A DNA stretch of 64,000 nucleotides from Vulcanimicrobiales bacterium (GCA_038215615.1 JBBQQR010000011.1:1-64000); one strand, 5' to 3'. Shown: positions 1 through 64,000, numbered from the stretch's first letter. The notes: a model not told the origin generated them from the letters alone. A program made the numbers and translations.

Positions 1-4
1 GTAA

Positions 5-757
5 ATTGCGGTCACCGGTGCGGCCGGCGTCATCGGCCGCGCGCTCTGCAAAGACCTCGCCGCAGATCACGAAATTGTGGCGATCGACCTGAAAGACGTT
101 CCGGCGATTGTTGACGTGCGGGATTTGGAGGCACTGACGAAAGCGTTTTCCGGATGCGAAGCCGTCGTGCACTTGGCCGGCTACGCGGATGTCCTTGCGT
201 CGTGGGAAGAGATCAGGGACGTCAACATTGCGGGAACATACAACGCTTTTGAGGCGGCACGGCAAGCGGGCGTGAAGCACGTGATCTTCGCGAGCTCGAA
301 TCACGCGGTGGGCATGCACGAGATGGAGCGCGGACGCGCGTTGTATGATGCGGGTGCGGGCCTGGTCGTGCGCGCGGACGATCCGTTTCGCCCCGATAGT
401 TTGTATGGAGTAGCCAAAGTTTTCGGTGAAGCGCTCGGCCGATATTACAGCGATGCGTTTGGGTTGCGCGTGGCTTGCGTTCGCATCGGGTCGATTCTCG
501 AAGCAGACTCGCCGACTGCTCCTTCGCTCGGCGTTCCGTCGTTCTTACCACATCTCAAACCCGAAGATGCGCATCCCCGGTATGCCGCTACGTGGATGTC
601 GAAGCGCGACTTCACGCGGCTGGTGCGCGCGATTCTTTCGCGGGACGTTCCTTTCGCGGTGGTGTACGGCGTTGGTGATAATCTCACGCGCTTTTGGGAT
701 CTCGAACCGGGGCGCGCGATATATGGATTTTGGCCCGCCGACGGAGTGCGTTCGTAG
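5..757 (+). CDS. NAD-dependent epimerase/dehydratase (uronate dehydrogenase-like extended SDR); start uncertain
   Basis: Frame extends upstream of 77 to IAVTGAAGVIG (Rossmann GxxGxxG); also ASSNHAVG and YGVAK (YxxxK). An in-frame TAA sits at 2-4. Confidence 0.85.
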   Translation: MAVTGAAGVIGRALCKDLAADHEIVAIDLKDVPAIVDVRDLEALTKAFSGCEAVVHLAGYADVLASWEEIRDVNIAGTYNAFEAARQAGVKHVIFASSNHAVGMHEMERGRALYDAGAGLVVRADDPFRPDSLYGVAKVFGEALGRYYSDAFGLRVACVRIGSILEADSPTAPSLGVPSFLPHLKPEDAHPRYAATWMSKRDFTRLVRAILSRDVPFAVVYGVGDNLTRFWDLEPGRAIYGFWPADGVRS

Positions 758-783
758 TGGCATTTATGTGGGGATTCTGAGCG

Positions 784-1926
784 TTGATCGCGGGAGCGCT
801 GACCGCCGTTTTTCTTTTGGCCGCGAGTCGTTCGGATCTTTATGACGTTCCATCGCCTCTGCCAAGCGGTGCACCGGGCAGAGTCATTTGGTCGCGGCCG
901 TTTACCGGCGGCGCGCTCTTGAAAAGCGCCGCGTCGAACACGCTCGTGCTGTACCACACGGTTTCCGCAAGCGGCCGCGATGTTGCGGTTTCAGGGACGA
1001 TTGCTATTCCCAAGGGATCGCCGCCGCCCGGAGGCTGGCCGGTGATCAGCTGGGCGCACGGTACGACGGGCAACGCGCCGCAGTGCGCACCTTCAAATTT
1101 CTCGCAACCAAACATCGAGCAGCGGTTTTTGGATCGCTTCGTTTCGGGCGGATTCGCCGTCGTGCAAACCGATTACGAGGGCGAAGGGACGCCGGGCGTG
1201 CACCCCTATTTCGCCGGTGTTTCCGGAGCACACGACGTAACCGACATCGTTCGCGCGGCTCGGCATCTCAACCCCGCTTTAAGCGATCGCTGGTTCGCGA
1301 TGGGACATTCAGAGGGCGGGAGTGTCGTGCTTTTCGCGGCGGCGACGGCGAACAGCTGGGCGCCCGATCTGCACCTATTGGGTGCGGTGGCGTACGCGCC
1401 GGGCACAGACATTCCCGATTTTTTCGGCGAGATGTCGGTCAGCAAATATCCATCGACACTTCTGCCGCTTCTTGCGATGATGATCGAGGGAATCGCTTCG
1501 CAGGAGCCGCGCGTAGACTTAAAAACCGTTTTGTCTCCGAAGGGGATGGCATTGTTGCCGTCGCTGCAAACCGATTGCGCGGGAACCTTGATGAGGTCGC
1601 CGGCCTGGAGCATTCCAGCCGCCGATTTCTTTCAGCCCAATGTCGCATCGAGTCTGTTGATGCAAGACTTCATTGCTAACGAGCCCTCGCGTGTGCACGT
1701 GCAGGTTCCCGTGCTTATTGAACAAGGAACGAGCGACGCTCTCGTTTCGTACGATGGCTCGGCTTCGCTGCGCTTGAGCTTATGCGGCAATGGCGCCCAC
1801 CCCGAACTCGACGCGGTGCCCAGGGGCGCGCACGACACCGTGATGCCGTTAAGCTACGATCATGTCAGCGCGTGGATTTCGAATCGGATGGCGGGCAAAC
1901 CGGTGTTGGGCAACTGTCCGGTGTAG
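784..1926 (+). CDS. Secretory lipase (LIP family alpha/beta hydrolase)
   Basis: Signal-like N-terminus, WAHGTTG, TDYEG, GHSEGG nucleophile elbow, C-terminal Asp/His. Confidence 0.85.
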   Translation: MIAGALTAVFLLAASRSDLYDVPSPLPSGAPGRVIWSRPFTGGALLKSAASNTLVLYHTVSASGRDVAVSGTIAIPKGSPPPGGWPVISWAHGTTGNAPQCAPSNFSQPNIEQRFLDRFVSGGFAVVQTDYEGEGTPGVHPYFAGVSGAHDVTDIVRAARHLNPALSDRWFAMGHSEGGSVVLFAAATANSWAPDLHLLGAVAYAPGTDIPDFFGEMSVSKYPSTLLPLLAMMIEGIASQEPRVDLKTVLSPKGMALLPSLQTDCAGTLMRSPAWSIPAADFFQPNVASSLLMQDFIANEPSRVHVQVPVLIEQGTSDALVSYDGSASLRLSLCGNGAHPELDAVPRGAHDTVMPLSYDHVSAWISNRMAGKPVLGNCPV

Positions 1927-1935
1927 TATTGAAAA

Positions 1936-2010
1936 TGGTGGGCGGTATTGGGATTGAACCAATGACCCCTTCCGTGTCAGGGAAGTGCTCTCCCACTGAG
2001 CTAACCGCCC
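1936..2010 (-). tRNA. tRNA-Val(GAC)
   Basis: Reverse complement GGGCGGTTAGCTCAGTGGGAGAGCACTTCCCT-GAC-ACGGAAGGGGTCATTGGTTCAATCCCAATACCGCCCACCA folds as a cloverleaf with CCA. Confidence 0.96.
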
Positions 2011-2024
2011 TCGCATCTGTTTAA

Positions 2025-2056
2025 AGAAAACGAGCCCCAGATATTTCTGGGGCTCG
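2025..2056 (-). terminator. Intrinsic terminator
   Basis: CGAGCCCCAGA/TCTGGGGCTCG stem at 2031-2056 followed by a U-rich tract on the minus strand. Confidence 0.75.
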
Positions 2057-2099
2057 CCTCATTTCCATCTTTACCGCGCGAACGAGGTAAAGAAGTAGA

Positions 2100-2789
2100 C
2101 TATTGGATGCTGGTAGCGATGAACGTGCTGCCGCTCCAGTTGCCGTACGCAGTAATAGTGCGTCCGGGAATAAGTGTGCCGCTGATCGCACCGCGCGATG
2201 CGGCCGTCGAATCGTTAATCGTAACCAGGCTCAGGCCTCGCGCGATTTGAATCGAGTTGCCGCTGACCGAGACGATCAGCCCGCGCACCGTTGCGCCCGA
2301 ATACGGGCCGCCATAGTTGTTGTAGTTGCCGTTCGACGGAATAAAGACGCCATTGGCACCAAACGTTCCGCGCAGCGTGATCTGCTGGCCCACCGTGAGG
2401 TTGCGGCCTTCCGTATTGACCGTGACTTGCTGTCCGTTCGAAAGCGTGACCAGCGCCGTGCCGCCATTAATCGACGCTACGGTTCCCGTGATGAATGCGC
2501 CGCCCATGTGGCTCTTGCACCAGCCGCGCTGGTTGCCGGCCGGGTTGACGCAGCTGTGCGCCGTCGCGCTGTTGCCTCGGCCGTTCGAGCCGTGGTTGTT
2601 TTTGCCACCGTCGTTGTCGTTGTCATTCTCGTTGCCGCGAGAAGCCTCGACTTGAGCGCCGGCGTGGGCTTTATTCTGGCCATGGCCTTTGCCGTGGCCG
2701 TCGCGATCCGCGAGCGCAAACGTGCCTGACCCGAAGATCAGGGCAACTGCGAAAGCTGCCGCTAGCGCGCGGTTGATAACTTTAGTCAT
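2100..2789 (-). CDS. Secreted hypothetical protein with a Gly/Asn/His-rich linker and two OB-like beta repeats
   Basis: SD GGAG before ATG 2789; signal peptide ending ALA; repeated ITGTVASING / VRGLIVSVSG modules. Confidence 0.7.
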   Translation of the reverse strand: MTKVINRALAAAFAVALIFGSGTFALADRDGHGKGHGQNKAHAGAQVEASRGNENDNDNDGGKNNHGSNGRGNSATAHSCVNPAGNQRGWCKSHMGGAFITGTVASINGGTALVTLSNGQQVTVNTEGRNLTVGQQITLRGTFGANGVFIPSNGNYNNYGGPYSGATVRGLIVSVSGNSIQIARGLSLVTINDSTAASRGAISGTLIPGRTITAYGNWSGSTFIATSIQ

Positions 2790-2883
2790 TCGTTGTCTCC
2801 TAGCTGTAGCTCCCATGAGTACTCCCCGACAACGTTCCCAGGTGCGAGGTCGGCTCACAAGCCGAACGCTCGCCTGGTTAGGA

Positions 2884-3972
2884 TTACGCTGCTTGCTTCT
2901 TGCGCTTCCTCAAGGTTTGTTGCAAACCGCGCAGTGTTCGCTCCGAATCGCTTTCATTCGAACGCTCCTGGAGTAAGGCAAGCACGAATGATTCTTCGGA
3001 ATCCAAACCTTCGCGGCGTGGCGCGCGCGCCAGCGCAAGTCGCCCCTGTTCCAGGAACGCGTCGACGATCGCGGGATGCACGTAACACTTGCGACAAATC
3101 GCGGGGGTATTTCCGAGCCGTTTCGCGACGTCTTTTATGACGGAGGCTACTCGCTGCTTTCGATCGCTTTGAGTCTCCTGCGCAACCTCTTGCGCGAGCA
3201 AGTTGGCGCACGTCACCGTGCCGACCCATGTGCGGAAGTCTTTCGCGCTAAACTCTTCGCCGGATATGTCGCGGATGTATTCGTTCACGTCGCTGGAATC
3301 GATGGCGCGCGGCGTTCCGTCATCCTCGAGATATTCGAACAACTGCTGGCCCGGGAGATCCTGACACTGCCGGACAATCTTCGCCAAGCGGCGATCGCGC
3401 AGATCCAGCGCGTGTCGCACACCGCTCTTTCCGCGGAATGAAAAGCGTACGGTCGAACCTTCGATTTTCGCATGTTTGTTTCGCAGCGTCGTCAGCCCGA
3501 AGGAATTATTCCCTTTGGCGTATTCATCATTTCCCACGCGAATCGCGGTGGTTTCCAACAACTGCACGATCGTCGCCAGCACTTTCTCGCGCGGAAGCCC
3601 AGGCAGCGCAAGATCCGCTTCAATCCGTTTACGAACCTTCGGCAAACTCTGCGCGAACGCGATCATGCGCTCGTATTTATTCTCATCACGCGTTTCGCGC
3701 CAACGCTTATGATAGCGGTATTGCTTGCGCCCGCGAGCATCGCGCGCCGTCGCCTGAATATGGCCATTTGCGATGGGACAGATCCACACGTCGGCGTACG
3801 CGGGCGGAACAGCCAACGCTCTTATGCGAGTCAGTTCCTTTTCGTCATCGATTTTCGATCCATCCGGCGCATAATACGCGAAATGCGCGCCGCGTTTTTC
3901 CCGGCGAATGCCCGGCATCTCGTCGCTGACATAACGCAGGCGCGCGGCCTTCGCGCTTTCGATAGCGTTCAT
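2884..3972 (-). CDS. DNA topoisomerase IB (bacterial/poxvirus-like)
   Basis: DARGRKQYRY, IRVGN, FRGKSG, AKDFRTW and LGNTPAICRKCYVHP (catalytic Tyr). Confidence 0.95.
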   Translation of the reverse strand: MNAIESAKAARLRYVSDEMPGIRREKRGAHFAYYAPDGSKIDDEKELTRIRALAVPPAYADVWICPIANGHIQATARDARGRKQYRYHKRWRETRDENKYERMIAFAQSLPKVRKRIEADLALPGLPREKVLATIVQLLETTAIRVGNDEYAKGNNSFGLTTLRNKHAKIEGSTVRFSFRGKSGVRHALDLRDRRLAKIVRQCQDLPGQQLFEYLEDDGTPRAIDSSDVNEYIRDISGEEFSAKDFRTWVGTVTCANLLAQEVAQETQSDRKQRVASVIKDVAKRLGNTPAICRKCYVHPAIVDAFLEQGRLALARAPRREGLDSEESFVLALLQERSNESDSERTLRGLQQTLRKRKKQAA

Positions 3973-4085
3973 GCGGCTTCGCCATCGTAGCGCAAGAGGG
4001 CGCGTACGCCGGCGAGCAGCGGAACGGGCAGGCAGGCTAGCGCGGCTTGCGCGAGCGTTCCGTGGCCGAGGGTCAGCAGGTCCAT
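3969..4085 (-). pseudogene. 38-aa ORF, probable internally deleted DUF488-family remnant
   Basis: MDLLTLGHGTLAQAAL...LRYDGEAA resembles the N-terminal (T.GHGT) and C-terminal (L.YDG) ends of DUF488 proteins; ATGA overlap with the TopIB start. Confidence 0.5.
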
Positions 4086-4164
4086 CCTGTGCCCTATACC
4101 CGCAAGCGCTCGGTAGACAGCGGCGGCGCGACTAGGATACGATATGCCGGTTCGATAAACGCAT

Positions 4165-4239
4165 GGGCGCGTAGCTCAGTGGGAGAGCATCCGCTTCACA
4201 CGCGGGGGGTCGTTGGTTCAATCCCAACCGTGCCCACCA
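4165..4239 (+). tRNA. tRNA-Val(CAC)
   Basis: Cloverleaf; anticodon arm CCGC-TT-CAC-AC-GCGG; GGTTCAATCC T-arm; CCA end. Confidence 0.95.
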
Positions 4240-4251
4240 TCATCTGGCGAT

Positions 4252-4328
4252 GGCGCTGTAGCTCAGTTGGTTAGAGCGTCGCCCTGTCACGGCGAAGGTC
4301 GTGGGTTCGAGCCCCATCAGCGTCGCCA
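4252..4328 (+). tRNA. tRNA-Asp(GTC)
   Basis: Cloverleaf; TCGCC-CT-GTC-AC-GGCGA; GGTTCGAG; CCA end. Confidence 0.96.
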
Positions 4329-4335
4329 GATTTAG

Positions 4336-4363
4336 AGGCCCCGACGTCATGTCGGGGCCTTTT
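4336..4363 (+). terminator. Intrinsic terminator of the tRNA Val-Asp operon
   Basis: AGGCCCCGAC/GTCGGGGCCT stem followed by TTT. Confidence 0.8.
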
Positions 4364-4437
4364 CGCATACGCAGAACGAACCCAGTACGAACTGTCACGC
4401 AGTCGCGGTTGGGAACAAATGCTCGGGAGGCATATTG

Positions 4438-4927
4438 ATGCAAAAGATCGTTCCTCTCTTGTGGTTTGACGGCAATGCCGAGGAAGCTGCCAATTTTTAC
4501 GTCTCGATTTTTAAGAACTCGCGCGTAACCGACATCAGCCGCTACGGCGAAGCTGGGCCGGGACCCGCGGGGAGCGCGATGGTCGTCGAGTATGAGATCG
4601 AAGGGCAAGAGTTCATGGCCCTAAACGGCGGCCAAACGGAAAACGGGTCGCCCGGGCCCGCGCCGGGATCGATCGCGTTGTTATGTCAATTGCGAAACGC
4701 TGGCCGAGGTCGATATTCTTTGGGAGAAGCTCTCCGAAGGCGGCAAGAAAGTGCAGTGCGGTTGGCTGAGCGATAAGTACGGTTTCTCTTGGAACATCGT
4801 TCCCGCGGGACTGGCCGAATATATCGGCGGCTCAGATCCGGAGGGAGCTCGACACGCGATGAAGGCGATGCTGCAGATGGATAAGCTCGACATCGACGCG
4901 CTCAAGCGTGCATACGAAGGCGGCTAA
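4438..4927 (+). pseudogene. VOC/PhnB-like (3-demethylubiquinone-9 3-methyltransferase family) gene with a frameshift near 4681
   Basis: [21 protein letters not shown]... in one frame continues as [21 protein letters not shown]...[12 protein letters not shown]...MDKLDIDALKRAYEGG* in the next frame. Confidence 0.85.
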
Positions 4928-4956
4928 CCGCCAAGAACGAAGCACGCCACCAAGAA

Positions 4957-5520
4957 GTGGCCAGCGACCTCATCAAGCTCGACGTACGCAGCCGCCGGCA
5001 ATGGCGTGCGTGGCTCCAGAAGCACCACGCTTCCAGTCCGGGCGTATGGCTCGTGTACTATAAGGCGCCCACCGGCCTTAAGGCAGTTTCTTATGAGGAT
5101 TCCGTTCGGGAAGCGTTGTGTTTCGGATGGATCGACAGTCTGATAAAAAGCTTCGATCAGGACCGTTATCTGCGCAAGTTTACCCCACGAAAAAGCACAA
5201 GCGCGTGGTCGGATAGCAACCGCAAAAGATATAAAGAATTGAAAGCCGCGGGCGAGCTCGCCGCCGCCGGGAAAGCTGCGCCGCCGACAATTAAGCGCCA
5301 TGCGCCGCCTCCGAAAATTCCCCTGAGATTGCCGGCCTACATACAAAACGCGCTCCGCAAGAATCCCAGTGCGTGGAGCTCGTTTCAGCAGCTTCCTGAG
5401 CGGCATCGTCGCGAGTATATTTTGTGGATCCATTCGGCCAAACGCCTTGAAACACGGCAAAAACGCATCGCAGAATCGCTGAGGATGCTCGACGCGGGCC
5501 AGAAGCTCGGTTTGAAGTAG
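4957..5520 (+). CDS. YdeI/OmpD-associated family protein
   Basis: WRAWLQKHH, EALCFGWIDS, FTPRK, WIHSAKRLETR motifs. Confidence 0.9.
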   Translation: MASDLIKLDVRSRRQWRAWLQKHHASSPGVWLVYYKAPTGLKAVSYEDSVREALCFGWIDSLIKSFDQDRYLRKFTPRKSTSAWSDSNRKRYKELKAAGELAAAGKAAPPTIKRHAPPPKIPLRLPAYIQNALRKNPSAWSSFQQLPERHRREYILWIHSAKRLETRQKRIAESLRMLDAGQKLGLK

Positions 5521-5562
5521 GGGAATCTGCCGCCTCTCCGCCCCGTAGCGATTTGGCAGCCG

Positions 5563-5588
5563 GTCACAAACCGAGCCGTACGCGTGTT
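5563..5588 (+). promoter_or_regulatory. Putative ECF-sigma promoter GTCACA-N16-TGTT
   Basis: Same -35 (AGCCGGTCACA) and spacing as the motif upstream of the ECF sigma gene at 39675. Confidence 0.5.
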
Positions 5589-5596
5589 TTAACCAT

Positions 5597-6262
5597 ATGG
5601 GCGTACAGAAAAACAGCCGTATGCTGGGGATAGCCCTGGCGCTGTCGCTGCTCTTCCACCTGGTACTGGCGCCGTTCGTACGCCCACCCGCAGACGCCGT
5701 TTCGTATCACGTGATACCGGTTATCACGCATATTTGGATTCGCCCGACGCCAGAGCCGCCTAAGCCGCCGCAGCGTGTGCGCACTCCAGTTTCGCATCCA
5801 CACATTCCAATCGTCAGCCTGCCGGTTGCGCGGCCCCATGATTCGCGCAATCACAATGGCCGCGTGGCGGTCACGCCGTCGTATCCTACCGGCCAGCCAA
5901 ATGCGCCGGGCAACCCCGGAACAAATGGATACGGCGGCGTGATCGGTCAACCTGTCGGGCCGACGGACGCGCCGGGTCCCGCTTGCAGCTATCCGAATGT
6001 TGAAGCAAAGACGATCTCCGCGGTTTCGCCGGATCGAACGGCGAGCGGATTTGCCACCGACACCATCGCTACGGCGATGATCAAGGTCGATCTCGATGCA
6101 GCCGGCCGCGTGACCGGCGTCTCGGTCTACGCCTCCACGGGTTCGCTTGAACTCGATCAGGCAGCCATGCAAGCGGCTCGCGAAAGCACCTATGCGCCGG
6201 AAATGCGCGACTGCCAGCCCGTTCCGGGTTCGTATCTCTTCAAGGTCGAGTTCAGCAACTAG
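5597..6262 (+). CDS. TonB family energy transducer
   Basis: TM with SLLFH (SxxxH), Pro-rich linker, TonB_C domain (VDLDAAGRV...STGSLELDQAAMQAA). Confidence 0.85.
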   Translation: MGVQKNSRMLGIALALSLLFHLVLAPFVRPPADAVSYHVIPVITHIWIRPTPEPPKPPQRVRTPVSHPHIPIVSLPVARPHDSRNHNGRVAVTPSYPTGQPNAPGNPGTNGYGGVIGQPVGPTDAPGPACSYPNVEAKTISAVSPDRTASGFATDTIATAMIKVDLDAAGRVTGVSVYASTGSLELDQAAMQAARESTYAPEMRDCQPVPGSYLFKVEFSN

Positions 6263-6265
6263 AAA

Positions 6266-6607
6266 CTAATAGACGCGGACGCCGTTTTGTACGGCGGAGT
6301 CCGGCGTGAGCAATACGGTATCGCCATTTTCGTCGGGCACGCCCAGCACGAGAACCTCACTCGGAAAGCCGGCGATGCGTTTGGGCGGAAAATTTACGAC
6401 CGCGACGATTTGCTTGCCGATGAGTTCGTCGGCGGCGTAGTGCACAGTGAGCTGCGCGCTTGAATACTTCGTGCCGATCGCGTCTCCGAAGTCTATCACG
6501 AGCTTATACGCCGGTTTCCGAGCTTCCGGAAAAGGCTCAGCGGACACAACGGTCCCGGCTCGAACATCGAGCGCTGCAAAAGCGTCCACAGGCGACACAA
6601 CATCCAT
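6266..6607 (-). CDS. csaA: tRNA-binding protein / export chaperone CsaA
   Basis: LDVRAGTV, PEARKPAYKL, SSAQLT, VVNFPPKRIAGFPSEVLVLG. Confidence 0.9.
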   Translation of the reverse strand: MDVVSPVDAFAALDVRAGTVVSAEPFPEARKPAYKLVIDFGDAIGTKYSSAQLTVHYAADELIGKQIVAVVNFPPKRIAGFPSEVLVLGVPDENGDTVLLTPDSAVQNGVRVY

Positions 6608-6651
6608 TATGGGGAAATGCTCTGACGAGATGGAATCGCCTGCCCCCATTC

Positions 6652-7092
6652 TCAGGATTTGGATTTCTGCAGATATACTCTTGCCGCATCAATGAAGGCG
6701 AGACTATTTTTTAGGAAAGCAATTGCAGCGTTACATGTGTTACATAAAAGACCACGCACATTTCCCGTTACGTGATCGTGATCTACATAGAGATGCTGCA
6801 CGTAGACCGTTTCGTACCGGGAAGCCTTGGGCGCCGGGCAATCTTTCCGGTACGTGCGACAGATGACGCAACGCCCTTCCTGCTCCGCCAATATGACATC
6901 CAGTTCCTTGAACGAAACGCCATACGTCCGCTGATAGTACTGCTCGCGCATCTTCTTGCGATATCGCTGGCTCCGGTGATAATATTCTCTTCCGCGTTTG
7001 CGGCGACATGTTGCGTAGCGTAGGATACCGCTGCTTAGTCTTTCCTTGATTGTTCCGCACTTGCGACAGTTTGGCTCAAGTGGGCTTGGCAT
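6652..7092 (-). CDS. Endonuclease VII domain (HNH-type) protein
   Basis: QEGRCVIC...LYVDHDHVTGNVRGLLCNTCN; visibly more AT-rich than its flanks. Confidence 0.85.
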   Translation of the reverse strand: MPSPLEPNCRKCGTIKERLSSGILRYATCRRKRGREYYHRSQRYRKKMREQYYQRTYGVSFKELDVILAEQEGRCVICRTYRKDCPAPKASRYETVYVQHLYVDHDHVTGNVRGLLCNTCNAAIAFLKNSLAFIDAARVYLQKSKS

Positions 7093-7148
7093 AATGTTAG
7101 TATGTCGTGTACGAGTGCCAGCTGTATGGCACTTAAAATCCGCGCGAG

Positions 7149-7180
7149 AAAAAAGCCGCTGAAAATTTCTTTTCAGCGGC
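7149..7180 (-). terminator. Intrinsic terminator of tRNA-Phe
   Basis: GCCGCTGAAAA/TTTTCAGCGGC stem plus U6 on the minus strand. Confidence 0.8.
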
Positions 7181-7188
7181 AGATAGTT

Positions 7189-7261
7189 TGCCGAGAGTCG
7201 GAGTCGAACCGACCACCCTGCACTTTTCAGGCGCATGCTCTACCAGCTGAGCTATCTCGGC
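7189..7261 (-). tRNA. tRNA-Phe(GAA), CCA not encoded
   Basis: GCCGAGATAGCTCAGCTGGTAGAGCATGCGCCT-GAA-AAGTGCAGGGTGGTCGGTTCGACTCCGACTCTCGGCA. Confidence 0.95.
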
Positions 7262-7501
7262 GCGACCGACCTCGATTCAACGCGCGGAGCGTGCTCCCTG
7301 TTCCGTCAGCGCTCGGGTTCGATCGGAACACTCTATTAGCGTTGCACTGACGAGGCCCATGTCGCTAAAGCGGATTTCGTGTGCGTAAGAACCACCCGCG
7401 CCGAGGTCCGGACACGAAGCGCTCACCGAGCACGCGGATTGGCTCATTCTGCACCGCGAGCGTCCGCTGGGCGTGATTCACGCTTAAGCACTCGCGGCAA
7501 T

Positions 7502-7531
7502 AAAAAAGCGCCCCGCTTTCGCGAGGCGCTT
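7502..7531 (-). terminator. Intrinsic terminator
   Basis: GCGCC..GC/GC..GGCGC hairpin with U6 on the minus strand, downstream of the 7552-8103 gene. Confidence 0.65.
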
Positions 7532-7551
7532 CCGGTATGGAGCTGTAGAGA

Positions 7552-8103
7552 TTAGGTGCCGGGTTGGCGGCGAGCCGAGACGAGTTGCATTTGCACTCGC
7601 GATCCCGCGCTCACTACCATGTTGGCTTTGTTGTTTTTGGCAGCCAAGTATCCGCCGGCCGCGCCGACGAGTCCGCCGCCACTGGCGCCGTGGAATATCC
7701 ATTTGCCGAGGATGTTGCCGACGACCATACCGCCGACCGCGCCGACGACTTCTTTAACCGTGTTGTTTTTCGTCACGGCGTTCCAGCCGGTCACGACGCC
7801 GACGACCTGATAGGTCGTGCCGTTCGAGAGCCGTAGCCGGTTGAGCGTAATGCGAAGTTGCGCCGGACGGCCTTGTGCCGCACTGACGACTTTCGAGACG
7901 GTGCCGTACATCGTTGCATTGTAGATGTTGGCGCCCGGGGCGCTTACGTTCGAGATTGACACCATCTCACCGACGTAGGCGTGTCCGGTGTCGATCGTCT
8001 GGTTTATCGTGCCGCTAAGATTGGTTCCCGGCGAAAGTGCCAGGGCCACTCCGCTCATGAGGACGGCCAGCACCAGGGCGGCCAAGGGTGATATAACGCG
8101 CAT
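7552..8103 (-). CDS. Secreted hypothetical protein with a glycine-zipper segment
   Basis: Signal peptide ending ALA; GAVGGMVVGNILG...GGLVGAAGG; SD GAGG. Confidence 0.75.
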   Translation of the reverse strand: MRVISPLAALVLAVLMSGVALALSPGTNLSGTINQTIDTGHAYVGEMVSISNVSAPGANIYNATMYGTVSKVVSAAQGRPAQLRITLNRLRLSNGTTYQVVGVVTGWNAVTKNNTVKEVVGAVGGMVVGNILGKWIFHGASGGGLVGAAGGYLAAKNNKANMVVSAGSRVQMQLVSARRQPGT

Positions 8104-8224
8104 GTACAGTACCTCTTTCTAAACTTTGAACGTATTCCGTTCCCAATTGTTCCCACTTATCCGGGCGGTTGCTCGCTCGCACCGCGACCCGGAATAAATT
8201 GGCGAGCAGGTGGTCTCTTGCTTT

Positions 8225-8515
8225 TTACGCGGGAGCTCGCGAGGCTTCGGAAGTGGTCGGGTCGATGCGGCCCGTGACTTGATGGATGGCGTTTGCCGGG
8301 AACCCGCCGCGCTCGGCGTGTTCGCGAATTTCCTTTTCGCTTGGCGCATTGTAGATGCAGAATATCCTGTTGCCGGTGACATAGCTTTCCACCCATTGAA
8401 TGGAAGGGCCCATATCGCGCAACACGCTGCAGCTCTTTGCGGAGATCTGCTGCAGCTCGTCGGCGGAGAGTTTCCCGGCGTTCGGGATTTCCCGTTCGAT
8501 AATAAATTTGGGCAT
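8225..8515 (-). CDS. DUF4242 domain protein
   Basis: MPKFIIEREIP, IQWVESYVT, IFCIYNAP, IREHA..GGFPAN. Confidence 0.85.
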   Translation of the reverse strand: MPKFIIEREIPNAGKLSADELQQISAKSCSVLRDMGPSIQWVESYVTGNRIFCIYNAPSEKEIREHAERGGFPANAIHQVTGRIDPTTSEASRAPA

Positions 8516-8533
8516 TGGGGTTTCCTCCGGTTG

Positions 8534-9217
8534 TTACGAGAGCGTGTTTTTCCAAAAGCGCACGGTCCGCTCCCAAGCTACACGCGCGGCTGCCGCGTCA
8601 TGGTGGCCGAGTCCGGCGCTTCCCACCGGATTCGGGTTTGCAAAGGCGTGTTTGGCGTCGTACCAAAAAAGTTCGTAAGGGACTTTGCCTGCTTTGAGCC
8701 GTTCCTCAATCTTCTCGACGCCGGCCGGCGAAAAGAAGTCGTCGTGCTTGGCAAAGTGGCATTGAATGGGAATTGCGATAGTCGCCGGGTCACCTGCCTC
8801 CGGCGGCGGAAAACCGTAGAAAACAACGGCGGCGTCGGCTTCTTTCGCGTGCATTGCGGTGAGCAGCGCGAGCGCTCCACCCATGCAGTAACCCGTCACG
8901 CCGACTTTCGTGCCGGCTTCCTTTAAATATGCGATCGCGCCGCAAACGTCTTGGGTTGCCGCGTCGGAGAAATCCAACCCTTGCATTAAGTGGTTGGCCT
9001 CGTCGCCGGTTGCGGCCGTGCGACCGCGAAAGTGATCGGGAAGAAGCACGCGGTAGCCGAGTTGCGCGTAGCGGTCGGCGATCGCCATCATGTCCGGGGT
9101 AACGCCCCACCATTCTTCGATCAGCACGATTCCGGGCGCGTTCTCTTTTGCGGGGGCAACGTAGTACGCGGGCGTTGTCTTCCCGTCAGGGCGCGAGTAC
9201 TCGATCCATTCGCCCAT
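8534..9217 (-). CDS. Dienelactone hydrolase family protein
   Basis: EEWWG, GYCMGG nucleophile, HAFAN. Confidence 0.92.
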   Translation of the reverse strand: MGEWIEYSRPDGKTTPAYYVAPAKENAPGIVLIEEWWGVTPDMMAIADRYAQLGYRVLLPDHFRGRTAATGDEANHLMQGLDFSDAATQDVCGAIAYLKEAGTKVGVTGYCMGGALALLTAMHAKEADAAVVFYGFPPPEAGDPATIAIPIQCHFAKHDDFFSPAGVEKIEERLKAGKVPYELFWYDAKHAFANPNPVGSAGLGHHDAAAARVAWERTVRFWKNTLS

Positions 9218-9235
9218 TGCTATCCTCCATAGATC

Positions 9236-9580
9236 TCAAGCGCCTTCCTCGGAGTCTTGCCGATCGAGGTTGGCTTTCTTTTCGACGAGCAGCCAGCGGT
9301 TGGCATCACCGATGCGCTCGGAAGTCGCGCGCTTCACGAGCCATTCCCCTATTGCTTGATCGGTTGTGTGAGATGCGATCGCTTCGTCGAACTCGTCGGG
9401 GCTTATTCCCCAGCGCTCCATGACCCCTTTGTCCATCGGGCAAGGATAGATATAATCGAAAATCGTGCCCGCTGCTGCGGCCCGCGCCTTGTCAAAAAGG
9501 CGCGCCAGCCAGAGCGCATCGCCCATCGGTTCGCGCCCGCGCCGCGGAAAGGTCTTGCCGTCTCTGAAGTCCGTAGCCAT
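9236..9580 (-). CDS. DUF5069-like protein
   Basis: PRRGRE..LWLARLFDKARA..GTIFDYIYPCPMD. Confidence 0.75.
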   Translation of the reverse strand: MATDFRDGKTFPRRGREPMGDALWLARLFDKARAAAAGTIFDYIYPCPMDKGVMERWGISPDEFDEAIASHTTDQAIGEWLVKRATSERIGDANRWLLVEKKANLDRQDSEEGA

Positions 9581-9646
9581 GAAGGTTGTAACCTTAGGCG
9601 GGCGCGCCGGGATGCAATCGGGCGGTTCCCTTAGAAATGCAGTTTC

Positions 9647-10318
9647 TTGATCGCTGCATTTAAGGAAGAGCCCCGCTGGCACGCCGCTCTTGCCGTCGTC
9701 GCTATTCTGCTGCTCTACGTTACGCTGCCGCCCCGCATTATCGTGGGGCCGCTCTGGCTGTTGCCGCTGCTCGTGCTGGGCATCCTGGTTCCCCTGCTAA
9801 TCCTTTCGCCGCACCGCCGCCGCGAAGCGGAGTGGCAGCGCGCAGCCTCGGTGGCGCACATCGCTATTCTCGGCGTCTTTAACGTTGCGACAATCGTGCT
9901 TTTCCTGGTGCAGCAGCTCTCGGCGCACCACCACCGAGTATTCACGGGTCAGGAGCTCTTGCTCGCTGCCGTACAGATCTGGCTGACGAATATCTTGGTT
10001 TACGCTCTCTGGTTTTGGGAGGTCGACGGCGGCGGCCCGTCGGCCCGGTGTGCGGTGGACTTCGTGCAGAACCCGCAGCTTGGTGACTTCATGTTTTCGC
10101 AGAGCCTGCTCTCTCCCGAACTGCGCGCCAAATCAAACTGGCGCCCGCGTTTTCTAGACTATCTATTTTTGGCGTTCACGAACGCCACCGCATTCAGCCC
10201 GACCGACACGTTTCCGCTGACGCCCCTTGGAAAAACGCTGATGATGGCCGAAGCGTTAACATCACTGGTGACGATCGCCATCGTCGCAGGGCGCGCGGTC
10301 AATCTCCTGGGCAGTTAG
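9647..10318 (+). CDS. DUF1345-like membrane protein
   Basis: EPRW, WLTNILVYALWFWEVDGGGP, FLDYLFLAFTNATAFSPTDTFPL. Confidence 0.8.
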   Translation: MIAAFKEEPRWHAALAVVAILLLYVTLPPRIIVGPLWLLPLLVLGILVPLLILSPHRRREAEWQRAASVAHIAILGVFNVATIVLFLVQQLSAHHHRVFTGQELLLAAVQIWLTNILVYALWFWEVDGGGPSARCAVDFVQNPQLGDFMFSQSLLSPELRAKSNWRPRFLDYLFLAFTNATAFSPTDTFPLTPLGKTLMMAEALTSLVTIAIVAGRAVNLLGS

Positions 10319-11106
10319 CGGGAAAAACCAATGTGATGCAGCGCGTCGTACACTCGCGCGTAGGCATCCGGGTGAATCGCAATGTCGCCCCGGAACGGAT
10401 AATCGAGTTCCGCGATCAGCACGAAGATGAGGGTAATCACCGCGGTTAGCGCGGCAACCATGATGTGCTGCGCGATCGGCTGCTGCACCTTAAAATAAAA
10501 CGAGAAAAAAATCGTCACGGCTCCCACTGCGAGCATGGTTGCCCAAAGAACGTTCGGGATGCCGGTCGCGTTGTCGCGCATGCGTTGCCGGCGCGCGTCC
10601 AAGAACTGTGATGCATACGTTATGGCCTGTGACTGCACGAGCGACGCTTGTTCGCCGGAGGGTCTGAAATGTGTCACCAAGTCTTGGATTCGGTAAGCCG
10701 TTTGGTGTGCGCGCCAACTCTCGCCTCCGTGCACCAAAAGCGGCCATTCCTCGTTGAGCAGGAGACCGATATAGCTCCTGACTCCGCTTTGAATCTGGCC
10801 GCGCGCAGGTTGCGGCAGCGCGTCGACGAGATGGTAGAGATCGGAAAGTGCACTGGCTTCGGTTTGCGCGTTCTGGCCGGCGGCATCGTACTGTTGCCAG
10901 ACGCCCGCAACCATGAACGACATCATGACCGCGAGTACCGTCCCGAGCATTTGCAAGATCGCCGAGGCGACGTCGTTGTGCGTGATGAGATCGTTGCGGG
11001 TCAAGCGGTCTCGGGTCAAGTAAAGGGCGATTCCCGTGATCGAGCAGGCTAGAATAACCGCTAGCGGCATCAAGATCCACGCGGGCAAAGCATAGACCCA
11101 TGTCAT
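10315..11106 (-). CDS. DUF4239 (bestrophin-like) membrane protein, paralog 1
   Basis: HNDVA, EASAL, EEWP, LDARRQR, LDYPFRG. Confidence 0.8.
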   Translation of the reverse strand: MTWVYALPAWILMPLAVILACSITGIALYLTRDRLTRNDLITHNDVASAILQMLGTVLAVMMSFMVAGVWQQYDAAGQNAQTEASALSDLYHLVDALPQPARGQIQSGVRSYIGLLLNEEWPLLVHGGESWRAHQTAYRIQDLVTHFRPSGEQASLVQSQAITYASQFLDARRQRMRDNATGIPNVLWATMLAVGAVTIFFSFYFKVQQPIAQHIMVAALTAVITLIFVLIAELDYPFRGDIAIHPDAYARVYDALHHIGFSR

Positions 11107-11108
11107 CA

Positions 11109-11900
11109 TCAGTAGCCGCCTTGCAAGTGATGGATGGAGTTCCAGGCGTGCTGGAAGGCGGCCGGCGAAACGGCAACATCACCGCGAAATGGGTAATCGA
11201 ATTCGGCGATCAACAGCATCACGATGACGATAACCGACGCAAGTGCTGCAACCATTACATGCTGTTCGAATGGATTCTCTACGCGAAAATAATAGGAAAA
11301 AACGATTACCGTGCAGGCCACGAAGACCAGTGCTCCCCAGAGGATCGACGGAATGCCGTCATCGTTTGCATGGAGGCGTTCGCGCCGGTCGTCCAGGAAA
11401 GCGTTGGCCGCATCGAGTGCATGCGACTGCACCATGATTTCTTCCGAAGAGGTAGGCTTCAAGCCCGTAATCGTGTCGAGCACCGAATATGCGGCGTCGT
11501 GAGCTGCTTGGCTATGACCGCCGGTGCGCATCAGCGGCCACTCTTGATGGATGACGATCTCGATGTACCGATCCACGCCGTCTTGGATTTTCGCTCGGGT
11601 CGGCTGCGGGAAAGCGCCGGCCAGGTGATGGAGGTCCGCGATAGCGCTGGCCTCGCGCTGGACTGTGTCCGACGCGAGCACGTACTGCGTCCAAACGTTG
11701 ATGAACATAAACGAGAGTCCCACGGCCAACACGGTCCCGATAATTCCGAAGATGGCGCCGGCGACATCGTTATGCGAGACAAGCTGCTTGCGCTTGATGG
11801 CCAGGCGGACCGCATGAAGGCCGACGGTCGCCACAATGCTGGCGGCGATAACGACGAGCGGAGCCAACACCCAAATCGGCAGCGCATATACCCACGTCAC
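11109..11900 (-). CDS. DUF4239 (bestrophin-like) membrane protein, paralog 2
   Basis: Same motifs; GTG start aligns with paralog 1 (TWVYALP). Confidence 0.8.
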   Translation of the reverse strand: MTWVYALPIWVLAPLVVIAASIVATVGLHAVRLAIKRKQLVSHNDVAGAIFGIIGTVLAVGLSFMFINVWTQYVLASDTVQREASAIADLHHLAGAFPQPTRAKIQDGVDRYIEIVIHQEWPLMRTGGHSQAAHDAAYSVLDTITGLKPTSSEEIMVQSHALDAANAFLDDRRERLHANDDGIPSILWGALVFVACTVIVFSYYFRVENPFEQHVMVAALASVIVIVMLLIAEFDYPFRGDVAVSPAAFQHAWNSIHHLQGGY

Positions 11901-11995
11901 GCGGTCTGCGTTCTCCGTTGCAACCTCGCACTCCGTCGCCGTATTGTAGGACGGGACCGGAGGTGGGAAGAACCGTGGCCGACGCCCAACCGCGA

Positions 11996-12066
11996 GCGGG
12001 TGTGATGTAATGGTAGCCTGTGACCTTCCCAAGGTCGACGCGCGGGTTCGATTCCCGCCACCCGCT
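11996..12066 (+). tRNA. tRNA-Gly(CCC)
   Basis: GCGGGTG/CACCCGC acceptor stem, GACC-TT-CCC-AA-GGTC, GGTTCGATTCC. Confidence 0.92.
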
Positions 12067-12073
12067 GTTTGGC

Positions 12074-12145
12074 GGCGACGTAGCCAAGTGGTAAGGCAGA
12101 GCTCTGCAAAAGCTCCACTCGGCAGTTCGAATCTGCCCGTCGCCT
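12074..12145 (+). tRNA. tRNA-Cys(GCA)
   Basis: GGCGACG/CGTCGCC acceptor stem, GAGCT-CT-GCA-AA-AGCTC, U discriminator. Confidence 0.95.
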
Positions 12146-12153
12146 AATCTTTC

Positions 12154-13089
12154 ATGATCGTCGTATTTGGCGCGGGCGCGATCGGCGGATTCATCGCCGG
12201 CGCGCTGGCGCGCTCGGGAGTCGAGGTCGGGGTCGTCGCCCGCGGGGCGCACCTAGCGGCGATCCGCAAAAATGGACTCCAGGTTGAAAGCGTCCTCGGT
12301 AACTTTGAAGCGCGCGTTCGGGCGGCTGCCGACCTGCGCGAGTTCGAAGATCCGCAATACGTCCTGCTGACGTTCAAGTCTCACCAATGGGGCGGCGTCT
12401 TGCCGCAATTCGATCAAGCCGTCCGCTCCGGCGCATCGTTCGTGACGCTCCAAAACGGCTTGCCCTTTTGGTATTCGCAAGACCGCGCGCTCGAAAGCGT
12501 CGATCCCGGTGGACGCATCCGCGCAGCGATCCCTTACCAACAGGTCATTGGCGGCGTCGTGCATACGTCCGGCATGCTACCTGCTCCCGGTCACGTGAAG
12601 CAGAGCGGCAACATGCTCTATCCAATCGGCGAGCTCGACGGTTCGGAGACACCGCGGATCGTGCGTCTTGCGAAAAGTTTCGAGGACGCCGGATTGCACG
12701 CGCCGGTCGAGCGCGACATCCGCCGGCTGGTGTGGCGCAAGTTGCTCGGCAATTTGGCGCTCAACCCAGTGAGCGCGCTGACGGGCGCTACGGTCCGGGC
12801 GATGCTGGACGATCCGCCGACGCGTGCGGTGCTGCGCGCGATTGTTGAAGAAGGGCTCGCGGTGGCCCGAGCTGCGGGAGTCGAGATTGACATGACGGCC
12901 GAAAAGCGCTTGGATATGGCGATGCACATCGCCGACGTCAAGACGTCGACCCTGCAAGATCTCGAGGCGGGAAAACCGCTGGAGCTCGAGCCGATTTGCG
13001 GAGCAGCCATCGAAATCGCGCGCCGATACGGCGTTCCCGTGCCGCATATCGAAACGGTGTACGCTCTTACGCAACTGCTCGCGCGATGA
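12154..13089 (+). CDS. panE: 2-dehydropantoate 2-reductase (ApbA/PanE family)
   Basis: GAGAIGG, TLQNG, WRKLLGN, STLQDLEAGKPLELE. Confidence 0.85.
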   Translation: MIVVFGAGAIGGFIAGALARSGVEVGVVARGAHLAAIRKNGLQVESVLGNFEARVRAAADLREFEDPQYVLLTFKSHQWGGVLPQFDQAVRSGASFVTLQNGLPFWYSQDRALESVDPGGRIRAAIPYQQVIGGVVHTSGMLPAPGHVKQSGNMLYPIGELDGSETPRIVRLAKSFEDAGLHAPVERDIRRLVWRKLLGNLALNPVSALTGATVRAMLDDPPTRAVLRAIVEEGLAVARAAGVEIDMTAEKRLDMAMHIADVKTSTLQDLEAGKPLELEPICGAAIEIARRYGVPVPHIETVYALTQLLAR

Positions 13090-15137
13090 AGATCGCGGAG
13101 CTCAGCGGCGTCGGGAAAGCCTCGGCCGGCAAGTTTGCCGAGCTCGGGATTCATACGCCGCTCGATCTGCTCAACGATTTTCCGTTTCGATACGACGACT
13201 TGCGGGAAGTGACGCCGGCCGTCCGGCTCGCGCAAGCACACGATGACAGCCTGGAAGAAAACGCGACCGGAACGATCGTTTGGGTGCGCGAACGGCGCGC
13301 GCGCCGGTTGGCGATCGTGGAAGCCGAACTCGCCGACGAGACAGGCACGTTCGTAGCGAAGTGGTTCGGGCGAAGCTACTTGATGGGTGCGCTGCGCAAG
13401 GGCATGCGCCTGTTCGTTCGCGGGCGGACGCAGCGTACGCTGACGGGGCCGGCCATGAACGTCGCGATCCACAGAGTTTTGGCGGAAGGCGAAACGTATC
13501 GCGGAGAGCTCGTGCCGGTTTATCCCGCCGGAAAAAACTTGACCTCGCGCAAAATCCGCCAAGTCGTGGCGCGCAACTTGCCGAAGCTGCTCGAGCTGGC
13601 CGGTAACGATCCGCTTCCCAAAACGATTCTTCGAACGCGCCATTTTCCGGAGCTGTGCGAAGCATACCGCGGCATGCATGCCCCGGGCTCTCCCGAAGAA
13701 GCGGCCAGCGCGCGCGAGCGTTTTATTTTTACGGAGTTTCTGGCGCTCGCGCTGGCGGCGCAGATGAAACGGCAGACGCGGTCGGCCGAGCGCAACGCGC
13801 ACGCGTTGCACGCATCTCCGGAGCTGCTCGACGAACTCCAGCGCGAGCTGCCGTTTTCCCTGACGGCAGCACAGCGGCGCGTCATCGGAGAGCTTTGGGA
13901 AGACATGGCGCGCGACACCGCGATGAACCGTATGCTGCAAGGCGATGTAGGCAGCGGCAAAACGCTCGTTGCGGCGGCGGCGATTCTCCTGGCAGCGCGC
14001 AGCGGCGTGCAATCCGCACTGATGGCGCCCACCGAGATCTTGGCCGCGCAGCATGCCGCCAAATTGTCTCCGCTTCTCTTGCCGTTCGGAATCGCCGTCG
14101 AAGCCGTCTTTGGCAGTCAGGGGGCGAAGGCACGCGCGACCGCGGTTGCACGGCTTGGCTCCGGCGAAGCAGCGGTAGCCGTCGGAACGCACGCCCTGCT
14201 CACCGAAGGCGTCGACTTCGCGCGGCTGGGGCTCGCGATCATCGACGAACAGCACCGGTTTGGCGTCGAACAGCGCGCGCGCTTACGATCTAAAGGAAGC
14301 GCGCCGCACACGCTGCACATGACCGCGACGCCTATTCCCCGCACGCTCGCACAGTCGATCTACGCGGACTTGGACGTCTCCGTCATCGACGAGCTGCCGC
14401 CGGGGCGATCGCCCATCGAAACGTACGTCCTGCGCCGCAGCCGCTTGGAACGGGCCTACGAGTTCGTGCGCAAGAACGTCGCGCTGGGCAGGCAGGCGTA
14501 CATCGTTGCGCCGGTGATCGACGAATCCGAACTTGAACTGACCAGCGTCGTTGCCGAATCCGAACGGCTGCAGAAAAGCATCTTTCCCGATCTAAAGCTC
14601 GGTCTGTTGCACGGCCGCATGCCCCCGCGCGAAAAGGAAGATGCCATGCAGCGGTTTGCCCGTAACGAGGTGCAGGTGCTCGTGGCGACAACCGTGGTAG
14701 AAGTCGGCGTCGACGTTCCAAATGCGAGCGTTATGGTAGTACTGGATGCGCAGCGCTACGGACTCTCGCAGCTTCATCAGCTGCGCGGACGGGTCGGACG
14801 CGGCGCGGCTCAGTCCTATTGCCTGCTGATCGCGTCCGACGAAGCAGAGGAGCTGGAACGCTTGCACATCCTGGCGGGCTCCAACGACGGATTCGCGATC
14901 GCCGAAGAAGATCTCCGGCTGCGCGGGCCGGGCGAGTTCGCGGGGACGGCGCAATCCGGGCTGGCGAGTTTTCGGGTCGCAGATTTGGTACGGGATATCG
15001 CCGTCTACCGCGACGCCAAGGCAGCGGCCGAAAGCATCGTCGCGGAAGATCCGCAGCTGCGCGCGGCCGGCCACGCCGGATTGCGCTCGCTGGTTGAAGG
15101 CGAACCGAGCGCTAGGGCCATGCTGCTCAGTTCTTGA
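13086..15137 (+). CDS. recG: ATP-dependent DNA helicase RecG
   Basis: LQGDVGSGKT, DEQHRFG, MTATPIPRTL, QLRGRVGRG, DLRLRGPGE. Confidence 0.97.
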   Translation: MKIAELSGVGKASAGKFAELGIHTPLDLLNDFPFRYDDLREVTPAVRLAQAHDDSLEENATGTIVWVRERRARRLAIVEAELADETGTFVAKWFGRSYLMGALRKGMRLFVRGRTQRTLTGPAMNVAIHRVLAEGETYRGELVPVYPAGKNLTSRKIRQVVARNLPKLLELAGNDPLPKTILRTRHFPELCEAYRGMHAPGSPEEAASARERFIFTEFLALALAAQMKRQTRSAERNAHALHASPELLDELQRELPFSLTAAQRRVIGELWEDMARDTAMNRMLQGDVGSGKTLVAAAAILLAARSGVQSALMAPTEILAAQHAAKLSPLLLPFGIAVEAVFGSQGAKARATAVARLGSGEAAVAVGTHALLTEGVDFARLGLAIIDEQHRFGVEQRARLRSKGSAPHTLHMTATPIPRTLAQSIYADLDVSVIDELPPGRSPIETYVLRRSRLERAYEFVRKNVALGRQAYIVAPVIDESELELTSVVAESERLQKSIFPDLKLGLLHGRMPPREKEDAMQRFARNEVQVLVATTVVEVGVDVPNASVMVVLDAQRYGLSQLHQLRGRVGRGAAQSYCLLIASDEAEELERLHILAGSNDGFAIAEEDLRLRGPGEFAGTAQSGLASFRVADLVRDIAVYRDAKAAAESIVAEDPQLRAAGHAGLRSLVEGEPSARAMLLSS

Positions 15138-15148
15138 ATCCGCCGGGC

Positions 15149-17815
15149 ATGAAAAGCTTCCGCCCCTCTTTCATGGCCATCGTTTGCGCGGCCGCCGCGC
15201 TTGCCTGTTTTATGCCGGGCCGCGCTGCATCGCTGAACGTCACTCGAGCGACGCTTTCCAACGGTTTGAAGGTCGTGGTCGTCACGGATCGGCTGGCTCC
15301 CGTCGTGACGACGATGCTGAATTATCGTGCCGGGTCCAACGATCAGACGATTGCCGGTCTGGCGCACGCTCTGGAACACATGATGTTCCGCGGAAGCAAA
15401 ACGCTTTCGTCATCGCAGTTCATGGATACCGTGGACATTACCGGTGGAGCTTTCAATGCCGATACGCAGAGTGCTATCACCCAATATTTTTTCAGCGTTC
15501 CGGCTCAATATTTGGACATAGCCTTGCGTCTCGAACGCTCTCGTGCCACCGGCGCACTTTTGTCTCAACAGCAGTGGAACGACGAACGCAAAGCGATCAC
15601 GCAAGAGGTCACGTCGGACAACAGCAACGCATTTTACCGGCTGCAAACGAAGATGCAGAACAAGCTTCTCGCTGGAACGCCCTATGCGAACAACGGGCTG
15701 GGGACGGTTTTCGATTTCGCGCACACGATCAACGCGCCGCAGCTTCAAGCCTATTATCAAAAATGGTATCATCCCAATAATGCAGTCTATGTGATCGTCG
15801 GCGATGTTGACGGCCCCGCGACCATCGCGCGCGTCAAGCAGCTTTTCGGTGACTGGCCGGCCGGCAAGCTGCCGGCACGGCAAACCGTGAAACCGCAGCC
15901 GCTGAAGACACATCTCTATCACGACTTTTCCGATCAGCCGTTTACCGCGGTGCTGCTCGGCTACCGGCTTCCCGGATTTGCCAGCAAAGATTTTGCCGCA
16001 GCCAACATTCTGTCCGACGTGCTGAGCAGTCAGCGCGGCGATCTCTTCGGCTTAACCGCGGCGGGCAAAGCGCTGGGGACCGGGTTCGTGCTGGAGGCGC
16101 CGTTTGCGCATCTTTCGGTGGGCTTGGCCTACATCGTAGTGCCCGTCACGAGCAAGCCCGAGGATGCCGACAAGCTGCTTCGCAGCGTGATCGAAAACTA
16201 CCGGAAGTGGGGCGTGCCGGCAGATTTGGTGCATGCCTCGATTCAACGCGAGATCGCGCAGCTGGAATACAACGCTACGTCAATCGAAGGTTTGGCAACT
16301 GAGTGGAGTGACGCCGTCGCCGTGCAAGGGCTGAACTCGCCGCAAGACACGATCGCTGCGTATAAACGAGTGACGGTCGCCGATGTGAACCGCGTGCTGC
16401 GCGCCGATTTTGGAGCCGACCAAGTGGTCGCCGCATATGCTGTTCCAAAGAACCTAGGTAAAGTCAGCGCGGCGGGCGGTTCGATGGCGAAAGAAAACAA
16501 TTCCATCCCGCCGAGTAAACATGAAGCGCTTCCCACATGGGCGCGCAGCGTTTTAGCGCACTTGCGCGTTCCCGCTCAAACACTGAATCCCGTGCAAAGC
16601 GTTTTACCTAACGGTTTGCGCATCATCGTGCAGCCCGAACACTCGACGCACACGGTCACGGTGACGGGCGAGATCGAAAATGACGAGCAAGTGCAAGCAC
16701 CGCCAGGCAAAGAAGGCGTTGGCTCGCTGACGGGAGATTTGTTCAACTACGGCACGAGTTCTGTAGACCGGCTGGCTTACCAACAAGCGCTCGATGCGAT
16801 CGCGGCCAACGAGTCCGGCGGGGCGTCGTTCAGCATCGAAGCCTTGAGTCCGAACTTCGAACGCGCGGCGCAGCTGCTGGCGGACAACCAGTTGCACCCT
16901 CGATTCGTGCCGCAATATTTCGCAATTGTCAAAGGCCAAGAAATCGGCGGACTCACCGGAGAAGCGACGTCGCCGGATCATATGGCGGCAGTCGCAACGG
17001 CGAAAGCATTATATCCGCTTGACGACCCGGCGCAGCGATTCGCGTCGGTCGCGTCGATGACCGGCGTGACGCTCGATGACGTCAAGCAGTATTATGCCAG
17101 CGCTTTCCGTCCGGACCTGACGACCATCGTAGTCGTGGGCGACGTTACGCCGGCGCGCGCGCAGCAAGTGATAACAAAGTATTTCGGAGGGTGGAGCGCG
17201 AGCGGACCGAAACCGCAGACCGAACCGCCGGCGGTTCCCCCAAATAAACCGAGCGCCGCAAACGTGCCGGCCACCGGGCGCGTCCAATCCACAGTAGAGC
17301 TGACGGAGACGACGGCCCTGATGCGTACCGGCGCGGATTGGCCCGCGCTGCAAGTCGCCAACACGATTCTGAGCGGCGGCTTTTACTCGTCGCTCCTTTA
17401 CCACGATTTGCGTGAAGTGCGAGGATACGTGTATTCTGTATCGAGCGCGCTGAGCACGGGGAAGACGCGGTCGACCTTTGGTATCAGTTACGGATCCGAT
17501 CCCGACAAAATCGTGCCCGCGCAACAGCTGGCCGTCGCGGATCTGAGGCGCATGCAGGCGCAGCCCGTGGCCACCGATCGTTTGCTCCGCGCGAAAGCGC
17601 AGCTGATGGGCGATATTCCGATCGCGCTGGGGAGCTACGAAGGCGTGGGCGCAATCTTGCACCGGTATGCATCGTTCGGTTTACCGCTGAATCAAAACCT
17701 GATCGACGCGCGGCGCGAACTCGGAGTTACCCCCGCGCAAATCTCGGCAGCCATGCGAAGATGGATACGGCCGGGCGACTTCGTGCGCATAGTCACGGGC
17801 CCCAGCCCGAAATAA
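15149..17815 (+). CDS. Secreted M16 zinc peptidase (PqqL-like, two fused halves)
   Basis: Signal peptide; HALEH (HxxEH); YHPNNA; second half lacks the zinc motif. Confidence 0.9.
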   Translation: MKSFRPSFMAIVCAAAALACFMPGRAASLNVTRATLSNGLKVVVVTDRLAPVVTTMLNYRAGSNDQTIAGLAHALEHMMFRGSKTLSSSQFMDTVDITGGAFNADTQSAITQYFFSVPAQYLDIALRLERSRATGALLSQQQWNDERKAITQEVTSDNSNAFYRLQTKMQNKLLAGTPYANNGLGTVFDFAHTINAPQLQAYYQKWYHPNNAVYVIVGDVDGPATIARVKQLFGDWPAGKLPARQTVKPQPLKTHLYHDFSDQPFTAVLLGYRLPGFASKDFAAANILSDVLSSQRGDLFGLTAAGKALGTGFVLEAPFAHLSVGLAYIVVPVTSKPEDADKLLRSVIENYRKWGVPADLVHASIQREIAQLEYNATSIEGLATEWSDAVAVQGLNSPQDTIAAYKRVTVADVNRVLRADFGADQVVAAYAVPKNLGKVSAAGGSMAKENNSIPPSKHEALPTWARSVLAHLRVPAQTLNPVQSVLPNGLRIIVQPEHSTHTVTVTGEIENDEQVQAPPGKEGVGSLTGDLFNYGTSSVDRLAYQQALDAIAANESGGASFSIEALSPNFERAAQLLADNQLHPRFVPQYFAIVKGQEIGGLTGEATSPDHMAAVATAKALYPLDDPAQRFASVASMTGVTLDDVKQYYASAFRPDLTTIVVVGDVTPARAQQVITKYFGGWSASGPKPQTEPPAVPPNKPSAANVPATGRVQSTVELTETTALMRTGADWPALQVANTILSGGFYSSLLYHDLREVRGYVYSVSSALSTGKTRSTFGISYGSDPDKIVPAQQLAVADLRRMQAQPVATDRLLRAKAQLMGDIPIALGSYEGVGAILHRYASFGLPLNQNLIDARRELGVTPAQISAAMRRWIRPGDFVRIVTGPSPK

Positions 17816-17832
17816 ACACGCCGCCCTTCCCA

Positions 17833-18510
17833 GTGCGCTTTACCGCGTTGGGGTTTGATATCGATCACACGCTAGGGATCGATAACAAGTTGGAGCGTGT
17901 CGCGTTCCTCCGGCTGCTCGATGCGATTTGCGCCGACGGCGGAACGTGCCTGGGCACGCTGGCCCAGGAGAGCGCGCGGATCGACGAGGTCCTCGAACGT
18001 CAGCGTGCCGGATCTTTCTCAATCGACCAAGCGGTGGAACAATTTGCCGCCGAGCGCGGAGCGAGGAAAGCAGTAGCGTATGTCGATCGCTACAAACAGA
18101 TGGCACTCGACAGCGTGCCAGAATTTTTCGTCGCTGTTCCGGATGCGCGCGCGGTGCTCGGCGAATTGCAGCAGCGCGGAATCGCGTGCGCTATTTTGAG
18201 CAACGGCTGGTCACCGCTGCAGCAAGAGAAGGCGCGCCTGCTGGATTTTACCGGCCCGGTTTTGGTGAGCGATGCAGTGGGCGCGCAGAAGCCACAGCCG
18301 GCGGCATTCGCCGCGTTAGCGTTTGCGCTCAAAGCCGATCCGCGCGATGTAGCCTATGTAGGAGACAACCCGCGCGTCGATGTTGCCGCCGCAATGAGCG
18401 CGGGGATGCGCGGAATCTGGCTCGATGCCGAGAGCGTGCCGTACGCGCCCGAACTGCCCAATCCGAGCGCAGTTATCCACAGGCTCGCGGAACTGCTTGC
18501 GCTGCTGTAG
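17833..18510 (+). CDS. HAD-superfamily hydrolase (start may be ATA 17812)
   Basis: FDIDHTL, LSNG, KP, YVGDN..VD. Confidence 0.88.
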   Translation: MRFTALGFDIDHTLGIDNKLERVAFLRLLDAICADGGTCLGTLAQESARIDEVLERQRAGSFSIDQAVEQFAAERGARKAVAYVDRYKQMALDSVPEFFVAVPDARAVLGELQQRGIACAILSNGWSPLQQEKARLLDFTGPVLVSDAVGAQKPQPAAFAALAFALKADPRDVAYVGDNPRVDVAAAMSAGMRGIWLDAESVPYAPELPNPSAVIHRLAELLALL

Positions 18511-18522
18511 AAAGACGCGAGC

Positions 18523-19068
18523 GTGCCGAAAATCACCGGCGGAAACTTGGGCAGCCGCAGACTCGGCTCGCCCAAAGGAGTCAACGTCAGGCCGACGCCG
18601 GGCCGCGTAAAAGAGTCGCTGTTTTCGATTTTGCAGACGCGAATCGAAGGTTCGCGTTTTCTCGACCTGTTCGCCGGCACCGGCGCGATCGGGTTTGAAG
18701 CAGCGTCGCGCGGCGCCGCCTCGGTGGTGTGCGTCGAAGGCCACCGTGAAACGGCCGAAACGATTGAGGAAGCCGCACGCGAGATGGGCGTTGAGGGCGT
18801 CGTGACGGTCGTAGGGGCGCCGGTCGACCGCGCGCTATATCGCCTCGAGCCCGCTTTCGATCTGGTCTACGCCGATCCGCCGTACGCCGGCGAGATTCCG
18901 ATGCAGATGTTCAAACTTCTGATCGAACGCAAGTTGCTCGCGTCCGACGCGTTCGTCATTTACGAGCATAGCGCGCGAATGATTCTTCCCGAGATACCGG
19001 GGTACCGCAGCGTCCGGGAAGAAGTGTACGGCGATGTCGCCCTGGCTTTCTTCGAGCCGGTAGCATGA
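18523..19068 (+). CDS. rsmD: 16S rRNA m2G966 methyltransferase
   Basis: VRPT..RVKESLF, LDLFAGTGAIG, DPPY; upstream of coaD. Confidence 0.92.
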   Translation: MPKITGGNLGSRRLGSPKGVNVRPTPGRVKESLFSILQTRIEGSRFLDLFAGTGAIGFEAASRGAASVVCVEGHRETAETIEEAAREMGVEGVVTVVGAPVDRALYRLEPAFDLVYADPPYAGEIPMQMFKLLIERKLLASDAFVIYEHSARMILPEIPGYRSVREEVYGDVALAFFEPVA

Positions 19069-19580
19069 ACGACGGTCGAGCGTTTCGCGCGCCCAGAGCC
19101 GTCTATCCGGGATCGTTCGATCCGCCGACCAACGGGCATCTCGACGTCATCGAGCGCGCGGCCGGCTGTTTTGGGGAACTGATCGTCGCGGTTGTCGTCA
19201 ACCCGCAAAAGCGGGAACCCATGTTCACGCTCGAAGAGCGCGAGGCGATGATCCGGGACTGCGTCAAGAACCTGCCTAACGTGCGCGTCGAGCACTTTCG
19301 CGGTCTGCTGGCCGATTACGTGCGCGAGCAGCACGCGGCGGTCATTATCAAGGGTTTGCGGGTCGTTTCGGACTTTGAAAGCGAGATGTCGACCGCGCTT
19401 ATGAACCGGGCGCTTTCCGATGTGGACACGATGTTCCTGATGTCGGATCAACGCTACTCGTTCGTCAGCTCCAGCATCGTAAAAGAAGTCTTCTTTCTCG
19501 GCGGCGACGTTGCCGCGCTCGTGCCGGATCCGGTGATGCGGCTCATGGCGGCCAAACGCGCGACCTTGCGCACAACATAA
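19065..19580 (+). CDS. coaD: Phosphopantetheine adenylyltransferase
   Basis: YPGSFDPPTNGHLD, GLRVVSDFESE, VSSSIVKE. Confidence 0.97.
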   Translation: MNDGRAFRAPRAVYPGSFDPPTNGHLDVIERAAGCFGELIVAVVVNPQKREPMFTLEEREAMIRDCVKNLPNVRVEHFRGLLADYVREQHAAVIIKGLRVVSDFESEMSTALMNRALSDVDTMFLMSDQRYSFVSSSIVKEVFFLGGDVAALVPDPVMRLMAAKRATLRTT

Positions 19581-19592
19581 CGGAGGAAATTA

Positions 19593-20150
19593 ATGTCGGT
19601 CTATCGCGTCTTGGACAAACTGGAAACTTTCGTGCACGACGGAACGTGGCTACCCGCCGGCTATCGTATCCTCAGCGAAGAACGGCTGATGGAGTTCGTC
19701 GAAAAGGTCCGTTCTTCGCTCCCTGAAGAGATGGGGCGCGCGAAAATAATCGCGAAGGATCAAGATCGGATGCTACGCGCGGCGCAAGAAAAAGCGCAAA
19801 CGATCGTTACCGAAGCCGCGAGCAAACATGAAGAATTGCTCGACGACCACGAGATCGTGCAGCGTGCGCGGACGACCGCCGATGTCATCCTCAAAGAAGC
19901 GGAAGAACGCGCCCGTAAGGTGCGCGAAGGCGCCGACCAGTACGCGCTGCAGACACTGGGGTCGCTTGAGAACAGATTGGCCGGCGCCCTCGGTTCGATC
20001 CGCAAGGGGCGTGAGGCGCTCGCGCCGCGCGCGCAGGCTGAGCCCGCGCAGCCGATGGCTGACGCTGCAGCCAAGAGCAAACGGGCAGCGTTCGACGCTC
20101 AGGCCGCCGACGAGACGACCCAACTCGAATCGGTGGAAGTCGTTCAATAG
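19593..20150 (+). CDS. Coiled-coil protein of the type commonly found after coaD
   Basis: SD GGAGG; A.II.EA repeats; GADQYA. Confidence 0.75.
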   Translation: MSVYRVLDKLETFVHDGTWLPAGYRILSEERLMEFVEKVRSSLPEEMGRAKIIAKDQDRMLRAAQEKAQTIVTEAASKHEELLDDHEIVQRARTTADVILKEAEERARKVREGADQYALQTLGSLENRLAGALGSIRKGREALAPRAQAEPAQPMADAAAKSKRAAFDAQAADETTQLESVEVVQ

Positions 20151-20157
20151 GATTTCC

Positions 20158-21147
20158 ATGCGGGTGAGGGTCGCGCGCAACCGCGTTGCAATATACGCGG
20201 CGTTCGCGGTGCTGGCGCTCATCTGCGCCTTTGCGCCGACGCCTTACTCGCTGATTCTACCGGGACATGCGCTCGATTTGGGCGACGTGGTTTCATTATC
20301 GGGGCTTACTCCGCAAGCGCATCTGTACTTGACCGACGTACGCTTTGCGACGCGCGTGACGCCGCTTGAATTGTTGAGCGCCTTCACCCCGGGAGTGCGC
20401 GTGGTCCGGACCGACGATGTGCTGCCCCGCGGCTTTACGCCGGCGCAATACGACGACGTCGAACGCGACGCCATGAGCGAGAGCCAAACGATCGCAGCGG
20501 CGGTTGCCGAGCGTGCCGCCGGATACCGCGTGCCAGCGCCGAGAAGCCGCGTGATGATTCTGTCTTTTTCGGCCAAGTCGGATGCAGTGCACGTCCTGCG
20601 GGCGCTCGACGTCGTCACCTCGATCAATGGAACCTCCGTCGAGACCGGAGCGCGCCTCGCCGAAGTGATGCGTGGGATCGCTGCCGGGACGATCGTCACC
20701 GTCGGCGTGTTGCGTCACGGTTCGGCGCACACTGTGCGCGTGAAGACGGGCGCTTATCGCGGCCGCACCGTGCTCGGCACCTATTTGACCACGATCGTCG
20801 ACCCGCCGCGTCTGCCGGTTGCGGTCCGTTACCATCTGCCGCACGTCGCCGGAAGTTCGGGCGGCCTCATGTTTGCGCTCGAAATTTACCGTTCACTCAA
20901 GCGCGACCCGCTGCCCGCGGCACTGCGCATTGCGGGAACCGGCACGATTGCGTACGACGGAACTGTCGGTCCAATCGAAGGCGCCGCGCAAAAAATCGCC
21001 GCGGCGCGCGCCGCCGACGCCACGCTCTTCCTCGTCCCGGCGGAAAATTACGCGGAAATCAAGGACACGCCGGGGATCCACGTCGTGCCGGTCGCCTCGT
21101 TTGGCCAGGCCTTGAAAGCGGTTGCGTCCGCGACGATTCCGCAGTAA
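20158..21147 (+). CDS. YlbL-like PDZ/Lon (S16) protease
   Basis: N-terminal TM, MSESQ, PDZ, GSSGGLMFALE, IAGTGTI..DGTVGPIEG..QK. Confidence 0.85.
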   Translation: MRVRVARNRVAIYAAFAVLALICAFAPTPYSLILPGHALDLGDVVSLSGLTPQAHLYLTDVRFATRVTPLELLSAFTPGVRVVRTDDVLPRGFTPAQYDDVERDAMSESQTIAAAVAERAAGYRVPAPRSRVMILSFSAKSDAVHVLRALDVVTSINGTSVETGARLAEVMRGIAAGTIVTVGVLRHGSAHTVRVKTGAYRGRTVLGTYLTTIVDPPRLPVAVRYHLPHVAGSSGGLMFALEIYRSLKRDPLPAALRIAGTGTIAYDGTVGPIEGAAQKIAAARAADATLFLVPAENYAEIKDTPGIHVVPVASFGQALKAVASATIPQ

Positions 21148-21153
21148 GGGCTC

Positions 21154-22101
21154 CTAGACCGGCGGCGCCTGGACGTTTTGGGCGAAGGCTTCCAACTTCG
21201 CGCGATCGATCGCTTTCACGCGCCCGCGATCGAGTTCGACCGCGCCCGCGTTCTTAAGCCGCAACAGTGCGCGTGCGGCCATGTCGCGTACGGTGCCGGC
21301 CGCCGCCGCAATCTGAGCCTGGGAAAGATTTTCGACGCCGGGAAGTCCGCGCGTCATTCCGACCGAAGCTCGCGCATAACCGAGCAGGAACTTGGCAACT
21401 CGCTGCAAGACGTGGGCGAACGCCAAATCGGCGATCGTATCGATCGAACGGCGACGCGCCTGCGAGGCTTCCGATAGAAAACCAAGAGCCAGCTCGGCAT
21501 CATTGCGGCAGGCGTGCAAGACGGCTTCGCTCGCTATAGTAAAAATTGTGGCATCGGTGAGTGCCTCGGTGCGCGTCGTCGCTCCGCCTTGGTCGAACGT
21601 GCCGCTGTCGTTGAGCGTATCGTGCGTCAGCCGCTCGCCGAGAGTATGCGTTTTTCCGTCAGGCGAGAGCAGCGTCAGGATCACTTTGCCGGATTTCACG
21701 ATGCCCAGATATGGCCAGACTTCGCCTTCGTCAAAAATCGTCTCGCCCGCGCGGTACGTTCGCTCGGTCATTTGCCGGGCCAAATCGCGCAGCGTTGCGG
21801 CTTTGGCACTTCCAAAAGGCGCGACGTGCTGCAGCAGCGCTTCGGGTTCGGCGTTTTCGTCGATGCGCTCCACCCGAATCGTCCAGCGGTTCGAGCCGAG
21901 GTTGCGCGCGTCCCACGAAAATTTTCCCGGCCGCAGCTGCGCGAGTTCGTTACGCAGCGCGCGCGGATCGGTTTCCTCGTTGAGCTCAAGGATCGCGTTG
22001 AGGGCGAGCTTGTCGAACGCCTCGAGAATCTGTTCGGTGCGGGTTGCGGGCTGCAAAGCGCGGGCGTCCATCGTAATCGTCGCGGGCCTATTCATTGGCA
22101 T
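21154..22101 (-). CDS. Crp/Fnr-family regulator with N-terminal DUF2249-like domain
   Basis: DARALQPATR..QILEAFDKL...DPRAL domain; cNMP-binding domain; SQAQIAAAAGTVRD HTH. Confidence 0.85.
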   Translation of the reverse strand: MPMNRPATITMDARALQPATRTEQILEAFDKLALNAILELNEETDPRALRNELAQLRPGKFSWDARNLGSNRWTIRVERIDENAEPEALLQHVAPFGSAKAATLRDLARQMTERTYRAGETIFDEGEVWPYLGIVKSGKVILTLLSPDGKTHTLGERLTHDTLNDSGTFDQGGATTRTEALTDATIFTIASEAVLHACRNDAELALGFLSEASQARRRSIDTIADLAFAHVLQRVAKFLLGYARASVGMTRGLPGVENLSQAQIAAAAGTVRDMAARALLRLKNAGAVELDRGRVKAIDRAKLEAFAQNVQAPPV

Positions 22102-22175
22102 CGGGCCTCTGATTTGGGGGTTTTACGGCGGTCGCCTGCAAGGGCGCCGGTTCCCCACCGTTGTAGGCTGGCACG

Positions 22176-23378
22176 GTGACTGAAAACGATGTCGTGGTTC
22201 TGGCCGGCGCAAGGACGCCTTTCGGCAACTTCGGCGGCGCGTTAGCCGAGCTCACCGCGACCGACCTTGCGGTCGCGGCGGCGGAAGGGGCGATCGCGCG
22301 CAGCGGAATTCCGAAAGATCGCATCGACGACGTTGTGTTCGGCAACGTCATGCAAACGAGTGCGGACGCGATCTACCTTGCCCGGCATGCCGCCTTACGC
22401 GCCGGCATTCCGATCGGCGTGCCGGCGCTCACCCTCAACCGCTTGTGCGGCAGCGGCCTGCAGGCAATTCTCACTGCGGCGAATTCCTTGAGGCTCGGGC
22501 AGAGCACTTATGCGCTTGCCGGGGGCACCGAATCGATGAGTCAGGCGCCGCACGTTGTGCGCGGCGCGCGCAAAGGCTTCCCGCTGGGCGCGGGCGCGAA
22601 ATTTGAAGATACCTTATGGGAGGCGCTCACCGATTCGTACAACGGCTTGCCGATGGCGATAACCGCCGAAAATCTCGCCGAACGTTACGCCATCGCTCGT
22701 GAAGCCTGCGATGAATTCGCGCTGCGTTCGCAAGGGCGCTCGCTCGGCGCACAGAGCGACGGATATTTCGGCGAAGAAATCGTGGCTGTGCAAACGCGGG
22801 GCGCCAAAGGGCAGCCGCTCTCTGTAGAAAAGGACGAAGGTCCGCGCGCCGGCCTTTCTATGGAGAAACTTGCCAAGTTACCGCCGCGATTTCGCAAAGA
22901 CGGCGTCGTGACTCCCGGAAACGCGAGCGGCATTACCGACGGAGCTGCGGCCGTCGTACTCACGACTGCGCGGCAAGCGAAGGCGGCCGGGCTGAGTTGG
23001 ATCGGCAGGCTCGTTGGTTTCAGCGTGGTCGGCGTCGATCCGGACATCATGGGAATCGGACCGGCCGTCGCTATTCCTAAAGCCTTGGCCGGCGCCGGCA
23101 TCAAGCGTAACGATGTCGCGGTGATCGAAATCAACGAGGCATTCGCGCCGCAAGTGCTCGCGTGCCTGAAAGAGATGAGTTACGACGCCCAGTTCACCGA
23201 TGAGCGGCTCAATCCGCACGGCGGCGCGATCGCGCTCGGGCATCCGCTCGGTGCGTCCGGAGCACGGCTGGCATACACCGCGTTGCACCACTTGCGGCTT
23301 GGCGGCGGCGGATATGCAGTAGCCTCCGCATGCATCGGGGGCGGTCAAGGTATCGCCGCGGTTTTCAGCTCTGAATGA
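22176..23378 (+). CDS. Acetyl-CoA C-acyltransferase (thiolase)
   Basis: NRLCGSG, NEAFA, GGAIALGHPLGASG, CIGGGQG. Confidence 0.96.
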   Translation: MTENDVVVLAGARTPFGNFGGALAELTATDLAVAAAEGAIARSGIPKDRIDDVVFGNVMQTSADAIYLARHAALRAGIPIGVPALTLNRLCGSGLQAILTAANSLRLGQSTYALAGGTESMSQAPHVVRGARKGFPLGAGAKFEDTLWEALTDSYNGLPMAITAENLAERYAIAREACDEFALRSQGRSLGAQSDGYFGEEIVAVQTRGAKGQPLSVEKDEGPRAGLSMEKLAKLPPRFRKDGVVTPGNASGITDGAAAVVLTTARQAKAAGLSWIGRLVGFSVVGVDPDIMGIGPAVAIPKALAGAGIKRNDVAVIEINEAFAPQVLACLKEMSYDAQFTDERLNPHGGAIALGHPLGASGARLAYTALHHLRLGGGGYAVASACIGGGQGIAAVFSSE

Positions 23379-23905
23379 ATCTCTTGCGGCGCTTTGCAAG
23401 TGTGCGGCTGATTTTCGATGTACTGGCCATCGCGTTGGTGGCATTTATCGCTTACCGCTTGCTGCTTGCGCCGCGCTCGCTGCCCGAGAGCGCCGCTTAT
23501 CCGGCACCCGCGGTGCATTTCCAAGCGCTCTCCGGCGCGCCGTTCGCTCTAGAGAGGTTGCGCGGTCACGTCGTCTTTCTGGAATTCTATGCCTCGTGGT
23601 GCACGCCGTGCCGCATTTCGCTGCCGCTGGTCGAGTCGTTCGCTCGCACGCATCCGCAAGTGCGGGTCATTCCGGTGGACGTCGGCGAGCCGCGCGAGCT
23701 GGCTGTGGCTTTTGCGCGGCAATACTCACTGACCAACGTCGTTATCGATCCGCCGGCGCTTTCGCGCGGCTTCTTTCAGTTGCAGGGGTTTCCAACGATG
23801 GTCGTGATCGATGCGCACGGCCGCATTCGCGCGACGTGGGAGGGACTCAATCCCGCGATCCAGCTGAACATGGCCCACGCGGCCAAGACGCTGGCGCTAC
23901 TCTAA
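23375..23905 (+). CDS. TlpA-family thiol-disulfide oxidoreductase
   Basis: N-terminal TM; FYASWCTPC; GFPT. Confidence 0.9.
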   Translation: MNLLRRFASVRLIFDVLAIALVAFIAYRLLLAPRSLPESAAYPAPAVHFQALSGAPFALERLRGHVVFLEFYASWCTPCRISLPLVESFARTHPQVRVIPVDVGEPRELAVAFARQYSLTNVVIDPPALSRGFFQLQGFPTMVVIDAHGRIRATWEGLNPAIQLNMAHAAKTLALL

Positions 23906-24876
23906 GGCCAATTTCCGTCGATTTCGGCCATCAGTGTCTGGCCGGGTGTTACCGTGAAGCCGGGCAATTTGTAGTGCAACACGTTGTCGAACGGTTTGGC
24001 GTAGACCGGTCCAATCGGTTCTCGGGCAAACCCGATGGTCAAATCGTAATTCAGCGTATCGTCAAGCACGAATGGAAACCAAATGTCGATGGTTGTGCCC
24101 GGCGCGAACGTCACGGGTTTGTCGCCGTCAATCGTCAGATCGAAATACAGAACCGACGTTGAGATAAATCGCAGCGTCGTGCGGTAGGGGATGATCTCTG
24201 CTTGCGTCGGCGGCCGCGCGTACGGAATATGGAAGAAGGCATTACGCGCATTGTTCTCCGCGTACCGGACGGCAATTTCGTAACCCGACGTGTCGGAGCG
24301 AAAACTATCCAAAGATGCACCCGCCGCTTCAAGCTGCTGAATGGCTTGGAAGTGATAGTACGCCGTGAAGCATCGAGGCCGTACAAGAACATTAGGCCCC
24401 ACGCGGATGGGGGCGGCGGCCGAGAGATGGCTGCGGACGTCGCCGTTGTGCGCAGCGGCGGCCGAGACCAGCTCGGCCGGCAGACCGTAGCTCAACAGGG
24501 AAGCGGGCGTAGGGTCGCTGTCCCACTGCCTCACGGTTCCGGAAAGAGGGTACGCAGTCGTCGCGGCATCCCAGCAGCTTCCGACCAAATAGATGTCCAT
24601 TGCATCCCACCAGCGGTCGTACTGACGAATTAGGCCCATCACGCCATGACTGGTTCCGATGTCCCATGACAGAAGCGCCGCGTCCTTGACCGCGACGACA
24701 TCGGAGATGCGAACCGCGGCCGGATCGACCTTATACCGCCGCGCGGTATGGGCGAGAAGCCGCTGAGCAGCAAAATGCAACTCGCGAACGTCGCCGCGTG
24801 GCCCAAAATCGTCGGCGCGCGCGAAACCGGACGCCGCCGCAATCAGCGCCACCCAGAGAAGGATCCGTACCTTAAT
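23902..24876 (-). CDS. Secreted hypothetical protein (start uncertain: ATT 24876 or GTG 24852)
   Basis: Long ORF filling the gap between genes; signal-peptide-like KVRILLWVALIAAASGFARA. Confidence 0.65.
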   Translation of the reverse strand: MKVRILLWVALIAAASGFARADDFGPRGDVRELHFAAQRLLAHTARRYKVDPAAVRISDVVAVKDAALLSWDIGTSHGVMGLIRQYDRWWDAMDIYLVGSCWDAATTAYPLSGTVRQWDSDPTPASLLSYGLPAELVSAAAAHNGDVRSHLSAAAPIRVGPNVLVRPRCFTAYYHFQAIQQLEAAGASLDSFRSDTSGYEIAVRYAENNARNAFFHIPYARPPTQAEIIPYRTTLRFISTSVLYFDLTIDGDKPVTFAPGTTIDIWFPFVLDDTLNYDLTIGFAREPIGPVYAKPFDNVLHYKLPGFTVTPGQTLMAEIDGNWP

Positions 24877-25666
24877 TGCCGCTCCAGTCCGGTTTGCGCT
24901 TTTCAAGAAACGCACTGGTGCCTTCCTTAAAGTCTTTAGTACCGACGAGCGTACCGAACTCGACCGATTCCAGCTCGAGGGCATCGGCGATCGATAAATG
25001 CGCGCCCGCGTTGATGGCGCGTTTCGTTCCTTCGATCGCCAGCGGAGCTTTGGTCGCGATGACGTTGGCGATGCGCTTGGCTTCCTCGAGCAATTGGGCT
25101 TGCGGTACAACCTTTTGCACGAGTCCGATGCGCAGCGCTTCCTGCGCGTCGATCGTCTCGCCGGTTAGGCACATGTACATGGCCATGCCTTTTCCAACGA
25201 GCCGCGTGGTGCGTTGTGACCCGCCGTACCCCGGCATTAACCCCAGGTTCACTTCGGGTTGACCGAATTTTGCGTTCTCGCTTGCGATCAGGATGTCGCC
25301 TGCCATAGCGAGCTCGCAGCCGCCGCCGAGTGCGAACCCATTGACGGCCATGATGACCGGTTTCTTCATGCGTTCGATTTGCAGCGTAACGGCTTGTCCG
25401 CTGCGCGCTTTTGTCGCGCCCTGAAAAGGACTGCGCAGCGCATTGAGCTCGGCAATGTCGGCGCCTGCGGCGAATGCTTTGCTGCCCGACCCGGTGATGA
25501 TGAGCACGCGGACGCTTGCGTCGCCGTCCAGCGTTTTGAGCGAGCTCGAGAGTTTCGCAAGCAGCTCTGCGTTCAGCGCGTTGAGGACTTGCGGCCGGTT
25601 AAGCGTCAGAACGGCGATCGCGCCGTCTCGTTCGATTGCGACCGGTTCGGCGGTTGGAGGGTTCAC
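24872..25666 (-). CDS. Enoyl-CoA hydratase (crotonase)
   Basis: NRPQVLNAL, AFAAGADI, GFALGGGCE, FGQPEVNLG. Confidence 0.95.
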   Translation of the reverse strand: MNPPTAEPVAIERDGAIAVLTLNRPQVLNALNAELLAKLSSSLKTLDGDASVRVLIITGSGSKAFAAGADIAELNALRSPFQGATKARSGQAVTLQIERMKKPVIMAVNGFALGGGCELAMAGDILIASENAKFGQPEVNLGLMPGYGGSQRTTRLVGKGMAMYMCLTGETIDAQEALRIGLVQKVVPQAQLLEEAKRIANVIATKAPLAIEGTKRAINAGAHLSIADALELESVEFGTLVGTKDFKEGTSAFLEKRKPDWSGN

Positions 25667-25720
25667 GGCCTGAAAAATTGTCTAATTGCGTGCTTGGAAC
25701 CTTGCGGTTATACTGTACAG

Positions 25721-26356
25721 ATGCGTACCGCATATCACGAGGCGCTCGAATCAACTCGCCTCGACGTCGTCCGGCTCGGCGCTTTGGCCGGCGATGCCAT
25801 ACGCATCGCAGTCGAAGCATTGGAGAAACGCGACAGTTCCGCAGCGGCGCGCGTCATCGCCGGAGACGACGCCATCGACGATCTACGCCGCAAGATCGAA
25901 GCCTCGTGCATCGAACTGATCTGGCGTCAGCAGCCCGTTGCGGGCGAGCTTCGCGAAATCGCGGCGATGCTGGAAATCGCTACCGATCTCGAACGGATCG
26001 GTGATTACGGCGTAGACATTGCCAAGCACGCCATAAAACTTGCCGAGGTAACGCTGCGTCCGGTCCGCGTGGAGATCGATCGTATTGCCGAGCTGGCGAT
26101 CGCGACACTTGTGGGCGCGATGCGCGCGTACACCGAGCGCGACGCGGAACTGGCCTCGCGCGTTATCGACGAGGACGACGAAGTCGACCGGCAGTATAAG
26201 CGCAGCGTGCGCGCGCTGGAACAAGAGATGCAGGCCGATCCGGAAATGGTACCTGCGGGAGCGCGCATTTTGTTCGTGCTCGCAGAGCTCGAACGCGTCG
26301 GCGATCGCGCGAACAACATCGCTTGGCATACAAAGGAAATGATCGGCGACGCTTGA
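25721..26356 (+). CDS. phoU: Phosphate signalling protein PhoU
   Basis: Two E..D/ERIGD repeats (DLERIGD, ELERVGD), QQPVAGELR. Confidence 0.93.
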   Translation: MRTAYHEALESTRLDVVRLGALAGDAIRIAVEALEKRDSSAAARVIAGDDAIDDLRRKIEASCIELIWRQQPVAGELREIAAMLEIATDLERIGDYGVDIAKHAIKLAEVTLRPVRVEIDRIAELAIATLVGAMRAYTERDAELASRVIDEDDEVDRQYKRSVRALEQEMQADPEMVPAGARILFVLAELERVGDRANNIAWHTKEMIGDA

Positions 26357-27495
26357 CGCCCCCGCTTCCGCGCGAGCTCTTCGCCGTAACCCGTTCCTCC
26401 AAATATTTCAATCACGCCGCAGTCGGCGTTCTTCCCCAACCCACGCGGCAGGCGCTCCAAGAGTTTATTGACTCGCACGCGGAGGCGGGCGTGCTCGGCG
26501 TCTTTCCTTACGAACGGAATATGCCGGCATACCGCGCGCGCATCGGGGCGTTTATCGGCGCACGCCCGGGGGAGATCGCGATTTTGCGCAACACCGGGGA
26601 CGGCGCCAATGCGCTAAGCGGAGGTTATCCTTGGGAAGAAGGCGACGAGCTCATTCTGCCCGACGATGAGTTTCCCGCAAACGTCCAGCCGTGGCTGCCG
26701 CTGCGTAAGCGCGGCGTGAACATACGCTTTGTCGAAACGCTCAAGGGCCGGATGACGCCCGACGTTTTGCGCGCGCACATCACTTCACGCACGAAGATCG
26801 TCACGGTTTCGTGGGTGTCATTCCAGGATGGATATCGGCACGACCTCGCCGGCCTGGCCGAAGTCGCGCACGGCGTGGGCGCGCTCTTTTGCGTCGACGC
26901 GATCCAGGGCTTGGGCGCATTTCCGCTGGACGTGCAAGCGTGCGGAATTGACGCGCTCTATGCCGGTGGCGCGAAATGGCTGCTCGCTTTGCAAGGCGTG
27001 AGTTTTTTGTATCTGCGCGCGGAGCTGCTCGACCGCATTGGGACCGCTTCGCCGGGCTGGCGTTCGACTGCCGACATGTGGGACTTTCTGGACTACGGGC
27101 AGCCCTACGTTGAGGACGTCACGCGCTTTGAAGGCGGCACGCCGAACTTCATCGGCGCGCTCTCGCTGGCCGAATCCGTGGCGGTTATCGAGGCGGCTGG
27201 AACTTCGCGCGTCTCGGCGCACGTTCTCGGGCTGACGGACCGGCTCGTCGAGAGACTGCATCGCGCGGGCGCGCACGTTGCGAGCGTTCGAAGCGCAACG
27301 GAGTCCTCGGGCATAGTGACCTTTTCGTTTCCGGATACTGATCCGGTGGCACTGGGGAAGCATCTGCAAAAGGAAGGCTTCGTGACGACGTATCGCCCTA
27401 CAGGGATTCGTGTTGCGCCGCACGGCTATAATACCGCTGAAGAAATCGACGCGTTCGCCGATGCTATCGCGGCGTATCGAATGGAGAAAAATTGA
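26353..27495 (+). CDS. Class V PLP aminotransferase (cysteine desulfurase/IPN-epimerase-like)
   Basis: YFNHAA, EFPAN, VDAIQGLG, GGAKWLL, RFEGGT. Confidence 0.9.
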   Translation: MTPPLPRELFAVTRSSKYFNHAAVGVLPQPTRQALQEFIDSHAEAGVLGVFPYERNMPAYRARIGAFIGARPGEIAILRNTGDGANALSGGYPWEEGDELILPDDEFPANVQPWLPLRKRGVNIRFVETLKGRMTPDVLRAHITSRTKIVTVSWVSFQDGYRHDLAGLAEVAHGVGALFCVDAIQGLGAFPLDVQACGIDALYAGGAKWLLALQGVSFLYLRAELLDRIGTASPGWRSTADMWDFLDYGQPYVEDVTRFEGGTPNFIGALSLAESVAVIEAAGTSRVSAHVLGLTDRLVERLHRAGAHVASVRSATESSGIVTFSFPDTDPVALGKHLQKEGFVTTYRPTGIRVAPHGYNTAEEIDAFADAIAAYRMEKN

Positions 27496-28151
27496 TGCTG
27501 GCACTGGTTTTTGTTCTTGCAGCCGCAGCGGCTCCCGCGACGCCGGCCGATGGTGCATACACGTACACGGTTTCCGTCGGCGGCGCATCGGCCGGAAAAA
27601 CGACGATTCAATTAACGCACACGGCCGGCGGTGTCCAACTCACCGAAGCGGCTTCAGCCAGTTACGGCGGAGCCGATTTTGCCGGCACTTCTACGTTGGA
27701 TCTGGACGAAAAGCTGGCGCCCGCGGGTTACACTGCCGTGTACAGTCCGCCGGGCCGAACGGTCCACGCGTCGCTTACCTTCAAGGGAAAGACGGCGAAC
27801 GAGAGCGCGGATAACGGCAACATGGCCTTCACGCTTGGGCCAAACACCAAAAACTTCGCAGTGCTCGACGGCACGATGTTTGCCGGATTCTTCATCTTGC
27901 CGGCGCAGTTGCGCGCCTGGAGCACGCAGTCTTTTACGGCGGTCTCGCCCATGTTCGGGCACGGCGGTGCAATCGCGCTCGACGCCGCGCTCAAAGCGGA
28001 TCGGCCCAAGGATGTGCCGGCCGCTGATTTGCCGCTCTCCGTGAGCGACCCGGTCGAGTTTACGCTTTGGTACGATCCGGCGACGCTCATCGTCGACGAG
28101 TTGGTCGTGCCGCAACAAGACGCCACCTACTCGCGGCTACGCGCGCGTTAG
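27492..28151 (+). CDS. Secreted hypothetical protein
   Basis: Signal peptide, beta-rich; SD GGAG. Confidence 0.7.
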   Translation: MMLALVFVLAAAAAPATPADGAYTYTVSVGGASAGKTTIQLTHTAGGVQLTEAASASYGGADFAGTSTLDLDEKLAPAGYTAVYSPPGRTVHASLTFKGKTANESADNGNMAFTLGPNTKNFAVLDGTMFAGFFILPAQLRAWSTQSFTAVSPMFGHGGAIALDAALKADRPKDVPAADLPLSVSDPVEFTLWYDPATLIVDELVVPQQDATYSRLRAR

Positions 28152-28955
28152 GAGCAGCTCCGAATAGGATTGGGTGAGCAGCGCCTCCGAATTGCATGCC
28201 ACAGGGCGCCTGCGGCGCGAGTCCAAACGCTGCACGCTGAATCCCCACTCCGCAAAGCGCCGCAGCTCCCCGGCGGGATCGTAACCCGCTTCGCGCAGAA
28301 ACGATGGGCAAAACTCGATCATCAGCATGAGCGGCTGCGATCTATCTCCAAAAAGTTTGGTGCCGCCGTTGAGTATCCAGGTCTCGGCGCCTTCCGCATC
28401 GATTTTCACGAAATCGAACGTCCGTCCGAGCTGATCGAGCAGGGCATCGACGGTGGTGACCACTACGGTGAGCGCTTCGCGTTCGGTTTCGCGAAGTTGC
28501 GGAATCTGCTGGAGATCGGCGACGAGCGTTCCTCCGCCCCTGTGTCGCTGCGCGCGGCGGAATTGTGCCGAACCCGGACTTTCGCCGACGGCGCGGCGAT
28601 CGACGGTAACGCGCGCGCCAAAGCCGTTGATCTCAACGTTATCTTCGGCGATCTGCGCGAGTTCGGGGTCGCATTCGAACGCATAAACCGAACCGGACGG
28701 TCCCGTCAAGTGCGCCATCAGAAGCGTAAAATAGCCGACGTTCGCGCCTACTTCAAGCACGCGCATCCCGCGCTTGAGGACGCGGCGCAGTGTCGCTTCC
28801 GTCCACTCTTCCCACACGCCGTCGAGGATGATGTGCGGGGAAATGCACACGTCGTTGGCGGCGACGTACATCTTTAAACCGCCGGCGGTGCGCGTCAATA
28901 CGCGGCCTCCACCGACATACGTGCCGGGCGTACGTGACATGACCATCGCTTGCAC
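28137..28955 (-). CDS. FkbM family methyltransferase
   Basis: EVGANVGYF, AFE, KIDAEGAE. Confidence 0.9.
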   Translation of the reverse strand: MQAMVMSRTPGTYVGGGRVLTRTAGGLKMYVAANDVCISPHIILDGVWEEWTEATLRRVLKRGMRVLEVGANVGYFTLLMAHLTGPSGSVYAFECDPELAQIAEDNVEINGFGARVTVDRRAVGESPGSAQFRRAQRHRGGGTLVADLQQIPQLRETEREALTVVVTTVDALLDQLGRTFDFVKIDAEGAETWILNGGTKLFGDRSQPLMLMIEFCPSFLREAGYDPAGELRRFAEWGFSVQRLDSRRRRPVACNSEALLTQSYSELLLTRA

Positions 28956-29026
28956 GCGATTTTCGGCCGTTCCTGGCAGGAGCGGGCGCGCAATCTGCGC
29001 ACGTACTAGCGCATCGGAGGTAGCTC

Positions 29027-29533
29027 ATGAAGAAACTCGCGCTTGTTTTTGTAGCCCTTTTTGCGTTTAGCCTCGGGCTCTTGGGCTCCAAGCTCGTCTT
29101 GAAGCCCGCGGCGGCGTCCGCGCCGGCGGTGCCGTCGGCGGGCTGGACGCTGCATATCGATGCGCTCAAACATTTGGGATCGGGCCATCCCACCCAGGTA
29201 GCTCACCATTGGTGCAAAGCGGTAGCCGGCGGTTTGCTCGAGTGTCAGATCTATGACTCAGATGCTGCCAGTGCGCGTCTGATCGAGATCGAAACGATCG
29301 TTCCGGCGGCTGTCTACAAAGCGTTTTCAAAATCCGAGCAGGCGTTGTGGCATTACCACCGCACGGAAATTCCGAACGTGAGCGCAACGCTGCCGGGTAT
29401 GCCGGTCGCACTGCAAAAGAAAGTGGTCGCCTCGCTGCTCGAAACCTACGGCAAGCTGTGGATGCTCTGGAATCCGCTCGACACGACAGGCGGCTGGCCG
29501 ACGGGAAAGCCGGCGGTCATCATTTTAAAGTAG
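29027..29533 (+). CDS. Exported DUF1264/OBAP-like protein
   Basis: Signal peptide; AHHWC, CQIYDS, LIEIE, LWHYHRTEI, TYGK. Confidence 0.8.
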   Translation: MKKLALVFVALFAFSLGLLGSKLVLKPAAASAPAVPSAGWTLHIDALKHLGSGHPTQVAHHWCKAVAGGLLECQIYDSDAASARLIEIETIVPAAVYKAFSKSEQALWHYHRTEIPNVSATLPGMPVALQKKVVASLLETYGKLWMLWNPLDTTGGWPTGKPAVIILK

Positions 29534-29558
29534 AGGAATGAGCGGAGTAAACAAAATG

Positions 29559-29580
29559 GACGGCGCCGTTAGGCGCCGTC
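29559..29580. terminator. Probable bidirectional terminator
   Basis: GACGGCGCC-GTTA-GGCGCCGTC between convergent genes, with T-rich runs on both strands. Confidence 0.6.
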
Positions 29581-31002
29581 TTCTTTTAATATCGATGGCG
29601 CCATAACGGCGTCGCTCATGCCGTGGATGAGTCGCTTGTCGGCGGGGGCCACGGTTGCGAGGATCCCGCCCAAGCGTGTCTCGTCGCCGACGATGAAGAA
29701 GTAAGGGCAGAGCCGTACGCGGCCTTCAAACGTGCGGATTTCGTCGGCGGCGCGGTCGAGATACGTTTGCCGGACGCGCTTTCCCTTATAAAAGCGCTGG
29801 AGGATGCGTGGCGTCGTCTCGTATTCGCGCACGGCTTCCTGAAGCGTTGCCACCCATTCTTCTTTGGTGAGGTCGTTGGCGACGCGCACGCCGCGCGAGC
29901 CCCACGCGAGCTCCGAGAATCCGGATGGCTTGATAACGTAATCGCGTTCCGATTTCGTCAGTTCGGCAAGTTGCATCCAGTCGGAAACGGGCGCGCCGTT
30001 GGCTTCGAGTCCGGCGATCACCGCCTGCGGCGGAAGCGGGCGTGGATCGATGACCCACGTTTCAGGAAAAAGCTGTTTGAGGTGATCGTAAACGGCGACC
30101 CCGAACTCGGCCTTCCAAAGTTTCGCCAACTGCGGATGATGGAAGAGCGCAAACGCGAGTTTTTCTTCGAGCTGCGCTTTGGGAGGCGGCGTCATCGTCA
30201 CGCGGTTGTGGCGCGCAGAATACAGCATGAGCTCTTGCTTGGGAACGTTGAGTAAATCGAAGAGCTCGAAGTTGCGGTAGAGCGCATCGAGCTTTTCCTC
30301 GCGCCCGTCGGGCAGACGTACGAACAGCGCTTCTTCGGTGAAATAAATATCTTGGGGCCGGCACATGAACGCTTTCACGTTCGCGACGCGCGTCAGCGCC
30401 TGCGCCATCCACGTCATCTCCGGCCGATAATCGCCCGATTCGTCGGAAAGTACGATGGCGACCACCGGCTGGTCTTTTCCGGTTGCGGCGGAAAGCATCG
30501 CGCCGTACGAGCGCACGATGCCGTCGGCGCCGCCGATGCTTTCCATGCCCAGCTTGCAATACGCCTCGGACATTGCTCCCAGGAAACCCATGCCGCCCGG
30601 AACGCTGTCGAGTTCGCTCGCGATGAAGCCGTCGTCGGTCAGGATCAAGTCGGGGCGAATGATGCCGGGCAAATCTTGCCGGAAACGATTTTGCCGCGAC
30701 AGCCGGACGATGTGCTCGGGCTTTCCTTGGTCGAGGTACTCGGCGATGAACGCCGGAGCGGTTCCACGCACGCTGCGGTTGTAGAGCGCGTTGAGCGCGC
30801 GATAAAAAAGAAGGAGGTTGGCGCCGATCGTCTCGATCCGCGCAAGGGCCCGCGGCGACAAGGCGAACGGCTCGGGGCTGATGCGCCACGGGATCCGTTC
30901 GTCCGCTGTTTCGACCTTGAAGAGTCCGGACGGGATCGCGTCATACAGGAAATGCGCTTGGTCGCGAGCCGTGAGGTCGGGGGAATACGCCGTGCAGGCC
31001 AT
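29569..31002 (-). CDS. Stand-alone circularly permuted ATP-grasp-type ligase (Gsp-synthetase-like)
   Basis: IRPDLILTDDGFIASELDSVPGG (R.D..E), YVIKPSGFSELAWGSRGV, ILQRF. Confidence 0.7.
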   Translation of the reverse strand: MACTAYSPDLTARDQAHFLYDAIPSGLFKVETADERIPWRISPEPFALSPRALARIETIGANLLLFYRALNALYNRSVRGTAPAFIAEYLDQGKPEHIVRLSRQNRFRQDLPGIIRPDLILTDDGFIASELDSVPGGMGFLGAMSEAYCKLGMESIGGADGIVRSYGAMLSAATGKDQPVVAIVLSDESGDYRPEMTWMAQALTRVANVKAFMCRPQDIYFTEEALFVRLPDGREEKLDALYRNFELFDLLNVPKQELMLYSARHNRVTMTPPPKAQLEEKLAFALFHHPQLAKLWKAEFGVAVYDHLKQLFPETWVIDPRPLPPQAVIAGLEANGAPVSDWMQLAELTKSERDYVIKPSGFSELAWGSRGVRVANDLTKEEWVATLQEAVREYETTPRILQRFYKGKRVRQTYLDRAADEIRTFEGRVRLCPYFFIVGDETRLGGILATVAPADKRLIHGMSDAVMAPSILKEDGA

Positions 31003-31005
31003 CGT

Positions 31006-31068
31006 TTATGAGCCTCGACAGCCGTCGGGGATCTTGGACATGCCGAACGCTATGTAGAGCCGCCGCAT
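31006..31068 (-). CDS. 20-aa small ORF MRRLYIAFGMSKIPDGCRGS, candidate precursor or leader peptide
   Basis: Stop lies 3 nt before the ligase ATG; TATTTT -10-like box 6 nt upstream of an in-frame GTG (31071). Confidence 0.5.
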   Translation of the reverse strand: MRRLYIAFGMSKIPDGCRGS

Positions 31069-31120
31069 CACCACACTAAAATACCCTCATTCCCCGCTTC
31101 GGTTGCAGGGACGGGCGAGC

Positions 31121-31519
31121 CTATTTTATGGTGATGGCGCCGGGGGTGAGCAAGGCGCTCTCGACCCGCACGACCCCGCCACGGTAGACGAGCGTCAGGT
31201 GGAGGGTACCTTCCAGGCCGAGCCGCGCGAGGGCGACGTCCTCAATGACGCGCGAAACACTCTCGCCAGCGATGAACTGGAGCGTGCTCTGCAGTGAAAA
31301 CGAGCCGCGCGAGGTGCTGTAATTCTCGGTGACTTGCACGGGCAGATCGTGGCCGGCGGTCGCGGACATCTCGGCGGATACGCAGTAGCTCACCGTCAGC
31401 GGCACGCCTTTGACCGGCAGCGTCTCTCGCGTGCAACGGCTGCCTTGCGCCCAAGCCGCGCCGGTGGCGGAAAGAGCAAGGGCCAGAGCCAGAAGCGGGC
31501 GGCCGTAGATGTTGTTCAT
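31121..31519 (-). CDS. Secreted hypothetical protein
   Basis: Signal peptide ending AWA; Cys pair. Confidence 0.7.
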   Translation of the reverse strand: MNNIYGRPLLALALALSATGAAWAQGSRCTRETLPVKGVPLTVSYCVSAEMSATAGHDLPVQVTENYSTSRGSFSLQSTLQFIAGESVSRVIEDVALARLGLEGTLHLTLVYRGGVVRVESALLTPGAITIK

Positions 31520-31602
31520 CCTTGTCGATCAACGTAGCGGCAAGACTGAAGGTTGCATTGGCGCCGGAGGCGCCGTTTGACGAAGGGTATAGAATGGAGC
31601 CG

Positions 31603-32421
31603 ATGCGGTTCGATTTGATCGCGCTCGATTTGGACGGCACGCTCTTGGATTCGCAAGAGCGCGTTTCGCCGCGCAACCGGCGCGCGATCGAAAGTGCGCT
31701 GGCCGCGGGCATAAGGATCGTGCTCGTAACCGGGCGCGGCGTCGATATGCCGATTCGCGTGAGCCGCGAGCTCGGGCTCAACCTGCCCGTCATCTGCGCT
31801 CACGGCGCCTTGACCAAAGATTTCGGCGCGAACCGCACGCTTGGGCACATTCCGGTTCCGCTGCAATACGCCAAACCGATGATCGAGTTTTCAGAGCGCC
31901 AAGGTCTGTCGGTGGCGATCTACGCCGAAGAATTTTTCTACCGGCTCGAAGGATCGAAACTGCATATGGACGACATGCGCGGTCCGGCATGGCGTCAGGT
32001 CAGGACGTTCGCCGACGTGATGCACACCGCGCCAACTTTCATTCGCTTCCTCGGCCGTGAGTCTGTCGCAGCGATGGAAGAAGAGTTTCGCGATCTGCCC
32101 CTGCACTTCAAATATGAGACGTGGCTGGATTTCGTCGAATGCGCGGTGACCAGCCGTGACGCCACCAAGCAGCGCGCGCTCGCGCGGCTCTGCGCGGACT
32201 TCCAAGTTCCGCCCGAACGCGTGCTGGCAATCGGCGACTCACGAAATGACGTACCCATGCTGCGCTGGGCCGGAGTGGGGGTCGTTATGGCTAACGCGTT
32301 ACCCGAAGTGCGCGAAGCGCTGAAGCACGTCACCGGCAGCAACGAAGAAGATGGAGTCGCTCAAGCAATCGAAAAATTCGCGCTCAAACCGAGCCCGCAA
32401 GAACGATCGCGCATCGCGTGA
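31603..32421 (+). CDS. Cof-type HAD-IIB hydrolase
   Basis: ALDLDGTLL, VTGR, IGDSRNDVPML, SNEEDGVA. Confidence 0.93.
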   Translation: MRFDLIALDLDGTLLDSQERVSPRNRRAIESALAAGIRIVLVTGRGVDMPIRVSRELGLNLPVICAHGALTKDFGANRTLGHIPVPLQYAKPMIEFSERQGLSVAIYAEEFFYRLEGSKLHMDDMRGPAWRQVRTFADVMHTAPTFIRFLGRESVAAMEEEFRDLPLHFKYETWLDFVECAVTSRDATKQRALARLCADFQVPPERVLAIGDSRNDVPMLRWAGVGVVMANALPEVREALKHVTGSNEEDGVAQAIEKFALKPSPQERSRIA

Positions 32422-32660
32422 AGGTACGCGTGCTGCCGTTTGCGCGCGTGCGCGAACTGCTTGGGCCGCCCCGTGAGGTGGAGCTCCCCGGGGGGGCGAC
32501 GGTAGGCGCCCTGTGGGACGATTTGGCAAAGACGTGCGAGGGGTTACGACAACTTGCGCAATCGACTCGCATCGCCCTTAACGGACGCGTGGCGCGGCGC
32601 GAAGAGGCGCTGCAAGACGGCGACGAGGTCGCCTTACTTCCGCCGGCCGGAGGCGGCTGA
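32418..32660 (+). CDS. moaD: Molybdopterin synthase sulfur carrier
   Basis: FARVRE...DGDEVALLPPAGGG with C-terminal GG. Confidence 0.9.
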   Translation: MKVRVLPFARVRELLGPPREVELPGGATVGALWDDLAKTCEGLRQLAQSTRIALNGRVARREEALQDGDEVALLPPAGGG

Positions 32661-33085
32661 TGTTCGCGATCGTGCGCGGTCCCATCGACGTCAGCGCGAT
32701 CGCGAAATCGGTCCGGACGGACGCGTGCGGTGCAATCATCACCTTTTCCGGGGTGGTCAGGGAGACGTCGGATGATGATCGTCCTGTCACGGGTTTGTCG
32801 TACGAAGCGCACGAGTCGATGGCGGCCGCCGAGTTCGAAGCGATCGCGCAAGAAGCCCGACGCCGCTTCGGACCGTGCGAGATCGCCGTCGCGCATCGCA
32901 TAGGCGATCTCCACGTTGGAGAAGTTTCGGTGGCGGTCGCCGTCGGAGCGCCCCACCGCGGGGTCGCGTTCGACGCGTGCTTGTTCACCATCGACGAATT
33001 GAAACGCCGCGCACCCATTTGGAAGAAGGAGCATTACGCGCAGGGCGACAGCGAGTGGCGGAGCAATCCGGACGCGCAAGCGTAA
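32660..33085 (+). CDS. moaE: Molybdopterin synthase catalytic subunit
   Basis: GAIITFSGVVR, LSYEA, HRIG, HR..AF, IDELK..APIWKKE. Confidence 0.95.
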   Translation: MFAIVRGPIDVSAIAKSVRTDACGAIITFSGVVRETSDDDRPVTGLSYEAHESMAAAEFEAIAQEARRRFGPCEIAVAHRIGDLHVGEVSVAVAVGAPHRGVAFDACLFTIDELKRRAPIWKKEHYAQGDSEWRSNPDAQA

Positions 33086-33802
33086 GTGAAGCTAGAATTG
33101 CTGCGCATCGCAGCCGCCGGTGCGAACATTGCCGCTCTGCGCTACGAGCCGCGACGGCCGCGCGGCGTGTGGATCGTCGCCGGGCACGGATACTCGAGCT
33201 CGAAGCACAACCTCGATTTCCTCTGTTCCTTCCTGGCGAGTCACGGCTATGGCGTCGTCAGTATGGACTTCCAGGGACACAAACTCGGCGCGAGCGGCGG
33301 ACGTCTGCAGAGTGTTGAGGATCTGCCCATTGCGATGGGCGGCGTTGCGGGGTTCGTTCGCGAGTTTCATTCAGGCGCGCTCTACACTATGGGTCACAGC
33401 ATGGGTGCGATGACGGCACTGTTTACCGCGGCCCGCGATCCAAGCATTACGGGAACTATTGCGATCGCGACCGGCTACGGAAGGCCGTCGGCGATCGAAG
33501 CTCTGCGCGAGAAGGGCGTCTCCGATTTTCGTTCGGCTTACGTCGAGGGTTTGGCCCTGCCCGACTTGGTGCGGGGTGTGGACGAGCTGTTCGATCGCGC
33601 GCTGCCGCAGCTGGCGGGCAGACCGCAGCTCTACGTTTGTGCCGATCGCGATGCGATGGTCAGCCGCGCGAGCGTCGAAGAGTTATTCGACCGTGCGTCC
33701 GAACCGAAGACCTTCGTTACGATTTCCAGCGACCACACATATGCGGCTGAAAATGCGCGCGGCGAAGTGCTCGCATGGCTAAATCTCTCGCACCCGCGAT
33801 AG
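33086..33802 (+). CDS. Alpha/beta hydrolase
   Basis: HGY, DFQGH, GHSMG, terminal D..H. Confidence 0.88.
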   Translation: MKLELLRIAAAGANIAALRYEPRRPRGVWIVAGHGYSSSKHNLDFLCSFLASHGYGVVSMDFQGHKLGASGGRLQSVEDLPIAMGGVAGFVREFHSGALYTMGHSMGAMTALFTAARDPSITGTIAIATGYGRPSAIEALREKGVSDFRSAYVEGLALPDLVRGVDELFDRALPQLAGRPQLYVCADRDAMVSRASVEELFDRASEPKTFVTISSDHTYAAENARGEVLAWLNLSHPR

Positions 33803-33810
33803 TTCAAGGT

Positions 33811-34896
33811 TTGCGGCGGTACAGCCGCCACTTGCTGATCCCTGAAGTCGGCGTTTCGGGACAAGAACGGCTAGCGGCGTCCCGGGTTCTCTGCGTGGGC
33901 GCGGGTGGGCTAGGATCGCCGGCCTTGCAATACTTGGCTGCGGCGGGTGTCGGGCGTATCGGGATAATGGACGACGACGTCGTCGACGAAAGCAATTTGC
34001 AGCGCCAAACGCTCTTCGCTACGAGCGACATCGGAGCGCAAAAAGCTCAGGTAGCGGCGCGGCGCGTTATGGAGCTGAATCCGCTCACCGCTGCCGACGC
34101 GATCCCCGTGCGGCTAGATTCGTCGAACGCGCGCGATCTTATCCGTCTTTACGATGTCGTACTGGACTGCACCGATCGGTTCGAAACGCGCTATACCGTA
34201 AACGATGCATGCTGGCTGGAAAATAAACCGGACGTGTACGCGTCCATCTTTCGCTTCGACGGGCAGGTCAGCGTCTTCTGGCGCGATCACGGACCGTGTT
34301 ATCGTTGTTTATTTTCGGCGGCTCCGCCGGCCGGAAGCGTGCCCACCTGCGCCGAGGGCGGCGTGCTCGGCGTGCTCGCCGGAATCACGGGAGCGTTTCA
34401 AGCCAACGAAGCCCTGAAGATCGTGCTCGGTATCGGTGAACCGCTCTTGGGAAGGCTGCTGCTCATCGATGCGCTCGGGTCGCGCACGCGCGAGGTTACC
34501 TTTGAACGCGAAGCCGGTTGCGCGTTATGCGGTCAGAGCGCGACGATCGCCGACGTCATCGCCGAACCCAGCGAGATTCGGATGAGCGATCTTGAAGAAA
34601 TCGATGCATCGCAGCTCGATGATGCGATGCGCGAGTCGGTGCTGCTCGACGTGCGTGAACCGCACGAAGTGGCACTAGGTGTTTTGGACGGAGCGCTGCA
34701 TGTGCCGGCGTCGGATTTACCCGAACGCCTTCACGAACTCGACTCCGCGAAATCTTACATTGTCGCGTGCCGTATCGGACAAAAATCCGCCTGGGCGGCG
34801 CGCTTCTTGCGGGATTCCGGCTTCCGGCGCGTCACGCATCTGCGCGATGGCCTCCTGGCCTACGCGGGGCAGCATCCCGACTTCGAGTTCTTCTAA
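33811..34896 (+). CDS. moeB: MoeB/MoeZ adenylyltransferase with C-terminal rhodanese (start may be ATA 33799)
   Basis: RYSRH, GAGGLG, SNLQRQ, CYRCLF, TCAEGGVLG, rhodanese CRIGQKS. Confidence 0.93.
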   Translation: MRRYSRHLLIPEVGVSGQERLAASRVLCVGAGGLGSPALQYLAAAGVGRIGIMDDDVVDESNLQRQTLFATSDIGAQKAQVAARRVMELNPLTAADAIPVRLDSSNARDLIRLYDVVLDCTDRFETRYTVNDACWLENKPDVYASIFRFDGQVSVFWRDHGPCYRCLFSAAPPAGSVPTCAEGGVLGVLAGITGAFQANEALKIVLGIGEPLLGRLLLIDALGSRTREVTFEREAGCALCGQSATIADVIAEPSEIRMSDLEEIDASQLDDAMRESVLLDVREPHEVALGVLDGALHVPASDLPERLHELDSAKSYIVACRIGQKSAWAARFLRDSGFRRVTHLRDGLLAYAGQHPDFEFF

Positions 34897-35765
34897 AGCC
34901 GGAAGCTGCCCTCACCGACGAAGATCGTTTCACCGCCAACATCAAAGGTGAGTGCGGCGCCGTCATTCTCGATGTGAACGTGCAGCACGCTGCGCCGCCC
35001 GAGTTTGACGCCCTGCTCGCTGACGAATGACGATCGCGCCGGTTCGAGCGCGCCGTACTTCGCGAGGTAGGCGAAAACCGGTCCCGTCGCACTTCCCGTG
35101 GCGGGATCTTCGGCGATGCCGCTCATGGGCGCAAACATACGCGCATACGTGCCTTTCTCCGTCAAGCAAAAGACGAAGACTCCCGAGACGTGCGATTCGA
35201 TCGTCTCCTCAAAACCACCGACGGCGTACCAGGCGCGATCGACGGCATCGCGATCGCGAAGCGCTATGAAAAGAAACGGATTTCCGGCGCCGGCAATTTG
35301 CGGCGGCAGCGTTTCGTGCAGGTCCCTTTCCCCCAGGCCCAACGAAGCGGCGGCTCGCGCCCGGTCGAGCGTTTGTTCGAACGTCACCGGAGGCGTGCGC
35401 AACCACGCAAAGAGTTTGCCGTTTTTGCGCTCGAGCCGAACGGCTACATCGCCGACGCGTTCGCCAAGCGCGAACCTCGTTGTCTCCGGCGAGACCCACT
35501 TGAGCACTTCGGCAATCGCGAAAGTCGCGCCGACGGTCGGATGACCGGCGAACGGCATCTCGTGCCGCGGCGTAAAGATACGCAGCTCGGCGGGGCGGCC
35601 CTCATCGTTCGACCGCCGCAAAAATACGGTCTCGGCCACGTTAAGTTCGTTGGCCAGCATTTGCATCGTGGCATCGTCGAGATGCTGCGGAACGACAGCT
35701 AGCTGATTTCCTTGGAACGGCCGTTCGGCGAAGACATCGAAAAGCAGATATGAAATCTGCGCCAT
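34893..35765 (-). CDS. PhzF family epimerase/isomerase
   Basis: DVFA..GNQLAV, ETVF, EMPFAGHPT, EDPATGSA. Confidence 0.93.
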   Translation of the reverse strand: MAQISYLLFDVFAERPFQGNQLAVVPQHLDDATMQMLANELNVAETVFLRRSNDEGRPAELRIFTPRHEMPFAGHPTVGATFAIAEVLKWVSPETTRFALGERVGDVAVRLERKNGKLFAWLRTPPVTFEQTLDRARAAASLGLGERDLHETLPPQIAGAGNPFLFIALRDRDAVDRAWYAVGGFEETIESHVSGVFVFCLTEKGTYARMFAPMSGIAEDPATGSATGPVFAYLAKYGALEPARSSFVSEQGVKLGRRSVLHVHIENDGAALTFDVGGETIFVGEGSFRL

Positions 35766-35782
35766 AGAGAGAAGCCTCCTTC

Positions 35783-36631
35783 GTGATCAGCAAACCATTT
35801 GGGCCGGCCGGCGTTGCGGTCCCAGCCATCGGGCAAGGCACGTGGGATATTCCCGAAAACGGGCATCGCCGCGCGGAGGCGATTCGCGCACTCCGGCGCG
35901 GTATCGAACTCGGAATGACGCACATCGATACGGCGGAGATGTATGGTGCCGGCGCCGCTGAGGAAATCGTCGGTGAGGCCGTGGAGCGCGTATCGCGTGA
36001 ATCGCTCTTCGTTACGAGCAAAGTGCTGCCCGAGAACGCGTCTTATAAAGGAACGATCGCGGCGTGCGAGTCTACGCTGCGGCGCCTGCGAACGGATTAC
36101 GTGGACTTGTATCTCCTGCACTGGCCCGGATCGCATCCCATTGCCGAGACGATGCGCGGCCTCGAGGAACTGGCCGCCAAAGGCATGGCACGGCACATCG
36201 GAGTCAGCAACTTCGACGTCGAAGAGCTGCGCGATGCCCAAGCCCAGTTGCGCAAGGTGAAAATCGCGGCCAACCAGATCTATTACAGCCCGGTGGAGCG
36301 CGGGCCTGAAGCGCGGCTTCTCCCGTACTGCCGCGCACACCACATCGCCGTCATCGGCTATACGCCGTTCGGGCGCGGCCGCGTGTTACGCAAGGGCTCG
36401 CGCGGCGAGGCCGTCCTGCAGCGAATTGCCGAAAAGCACGCCAAGACGCCGCGTCAAGTCGTGCTCAACTTTCTGACCCGCGATCCGGACGTTTTTGCGA
36501 TACCCAAAGCGTCGAACGTAGCGCATGTCGAGGAAAACTCCGGCGCAACCGGCTGGGATATAGATGAAGAAGACCTCGCGCAGATCGACGGTGTGTTCCC
36601 CGTCGTGGAAGGCCCACTTGCAACCGTTTGA
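35783..36631 (+). CDS. Aldo/keto reductase
   Basis: IGQGTW, IDTAEMYG, DLYLLHWP, IGVSNF, IPKA. Confidence 0.95.
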   Translation: MISKPFGPAGVAVPAIGQGTWDIPENGHRRAEAIRALRRGIELGMTHIDTAEMYGAGAAEEIVGEAVERVSRESLFVTSKVLPENASYKGTIAACESTLRRLRTDYVDLYLLHWPGSHPIAETMRGLEELAAKGMARHIGVSNFDVEELRDAQAQLRKVKIAANQIYYSPVERGPEARLLPYCRAHHIAVIGYTPFGRGRVLRKGSRGEAVLQRIAEKHAKTPRQVVLNFLTRDPDVFAIPKASNVAHVEENSGATGWDIDEEDLAQIDGVFPVVEGPLATV

Positions 36632-37772
36632 CGCCGCTGCAATCAAGCGGCTCGCGCGCGAGAAAGCAATGCGGCTTGGCGCGAGCGACGTACGCGTGAC
36701 CTCAACGGGCAAAACCGGTGACGTGCAGCGGGATTTGAGTGAATCGTTCGCGCGCGGCGATCTCGCGACGTGGCCCTACGATGCAGCGTACGCGGCCAAG
36801 GCCGCCGACCCGGAGCGCATTCTTGAAGGCGCGCGCAGCGTGATCTGCATCGCTGTTCCTTATGGGACGGACTCGGCGGAGCCGCTGCCGATGCAGGGAC
36901 GCGTATCGAATTACGTTGGTTCCGTTGACTATCACGCGCAGATAAAACAACTTCTGCTCGAAGTCGCCGGCGACATCGACGCTGCGGCCGGCGCGAACGT
37001 GACCGCTATCGCGTGCGATACAAAGCCCATCGCGGAGCGTGCGTTCGCCGCCCGCGCAGGCCTAGGATGGATCGGGAAACACACGAACCTGATATCGCCG
37101 CTCTCCGGCTCGTTCGTCTTTTTGGGCGAGATCGTCACGAAGCTCGAACTGCCGCCGGACGAGCCGCTGCGCAAGACGTGCGGGTCGTGCACGCGCTGCA
37201 TCCAGGCGTGTCCGACCGGCGCGCTGCGCGGCGATTACACGATCGACGCGACGCGCTGTATCGCCGACCTTACGCAACGGACCGACGCAATTCCGCGCGC
37301 GATGCGTCCCCTCGTCGGCACGTGGGTGTGGGGCTGCGATCTCTGCCAGCTGGCCTGCCCACCCAACCTTGTCATCATGAACCTGTCTCTTCGACCCGGC
37401 TCTCAGGGCGAGGGGCGTTCGAAAGAGACCTCGACGCCCGAGCTCGTCGAGCTGTTACAGTTGCGCAGCAGCGGTTTTAAACGGAAGTATGCGCGCACCG
37501 CGATGGGATGGCGCGGCGGCGCCGTTCTGCGCCGCAACGCAGCCGTAGCGCTGGGTAACTCGCTCGATCGCGCTGCAGTGCCGCCGCTGGCCCGAGCATT
37601 GCAAGGCGATCCGCATCCGCTCGTGCGCGGGCACAGCGCGTGGGCGCTCGGTCGGATCGGTTCGGCCCAAGCGATTGCGGCTTTAAACCGGCGTCTGCCG
37701 ATCGAGCCTGACCGCGGTGTGCGTGACGAGATCCATGCGGCGCTGGAACCGTACGCAGCCGGGCGGCGTTAG
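36618..37772 (+). CDS. queG: Epoxyqueuosine reductase QueG with C-terminal HEAT repeats
   Basis: DYH, CDTKPIAERAFA, GLGWIGKH, CGSCTRCIQACPT, WGCDLCQLACP. Confidence 0.92.
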   Translation: MQPFDAAAIKRLAREKAMRLGASDVRVTSTGKTGDVQRDLSESFARGDLATWPYDAAYAAKAADPERILEGARSVICIAVPYGTDSAEPLPMQGRVSNYVGSVDYHAQIKQLLLEVAGDIDAAAGANVTAIACDTKPIAERAFAARAGLGWIGKHTNLISPLSGSFVFLGEIVTKLELPPDEPLRKTCGSCTRCIQACPTGALRGDYTIDATRCIADLTQRTDAIPRAMRPLVGTWVWGCDLCQLACPPNLVIMNLSLRPGSQGEGRSKETSTPELVELLQLRSSGFKRKYARTAMGWRGGAVLRRNAAVALGNSLDRAAVPPLARALQGDPHPLVRGHSAWALGRIGSAQAIAALNRRLPIEPDRGVRDEIHAALEPYAAGRR

Positions 37773-37779
37773 AACCTGC

Positions 37780-38421
37780 ATGCGCACACAAACATTTTTC
37801 AGCGGCGCCGTTGCGGCGGCCGCCCTTTTGCTGATGGTTAGCCCAGCCGGACAAGCATCGACGAATTCGGATAACGTTCTCGCCCGGCTGATCTCTGCCA
37901 ACGTCGGCTTGCGTAGCTTTACGGCCGGCGTGAACGCGGACGTTGTGATGCATTCGTTCCCCTACCTGAGCGCCAATCTGGGCGGCATGTACTATCACAA
38001 AGAGCCGAGCAAAGACAAGGTTGTCTTCACGAGCGGGCTGCCGTTCATCGCCAAGCAATTCAGCAACGTCTACCCGCACGTCGAAAGTCCCGCCCGCTGG
38101 CACGACGTCTACGAGATCTCGATGGAACGGGATGACGGGATGTACACGACCTTCAAGCTGGTGCCCCGTTCGGGCGGCCGCATCGATCACATCGATGCCA
38201 AAGTGGGCGACAAGTCCGGCGAGCTCGCCCAGCTGCGCTGGAATTATACCGACGGCAGCTACGCGACGCTCAACCAGACCTACGGCAAGGTCGGCGCGTA
38301 TCGCCTAGTGACTCGGGAGACCGGCCATTTCGAGAACCCGAACTACAACGCCGATCTGTCGTCGACGTTCAGCAACTTCAAGGTGAACGTTGCCATTCCG
38401 GACTCGATCTTTCGCAGCTAG
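37780..38421 (+). CDS. Exported LolA-like hypothetical protein
   Basis: Signal peptide; SFTA, Y..P, FKLVP, FSNFKVNVAIPDSIF C-terminus typical of the LolA fold. Confidence 0.65.
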   Translation: MRTQTFFSGAVAAAALLLMVSPAGQASTNSDNVLARLISANVGLRSFTAGVNADVVMHSFPYLSANLGGMYYHKEPSKDKVVFTSGLPFIAKQFSNVYPHVESPARWHDVYEISMERDDGMYTTFKLVPRSGGRIDHIDAKVGDKSGELAQLRWNYTDGSYATLNQTYGKVGAYRLVTRETGHFENPNYNADLSSTFSNFKVNVAIPDSIFRS

Positions 38422-38426
38422 TTACA

Positions 38427-38582
38427 GGCCGCAGTGGATAGCCTGCCTCGGAAAACGCTGCAAAATTACGTCCATGTAATTTTGCCGCTTGACTGCTTTT
38501 TCGAGAGAACAAAGTTTTGAAGCGGCCATCCGTGGCCGGCTCGAAAAAGCAGACATTTCCGCGCAGGCTATCCACTACGGCC
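38427..38582. repeat. Multibranch palindromic element (candidate sRNA or MITE)
   Basis: 19/20-bp terminal inverted repeat (38427-46 / 38563-82) enclosing perfect 10-bp and 13-bp stems. Confidence 0.75.
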
Positions 38583-38635
38583 CTGCAAGATTGCCCGAGC
38601 CGAGGGTCCCGAGCCGCCGCGCTGAATCAGAAGTT

Positions 38636-39652
38636 GTGGCCCTGACGACCATCGATCTGACTCGCGCGCCTCTGGCCGATCAATTCAACCGGCCGATTAC
38701 CTATCTGCGCATTTCCGTGACCGACAAGTGCAATTTGCGCTGCGTGTACTGCATGCCCGAGCGCGGTCTGGATTGGCTGCCCAAAGGCGAGATTCTCACG
38801 TATGAAGAGATCGCGAAACTCGTGGAGACAGCCGCCTCGGTAGGCGTACGCAGCGTGCGCCTCTCGGGCGGTGAGCCGCTAATTCGCCGCGATCTCCATC
38901 GATTGGTTTCGGCAATTCATGATATTGACGGAATCGAAGACATCTCGCTTTCAACCAACGCGCTATTGTTGGCCGACCAGATCGCCGAATTACAAGCGGC
39001 CGGCTTAAGCCGCGTCAACGTTTCGCTCGATACGCTGCGCGCCGATCGCTTCGAAGCTATCGCGCGCCGTCCAGGTTTGGATCGAGTGCTCGCCGGTATT
39101 GACGCGGCCATCGAGGCGGGCATGCAACCGGTGAAGATCAACGTCGTCGTCATGCGCGGACAGAATGACGATGAAATCGCCGAGTTCGCAGAGTGGACGC
39201 GGCGGCAGCCGGTCTTTGTGCGCTTCATCGAAGTGATGCCCGTTCACGAGAACGTGGGGCTGCAACGCGACGCGTACATGAGCTCGGACGAGATTCTCGA
39301 GCGCGTGGGAGCAATTGGTAATCTGCATCCTTCGATCGGGCCCGGCGGGAACGGACCGGCCCGGTATTTTGCTTTCGACGGAGCGCCGGGAGCGGTCGGC
39401 GTCATCAGCCCGCTGTCGCACGATTACTGCGAGCGTTGCAACCGGGTGCGCCTGACGGCGGACGGCCATCTGCGACTCTGTCTCTTTGGCGATCAGGACG
39501 TTGACCTCCGGACGCCTTTGCGCGGCGGGGAATCCACGCAAGGCCTGGCGAGCATTTTGCGTTCGGCCATGCTCATCAAACCCGAGCGCCATCATCTGCG
39601 CTTGGGTGAGACGTCCTCGCGCATGCGGGCCTTTTCCGAAATCGGCGGCTAG
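38636..39652 (+). CDS. moaA: GTP 3',8-cyclase MoaA
   Basis: YLRISVTDKCNLRCVYCM, SGGEP, YCERCNRVRLTADG..RLCL, C-terminal IGG. Confidence 0.97.
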   Translation: MALTTIDLTRAPLADQFNRPITYLRISVTDKCNLRCVYCMPERGLDWLPKGEILTYEEIAKLVETAASVGVRSVRLSGGEPLIRRDLHRLVSAIHDIDGIEDISLSTNALLLADQIAELQAAGLSRVNVSLDTLRADRFEAIARRPGLDRVLAGIDAAIEAGMQPVKINVVVMRGQNDDEIAEFAEWTRRQPVFVRFIEVMPVHENVGLQRDAYMSSDEILERVGAIGNLHPSIGPGGNGPARYFAFDGAPGAVGVISPLSHDYCERCNRVRLTADGHLRLCLFGDQDVDLRTPLRGGESTQGLASILRSAMLIKPERHHLRLGETSSRMRAFSEIGG

Positions 39653-39674
39653 GCCCGAAGGCCAAAAGAAGCCG

Positions 39675-39700
39675 GTCACATCCGGGCGAATCGGGACGTT
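39675..39700 (+). promoter_or_regulatory. Putative autoregulatory ECF promoter GTCACA-N16-CGTT
   Basis: Immediately upstream of the ECF sigma gene; CGTT -10 typical of ECF promoters. Confidence 0.55.
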
Positions 39701-39724
39701 AGCAGCAAAAGGGGGCCCTGAGGC

Positions 39725-40243
39725 ATGGAGCAGGTCTACCTCGTCACCGGAATGTCGGCCGCGCAGAGCCGAGTGGATGCGCTCGTTCGCGAGCACCAGA
39801 CGAAGCTCGCGCGCTACGTACGCCGGATGGTCGGAGATGCCGACGTCGCGCTGGATATCACACAAGACGTGTTCTTCAGCGCCTATCGCACCCTCCAGCG
39901 TGAGCCCGAACGTCCGTTAACCGCGGGCTGGCTCTACAAGACCGCGACGAATACGGCCATCTCGTTCCTGCGCAGAAAAAAGATTCTGCGTTTTGTGTCC
40001 CTCGATCGGGAACACGACGTGCGTTCACTGCGTATCGACGAACGCAGCTCCGCATCGATCGATCTGCAAACGGCGATGCGCCGTCTGCCGGCGGAACAAG
40101 CCGCCGCGATCATGTTGACGAGCTATGCCGGGTATTCGTCGCAGGAAGCTGCGGCGATTCTCGGGACCAGCGCGGATGCGATCCGCCAGCGCGTTTGCCG
40201 CGCGCTGCGGACGATGCGCGCTGTAATGATGGAACCTGTTTGA
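39725..40243 (+). CDS. ECF RNA polymerase sigma factor
   Basis: DITQDVF, WLYKTATN, region 4 GYSSQEAAAILG..AIRQRVCRA. Confidence 0.92.
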   Translation: MEQVYLVTGMSAAQSRVDALVREHQTKLARYVRRMVGDADVALDITQDVFFSAYRTLQREPERPLTAGWLYKTATNTAISFLRRKKILRFVSLDREHDVRSLRIDERSSASIDLQTAMRRLPAEQAAAIMLTSYAGYSSQEAAAILGTSADAIRQRVCRALRTMRAVMMEPV

Positions 40244-41262
40244 GGGAGAAGCAGCTGCACAAGGAGATCGAATCTCTGGCGGGCGCGATCGCGCTCGGGG
40301 AGGCCACCGACGCGGATCGCCGCGCATACCGCGAGCATATCGCGAGCTGTGCGCTGTGTTTGACCGAGTTGGGCGGCGAACACGAGCTCGCACGCACAAA
40401 TGCGCTCGTCGGCCAAGCGCGCGACGGCGAGGTGTGGGACCCGCAACTCGGCAGCGTGCTGCGCAGGCGATCGAGGGGACTCTCGCCCGTGGTTCGCTTC
40501 GCGGCCGCGTTTGCGATGACGTTCGGATTGGCCGCGGCAACGCTCCACTATTTCGCAGTGCCCGTGCGGCCCGCGCCGGCCTCAGCCGTCTCCTACATTC
40601 CGGCTGCCGGAACGACCGTTCACGGCCCGGCTCCGGCCGCAGCGCAGACGCAGCAGCGCCGGCTCATGGTCTATCACAACGTCGTGCAGATGGCGCGCGC
40701 CCCGGTCACACCTTCGGAAGCTCGCTCGGCTGCGGCACAGCCGTTCGTAAAGACGCCCGAGATTGCCGCCGTGACGGTCTATCCGCAAACTGCGCCGCAC
40801 AGCAAAGGTCCCGCCGGCGTTCCCGTCTGGCGCGATCCGGTGTGGCGCACCGTCGCGCGGATGACGACGACGTCGCTCAGCGAAACGTCGCCGCAGCGCG
40901 TCAGCAGCGCGGAGATGCTGCAGCTTCGGTCGGCCGGCCGCTCCTTAACCAACGAAGCCGCTCCGCTCGGCGGCGAAACGGCGATCAATCCGCAGCCGCC
41001 GATGATTGCCTATGCTGAAGGCGCAGAGGGTACCACGGCTTTTGAAGTGCTGATCGACGAGCACGGAACGCCCACGAAGTGCGTCATCACCAAACCCGCG
41101 GGCTACCGTTTTCTGGACGAAGCCGTCTGCAAAGCCGCGATGAAGGCGCGTTACTCGCCAAAGACACTGGACGGTCGAGCCGTGCCCGGCCTCTACCGCG
41201 ATGCGTTCACGTTTCGTGTGAGCTCCAACCAGAGCGAAGGGCTCCCCAGACCCATTCACTAG
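40240..41262 (+). CDS. Zinc anti-sigma factor fused to a C-terminal TonB domain
   Basis: HIASCALC (HxxxCxxC), one TM, Pro/Ala linker, TonB_C (EGT..FEVLIDEHG...GYRFLDEAVCKAA..RYSP). Confidence 0.8.
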   Translation: MREKQLHKEIESLAGAIALGEATDADRRAYREHIASCALCLTELGGEHELARTNALVGQARDGEVWDPQLGSVLRRRSRGLSPVVRFAAAFAMTFGLAAATLHYFAVPVRPAPASAVSYIPAAGTTVHGPAPAAAQTQQRRLMVYHNVVQMARAPVTPSEARSAAAQPFVKTPEIAAVTVYPQTAPHSKGPAGVPVWRDPVWRTVARMTTTSLSETSPQRVSSAEMLQLRSAGRSLTNEAAPLGGETAINPQPPMIAYAEGAEGTTAFEVLIDEHGTPTKCVITKPAGYRFLDEAVCKAAMKARYSPKTLDGRAVPGLYRDAFTFRVSSNQSEGLPRPIH

Positions 41263-41299
41263 ACCCGGGAGAACCGCGGCCCATAGCAAAACGCGTGCC

Positions 41300-41644
41300 A
41301 TGCGGTTTCGCTTTGCGTCGCTCGCGCTCGCCCTTATCACGCCGTTTGCGCTGGCCGCGTGCGGCGGCAACTCGAAAACGCGCGCAACCGGCGCGCAGAC
41401 CGAAGCGCCGGTCAATGCCGGGCGCGGCCGATCGATCTATCTCGCGCAGTGCTCCGCGTGTCACGGACGCGACGGAACGGGGGGCCAAATCGGACCGCAG
41501 CTGCGCAACGAACACCTAAAGCGCACGTTTGCCCAAGTTCGCGATATCGTGCTCGATCCCGAACCGCCGATGCCTAAGCTTTTTCCGGCTCGCATGAGCG
41601 GCGCCGACGTGCGCGACGTTTCAGCCTACGTAGAAACACTCTGA
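41300..41644 (+). CDS. Lipoprotein cytochrome c
   Basis: LAAC lipobox, CSACH, GPQL, MP. Confidence 0.88.
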   Translation: MRFRFASLALALITPFALAACGGNSKTRATGAQTEAPVNAGRGRSIYLAQCSACHGRDGTGGQIGPQLRNEHLKRTFAQVRDIVLDPEPPMPKLFPARMSGADVRDVSAYVETL

Positions 41645-43086
41645 TGCCGGTTGCCATGTACCGCTTCGCGCGCGATCTTCGTTTAGACGATCATGCGGGG
41701 CTGAGCGCGGCATCGGCACACGGCGACATTTTGCCCGTGCTGCTCGTGGACCATAAGCTCGAAGAACGCTTACGATCCTCGCCGCGGCGCGCGGCCTATT
41801 TCTGTGGAGCAGCCGCGGCTTTGGATGCGGCACTTCGCGAACGCGGTTCTGCGCTCGTCGTGCGGCGCGGCGAGGCCGTCGAGCTGATGCGTCTGGCGGC
41901 AGAGCACGAAGCGGCAACGGTCGCGTGGAGCGCAAATTACGACCGTGCCGGGATTGCCGCCGATGCGGAGCTGCAGACGCTGATTGAAAAACGCGGCATG
42001 CGCGCGATTGTGGTTCACGATGCGCCTGCAATTACTCCGGAAGAAAGCACCGCGGCGCGCAGTTCCGCGGGCGATGGCTATAAGGCATTCGTTCCTTATT
42101 ACGATATTTGGCGCGAACTCGAACCAGGCTCGTTCGAGGCGCCGTTATTCCTTTCGTTCGTGCCCGCCGGCGTGCCAAGCGAACCGCTTCCGCAACCCGC
42201 TGATTTTGGGTCCAGTAATTCGCTGCCCGACGTGGGCGCGCCGCGCGCGCGAGAGAAGCTCGAAGCGTTCTTGCGCGGGCCGGCGCTGCAATATTCATTT
42301 GCCATAAACGTCCCGGCGGATGATCTCACGTCGCACCTGAGCGCGGACCTGACGTTTGGAACGATCGCCGCGCGCTCGATCGTGCGCGAGACGCGACTCC
42401 GGATGGACGATCCGTTCTTGCTTTCCGAGGAGCGTGCATCTTTACGGCTCTTCACCCGGGCGTTGGCGATGCGCGATTTTTTCCTGCAACTCTCTTGGTA
42501 CAATCCGCAGACGAGCGACGGAGCTCTCCAAGAGAAGATGCGCGACTTTCCGTTTTCGCAATCCCATCCGCATTTGGAGGCGTGGCGCAATGGCCGCACC
42601 GGTTTTCCGCTCGTGGACGCCGGCATGCGCCAGTTACGCGCGACGGGATGGATGCATCCGCGGGTGCGCGCCATTGCCGCCTCGTTCCTGTGTTTCGATC
42701 TCGGAGTTGACTGGCGCGTGGGCATGGCCGAGTGGGACCGCTATTTAATCGAAGACGATCCGGCGCTTTCACGTGGAAACTGGCAGTGGATCGCGGGAGT
42801 CGGCGCCGATCTAGCGGCGTATCCGCGAATATACAATCCTTACAAACAGGCGCGGCGCTTCGATCCCGGCGGATCGTACGCGCGCAAGTGGATCGCGGAG
42901 CTGGCCCACGGACCTGCCGGTGGATTGACCCAGACGCAGCAAGGCTCGGCGCAGATCGAACTGCCGCTGGGTGGGGCCGAGCGCTATCCGCGGCCCGTGG
43001 TCGATCACGACCGCGCGGCGCGCGATTTCCTCGCGCGCTATCAGGAGTTCGTTACGCCGGCAGGCGGTCGTCGATCCAGTCGGTGA
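41644..43086 (+). CDS. phr: Photolyase/cryptochrome family protein
   Basis: RDLRLDDH, GRTGFPLVDAGMRQLRATGWMH, GNWQW, RIYNP. Confidence 0.9.
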   Translation: MPVAMYRFARDLRLDDHAGLSAASAHGDILPVLLVDHKLEERLRSSPRRAAYFCGAAAALDAALRERGSALVVRRGEAVELMRLAAEHEAATVAWSANYDRAGIAADAELQTLIEKRGMRAIVVHDAPAITPEESTAARSSAGDGYKAFVPYYDIWRELEPGSFEAPLFLSFVPAGVPSEPLPQPADFGSSNSLPDVGAPRAREKLEAFLRGPALQYSFAINVPADDLTSHLSADLTFGTIAARSIVRETRLRMDDPFLLSEERASLRLFTRALAMRDFFLQLSWYNPQTSDGALQEKMRDFPFSQSHPHLEAWRNGRTGFPLVDAGMRQLRATGWMHPRVRAIAASFLCFDLGVDWRVGMAEWDRYLIEDDPALSRGNWQWIAGVGADLAAYPRIYNPYKQARRFDPGGSYARKWIAELAHGPAGGLTQTQQGSAQIELPLGGAERYPRPVVDHDRAARDFLARYQEFVTPAGGRRSSR

Positions 43087-43630
43087 TCACGGGGACGCGC
43101 ACGTCGTCGCCGTGCCATGCCTTAATCCCGTAGAAGACGCTCATGACGACAAAGATCGGAATGATAAAAGCGAGGACGATCGCGGCGCTGATTCCCAGAA
43201 TCGGGATTCCCGCCATGAGCGTGAGGACGCCCCACAACCCGGCCATTCCTACATTGAAACCCAACGCCTGATAGGCGTGCTTGCGCAGCCGGCGCGACTG
43301 TTTCCGATCGAAAAGCGATATGAGCGCCAGCGGCCACAACGGGTATCCCATGGCGACAAGCGCGCGCGACTCACCCGGATCCGACGGCTCGGCGACGGTG
43401 GCGCGAGCTTGCGGTGCGGGCTGCTGCTGCGCCGCCTTCCACCACTGTTGGGAGTGCGGCGGAACCTGTCCGGCGACGGACTTGTGCTGCGCATTTGCCG
43501 AGTCGATTTTGGCGGCCAGGCGGCAACTCGGGCACGTGCCGGCTTGATCGCGGCACGTGGCGCACACGGCCTTACTGCAGTCCGAGCAACGCGCGATTGA
43601 CGGAACGTTTGCGTGAAAATAACAGTCCAT
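43052..43630 (-). CDS. B-box-like zinc finger plus DUF4870-like membrane domain
   Basis: CYFH..CSDC..VCATC..CPSC; Q-rich linker; HAYQAL, 3 TMs, VPVI. Confidence 0.7.
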   Translation of the reverse strand: MDCYFHANVPSIARCSDCSKAVCATCRDQAGTCPSCRLAAKIDSANAQHKSVAGQVPPHSQQWWKAAQQQPAPQARATVAEPSDPGESRALVAMGYPLWPLALISLFDRKQSRRLRKHAYQALGFNVGMAGLWGVLTLMAGIPILGISAAIVLAFIIPIFVVMSVFYGIKAWHGDDVRVPVITDWIDDRLPA

Positions 43631-43720
43631 TTTTTGGCCCTCAGACAAGTTCTTTCGTTTTCATCTACTCCTCATGGTGACTAGAGGTTTCGCCCCGCCG
43701 GGGCCGCAAGGCAACCGCGA

Positions 43721-45454
43721 ATGACGCGCCAACGCACGCTCGCGCGCCTAGCATCGGACGCTCGGCCCCGCCTTCCCAGTATCGTCACCGCAATCGTCCT
43801 GGGCACGATTGGCGGGCTGCTGGCATTGGTTCCGGCGCTAGGGCTGGGCCGTCTGCTCAAGGACGTGGTCATAGCGCGCCCGCCCAACATGAACGAGCTT
43901 TATCTCGTGCTGGCGATCGTCTGGGCTTCCTTAATCGTGGCCGCATTGACGAATTATGGGTCGAGCTATCTGCTCGCCTCCAGTGGGCAGTCGCTCATTG
44001 CAAGCTTGCGCGTCCGTTTGTTTTCCCGGTTGCTGCACTTGCCGCGGGGCGAATTTGACAAGTGGCGTCCCGGCGAACTGATTTCACGCTTCAGCACGGA
44101 CATGCAAATGATGACCGACGCGGTCACGATTTCGTTGCCGCAATTGATCACCACGTCGGTCACGTTCTTGTCGTCCTTTGCGTACATGCTCTATTTGGAC
44201 TGGCTGCTGACGTGTTCGCTGATCGTCATCGCACCGCTCGTCTCGCTGGCGGTTTCGCGTTTTCAACGCCTCATTTCACAAGCAACGACGCGTTCTCAGG
44301 AACGCATAGCTGACCTATCGGCCAATTTGACCGAGGTGCTTGGCAGTCAACGCGTGATCAAGGCGTTCGCCCGGGAGAACTATGAAACTGGGCGTTTTTC
44401 GCGGCGCAACGCCGAGTATTTCGAAACGTACATGAAGTTGACGCAGTTCATTCAGACGCAGCCGGTCGTGATTTCGGCATTCATCTCGACCGCCGCTGCG
44501 ATCATCATCTGGCTTTCGATCCGGGAAGTTGTCTTGGGGCGGCTCAACGTCGGGGATCTCTTCGTTTATTGGATGCTGCTCGTAAACTTGGTCAACCCCA
44601 TGAATCGCTTTGCCGCATTTACGGGCGAAATTAGTAAAGCAGTTGTCGGCTCCGGGCGCGTGTACGAGTTGCTGGACTTGCCCGTCGAACGCGCCGATAA
44701 GCCGGGCGCGGTTCCGTTACCGGAAGTGCGCGGACGAATCCAGTTCGACAACGTCGATTTTGCCTACGAACCGGGCGCGCCGGTGCTGCAAAAGTTTAAC
44801 GCGACTATTGAGAAGGGCGAAATCATCGCGCTGGTCGGGCCTTCGGGAGCCGGTAAGACGACGATCGTGAACCTCGTCCCACGTTTCTACGAACCGCAGG
44901 CGGGTCGTATTACGCTCGACGGAATCGATCTCGCGGACGTGCGGCTGCACGACTTGCGCGACGCGATCGCCATCGTGCCGCAAGAGGCGCAGCTTTTCCG
45001 CGGCAGCATCGCCGACAACATCCGCTACGGCCGTCTCGACGCGACCGACGAGGAGGTGCTCGCGGCCGCGCGGGAAGCGAACGTGGATGAATTTGCGAGC
45101 GGTTTCCCTGACGGGTACGCTACCGAGGTCGGCGAGCGCGGAACGCGGCTCTCGGGCGGGCAGCGCCAGCGCGTTTCGATAGCGCGAGCCATTCTGCGCG
45201 ATCCGCGGATCCTTATATTAGATGAAGCGACCAGCGCGCTCGACAGCCATTCCGAGGCGCTGATCGAAAGTGCCCTCGACCGGTTGCTGGCCGGTCGGAC
45301 GACCCTCATCATCGCACACCGCCTCTCAACGATCCGCCGCGCGAATACCATCCTTTATATCGAGGCCGGCCGCGTCATCGAAATGGGGTCGCACGAATCG
45401 CTGTTGGCGCGCGGCGGCGCCTACGCTCATCTGCACGCCACCCAGTTCGCTTGA
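43721..45454 (+). CDS. ABC exporter, fused TMD-NBD (MsbA-like)
   Basis: GPSGAGKT, LSGGQRQR, ILDEATSALD, IAHRLST. Confidence 0.93.
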   Translation: MTRQRTLARLASDARPRLPSIVTAIVLGTIGGLLALVPALGLGRLLKDVVIARPPNMNELYLVLAIVWASLIVAALTNYGSSYLLASSGQSLIASLRVRLFSRLLHLPRGEFDKWRPGELISRFSTDMQMMTDAVTISLPQLITTSVTFLSSFAYMLYLDWLLTCSLIVIAPLVSLAVSRFQRLISQATTRSQERIADLSANLTEVLGSQRVIKAFARENYETGRFSRRNAEYFETYMKLTQFIQTQPVVISAFISTAAAIIIWLSIREVVLGRLNVGDLFVYWMLLVNLVNPMNRFAAFTGEISKAVVGSGRVYELLDLPVERADKPGAVPLPEVRGRIQFDNVDFAYEPGAPVLQKFNATIEKGEIIALVGPSGAGKTTIVNLVPRFYEPQAGRITLDGIDLADVRLHDLRDAIAIVPQEAQLFRGSIADNIRYGRLDATDEEVLAAAREANVDEFASGFPDGYATEVGERGTRLSGGQRQRVSIARAILRDPRILILDEATSALDSHSEALIESALDRLLAGRTTLIIAHRLSTIRRANTILYIEAGRVIEMGSHESLLARGGAYAHLHATQFA

Positions 45455-46968
45455 AGTTTTCCCGGACGGGAGTCATTTGGGCGCTCGCGGCGCTCGCGGT
45501 TCACTTGGCCGGGAACGCTCATTACGGTTTTTTTCGCGACGAGCTGTACTTCATCGTCTGCGGCCGCCACCCGGCGTGGGGATATGTCGACCAGCCGCCC
45601 CTGACGCCGCTGCTGGCAGCTCTCTCTCAATCTTTCGGATTGTCGCTCTTTGCGCTGCGTGTGATCCCGGCCGTTTGCGCAGCCATCGCCACGTATGCGG
45701 CGTGCGTGCTGACGGCGGAGTTCGAGGGCGGGGCGTTCGCGCAGAGCGTAGCGGGCTTGGGAATGATCGTCGCGCCGGAAATGATGGCGCTGGGATTGCG
45801 GCTCTCACCGGATATGATCGAGCTCTGCACGTGGCCGCCGATCGCGCTCTGCACGCTGCGGCTGGCGCGCGGTGCCGATCCGCGCTGGTGGCTCGCCGCC
45901 GGCGCCTTGACGGCCGTTGCGGCCTGGAGCAAATACACGGTCGCCTTTTTTATCGCGGCATTGCTCGCCGGAATGCTCCTGACGCCGGCGCGGCGCGCGC
46001 TCAAGACTCGGTGGTTTCCCGCGGGCGCGCTCCTGACGGCCGCTCTGGTGCTGCCGAATTTCCTGTGGCAGGCGCACAACGGTTATCCGATGCTGCAGTT
46101 GCTGGAAAACGATTACGGAAAATTCGTGCTCAAAGATCCGCCTTTTCCGCTGCAGCAGATTCTGATTATGAGCCCGTTGCTCTCGGTTATCTGGCTGACA
46201 GGCTTGGTATGGCTGTTGTGGCGGCGCGGCACGCGGTTTCTGGGAATCGCATACCTGGCACTCATCGCTGCGATGTGGGCGTTGGATGCGAAAAATTACT
46301 ATCCGGGGCCGGTCTATCCGTATTTGATCGCGGCGGGCGCCGTGCCGATCGAGCAATGGACAGCGGGGCATAAGTTTTGGCGTATCTTATCCGTGGCCGC
46401 GATCGTCGCTTTCGCGATTCCCTCGACGCCCTTCGTGCTGCCCGTGCTGCCGCTCAACGCGTTCGTCGCATACCAACGTTCGCTCGGGACTCTGTTTCAT
46501 TTGCATTTTCACGTCGATCGCAGCGCTGGCAATAACGTGCCGATCGAATATTACGCCGATATGACCGGTTGGCCCGAACTGGCGGCCGCCGTCGGAGCGG
46601 TCTATAAAACCTTACCAGCCGGCGAGCGAGCGCAAGCCGCGATTTTCGCGAGCAACGCCGGTGAGGCAGCCGCGTTGGACGTGTACGGGGAGCGCTATGG
46701 TTTGCCGCCGGCTCTGAGCGGCAACAACAACTACTGGTTATGGGGACCGCGCGGATTTACGGGGAACGTGATGATTATAGTGCAGGGAGACTCGCGTAAC
46801 GACCGCTTGCGCTTCGATTCAGTGAGGCTCGCTGCAGTCTTACACAACCCTTACGGGATGCCGTACGAAAATGCCGTGCGCATCTACATTTGCCGCGGGA
46901 TTCACCGGGCGCTTGCCGCGATCTGGCCGAAACTTCGCGACTACAGATACGGTTTTGCCCGGTTATGA
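45451..46968 (+). CDS. GT-C (ArnT/PMT, family 39-like) glycosyltransferase
   Basis: FRDELYF, WGYVDQPPL, SKY, PNFLWQ; many TMs. Confidence 0.85.
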   Translation: MKFSRTGVIWALAALAVHLAGNAHYGFFRDELYFIVCGRHPAWGYVDQPPLTPLLAALSQSFGLSLFALRVIPAVCAAIATYAACVLTAEFEGGAFAQSVAGLGMIVAPEMMALGLRLSPDMIELCTWPPIALCTLRLARGADPRWWLAAGALTAVAAWSKYTVAFFIAALLAGMLLTPARRALKTRWFPAGALLTAALVLPNFLWQAHNGYPMLQLLENDYGKFVLKDPPFPLQQILIMSPLLSVIWLTGLVWLLWRRGTRFLGIAYLALIAAMWALDAKNYYPGPVYPYLIAAGAVPIEQWTAGHKFWRILSVAAIVAFAIPSTPFVLPVLPLNAFVAYQRSLGTLFHLHFHVDRSAGNNVPIEYYADMTGWPELAAAVGAVYKTLPAGERAQAAIFASNAGEAAALDVYGERYGLPPALSGNNNYWLWGPRGFTGNVMIIVQGDSRNDRLRFDSVRLAAVLHNPYGMPYENAVRIYICRGIHRALAAIWPKLRDYRYGFARL

Positions 46969-46983
46969 GCCAGGGAGGGCGTC

Positions 46984-47151
46984 ATGCTCGTACTCACGCG
47001 TAAACCTAACCAGTCGATCGTGATCGGCGACGATGTTCGCATCGTCGTGGTGTCGATTGAGCGGGACCAGGTCAAGCTCGGCATCGAGGCGCCGCGCGAC
47101 GTCACGGTGCACCGCGCCGAAGTCAGCGAGAAGCTCAAACAGAAGGGCTAG
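46984..47151 (+). CDS. csrA: Carbon storage regulator CsrA (55 aa; absent from the ORF track)
   Basis: [54 protein letters not shown]. Confidence 0.95.
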
Positions 47152-47339
47152 GCAGCGGGTTCTTCATCGGGGGGCTGGTTGGGGACCCCCGGCTCGGGCT
47201 GGTCCGGAACCGCTGGCGGGTCCGACGGTCCCCAGCTCGGGAACGGCTGCGCAGGCGGTGGGAGCTGCTCGGGCTGGTTCGGGGGCGGGACGCTCGGCTG
47301 GCCGGGAGGCTCCATGGGCGGGCGGTACTCTGCAGTCAT
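47148..47339 (-). CDS. Small Pro-rich acidic protein
   Basis: 63 aa low-complexity P/Q/E; fills the csrA-rpsB gap and its stop overlaps the csrA stop. Confidence 0.5.
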
Positions 47340-47372
47340 CGGGAGTATTTATTCCCATCGGCGCGATACCCG

Positions 47373-47496
47373 TGCTATAATCGCGCGGCTGTGTCCGCAC
47401 AGCGCACTTCACCCGGCATGGAGGCCGGGTGCGATGGCCTCACAGCGACCGGCGCCAGGATGGCCGCGGGTCCGAGGTCAGAAAGGTCTCTTTCCC
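47373..47496 (+). promoter_or_regulatory. rpsB promoter (extended -10 TGCTATAAT) and structured 5' leader (S2-leader-like)
   Basis: TGnTATAAT at 47373-81; ~105-nt leader with CAC..ACCCG / CGGGT..GAGG pairing and internal GGTGC. Confidence 0.65.
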
Positions 47497-48288
47497 TTGT
47501 CCGTCATTTCGATGCGGGCGCTGCTCGAAGCCGGAGTTCACTTCGGCCATCAGACGCGGCGCTGGAATCCCAAGATGAAGCCGTACATCTTTCAAGAGCG
47601 CAACGGCATATACATCATCAACCTCTCGCTCACCGTTCAGAAGCTCCGGCAAACCTACGAAGCCGTCAAGCAGATGTCGCGCGACGGAAAAGTCGTGCTG
47701 TTTGTCGGAACCAAGAAGCAGGCGCAAGACGTGGTCCGCGAAGAGGCCGAACGCGCCGGAACGTATTACATCAACCAGCGGTGGCTGGGCGGAACGCTCA
47801 CGAATTTTGCCACCATACAAAAACGCATCTCACGATTGCGCGAACTCGAAGGTATGAAGCAACAGGGCGACTTCGAGCGCCTTCCCAAAAAAGAAGTCGC
47901 GAAACTGCAGGACGAGATGTCGAAGCTCGAGCGGTTTCTGGGCGGCATCAAGGATATGCACCGGCTTCCGGACGCGATTTTCATCGTCGATCCGAAAAAA
48001 GAGCGCATTGCGGTTCTCGAGGCGCGTAAACTGAAGATCCCAATCATCGCCGTGATCGACACGAACTGCGATCCCGACGAGATCGATTATCCGATTCCCG
48101 GCAACGACGACGCAATCCGCGCGGTCAAGCTCATGGTCTCAAAAATTGCCGACGCGATTATAGAGGGCAAGACGGAAACGGAGAGCTCGCTTGAGGTAGC
48201 GGAAGACGGAGAAGTGAGCGTCGACTACACCGCCTATGAAGAGCCGGTGGCAACGCTGGCCGATGCCGAAGCGGGGGCGACAGTTTGA
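47497..48288 (+). CDS. rpsB: 30S ribosomal protein S2
   Basis: [35 protein letters not shown]. Confidence 0.98.
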
Positions 48289-48890
48289 GCGTGGCTTATC
48301 AACCCAAAGCAGATGAAATTAAAAAACTGCGCGAGTCGACCGACGCCCCGATGATGGATTGTAAGCGGGCGCTGGAAGAAGCTGCCGGGGATTTCGAAAA
48401 AGCCACCGAGGTCTTGCTGGCGCGCGGCGCCGCGCAGGCACAGAAAAAAGCTGAGCGTGCCGCCAATGAAGGGCTTATCTCCAGTTACATTCATGCCGGC
48501 GGAAAAATCGGTGTTCTGGTCGAGGTGAATACCGAGACCGATTTCGTTGCCCGCAATCCGAAGTTCAACGAGCTGACTCGCGATATCGCCATGCACGTCG
48601 CGGCCATGTCGCCGCTCTACATCGACCGCGAAAGCGTACCACCTGAGGTCGTCGAAGGGGTCCGTTCTGAGATGGCCGGCTCGGTTCCGGCTGGTAAACC
48701 GGCCGAGATCGCCCAGAAGATTGTCGAGGGCAAGCTGAACAAGTGGTTCGAAGAGCACTGCCTGCTCGATCAGCCGTTCGTCAGGGACGACACGATAAGC
48801 GTAGGCGATTTGATCAACCGCACCGTCGGCGTGCTTGGGGAAAAAATCAAAGTGCGGCGGTTCGTGAAATACGCGCTCGGGGACGGTTAG
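48285..48890 (+). CDS. tsf: Elongation factor Ts (short form)
   Basis: [22 protein letters not shown]. Confidence 0.97.
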
Positions 48891-49645
<755 letters not shown>

Positions 49646-49646
<1 letters not shown>

Positions 49647-50200
49647 TGGCCGACAGCTTTAAGGAAGCCGAAGGCAAAATGAACAAGTGCGTCGACGCGA
49701 CGCGCAGCGAATTCGCCGCGATTCGCACGGGCCGCGCCACGCCCGCGCTCCTCGACCGCATCCAGGTCGAGGCCTACGGCACGTTGGTTCCGCTCAAACA
49801 GGTCGCGACCGTGAGTGCGCCGGATCCGCGGTCGCTGACGATCGTCGCCTTCGATCGCAACACGGTCGGCGACATCCGCAAAGCGATCGAGAAGAGCGAT
49901 CTCGGGCTAAGCCCCAACGTTGACGGCGGTTCGGTTCGCCTTGCCATTCCGTCGCTGAATGAGGAGCGCCGGAAAGACCTCGTGAAAATCGTCAAGAAAA
50001 AGGGCGAGGACGGCAAAATCGCGGTTCGCAATGTTCGCCATAGGGTGCATGACGATTTGCGCACGCAACTCAAAGACCACGACATTACCGAAGACGACAA
50101 CAAGCGCAAGCAGGACCAATTGCAAAAAATGACCGACCGCTTTATCAAAGAGATCGATCAGTTGGTGACTGCCAAAGAAAAAGAAATCATGGAGGTATAG
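49646..50200 (+). CDS. frr: Ribosome recycling factor
   Basis: IRTGRA, EERRKDLVK, VRNVR, KEKEIM. Confidence 0.98.
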
Positions 50201-50203
50201 CTT

Positions 50204-50413
50204 CTGCTTGACGAGCTGATCCTGATGCCCGAGGTGCAAGCGCGCCGCCATCTGCGCGGGCGCGTCGGCGCGTTTTCGGTTCTGGCGCCCGTTGGCTCAT
50301 TCGCGGGTAAAGGTGCGCTGCGCGTTTTGCGCGTTCGCGCGCACGATACAGCCGGTGACGAAGCACGCCTGGAACTGACCTGCGGCTACGAATCCTACGA
50401 GCGGATCAGCTGA
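50204..50413 (+). CDS. Small hypothetical protein between frr and uppS (CTG 50204 or ATG 50225 start)
   Basis: Fills the operon gap; TGATG overlap with uppS; GGAGG 8 nt before the CTG. Confidence 0.6.
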   Translation: MLDELILMPEVQARRHLRGRVGAFSVLAPVGSFAGKGALRVLRVRAHDTAGDEARLELTCGYESYERIS

Positions 50414-51153
50414 TGGCACGCGTTCTCCCGGCGGCCCAAGACGAGCTCGATCTGGCGAAGCTTCCCAAGCACATCGCGATCATCATGGACGGAAACCGGC
50501 GCTGGGCGAAACATCGCGGCATGCCCGCGATCGAAGGACACCGCCGCGGGATGCTTGCGCTGCGTGAAGTGACGCGCGCCTGCAGTGATTTTGGGATTCC
50601 CATACTAACCGTCTACGGATTCTCCACGGAAAACTGGCGCCGCGACTCGACGGAGATTTCGCTGCTTCTGGACTTGTGCGTCTATTTTGCGCAACACGAA
50701 CTCGTCGAGCTGAGCCGCAACAACGTGAAGGTGAACGTGATCGGAGCGTACCGTGCGCTTCCTCCGGCATCGCGCGACGCGCTCGACCGTCTGATGGAAC
50801 GCACCGCTTCCAATACCGGGCTGCTGCTGAACCTGGCCGTTAACTACAGCGCACGGGCAGAGCTGCAGCGCGCCGTCGCGCAGATCGCGGGCGACGTGGC
50901 GGGCGGGAAGCTGCGCCCGGATGAGATCGACGAAGCAAAGATTTCTTCGTATTTATATACGGCCGATCAGCCGGATCCCGACATGCTGATCCGCCCCGGC
51001 GGCGAGCACCGTCTCTCCAATTTTTTGCTCTACCAAGTCGCCTACACCGAACTGGTGATGAGCGAAGTCTACTGGCCCGACTTCGGAAGGGATGAGTTCG
51101 TACGGACGCTACTTGAGTTTCAGAAGCGGCAACGCCGTTTCGGCGGAACGTGA
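50413..51153 (+). CDS. uppS: Undecaprenyl diphosphate synthase
   Basis: HIAIIMDGNRRWA, FSTENW, RLSNFLL. Confidence 0.97.
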   Translation: MARVLPAAQDELDLAKLPKHIAIIMDGNRRWAKHRGMPAIEGHRRGMLALREVTRACSDFGIPILTVYGFSTENWRRDSTEISLLLDLCVYFAQHELVELSRNNVKVNVIGAYRALPPASRDALDRLMERTASNTGLLLNLAVNYSARAELQRAVAQIAGDVAGGKLRPDEIDEAKISSYLYTADQPDPDMLIRPGGEHRLSNFLLYQVAYTELVMSEVYWPDFGRDEFVRTLLEFQKRQRRFGGT

Positions 51154-51995
51154 ACGCCGTCCGGCCGGCGGCTGCGGCGCCGGCAAATCCGGTAACGACC
51201 CGCCGCGTACTGGTCGGAATCGCCCTCGCCGTTGCCGGCCTCGGGTCGGTGTTCGTGCCGGCAGCCTTCTACAGCGTTGTCTTGGCGGTCGGTGCGATGA
51301 GCGTCTACGAACTCGCGCGGCTCTGTGAAATAAAGGGCCAGCCGCTCGAGTATCAAGTCGCAGTTCCAGGCGTACTGGCATACATTTTACTGAGCGTTTT
51401 CAAGCTGCTGCCGCATTGGGAAGGCGCGTTGCTTGCGTCGGTGGTGCTGGTTGCTTTCTGGCTGGGCATGTATGGCGAGCAGAAGGGCTACTTCGCCCGC
51501 ACCGCTTACACGCTGCTCGCGGTTCTCTACATTGGCAAGCTGCTGACGTACTTCATTTTTGTCCGCCAAGTGCCGCGCATGGGTTTAGATTGGACGCTCT
51601 TCGTCATCGTCCTGATCGCGTTGACCGACATTCTAGCGATGATCGTCGGCTCGCTGGCCGGCCGCACGCCGCTCACCAAAATATCTCCGAAAAAAACCGT
51701 CGAGGGCTCCATCGGCGCGCTCGTGCTTGTCACGGCGGCCGGCGCGCTCCTGGGAACAAGTCCGTATTTGGGAATGCTATGGTGGCAGGGCGCGGCACTG
51801 GGTGCCGCGACCTGCATCGCCGCGCAAGCGGGGGACTTGGTCGAGTCGGCGCTCAAGCGGGACGCGGGAGTAAAGGATACCGGAACCGTGATTCAGGGTC
51901 ACGGCGGCGTGCTGGACCGGTTCGATTCGTATCTGTTCGGCGGCATGGCGTTTTACGGGACGCTGCACGTCATTGGGCTGCTTCACTTTGCCTAA
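51150..51995 (+). CDS. cdsA: Phosphatidate cytidylyltransferase
   Basis: ISPKKTVEG, GDLVESALKR..GVKD, GHGGVLDRFDS. Confidence 0.95.
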   Translation: MNAVRPAAAAPANPVTTRRVLVGIALAVAGLGSVFVPAAFYSVVLAVGAMSVYELARLCEIKGQPLEYQVAVPGVLAYILLSVFKLLPHWEGALLASVVLVAFWLGMYGEQKGYFARTAYTLLAVLYIGKLLTYFIFVRQVPRMGLDWTLFVIVLIALTDILAMIVGSLAGRTPLTKISPKKTVEGSIGALVLVTAAGALLGTSPYLGMLWWQGAALGAATCIAAQAGDLVESALKRDAGVKDTGTVIQGHGGVLDRFDSYLFGGMAFYGTLHVIGLLHFA

Positions 51996-53124
51996 GCGCG
52001 TCGCAATTCTGGGAAGTACCGGATCTATTGGAACGCAGGCGCTCGACGTCATTGCGCTCTATCCCGATCGTTTTGTCGTCTGTGGGCTGGCCGCGGGAAA
52101 ACAGATCGATAAACTACGCGAACAGACCGAGCGGTTCGGCGTAAAAATCGCGGCGTCGGCGCAAGACGGAACGGCCGGGCTACTCCGCGTGGCCATCGAG
52201 TCGAAGCCCGATGTGCTGCTGGCCGCTACCGATGGGTTCGTTTCTTTCGAGGCAGTTTTTGCTGCCGCCGAGCGTGGTATCGACGTCGCGGTTGCCAACA
52301 AAGAGTTGATCGTGGCGGCCGGCGACCTGCTGATGGCCGCGGCGGCAAAATCAGGATCTCAGATCGTGCCGGTCGATTCCGAACACTCCGCAATTTTCCA
52401 GTGTCTCATTGGTGAAAGCCGCGATCGAGTGCACTCGATCGTTTTGACGGCTTCCGGCGGCCCGTTCTGGCGAAAAACGAAGGACGAGATCCGAAATGCG
52501 TCGCTCGGTGCAGCGCTGGCCCACCCGACGTGGCAGATGGGCGTGAAGAATACGGTCGACTCCGCGAGCATGATGAACAAGGGGCTCGAGGTCATTGAAG
52601 CAAGCCGGCTCTTCGGTTTTCCCGGCGAGCGCATCGGCATACTGGTGCATCCCCAATCGATCGCGCATGGCATAGTGATCTTCAGCGACGGCAACGTGAA
52701 GGTTCAGGCCGCCGCTCCCGACATGCGACTCCCCATTGGGTATGCGCTGTCATTTCCGGACAGGCTGACCGGCAGCGGGGCAAACGATCCGCTGCAAGCC
52801 ATTGGCGCCCATCCGGAGGCCTCGGCGTTGCGTTACGATTTTGAGCGGCCCGACCCGGACCGGTTTCCTTGCGTGGCCCTGGCGTTCGAAGCGCTGGCTG
52901 CCGGAGGCACGATGCCGGCCGTTCTTTCAGCCGCAAACGAAATCGCCGTGCGTGCGTTTGTAGATGGTGAGATCGGCTTCGGGCTCATCCCGGAAATTAT
53001 CGGCGAGGCTCTCTCGTCCGCAACGGTTCGCGAGGTGAATCTCGCGACGCTGCGGCAAGCCGACGCGCAAGCTCGCGACGACGCGCGTACGGCAGTCAAC
53101 GCGGCGCGCCGCGTAAAGGTGTAA
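51988..53124 (+). CDS. dxr: 1-deoxy-D-xylulose-5-phosphate reductoisomerase
   Basis: LGSTGSIG, ANKE, PVDSEHSA, HPTWQMG, NKGLE. Confidence 0.97.
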   Translation: MPKRVAILGSTGSIGTQALDVIALYPDRFVVCGLAAGKQIDKLREQTERFGVKIAASAQDGTAGLLRVAIESKPDVLLAATDGFVSFEAVFAAAERGIDVAVANKELIVAAGDLLMAAAAKSGSQIVPVDSEHSAIFQCLIGESRDRVHSIVLTASGGPFWRKTKDEIRNASLGAALAHPTWQMGVKNTVDSASMMNKGLEVIEASRLFGFPGERIGILVHPQSIAHGIVIFSDGNVKVQAAAPDMRLPIGYALSFPDRLTGSGANDPLQAIGAHPEASALRYDFERPDPDRFPCVALAFEALAAGGTMPAVLSAANEIAVRAFVDGEIGFGLIPEIIGEALSSATVREVNLATLRQADAQARDDARTAVNAARRVKV

Positions 53125-53129
53125 ATCGA

Positions 53130-54263
53130 GTGGTGATACTGGCGGCGATTACTCTCACGAGCGTTGCGAAAATTGCGCTGTTCTTGTTCGTACTTTCGGT
53201 TCTCGTCGTGCTGCATGAGTACGGTCACTTCATCCTGGCCCGGTTGAGCAAGGTACGCGTACTGGAGTTTTCGGTCGGCTTCGGCCCGAAGCTCGCCGGG
53301 TGGACCAGCAAGCGCAGCGGGACGGCATATTCCTTTCGAGCATTACCGCTCGGAGGCTACTGCGCAATGCATGGCGAGGACAACAAGACGTCCGAAGCCG
53401 AACAGCAGCGCGATTTCCGTCAGGAAGCGCCGGTCTACGATGAAGACAACTTTCAGGCCAAGAAACCTTGGACGCGGCTGGCGATCATCGCGGCCGGACC
53501 GATCGCGAACTTTATCTTATGCTTGGCGATTCTCTTTGTCGGCGCCATCGCTTTCGGTGTGCAAAGCGATAAGGTTCAACCTCGCATCGGCCCGCTCACA
53601 CCGAACTATCCCGCTCAGAAGGTTGGTATGCGCGCAGGCGATCGCATCGTGGCCGTCAATGGTGTTGCGGTCTTAGGCGGCGATACGCTCATCAAAACGA
53701 TTCACGGATCGCTTGGTAAACATCTGCGTGTGACGTTCGATCACAATGGCGAACAGCGCACGGTAGCGGTGACGCCTATCCGTTGTCCGGCTCCGCAAGA
53801 AAATCAAGGATGTCTGGGGTTTTCGCCGGTTGCGGTTTTCGAACGCGTCGGATTGGGCCAGGCCACGCAGTCGGCGCTCGAAAGCTTCGTTCTCATCGGA
53901 CGGCAAACGTTTGGAAGTCTCGCGCTGCTAGTCAGCCATCCACGGCAATATTTTCCGCAGCTGAGTGGAGCGGTGGGCATGGGCCGGGCGGCGATGTCCA
54001 TTCAGGACTTCGGCTGGGGCCCGTACTTCTTTTTTGCCGCGCTCATCTCGTTTGCGCTCGGGCTTTTCAATCTGCTGCCGCTCCCGGCGTTGGACGGCGG
54101 AAGGGCCGCTTTCATCGTCGCGGAGCTGATACGCGGAAAACCCGTCGATCCGGAGAAAGAAGCCATCGTGCACATCACGGGCTTCGCCGTGCTGATTGCG
54201 CTTATGCTCGTCATCAACTTTTATAACGTCGTGCAGATATACCAAGGAAAAGGCCCCTTTTGA
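53130..54263 (+). CDS. rseP: RseP-like M50 intramembrane protease with PDZ domain
   Basis: HEYGH, AGPIAN, NLLPLPALDGG. Confidence 0.93.
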   Translation: MVILAAITLTSVAKIALFLFVLSVLVVLHEYGHFILARLSKVRVLEFSVGFGPKLAGWTSKRSGTAYSFRALPLGGYCAMHGEDNKTSEAEQQRDFRQEAPVYDEDNFQAKKPWTRLAIIAAGPIANFILCLAILFVGAIAFGVQSDKVQPRIGPLTPNYPAQKVGMRAGDRIVAVNGVAVLGGDTLIKTIHGSLGKHLRVTFDHNGEQRTVAVTPIRCPAPQENQGCLGFSPVAVFERVGLGQATQSALESFVLIGRQTFGSLALLVSHPRQYFPQLSGAVGMGRAAMSIQDFGWGPYFFFAALISFALGLFNLLPLPALDGGRAAFIVAELIRGKPVDPEKEAIVHITGFAVLIALMLVINFYNVVQIYQGKGPF

Positions 54264-55384
54264 TTAGGCTCCGCCGCAAAAGCAAACCGGTGTTTTTGCA
54301 AAACAAAACCGGGAAGGACGACGCCAAATCCGTTTGGATCGGCGGCGACTATCCGATTGTCGTGCAGACGATGACGACCACCGATACCGGTGACGCCGAC
54401 GCGACGCTCGCTCAGATCTACGGCTTAGCGATGGAAGGCGCCGAGGTTGTGCGCGTGACCGTCAAGGATGCGCCCGATGCGGCCGCCATGCCCACGATCG
54501 TGCAACGTTCGCCGGTGCCGATTGTCGCGGACATTCATTTCGATCACCGCATGGCGCTGGCCGCAATCGAAGCCGGCGTTGCCAAGCTGCGCCTCAATCC
54601 GGGCAACATCCGCGATTACAACAAGACCAAAGAAGTTGTCGAGGCGGCCAAAGCCCGCGGAATTCCGATCCGCATCGGCGTCAACATGGGCTCACTCGCG
54701 CCCGACCTCGAGAAAACGCTCGGGCATACGCCCGAAGCGATGGTCGAGTCCGCGATGCGGCACGTTCAAATTCTCGAAGACCTGCAGCACACGGAGATCG
54801 TTATCTCGCTGAAGGCCCACGATGTGATGTCGACGGTCGCCGCTTATCGCTTGATGGACAAACGCCTGCGCGAGCGCGACACGCCGTACGCACTGCATTT
54901 GGGCATTACTGAGGCCGGGCTGCTCCGCGACGGTACGATCAAATCTTCCGTCGGCTTGGGAATTCTGTTATTCGAAGGCATCGGCGATACGATTCGCATC
55001 TCGCTGGCAGCCGATCCGCTCGAAGAAGTGCCCGCATGCTGGAGCTTGCTCAAAGCGTTGGGTCTGCGCGAAAAAGGTTTTGAGATTACCGCATGCCCGT
55101 CGTGCGGGCGAGCCGAGATCAGCGTCTTGGAACTTGGTGAGAGTGTCGAGAAGATCGCCAAAGAGTATACCGCGCCGGTGAAAGTCGCCGTCATGGGCTG
55201 TGTCGTTAACGGTCCGGGCGAATCGAAGATGGCGGACGTCGGCGTAGCCGGCGGAAAGGGCAAAGGCGCAATTTATCGCGCCGGCGAGTTGGTCGGAACG
55301 TTCCCCGAGGATCAGCTCCTCAATGCATTACGCGCGGAAATCGAAAAAGTGATCCGCGAAAAGTACCCGGAGCATGCGGTATAA
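54260..55384 (+). CDS. ispG: HMBPP synthase IspG
   Basis: VADIHF, RLNPGN, HLGITEAG, CPSCGR, MGCVVNGPGE. Confidence 0.97.
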   Translation: MIRLRRKSKPVFLQNKTGKDDAKSVWIGGDYPIVVQTMTTTDTGDADATLAQIYGLAMEGAEVVRVTVKDAPDAAAMPTIVQRSPVPIVADIHFDHRMALAAIEAGVAKLRLNPGNIRDYNKTKEVVEAAKARGIPIRIGVNMGSLAPDLEKTLGHTPEAMVESAMRHVQILEDLQHTEIVISLKAHDVMSTVAAYRLMDKRLRERDTPYALHLGITEAGLLRDGTIKSSVGLGILLFEGIGDTIRISLAADPLEEVPACWSLLKALGLREKGFEITACPSCGRAEISVLELGESVEKIAKEYTAPVKVAVMGCVVNGPGESKMADVGVAGGKGKGAIYRAGELVGTFPEDQLLNALRAEIEKVIREKYPEHAV

Positions 55385-55829
55385 ACCGCCGGGCCTCGCT
55401 GCCGTAGCGATTACCGCGGCGATCGCGATCGCCGTTTCGCTGGCAATTTCGGTTGCCAAGCCCGTGGAAGTCCGCGTCGACGGCCAGCCGATGCTTACCG
55501 ACGTCGCGCCGGTGCGAACCGACGCAGAGACGGTGTATGTGCCCCTGCGTCCATTGAGCGACGCGCTCGGCGCCGAAACACGTTACGATGCCAAGTCCGG
55601 CGAGATATTCATGACGCGCGGCGACCAGTCGCTCCATCTGCGCATCGGTGACGTGCACGCCACGCTCAACGGTATGCCGATGACGATGCGGCACGCGCCC
55701 TTTCGCGTGCGCGGGCGCGCGATGATCGGCTTGCGTACCGTTCAAAAAGCCTTCGGCGTGCGCGTAAGATTCGACAAAGCGACGTCGCGAGTCGACGTCG
55801 ACACACCGGGAGCGGCCGCCGCGCCTTAA
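55374..55829 (+). CDS. Copper amine oxidase N-terminal (stalk) domain protein
   Basis: Signal anchor; VYVPLRPLSDALGA; APF..GRAMIGLR. Confidence 0.82.
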   Translation: MRYKPPGLAAVAITAAIAIAVSLAISVAKPVEVRVDGQPMLTDVAPVRTDAETVYVPLRPLSDALGAETRYDAKSGEIFMTRGDQSLHLRIGDVHATLNGMPMTMRHAPFRVRGRAMIGLRTVQKAFGVRVRFDKATSRVDVDTPGAAAAP

Positions 55830-57343
55830 ACCTCCTGTAAACCCTCAGGCTCGACGACCGGCACGACGTTCTCGGGATCGGAATTGCGGAAGCCATAGGC
55901 AAAGAAGAAGAACAGGCCGACGATCAATGCGCCGCCAAACCAGACCCACGTTGTCCTCGACAAGCCAAATATCGCGAGGAACAGCGAGCTGACAATGCCC
56001 GCCAGCGGGAACCACGGGGAAAACGGTACGCGAAAACTGCGCGGCATATCGGGATTTCGTTTACGCAAATACAGCACGCCCGCGCAAACGACGGAGAACG
56101 CGATCAGCGTTCCGATATTTACCAAGTTCAGAAGATTGACGAGCGGCACTATCAACGCTAGGAGGGCGACCGCGAAGCCGGTGCCGAGCGTCGTGACGAT
56201 TGGAGTCTTGAAGCGCGGATGCACTTTAGCGATCACGGGCGGCAACATTTTGTCGCGAGCCATGACGTAAAAAATCCGGGACTGACCGAGGAGCGATGCT
56301 AGCGCGACGCTCGTCGTTCCTGCAAGCACACCGAGCGTGATTATCCAGCTCAGGAGCGGAATATGCAGCGGCGCAAGGGCGTGGACTAGCGGATTCTTAA
56401 TCGGTACGTTCTGCCAAGGCCCGGATCCAACTAAGACCAAAGCCGTGGCGCAATATAATACCGTCCCGATCGCCAGTGCGCCGATAACGCCTAGGGGCAC
56501 GTCGCGCTGCGGATTTTTGCACTCCTCGGCGGTGGTCGTCGCGGCATCGAATCCGATATAGGCAAAGAATACCCACGCCGAGATCGCGATGATACCGTAC
56601 GGCTGAGATGATTCGGCGACGCCGCCGAAAGCGTGCAGCGCGCCCCAGCCCTTCGGATTAAAGTTGTGAAAATTGAACGCATGTACGAGAAAGATTCCCG
56701 CAACGATAAAGACCAGGAGCGCTCCAATTTTTAGGACGACGAAGATGTTGTTCGTCGTTGCCGTTTCGCGGATACCGATGGAGAGCAAAACGCTCAAGAG
56801 CAAAATAAAGAATGCGCTCACCACATCGTATTGGGAGTGCAGTAAGTCCCATTGCCAAAACTGCCACCAGGCGCCATGCATGATAAAGTTCGATTGTTGC
56901 GCCCAGCCCGGCAGCACCATACCAAGACTCTTTAGAATGTCTTGAATGGCGGCGGAAAATTGCTGCGCTACGGGGGCCGCACTGATGCCGTATTCGAAAA
57001 TCAGGGCGAACCCGATAATCCAGGCAAAGAGTTTACCCATCGTCGCATAGGCGTACGTGTAGGCGCTTCCGGCGACAGGAACCATGGCGCCGAGCTCTGC
57101 ATAACAGAGCGCCGCAAAGAACGATGTCGCGCCCGCGAGCAAATACGAAATAATAACGGCCGGGCCGGCCCCTCGCACGGCAGTTCCGACGGTTGTGAAG
57201 ATACCGCCGCCGATCATCGTTCCCAGACCAATAGCGATGAGATCCCTAGCCGTCAGCGCCCGTCGCAGGATCTTTCGTCCTCCCAGCTCGCGCAACCGGT
57301 CAGCATTGGTCGTTTGGAACAGGCGTGAAACGAATGAGCTCAT
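55826..57343 (-). CDS. APC-family amino acid permease
   Basis: IGGGIF, CYAELGAMVPVAGSAY, FAYIGFD, EECKNPQR. Confidence 0.95.
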   Translation of the reverse strand: MSSFVSRLFQTTNADRLRELGGRKILRRALTARDLIAIGLGTMIGGGIFTTVGTAVRGAGPAVIISYLLAGATSFFAALCYAELGAMVPVAGSAYTYAYATMGKLFAWIIGFALIFEYGISAAPVAQQFSAAIQDILKSLGMVLPGWAQQSNFIMHGAWWQFWQWDLLHSQYDVVSAFFILLLSVLLSIGIRETATTNNIFVVLKIGALLVFIVAGIFLVHAFNFHNFNPKGWGALHAFGGVAESSQPYGIIAISAWVFFAYIGFDAATTTAEECKNPQRDVPLGVIGALAIGTVLYCATALVLVGSGPWQNVPIKNPLVHALAPLHIPLLSWIITLGVLAGTTSVALASLLGQSRIFYVMARDKMLPPVIAKVHPRFKTPIVTTLGTGFAVALLALIVPLVNLLNLVNIGTLIAFSVVCAGVLYLRKRNPDMPRSFRVPFSPWFPLAGIVSSLFLAIFGLSRTTWVWFGGALIVGLFFFFAYGFRNSDPENVVPVVEPEGLQEV

Positions 57344-57936
57344 CGAGAGTCCTCCGGTGGTTGCGAGGCAGCGTTCCATTGCGCTTCCGGAAAACCGGAG
57401 CGGGCGTTGATCCAGCGCGCCCAAACAAAGAGCGCATCGGAAAGACGGTTCAAGACTCGAAGGGTCGCTTCCGAAATCTCCGGCTCCCCTTCGCGCAGCG
57501 TGACGAGCAGGCGCTCCGCTCGGCGGCACACGGTTCGGGCAAAATGCAGAGCAGCCCCGGCCGGGCTGCCGCCCGGAAGTATGAACGCGCCGAGCGGCTC
57601 GAGATCGGTATCAGCTTCATCGATCGCTCGCTCCAACGCCCTGACCTGATCGTCGCCCGCCAGCGCCATTCCGCTCCACTCTTTGCCGGCCGGCGTTGCG
57701 AGTTCCGCGCCGAGGTCGAAGAGCAGGTTCTGCGTCCAAGCGAGCCACGCGTCAAGTCGCGACGCGTTTGCGCTTGCAGCTAGGTGTGCGCGTGCGATCC
57801 CGATGGCGCTTGAAAGTTCGTCGAGCGTACCGTACGTTTCGATGCGCCCGTTATTCTTCGAGACGCGCGAGCCCCCGACGAGTCCGGTACTGCCCGTATC
57901 GCCGGCCCGGGTGTAGATCCGCGTGCGCTTTGACAT
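57340..57936 (-). CDS. PduO-type cob(I)alamin adenosyltransferase
   Basis: IYTRAGDTG, YGTLDELSS, FILPGG, RTVCRRAER, LNRLSD. Confidence 0.95.
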   Translation of the reverse strand: MSKRTRIYTRAGDTGSTGLVGGSRVSKNNGRIETYGTLDELSSAIGIARAHLAASANASRLDAWLAWTQNLLFDLGAELATPAGKEWSGMALAGDDQVRALERAIDEADTDLEPLGAFILPGGSPAGAALHFARTVCRRAERLLVTLREGEPEISEATLRVLNRLSDALFVWARWINARSGFPEAQWNAASQPPEDSR

Positions 57937-58015
57937 GCTGGTTCTTGCAACGCTCGCGCGCCTCAGGCCTTTCGGGGGAACGGAACCGGCTGCCGATGGC
58001 GAACGTAATGGCACT

Positions 58016-59206
58016 ATGAGCAAAAGGATAGAACGCCGCGAGTTTCTCGCAGCTTGCGCAGCGGTTTCGGCGACGGCCTCCTTGGGTGGGATGGCTTACG
58101 GGCAGCAAGCGGGCTTCGTCCCTGCTAATATCTCACTCGACGCGTCGGTCTCGGGCCGGCGCATGCTGGCCGAGTTCATGGGTTTGAGTTTTGAAGCGTC
58201 GCTGATACCGGGCGGCGCGTTTTTCAACGGTTCGAACCGCCCCCTGATCGACTACGTGCGCGGCTTGGGCAACCGCGGCATCTTGCAATTCGGCGGACCG
58301 AATGTCGACACGGCGACGTACGCTCCGGCAGACCTTGCATATCTTGCACAGTTTTTGGACGCGGTGGGCTGGCGCGCGATACTGGGTTTAAGTTTGAGCG
58401 CTCCTGTGTTCGCCGTGGCGGATCAAGCCGCTAAAGCCAGCCAAGCTTTGGGCGAACGTCTGCTGACATTCGAGATCGGGAGCGCTCCCGATCTGCGCTT
58501 CAAAGACTACGGCTCTTTCCTCGCCGCATTTCGAACCCGCGTCTCTTCGATCAGCGCGAACGATCCGGCCGCGATGTATGCGGGGCCGGCGACCGCGGGG
58601 CACCCGGATTGGGCGGCGCGTTTTGGTCAGGACGAGCGCCCGCAACTGGTCATGATTACCCAACAGTACCGCCACACCGGCGGTGAGGCGGCGTTGCGAA
58701 TCGGCGTGCGCGATCTTCCGAAGTCTACGGCTCTGGTCGATCTACCCTATCGTATCGAACAAATCGTCTCGAGCGCGAACAACATGTCCAATGCGCTTTG
58801 GGCGCTCGACTTTGGATTGGAACTCGCCGCGAGCGGTGCCGATGGCGCCAATTTCCACGACGATGCCGACGGCCAGCGCGGGCCGCTCTATCAGGCGCTG
58901 CTGCTGCTCAAAGAATCGGTGGGCGCCCGGTTCGTCACTCGTCAGCTGCAAACGACGAATAATAATTTCACGACGTTCGCAATCGAGCGCGATGACGGAA
59001 CGCGCGTCGTGACGCTGATCAACCGCGACTCGAATGTGGCCGTGACCGTCAACGTGAACGCGGGTCGGCCCGCGCGCAATCCGCGCGTGCGCCGCCTGAC
59101 CGCCTTGAGCATGGACACCACTCAAGTCAACGTCGTGGATTGGCAGAACGCCGATCCCGCGGCGCTCGACGTGCCGCCCGCATCGGCGGCGGTGCTCACG
59201 CTCTGA
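58016..59206 (+). CDS. Tat-exported GH79-like (clan GH-A) protein, probably non-catalytic
   Basis: ERREFL Tat signal; FMGLSFE, GG, FEIGSAPD, GPA, ALWALD, GANFH, PLY, LINRD. Confidence 0.7.
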   Translation: MSKRIERREFLAACAAVSATASLGGMAYGQQAGFVPANISLDASVSGRRMLAEFMGLSFEASLIPGGAFFNGSNRPLIDYVRGLGNRGILQFGGPNVDTATYAPADLAYLAQFLDAVGWRAILGLSLSAPVFAVADQAAKASQALGERLLTFEIGSAPDLRFKDYGSFLAAFRTRVSSISANDPAAMYAGPATAGHPDWAARFGQDERPQLVMITQQYRHTGGEAALRIGVRDLPKSTALVDLPYRIEQIVSSANNMSNALWALDFGLELAASGADGANFHDDADGQRGPLYQALLLLKESVGARFVTRQLQTTNNNFTTFAIERDDGTRVVTLINRDSNVAVTVNVNAGRPARNPRVRRLTALSMDTTQVNVVDWQNADPAALDVPPASAAVLTL

Positions 59207-60669
59207 TGGCCGAACTTCCCGCGCAAGAGCCGCTCGTCAAAGAGATCCCGCCCAAAGGCGTGGATCTATCCGCGTGGTATACCGCGGCTTGTCTGAAGGC
59301 TGAGCTCGTTTCCTATGCGCCCGTGCGCGGCTGCGTGGTACTGCGTCCGTACGGTTTCGGGATGTGGGAGAATCTGCAGCGCGAGCTGGACAATCGTTTT
59401 AAAGAAACAGGGCATGAAAACGCGTATTTTCCACTTCTGATTCCCGAAAGTTTACTGGTTCGCGAAGCCGAGCACGTCGAAGGGTTCGCGCCGGAAGTCG
59501 CCTGGGTGACGCAAGGCGGTCAAGAGAAGCTCGAGGAGCGTTTGGCGATCCGTCCGACTTCCGAAGTTATCATCGGCGTCATGTACGCCAAATGGATTCA
59601 ATCCCACCGCGATTTGCCCGTACTAATCAATCAGTGGTGCAACGTCGTGCGTTGGGAAAAAGCGACCCGTCCGTTTTTGCGCACGATGGAGTTTCTCTGG
59701 CAAGAGGGACACACCGCGCACGCCACGGCGGAAGAAGCGCGCGCCGAAACCGAGCAAATGCTCGAAGTCTATCGCGATTTCGCCGAAAACGTCGCCGCAA
59801 TTCCGGTCTATGCCGGACGCAAGAGCGCGAGCGAGCGTTTCCCCGGAGCGGTGGAAACATTTTCGATTGAGGCGCTCATGCCGGACGGCAAGGCGCTGCA
59901 GTCAGGCACGTCGCACGACCTCGGGCAAAATTTTGCGCGCGCATACGACATCACGTTTTCCGACGCCGATCAACAGGTCAAGCACGTCTACACAACTTCG
60001 TGGGGTATTTCGTGGCGTATGCTTGGGGCAGTGATCATGGTGCACGGCGATGACCGCGGACTGCGGATTCCTCCCAAACTAGCGCCACTCGAAGCGGTGA
60101 TCGTGCCCATCGTCAAGGGCGAGGAGCGCGCCCCTTTGGAGAAAGCGCGCGAACTGGGAAAGACGCTGCGCGCAGCCGGCTTCCGCGTGCGCGTGGACGA
60201 GCGCGACCGCTCTCCCGGATTTAAGTACAGCGATTGGGAGATGCGCGGCGTGCCGGTGAGAATCGAGATCGGTCCGCGTGATTTGGAGGCGGGATCCGTC
60301 TCGCTCGTGCGGCGCGACAAACAGAAAGGCGAAGAGGGCTCTCGGATGGCGGTGGCGTTCGGCGCATTGAGCGTGACCTTACGCGAGCAATTGATCTCGA
60401 TTCAAGAATCGCTTTTCGCGCAAGCAAAAACGTTTCTGGAAGGCCACACGTTCGCACCGGAGGATCGCGCGTTGTTTTTCGAGCAATGCAAAAACCGCGC
60501 TGGGATGATCGATATACCGTGGTGCAACCGGCCCCAATGCGAAACCGAGGTCAAAAATCAAACCTCCGCGACCACGCGCGTGATGCGCGACTTACAACAG
60601 CCCGGCGCGCGGTGCGTCGCCTGCGGCGAGCCCGCAGTGGTCAACGCATATTTTGCTCAGAGTTATTAG
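59206..60669 (+). CDS. proS: Prolyl-tRNA synthetase (archaeal/eukaryote-type)
   Basis: HVEGFAPEV, IRPTSE, EFLWQEGHT, QSGTSHDLGQNF, C-terminal Zn site and AQSY. Confidence 0.97.
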   Translation: MAELPAQEPLVKEIPPKGVDLSAWYTAACLKAELVSYAPVRGCVVLRPYGFGMWENLQRELDNRFKETGHENAYFPLLIPESLLVREAEHVEGFAPEVAWVTQGGQEKLEERLAIRPTSEVIIGVMYAKWIQSHRDLPVLINQWCNVVRWEKATRPFLRTMEFLWQEGHTAHATAEEARAETEQMLEVYRDFAENVAAIPVYAGRKSASERFPGAVETFSIEALMPDGKALQSGTSHDLGQNFARAYDITFSDADQQVKHVYTTSWGISWRMLGAVIMVHGDDRGLRIPPKLAPLEAVIVPIVKGEERAPLEKARELGKTLRAAGFRVRVDERDRSPGFKYSDWEMRGVPVRIEIGPRDLEAGSVSLVRRDKQKGEEGSRMAVAFGALSVTLREQLISIQESLFAQAKTFLEGHTFAPEDRALFFEQCKNRAGMIDIPWCNRPQCETEVKNQTSATTRVMRDLQQPGARCVACGEPAVVNAYFAQSY

Positions 60670-61189
60670 CGCGCTCGTTCTGCTAGCGCAGCTCTTTCCG
60701 GCGGCGTCGCCCGGCGTGGACCGGCTCGATGCGAATGCGCGCGCTTCGGGCAACCGCAAAGATTTGGCCGTCGGGATAGGCCGCGCGCTGTTTCACACAG
60801 AGTGGCCCGCGCAGGTGCTCAACGTCTATGCAAACGGCTTCGCCGGCCACGACGTCGCCGGCCTGCGCGTTTCGGGCGAGCATTTTCACCATTCGCTCAC
60901 GCGCGATCAATTTGTAGGCGAGATCGCCTCGCTGGTGCTCGAGAGCTTTGCGGCCGCCCCGGTCGACGAGGTGGACGTTTGGGCGAGCGTACCGTTGCGG
61001 GTGGGTAAGGATGTCGTGGTGGCGGGCGACCTCGCACAGCCCAGTTCGCGCGCCGTCTTCACGGTGAGCGTTCGCCGCGGAGAACGCGCGGCAGCGTTGG
61101 TCAGGCGGATGCGCGCGAGTCGCGGCGTCTATTGGGACCAGGAGTGGGCCCGTACAACTTTAAAGTCAGGAGGCTCTAGTGTACCGTAA
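60653..61189 (+). CDS. Secreted hypothetical protein
   Basis: Signal-like N-terminus; overlaps both operon neighbours. Confidence 0.65.
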   Translation: MLRVISALVLLAQLFPAASPGVDRLDANARASGNRKDLAVGIGRALFHTEWPAQVLNVYANGFAGHDVAGLRVSGEHFHHSLTRDQFVGEIASLVLESFAAAPVDEVDVWASVPLRVGKDVVVAGDLAQPSSRAVFTVSVRRGERAAALVRRMRASRGVYWDQEWARTTLKSGGSSVP

Positions 61190-62435
61190 AAGCCTCCTCA
61201 CCAACGGCGTCCGGGTCATCAGCGAATCGATGCCCGGCTTTCGTTCGGCCTCAATCGGCATCTGGGCCGACGTCGGCTCGGCGGTCGAGCAGCCCCAGCT
61301 GCGCGGTGTTTCACATTTGGTCGAGCACATGCTGTTCAAGGGAACGCAGCGCCGCACTGCACGGGAAATCGCCGAAGAGATGGATGGCGTCGGCGGAAAT
61401 CTCAACGCCTTCACCGATAAAGAAGCGACCTGTTACTATGCCAAGGTCATGGATGTGCACCTTCCGCTCGCGATCGACGTGCTCTCCGATATGTTCCTGC
61501 ACTCGCTCTTCGATCCGTCGGAGCTCGCCAAAGAGCAAAAAGTCGTGCTCGAAGAGATCAAGATGTACGACGATTCTCCGGACGAACTGATCCACGATCT
61601 TTTCATTCAGACGATGTGGCGCGACAGCAATCTCGGTTCGCCGACCATCGGTTTTGCAGAGACGGTGACGAAACTCACCCAAGACGAATTGCGGCAACAC
61701 ATGAAACGGCACTATGCACCAAACTCTGTGGTCGTAGCCGCCGCCGGCAACGTCGACCATGACGCGCTGGTGGATATGCTCGAACGCGCGCTGGCGCCGT
61801 TTCAGGGAACGTGCGCGTTGCCGGTCCCGGAAAACCCGCCGCCCACGCCGGCGTCGCTATTCCGTCCTAAGGATAGCGAACAAGCGTATGTCGTGCTGGG
61901 CACGACGGGCCTTTCGGTGCGAGACGAACGCCGCTACGTGCTCTCGGTGCTCGATACGATACTGGGCGGGGGCATGTCGAGCCGCTTGTTTCAAGAGATT
62001 CGCGAAAAGCGCGGGCTCGTCTACACGGTCTATTCTTTCCAAGCCGCCTATCGCGGAGCCGGCCTGTTCGCCGTATATGCCGGCACGTCGCCGCAAACCG
62101 TCGGCGAATGCGTTTCGGTCATCGGCGACCAGTTCGCGCAGATCAAACAAACCGCGGTCGGCGACGCCGAGCTGCGGCTGGCAAAAGAACATATTAAAGG
62201 AAGCCTCTCGCTTTCGCTCGAGAGCACGTCCGGCCGGATGATCCGCCTGGGCCGCAGCGAGTTCTCACTGGGACGCGATCTCCCGATCGACGAGATCGTG
62301 GCGAAGGTCGAAGAAGTTACCGCTGCCGAGATCCAAGAACTGGCGCAAGATCTGCTGCGCGAAGAGAACCTTGGCTTGTGCGTGCTCGGCCCCGTCGACG
62401 AAGCGTCCGTCGAGTGGAATCGCAGCGCTGCCTAA
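61179..62435 (+). CDS. M16 family peptidase (cytoplasmic)
   Basis: HLVEHMLFKGT, NAFT, GGGMSSRLFQEIREKRGL. Confidence 0.95.
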   Translation: MYRKSLLTNGVRVISESMPGFRSASIGIWADVGSAVEQPQLRGVSHLVEHMLFKGTQRRTAREIAEEMDGVGGNLNAFTDKEATCYYAKVMDVHLPLAIDVLSDMFLHSLFDPSELAKEQKVVLEEIKMYDDSPDELIHDLFIQTMWRDSNLGSPTIGFAETVTKLTQDELRQHMKRHYAPNSVVVAAAGNVDHDALVDMLERALAPFQGTCALPVPENPPPTPASLFRPKDSEQAYVVLGTTGLSVRDERRYVLSVLDTILGGGMSSRLFQEIREKRGLVYTVYSFQAAYRGAGLFAVYAGTSPQTVGECVSVIGDQFAQIKQTAVGDAELRLAKEHIKGSLSLSLESTSGRMIRLGRSEFSLGRDLPIDEIVAKVEEVTAAEIQELAQDLLREENLGLCVLGPVDEASVEWNRSAA

Positions 62436-63336
62436 TCACGCCGTACCGGCGCTGATACCGTTTTGGTCCTGGCAGCTCGTCATCGCGCTCCTGGTCAACG
62501 TCGCCGTTCAGGCAATGACGATGGGAGCCTATGCCGCGCGCCTGGCCGGAGTCCGAACGGGGCGAATCGCGACTTCGATTTCACTCTTCAACTTGTTCAT
62601 GACCGCGAGCCGCTTGGCTACGCTGGTCTATACGCTGATGCTGGGCCCGCTTTCAGATCGCGCCGGAAACGCCGTCCGCGCGCTGCTCGGCCAAGCTCGG
62701 GCCGGTGCGCCGTTTGCCTGGCCGCGCATCTGGGAAATTCAGCACGTTTTCGAGTTGCAGCTTCGCGTGATCATTATTGCCGGCATGGTGGGCACCGTCG
62801 TCGGATCGCTCTTGCTTCCGATGTTCACGTTTATGTATGTCCGCGGCGTCCGATCGTTCGAACGCACGAAATCGTTACCGCATTCGTTGGCGCGGCTTTT
62901 CTATCCCAGCGTGATGCTGGTAGTGCTGCGGCAGATGCGCGTGCCGCGTTACTCCGAGATTTTCAGCTTTTCCACGCGCAACATCCCGGCGCGCCTGCTG
63001 ATCTTCAACGTCGTGGTAACGGCAGTTTACGCGATCGGCGTCGTCGCTGCCTATTATGCCAGCGTGCTCGATGTGAACGTAGCGCGGACGGCCATCGGCA
63101 TCTCGGGAATCATCAACGGCATCGGCACGGTTGCTTTTACGTTTTTCGTCGACCCGACGTCTTCGATCATCGTCGACGAGGCCGTCAAGGGTGAGCGTCC
63201 TGAATCAGAAGTCAAAGCGATGGTATTCTACCTCGCGCTTACGGCTATTGCCGGCTGGGTACTTTCGCAGCTTTTGCTCTTTCCGGCGGCATGGATTATC
63301 GCGGCGGTCGCGCATCTGGTTAACCACGGACGATAG
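62428..63336 (+). CDS. amj: Amj-family (DUF2837) lipid II flippase; start uncertain
   Basis: AYAARLAGVRTGRIATSISLFN, YAIGV, SGIINGIGT..VDP. Confidence 0.8.
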   Translation: MPNHAVPALIPFWSWQLVIALLVNVAVQAMTMGAYAARLAGVRTGRIATSISLFNLFMTASRLATLVYTLMLGPLSDRAGNAVRALLGQARAGAPFAWPRIWEIQHVFELQLRVIIIAGMVGTVVGSLLLPMFTFMYVRGVRSFERTKSLPHSLARLFYPSVMLVVLRQMRVPRYSEIFSFSTRNIPARLLIFNVVVTAVYAIGVVAAYYASVLDVNVARTAIGISGIINGIGTVAFTFFVDPTSSIIVDEAVKGERPESEVKAMVFYLALTAIAGWVLSQLLLFPAAWIIAAVAHLVNHGR

Positions 63337-63347
63337 CTGCACTGCCT

Positions 63348-64000
63348 ATGAGTAACATTCCGCTCCGGCCCGCATTCTGCGCCGTGGCTCTCGCGATCTG
63401 TCTGACGGGCTGCGCCGGACCCGTCGAACGGTGGCTCGTCGACACGCGCGTGCACCAAGGCGACACGGCACTGGCGCGCGGAAGTCTGCACGAAGCCGCG
63501 ACGGCTTACCGGCTCGCGCTGCACGTCAGCCCGACCGATGCCCGCGCCCGGGCGGGGTTCTCTAATGCGGCCGGAAGTATCGCCGACGCAGATTTCCGCA
63601 CGGGAAACTATGACGACGCGCTGGCAACCATGAGCGCGGCTCAAAAATACGATCCCACAAACGTCCGGCTGCAGGCGCTGCGCTCGCAGATCGATGACGC
63701 GCGACTGAAGCGAGCGATCGTCTTATCGAACTACCCTACCTATCGCGCGGCGGCGGCGGAAATTCAGGCGGCATTCGACGTTTTACGCGCACAGAACAAA
63801 CTGGTTGTGCATAGCCTGCACCGGTTCGCGTACACCTACGATACGCAAGATTTAACGCGCGCGATCGAAGATTCGTACGAGTTGCAGAGACAGATCGCCC
63901 GCAATACCAATCGCCTCATTATTTACCGCCAGCTGGTGGAGTCGGGCGTGCCGGCTACCGAGAAGGCGGCGGCGACGGCCGTCTCGGGTTCGCTGCTACC
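63348..64000 (+). CDS. TPR-like lipoprotein, partial (runs off the window end)
   Basis: MSNIPLRPAFCAVALAICLTGC lipobox; GD.AL..G..EAA.AY..AL..P TPR-like helices. Confidence 0.7.
   Translation, partial: MSNIPLRPAFCAVALAICLTGCAGPVERWLVDTRVHQGDTALARGSLHEAATAYRLALHVSPTDARARAGFSNAAGSIADADFRTGNYDDALATMSAAQKYDPTNVRLQALRSQIDDARLKRAIVLSNYPTYRAAAAEIQAAFDVLRAQNKLVVHSLHRFAYTYDTQDLTRAIEDSYELQRQIARNTNRLIIYRQLVESGVPATEKAAATAVSGSLL

Follow-up and report, generated by a model that had tools for sequence, protein, structure and literature searches.

A class-wide short ORF ahead of an unnamed circularly permuted ATP-grasp ligase is probably a regulatory leader

What is the role of an unannotated ORF of only 20 codons that stops three nucleotides before the start of an ATP-grasp-type ligase? 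The question is raised by a stretch of 64,000 nt of DNA from a Vulcanimicrobiales bacterium (hereafter, the window), for which a previous interpretation made from the letters of the DNA (the sequence-only reading) proposed that the short peptide and the ligase form a new peptide-modification system of the graspetide kind, with a regulatory leader peptide as the alternative. The locus comprises the following features:

31101..31106, minus strand: GCAACC, a −35-like element with a putative promoter role
31078..31083, minus strand: TATTTT, a −10-like element 17 nt 3′ of GCAACC
31006..31068, minus strand: the leader ORF, MRRLYIAFGMSKIPDGCRGS, 20 aa, a gene-like ORF that ends ACG short of the ligase ATG
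31018..31020, minus strand: the leader Cys codon TGT, the proposed sensing codon, with a codon bias
31016..31027, minus strand: a weak 4-bp stem within the leader, CGAC-N4-GTCG, whose pairing is possible in most homologs
31013..31016, minus strand: GAGG, the Shine-Dalgarno-like (SD) motif of the ligase, inside the leader 3′ end, its first letter 4 nt past base 1 of the Cys codon
29569..31002, minus strand: the ligase ORF, 477 aa, with Cys at codon 3, a circularly permuted ATP-grasp
29559..29580, minus strand: a terminator-like hairpin over the ligase stop, weakly conserved

Most of the layout initially described for this locus was found as stated. On the minus strand, the leader TAA is followed by ACG and then by the ligase ATG at 31002, which confirms a gap of 3 nt, whereas the frames open further upstream to in-frame GTGs at 31074 and 31071, the latter with the TATTTT box 6 nt ahead of it, as had been noticed; this box (31083-31078) was missed by a sigma-70 scan. 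The motifs ascribed to the ligase are also there, as R116-P-D118..E130, K358-P-S-G and L401-Q-R-F. The terminator proposed after the ligase stood only in part: a hairpin does exist at 29580-29559, but such sites occur at about chance frequency (6 versus 4.6 expected), and two of the four closest loci, L001 and L004, show no clear counterpart. This hairpin is probably shared with the convergent DUF1264 gene (29027-29533, plus strand), which, like an FkbM-type methyltransferase gene (28137-28955, minus strand), lies 3′ of the ligase in the window and outside the conserved unit. On the 5′ side, positions 31121-31519 (minus strand) encode a protein of 132 aa without a family match, with a hydrophobic N-terminus and a GAITIK-like tail, and in many class loci a protein of this type is encoded directly 5′ of the leader.

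The reality of the ORF at 31068-31006, a central claim of the sequence-only reading, is well supported by its homologs. Among the best 80 of 224 confirmed relatives, 2 lacked upstream DNA, and a leader ORF precedes the ligase in 77 of the 78 usable ones, far above chance, in counts that are not independent given the shared ancestry of the sequences. The small ORF also shows the synonymous bias expected by that reading, with a pN/pS of 0.244 in frame versus 1.90 and 1.57 in the shifted frames (16-codon core, 73 unique sequences); the antisense frame in register gave 0.36 for the same 73 cores, an expected value because third positions are shared. The conserved core reads R-x-x-[YF]-x-x-[FLY]-x3-K-[IL]-P-x-x-C, with R, R, Y, I, A and K invariant in 78/78 (best 80 of 224). 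Leaders are 17 to 40 aa long and differ in length only C-terminal of the Cys, where the tail looks random and the C-terminus is unconserved, and the leader stop mostly falls between −1 and +20 nt from the ligase ATG. The three relative frames of leader and ligase occur 22, 22 and 34 times in the 78 sequences (the same frame in the window), and the leader is therefore not a broken N-terminal extension of the ligase; both an extension and readthrough were ruled out on these counts. A diverged form, M-x-[RH]-H-L-F-R-[YF]-L-x-x-P-K-[IL]-P-P-A-C, was found in 8 of 9 genomes of a sister order, so spaced that the basic, aromatic and K-I-P residues keep fixed distances across the two orders. One locus (L011:4871-4990) carries a GC-rich insert of ~60 nt at the Cys codon, which results in a leader of 40 aa without Cys that keeps the SD end. 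The leader peptides (19 of 27 long enough) gave no NCBIfam or Atlas match and two weak Pfam matches on one row, and no NCBIfam leader model fits them. A literature search of titles and abstract openings, with subscription journals largely outside its scope and supplements excluded, found nothing on the leader or the ligase family. Judged by these comparisons, the leader ORF is gene-like, unannotated and class-wide.

The nature of the enzyme constrains what the peptide could be. The AF2 model of the ligase (pLDDT 94.8) matches homoglutathione/glutathione synthetase, YjfC/YgiC, GspS and Cp1B with Z of 22-26 over 320-415 residues (Foldseek, VIA), versus 9 or less for RimK, LysX and Ddl. As modelled, the enzyme is therefore a circularly permuted ATP-grasp of the glutathione-synthetase type, from an unnamed family, and the ATP-grasp identity first suggested from its motifs passed the fold check. 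The likeness in fold to these enzymes and to Mfla_0391 is whole-length. On the other hand, identity to the structural neighbours is only 10-16%, and searches of this genome (rated 100% complete, 54 contigs) found no GCS2, GshA, GshB or BshC, with no match to the gamma-Glu-Cys ligase families PF04107 and PF04262. Nor does it contain any match to Alpha-E (PF04168), an absence already indicated around the locus and now confirmed genome-wide, or to CP_ATPgrasp_2 (PF14403). The ligase itself has no Pfam, NCBIfam (E ≤ 1) or PDB sequence match; 3 of 72 family members weakly match CP_ATPgrasp_2 (best E 0.0025) and 2 match GSP_synth, and in the Atlas the clusters near it comprise some of the GSH_synth, GSP_synth and CP_ATPgrasp kinds. 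In the accessible part of PMC12568646, the R-x-D...E metal/acyl-phosphate motif of Cp1B is placed at R139, D141 and E163, which correspond to R116, D118 and E130 of the ligase; unlike Cp1B, the ligase has Asp132 at the place of Asn165. Residues R116, D118, E130, D132 and K358 are invariant or nearly so in the family. Moreover, the pocket is acid-rich, and 18 of its residues that were not used for sequence selection, among them E188, E195, R243, E246, D249, E279, E280, K281, K358 and R430, do not vary across 35 ligases with a leader, 14 with a mini ORF or none, and 65 distant ones. With an active site that does not change with or without the leader, the simplest reading is that a single substrate, not the leader, serves them all, and in the explanation favoured here the enzyme would be a housekeeping ATP-dependent amide ligase with one substrate across phyla.

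The ligase family comprises no fewer than 7,769 clusters (90% identity; 8,000 candidates scored), with Atlas clusters headed by Verrucomicrobiota and Nitrospirota. A single match was found in each of the 92 sampled genomes of the class (Vulcanimicrobiota/Eremiobacterota), one of them split over contig ends, versus three weak matches in the other 58 of 150 phylum genomes; in these tallies, and in those of EpmA, KamA and the glutaredoxin-like gene given below, the unpublished genome G116 is counted once. The ligase is a near single-copy core gene whose neighbours are of the housekeeping kind, a conserved peptidase or transporter not being observed next to it, and it was absent from the viral contigs and plasmids searched. 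Remoter relatives of 440-470 aa (L120:3888-5279, L121:3665-5065 and L122:1891-3219) occur in other classes of the phylum, with E of about 1e-11 to 1e-13 to the profile and no NCBIfam name. Outside the phylum, a metagenome scan yielded at least 280 confirmed relatives; the best 80 were assigned, by nearest protein, to 50 Verrucomicrobia-like loci, 20 of a mixed clade, 9 Opitutae and 1 fragment, so that these clade names are putative. Among those best 80 of at least 280, the neighbours include proA at 14 loci, ruvA at 13 and prfB at 7, often directly coupled. In this genome, a possible 20-aa ORF ending PAPPGL, which may be a chance one, lies just before 29430 (plus strand) of contig G000:C13 and overlaps the start of a presumed release factor 3-like gene.

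In contrast with the constancy of the ligase, the leader can be lost. Upstream DNA was surveyed in 91 of the 92 class genomes with a ligase (G116 left out), with 60 scored as full by script and the remaining 31 assigned to a class by eye, giving in all 77 with a full leader, 6 with a mini ORF, 6 with none and 2 with a degenerate one. The mini ORF reads M-R-C-R-x-x and its stop overlaps the ligase ATG as TGATG; it was found in all six sampled genomes of one genus (L095, L103, L219, L220, L235 and L237), and at L049 the peptide is M-A-C-K-R, these ORFs having five to six codons. They form a natural deletion series that points to the working part of the leader, or may be what is left of a leader in decay. 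When 5 genomes without leader were searched by pattern, no second copy was found elsewhere, with one match at 1 mismatch that lacks K-x-P. A quick tree (57 rows) puts the losses in three or more distinct places, two of them nested inside well-supported leader-keeping groups. Farther away, the leader motif occurs in none of the 63 distant loci with upstream DNA (from the best 80 of at least 280), where no other common short ORF was recognised by eye. The similar short ORFs that the sequence-only reading expected upstream of ligases in PVC bacteria were not found: ligase homologs exist there, but the motif is missing from all 63 distant loci. Altogether, these comparisons indicate that the leader is dispensable for the ligase family.

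Such a dispensable peptide is hard to reconcile with the core of the sequence-only reading, in which the ligase would cross-link or extend the peptide as its RiPP precursor or scaffold. It is true that the leader is adjacent to the ligase, co-oriented with it and conserved, that its Lys is invariant and that the structural neighbours YgiC and YjfC are peptide-polyamine ligases according to the accessible part of PMC12568646. However, 14 of the 91 class genomes have lost the leader or keep it only in reduced or degenerate form, and its motif is absent from the distant loci, while the pocket stays the same in both cases. Acidic residues tell a similar story: Asp is present in 71 of 78 leaders of the main set (best 80 of 224), but neither Asp nor Glu is found in the conserved part of the 8 sister-order leaders (0/8), and the C-terminus is unconserved. 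The core status of the gene, its housekeeping neighbours and a fold that is not RimK-like (Z ≤ 9 vs 22-26) weigh in the same direction. Compared with graspetides, the locus does share an ATP-grasp enzyme and, beside it, a short ORF whose N-terminal motif is aromatic, but it differs, apparently, in the ATP-grasp subfold, and also in the absence of a conserved acidic residue, in a peptide that can be dispensed with and in a ligase that is a core gene. Graspetide synthetases are absent among the 50 fold matches listed, RimK-type enzymes score Z ≤ 9 and NCBIfam gave no match at E ≤ 1. The graspetide leader motif Phhx(1,2)h, as given in the accessible part of PMC8939145, is not in the N-terminal part of the leader. 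The peptide-modification proposal is not supported, and a precursor role for the leader is regarded as quite improbable.

The signals around the two ORFs offer a different view. Of the 74 sequences having the motif G[CA]AAC, 62 carry it 35-40 nt 5′ of the leader ATG, a distance that leaves room for few untranslated bases only, and 61 of 75 leaders have no SD before them. Promoter use, as suggested by the motif together with the missing SD, would produce a near-leaderless leader transcript. In genomes without leader, the promoter-like motif is directly before the ligase start in 5 of 6; in 4 genomes that lack the leader its distance from that start is 34-40 nt. As for the ligase, an SD motif precedes 75 of 78 (best 80 of 224), and in 58 of 68 it begins 4-12 nt downstream of base 1 of the leader Cys codon. 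Given the length of a ribosome footprint, the ligase SD falls within the span covered by a ribosome at that codon. A wider promoter regulon, sought with a matrix from 73 orthologous sites, was rejected: 98 of 2078 upstream regions versus 88 of 2000 random ones scored >10, and at >16 the numbers were 7 versus 2, with no clear enrichment, so that the motif is assigned to no sigma factor. The promoter-like motif of the leader was also observed just upstream of G000:C3:18425-18949, C4:118420-118848 and C23:5253-5657 (all minus strand), presumably an HslV-like gene and two small genes, and a stress regulon sharing this motif is possible.

The codon usage at the conserved Cys is strongly biased. It is TGT in 59 of the 60 unique peptides having Cys at this position, when TGT makes up 19% of Cys codons across the genome and, among first codons, 17 of 76; the single cysteine tRNA is tRNA-Cys(GCA). 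Within the main family this bias can stem instead from the 4-bp stem, all four pairs of which are possible in 63 of 78 leaders (best 80 of 224), though with no compensatory changes (RNAalifold: three pairs and no covariation over 27 rows, the L041 row being misplaced). The codon is also TGT in 8/8 sister-order leaders, where the stem partner is lost, and in 5/6 mini ORFs. One Cys is found in 56 of 78 leaders, two or more in 19 and none in 3 (best 80 of 224), the window having one, and tails hold 23 Cys in 219 residues. The ligase shows a Cys of its own at codon 3 in 78/78 (best 80 of 224), as TGT in 70 and as TGC in the window, compared with 8 of 1608 roughly called genes, and ligases without leader retain Cys3 or an equivalent Cys. 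The two do not always go together, since, in small numbers, five Cys-less leaders (L011, L018, L051, L110 and L257) precede ligases with Cys and two ligases without Cys follow leaders that have it. RNA-based control of other kinds was rejected. Against an SD-sequestering hairpin, SD pairing matched that of synonymous controls (0.29 vs 0.29) and fell below it in 34 of 73 sequences, and, regarding a riboswitch or known RNA, an Rfam search returned nothing near the gathering score.

Altogether, the dispensability of the leader, its Cys/TGT bias and its position over the ligase SD made the regulatory alternative the better supported of the two original options. It is probable that the leader is a cis-acting regulatory peptide on a near-leaderless mRNA that would set ligase translation, with cysteine as the probable signal. 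The ribosome would start at the leader ATG without an SD and, after the leader stop, pass on to the nearby ligase start. Under a shortage of Cys-tRNA it would pause near the leader end, most likely at the TGT codon, and by covering the ligase SD would prevent ligase synthesis; with that codon 4-12 nt before the SD, a paused ribosome would therefore keep the ligase from being made. The pause would probably be tuned by the R..Y..F...K-I-P stretch, then inside the exit tunnel, and the codon-3 Cys of the ligase may add a second pause point. We infer translation of the leader, promoter use, pausing, signal, sign of control and product alike, whereas the position of the leader, the selection on it, its dispensability and Cys/TGT bias, the ligase fold and the constant active site are observed. 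The invariant N-terminal R, Y, I, A and K would be the part least explained by cysteine sensing and would equally fit a binding motif.

In this regard, the leader might act as a small protein partner that binds and regulates the ligase, for instance by inhibiting it or by linking its own Cys to Cys3 in a disulfide or metal bridge. Such a partner, which we consider unlikely, would account for the constant distances among the basic, aromatic and K-I-P residues in two orders and for Cys in both proteins, and tight co-translation would supply the two at 1:1. However, no ligase surface co-varies with leader presence beyond the reverse control (4 positions vs 4, both confounded by one genus), the TGT bias and the M-R-C-R mini ORFs would be left unexplained, and ligases that lack a leader still have Cys3 or its equivalent.

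For a cis-acting regulatory leader, the closest precedent would be the mycobacterial polycysteine leaderless short ORFs of the Ms5788A type, which, in the accessible part of 10.1101/834739, have at least 2 consecutive Cys and where, at the locus dissected, pausing opens an SD-hiding duplex and turns the genes on. Both cases have a first ORF that is unannotated and, in the present case putatively, leaderless or nearly so, its Cys codons lie a short way ahead of the next gene's ribosome-binding site, and for both a role of pausing is proposed. As far as that source goes, the differences lie in the mostly single Cys of the leader, the lack of an SD-hiding structure, a switch that would go off instead of on, and a conserved N-terminal motif; the single Cys of most leaders weighs against likeness to a simple cysteine attenuator. 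A short motif with fixed spacing, a free tail and a position over the downstream SD are also features of the nascent-peptide arrest leaders TnaC, ErmCL, MgtL and SpeFL, to which no sequence likeness was found, and arrest in the present leader is hypothetical.

What the ligase makes may be approached through its distant neighbours. In 16 of the 20 mixed-clade loci (best 80 of at least 280) a KamA-family radical SAM gene is 3′ of the ligase, and in 16 of the 20 a glutaredoxin/GST-N-like gene; as for exceptions, two contigs end within 150 nt, L152 has the glutaredoxin-like gene only, L176 KamA only and L136 neither. The resulting set, seen at L124, L126, L131, L137, L139, L146, L149, L162, L164, L167, L168, L173, L176, L179, L185 and L193, spans several divergent lineages, often with dCTP deaminase next, and is a candidate beta-lysine pathway. 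Mixed-clade KamA proteins score best, below the cut-off, with lysine 2,3-aminomutase, and have an Asp/Asp motif that we take to be of the lysine aminomutase type. A stand-alone LPG_synthase_C gene with a CxxCxxCC domain was observed upstream of the ligase in 7 mixed-clade loci; at L146:2918-4249 (minus strand) this aminoacyl-tRNA transferase-like gene is divergent from the ligase. In this genome, a glutaredoxin-like relative (WCGYC) is unlinked, at G000:C21:22290-22526 (L272), and is 55% identical to the L162 protein. With a single query, such proteins turned up in 58 of the 92 class genomes but in none of the 58 others, which is modest support because class-wide genes show a like pattern. KamA, present in 91 of 92 class genomes, is non-discriminating because it is also in 40 of 58 others and because here it adjoins the lysine-fermentation gene kdd.

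From these neighbours, the likeliest product that we infer is a small compound containing cysteine and/or beta-lysine. A more specific proposal, speculative and on balance unlikely, is that the family makes an undescribed low-molecular-weight thiol, for instance beta-lysyl-cysteine, in bacteria whose genomes yielded no glutathione or bacillithiol genes among those searched for, and that in this class an arrest leader of a new kind, with a single Cys codon, would stop its synthesis when cysteine is short. KamA would then supply beta-lysine and the glutaredoxin-like protein would use the product, whose beta-amide would resist peptidases, as the gamma-bond of glutathione does. Alternatively, beta-lysine could go to EF-P, with the ligase replacing EpmA and the K-I-P(P) leader sensing EF-P activity. 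The KamA genes 3′ of mixed-clade ligases would fit, as would the local EF-P loop (VKPGKG), the Pro-Pro of sister-order leaders, the lack of EpmA in all 151 phylum genomes and the statement, in the accessible part of PMC11388002, that for many EF-Ps the modifier is not known. However, EpmA is equally missing from classes without the ligase, hence non-discriminating, efp adjoins the ligase in 0 of 172 loci searched, the local KamA is the one beside kdd, and a stall that blocks the SD would turn the modifier off just when needed. In addition, Verrucomicrobiota, a main ligase-bearing group, are placed under lysine-EpmAB in that same part of PMC11388002, and IPD and IPP do not occur in the accessible parts of 10.1101/2024.08.03.606492 and 10.1101/2024.04.15.589488. 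A role in EF-P modification is accordingly the most remote of the explanations considered.

The case for leader and ligase as a RiPP class is weak. The leader would instead be a testable case of ribosome-based sensing, with a layout and probably a sign of control unlike those of known cysteine attenuators. The ligase family is large, is covered by neither a Pfam nor an NCBIfam model and has no relative of solved structure by sequence; it is core in one class and occurs in Verrucomicrobiota and Nitrospirota too. If the product is a new cellular thiol or beta-lysine conjugate, it would fill a gap in the redox and amine chemistry of soil and nitrifying bacteria.
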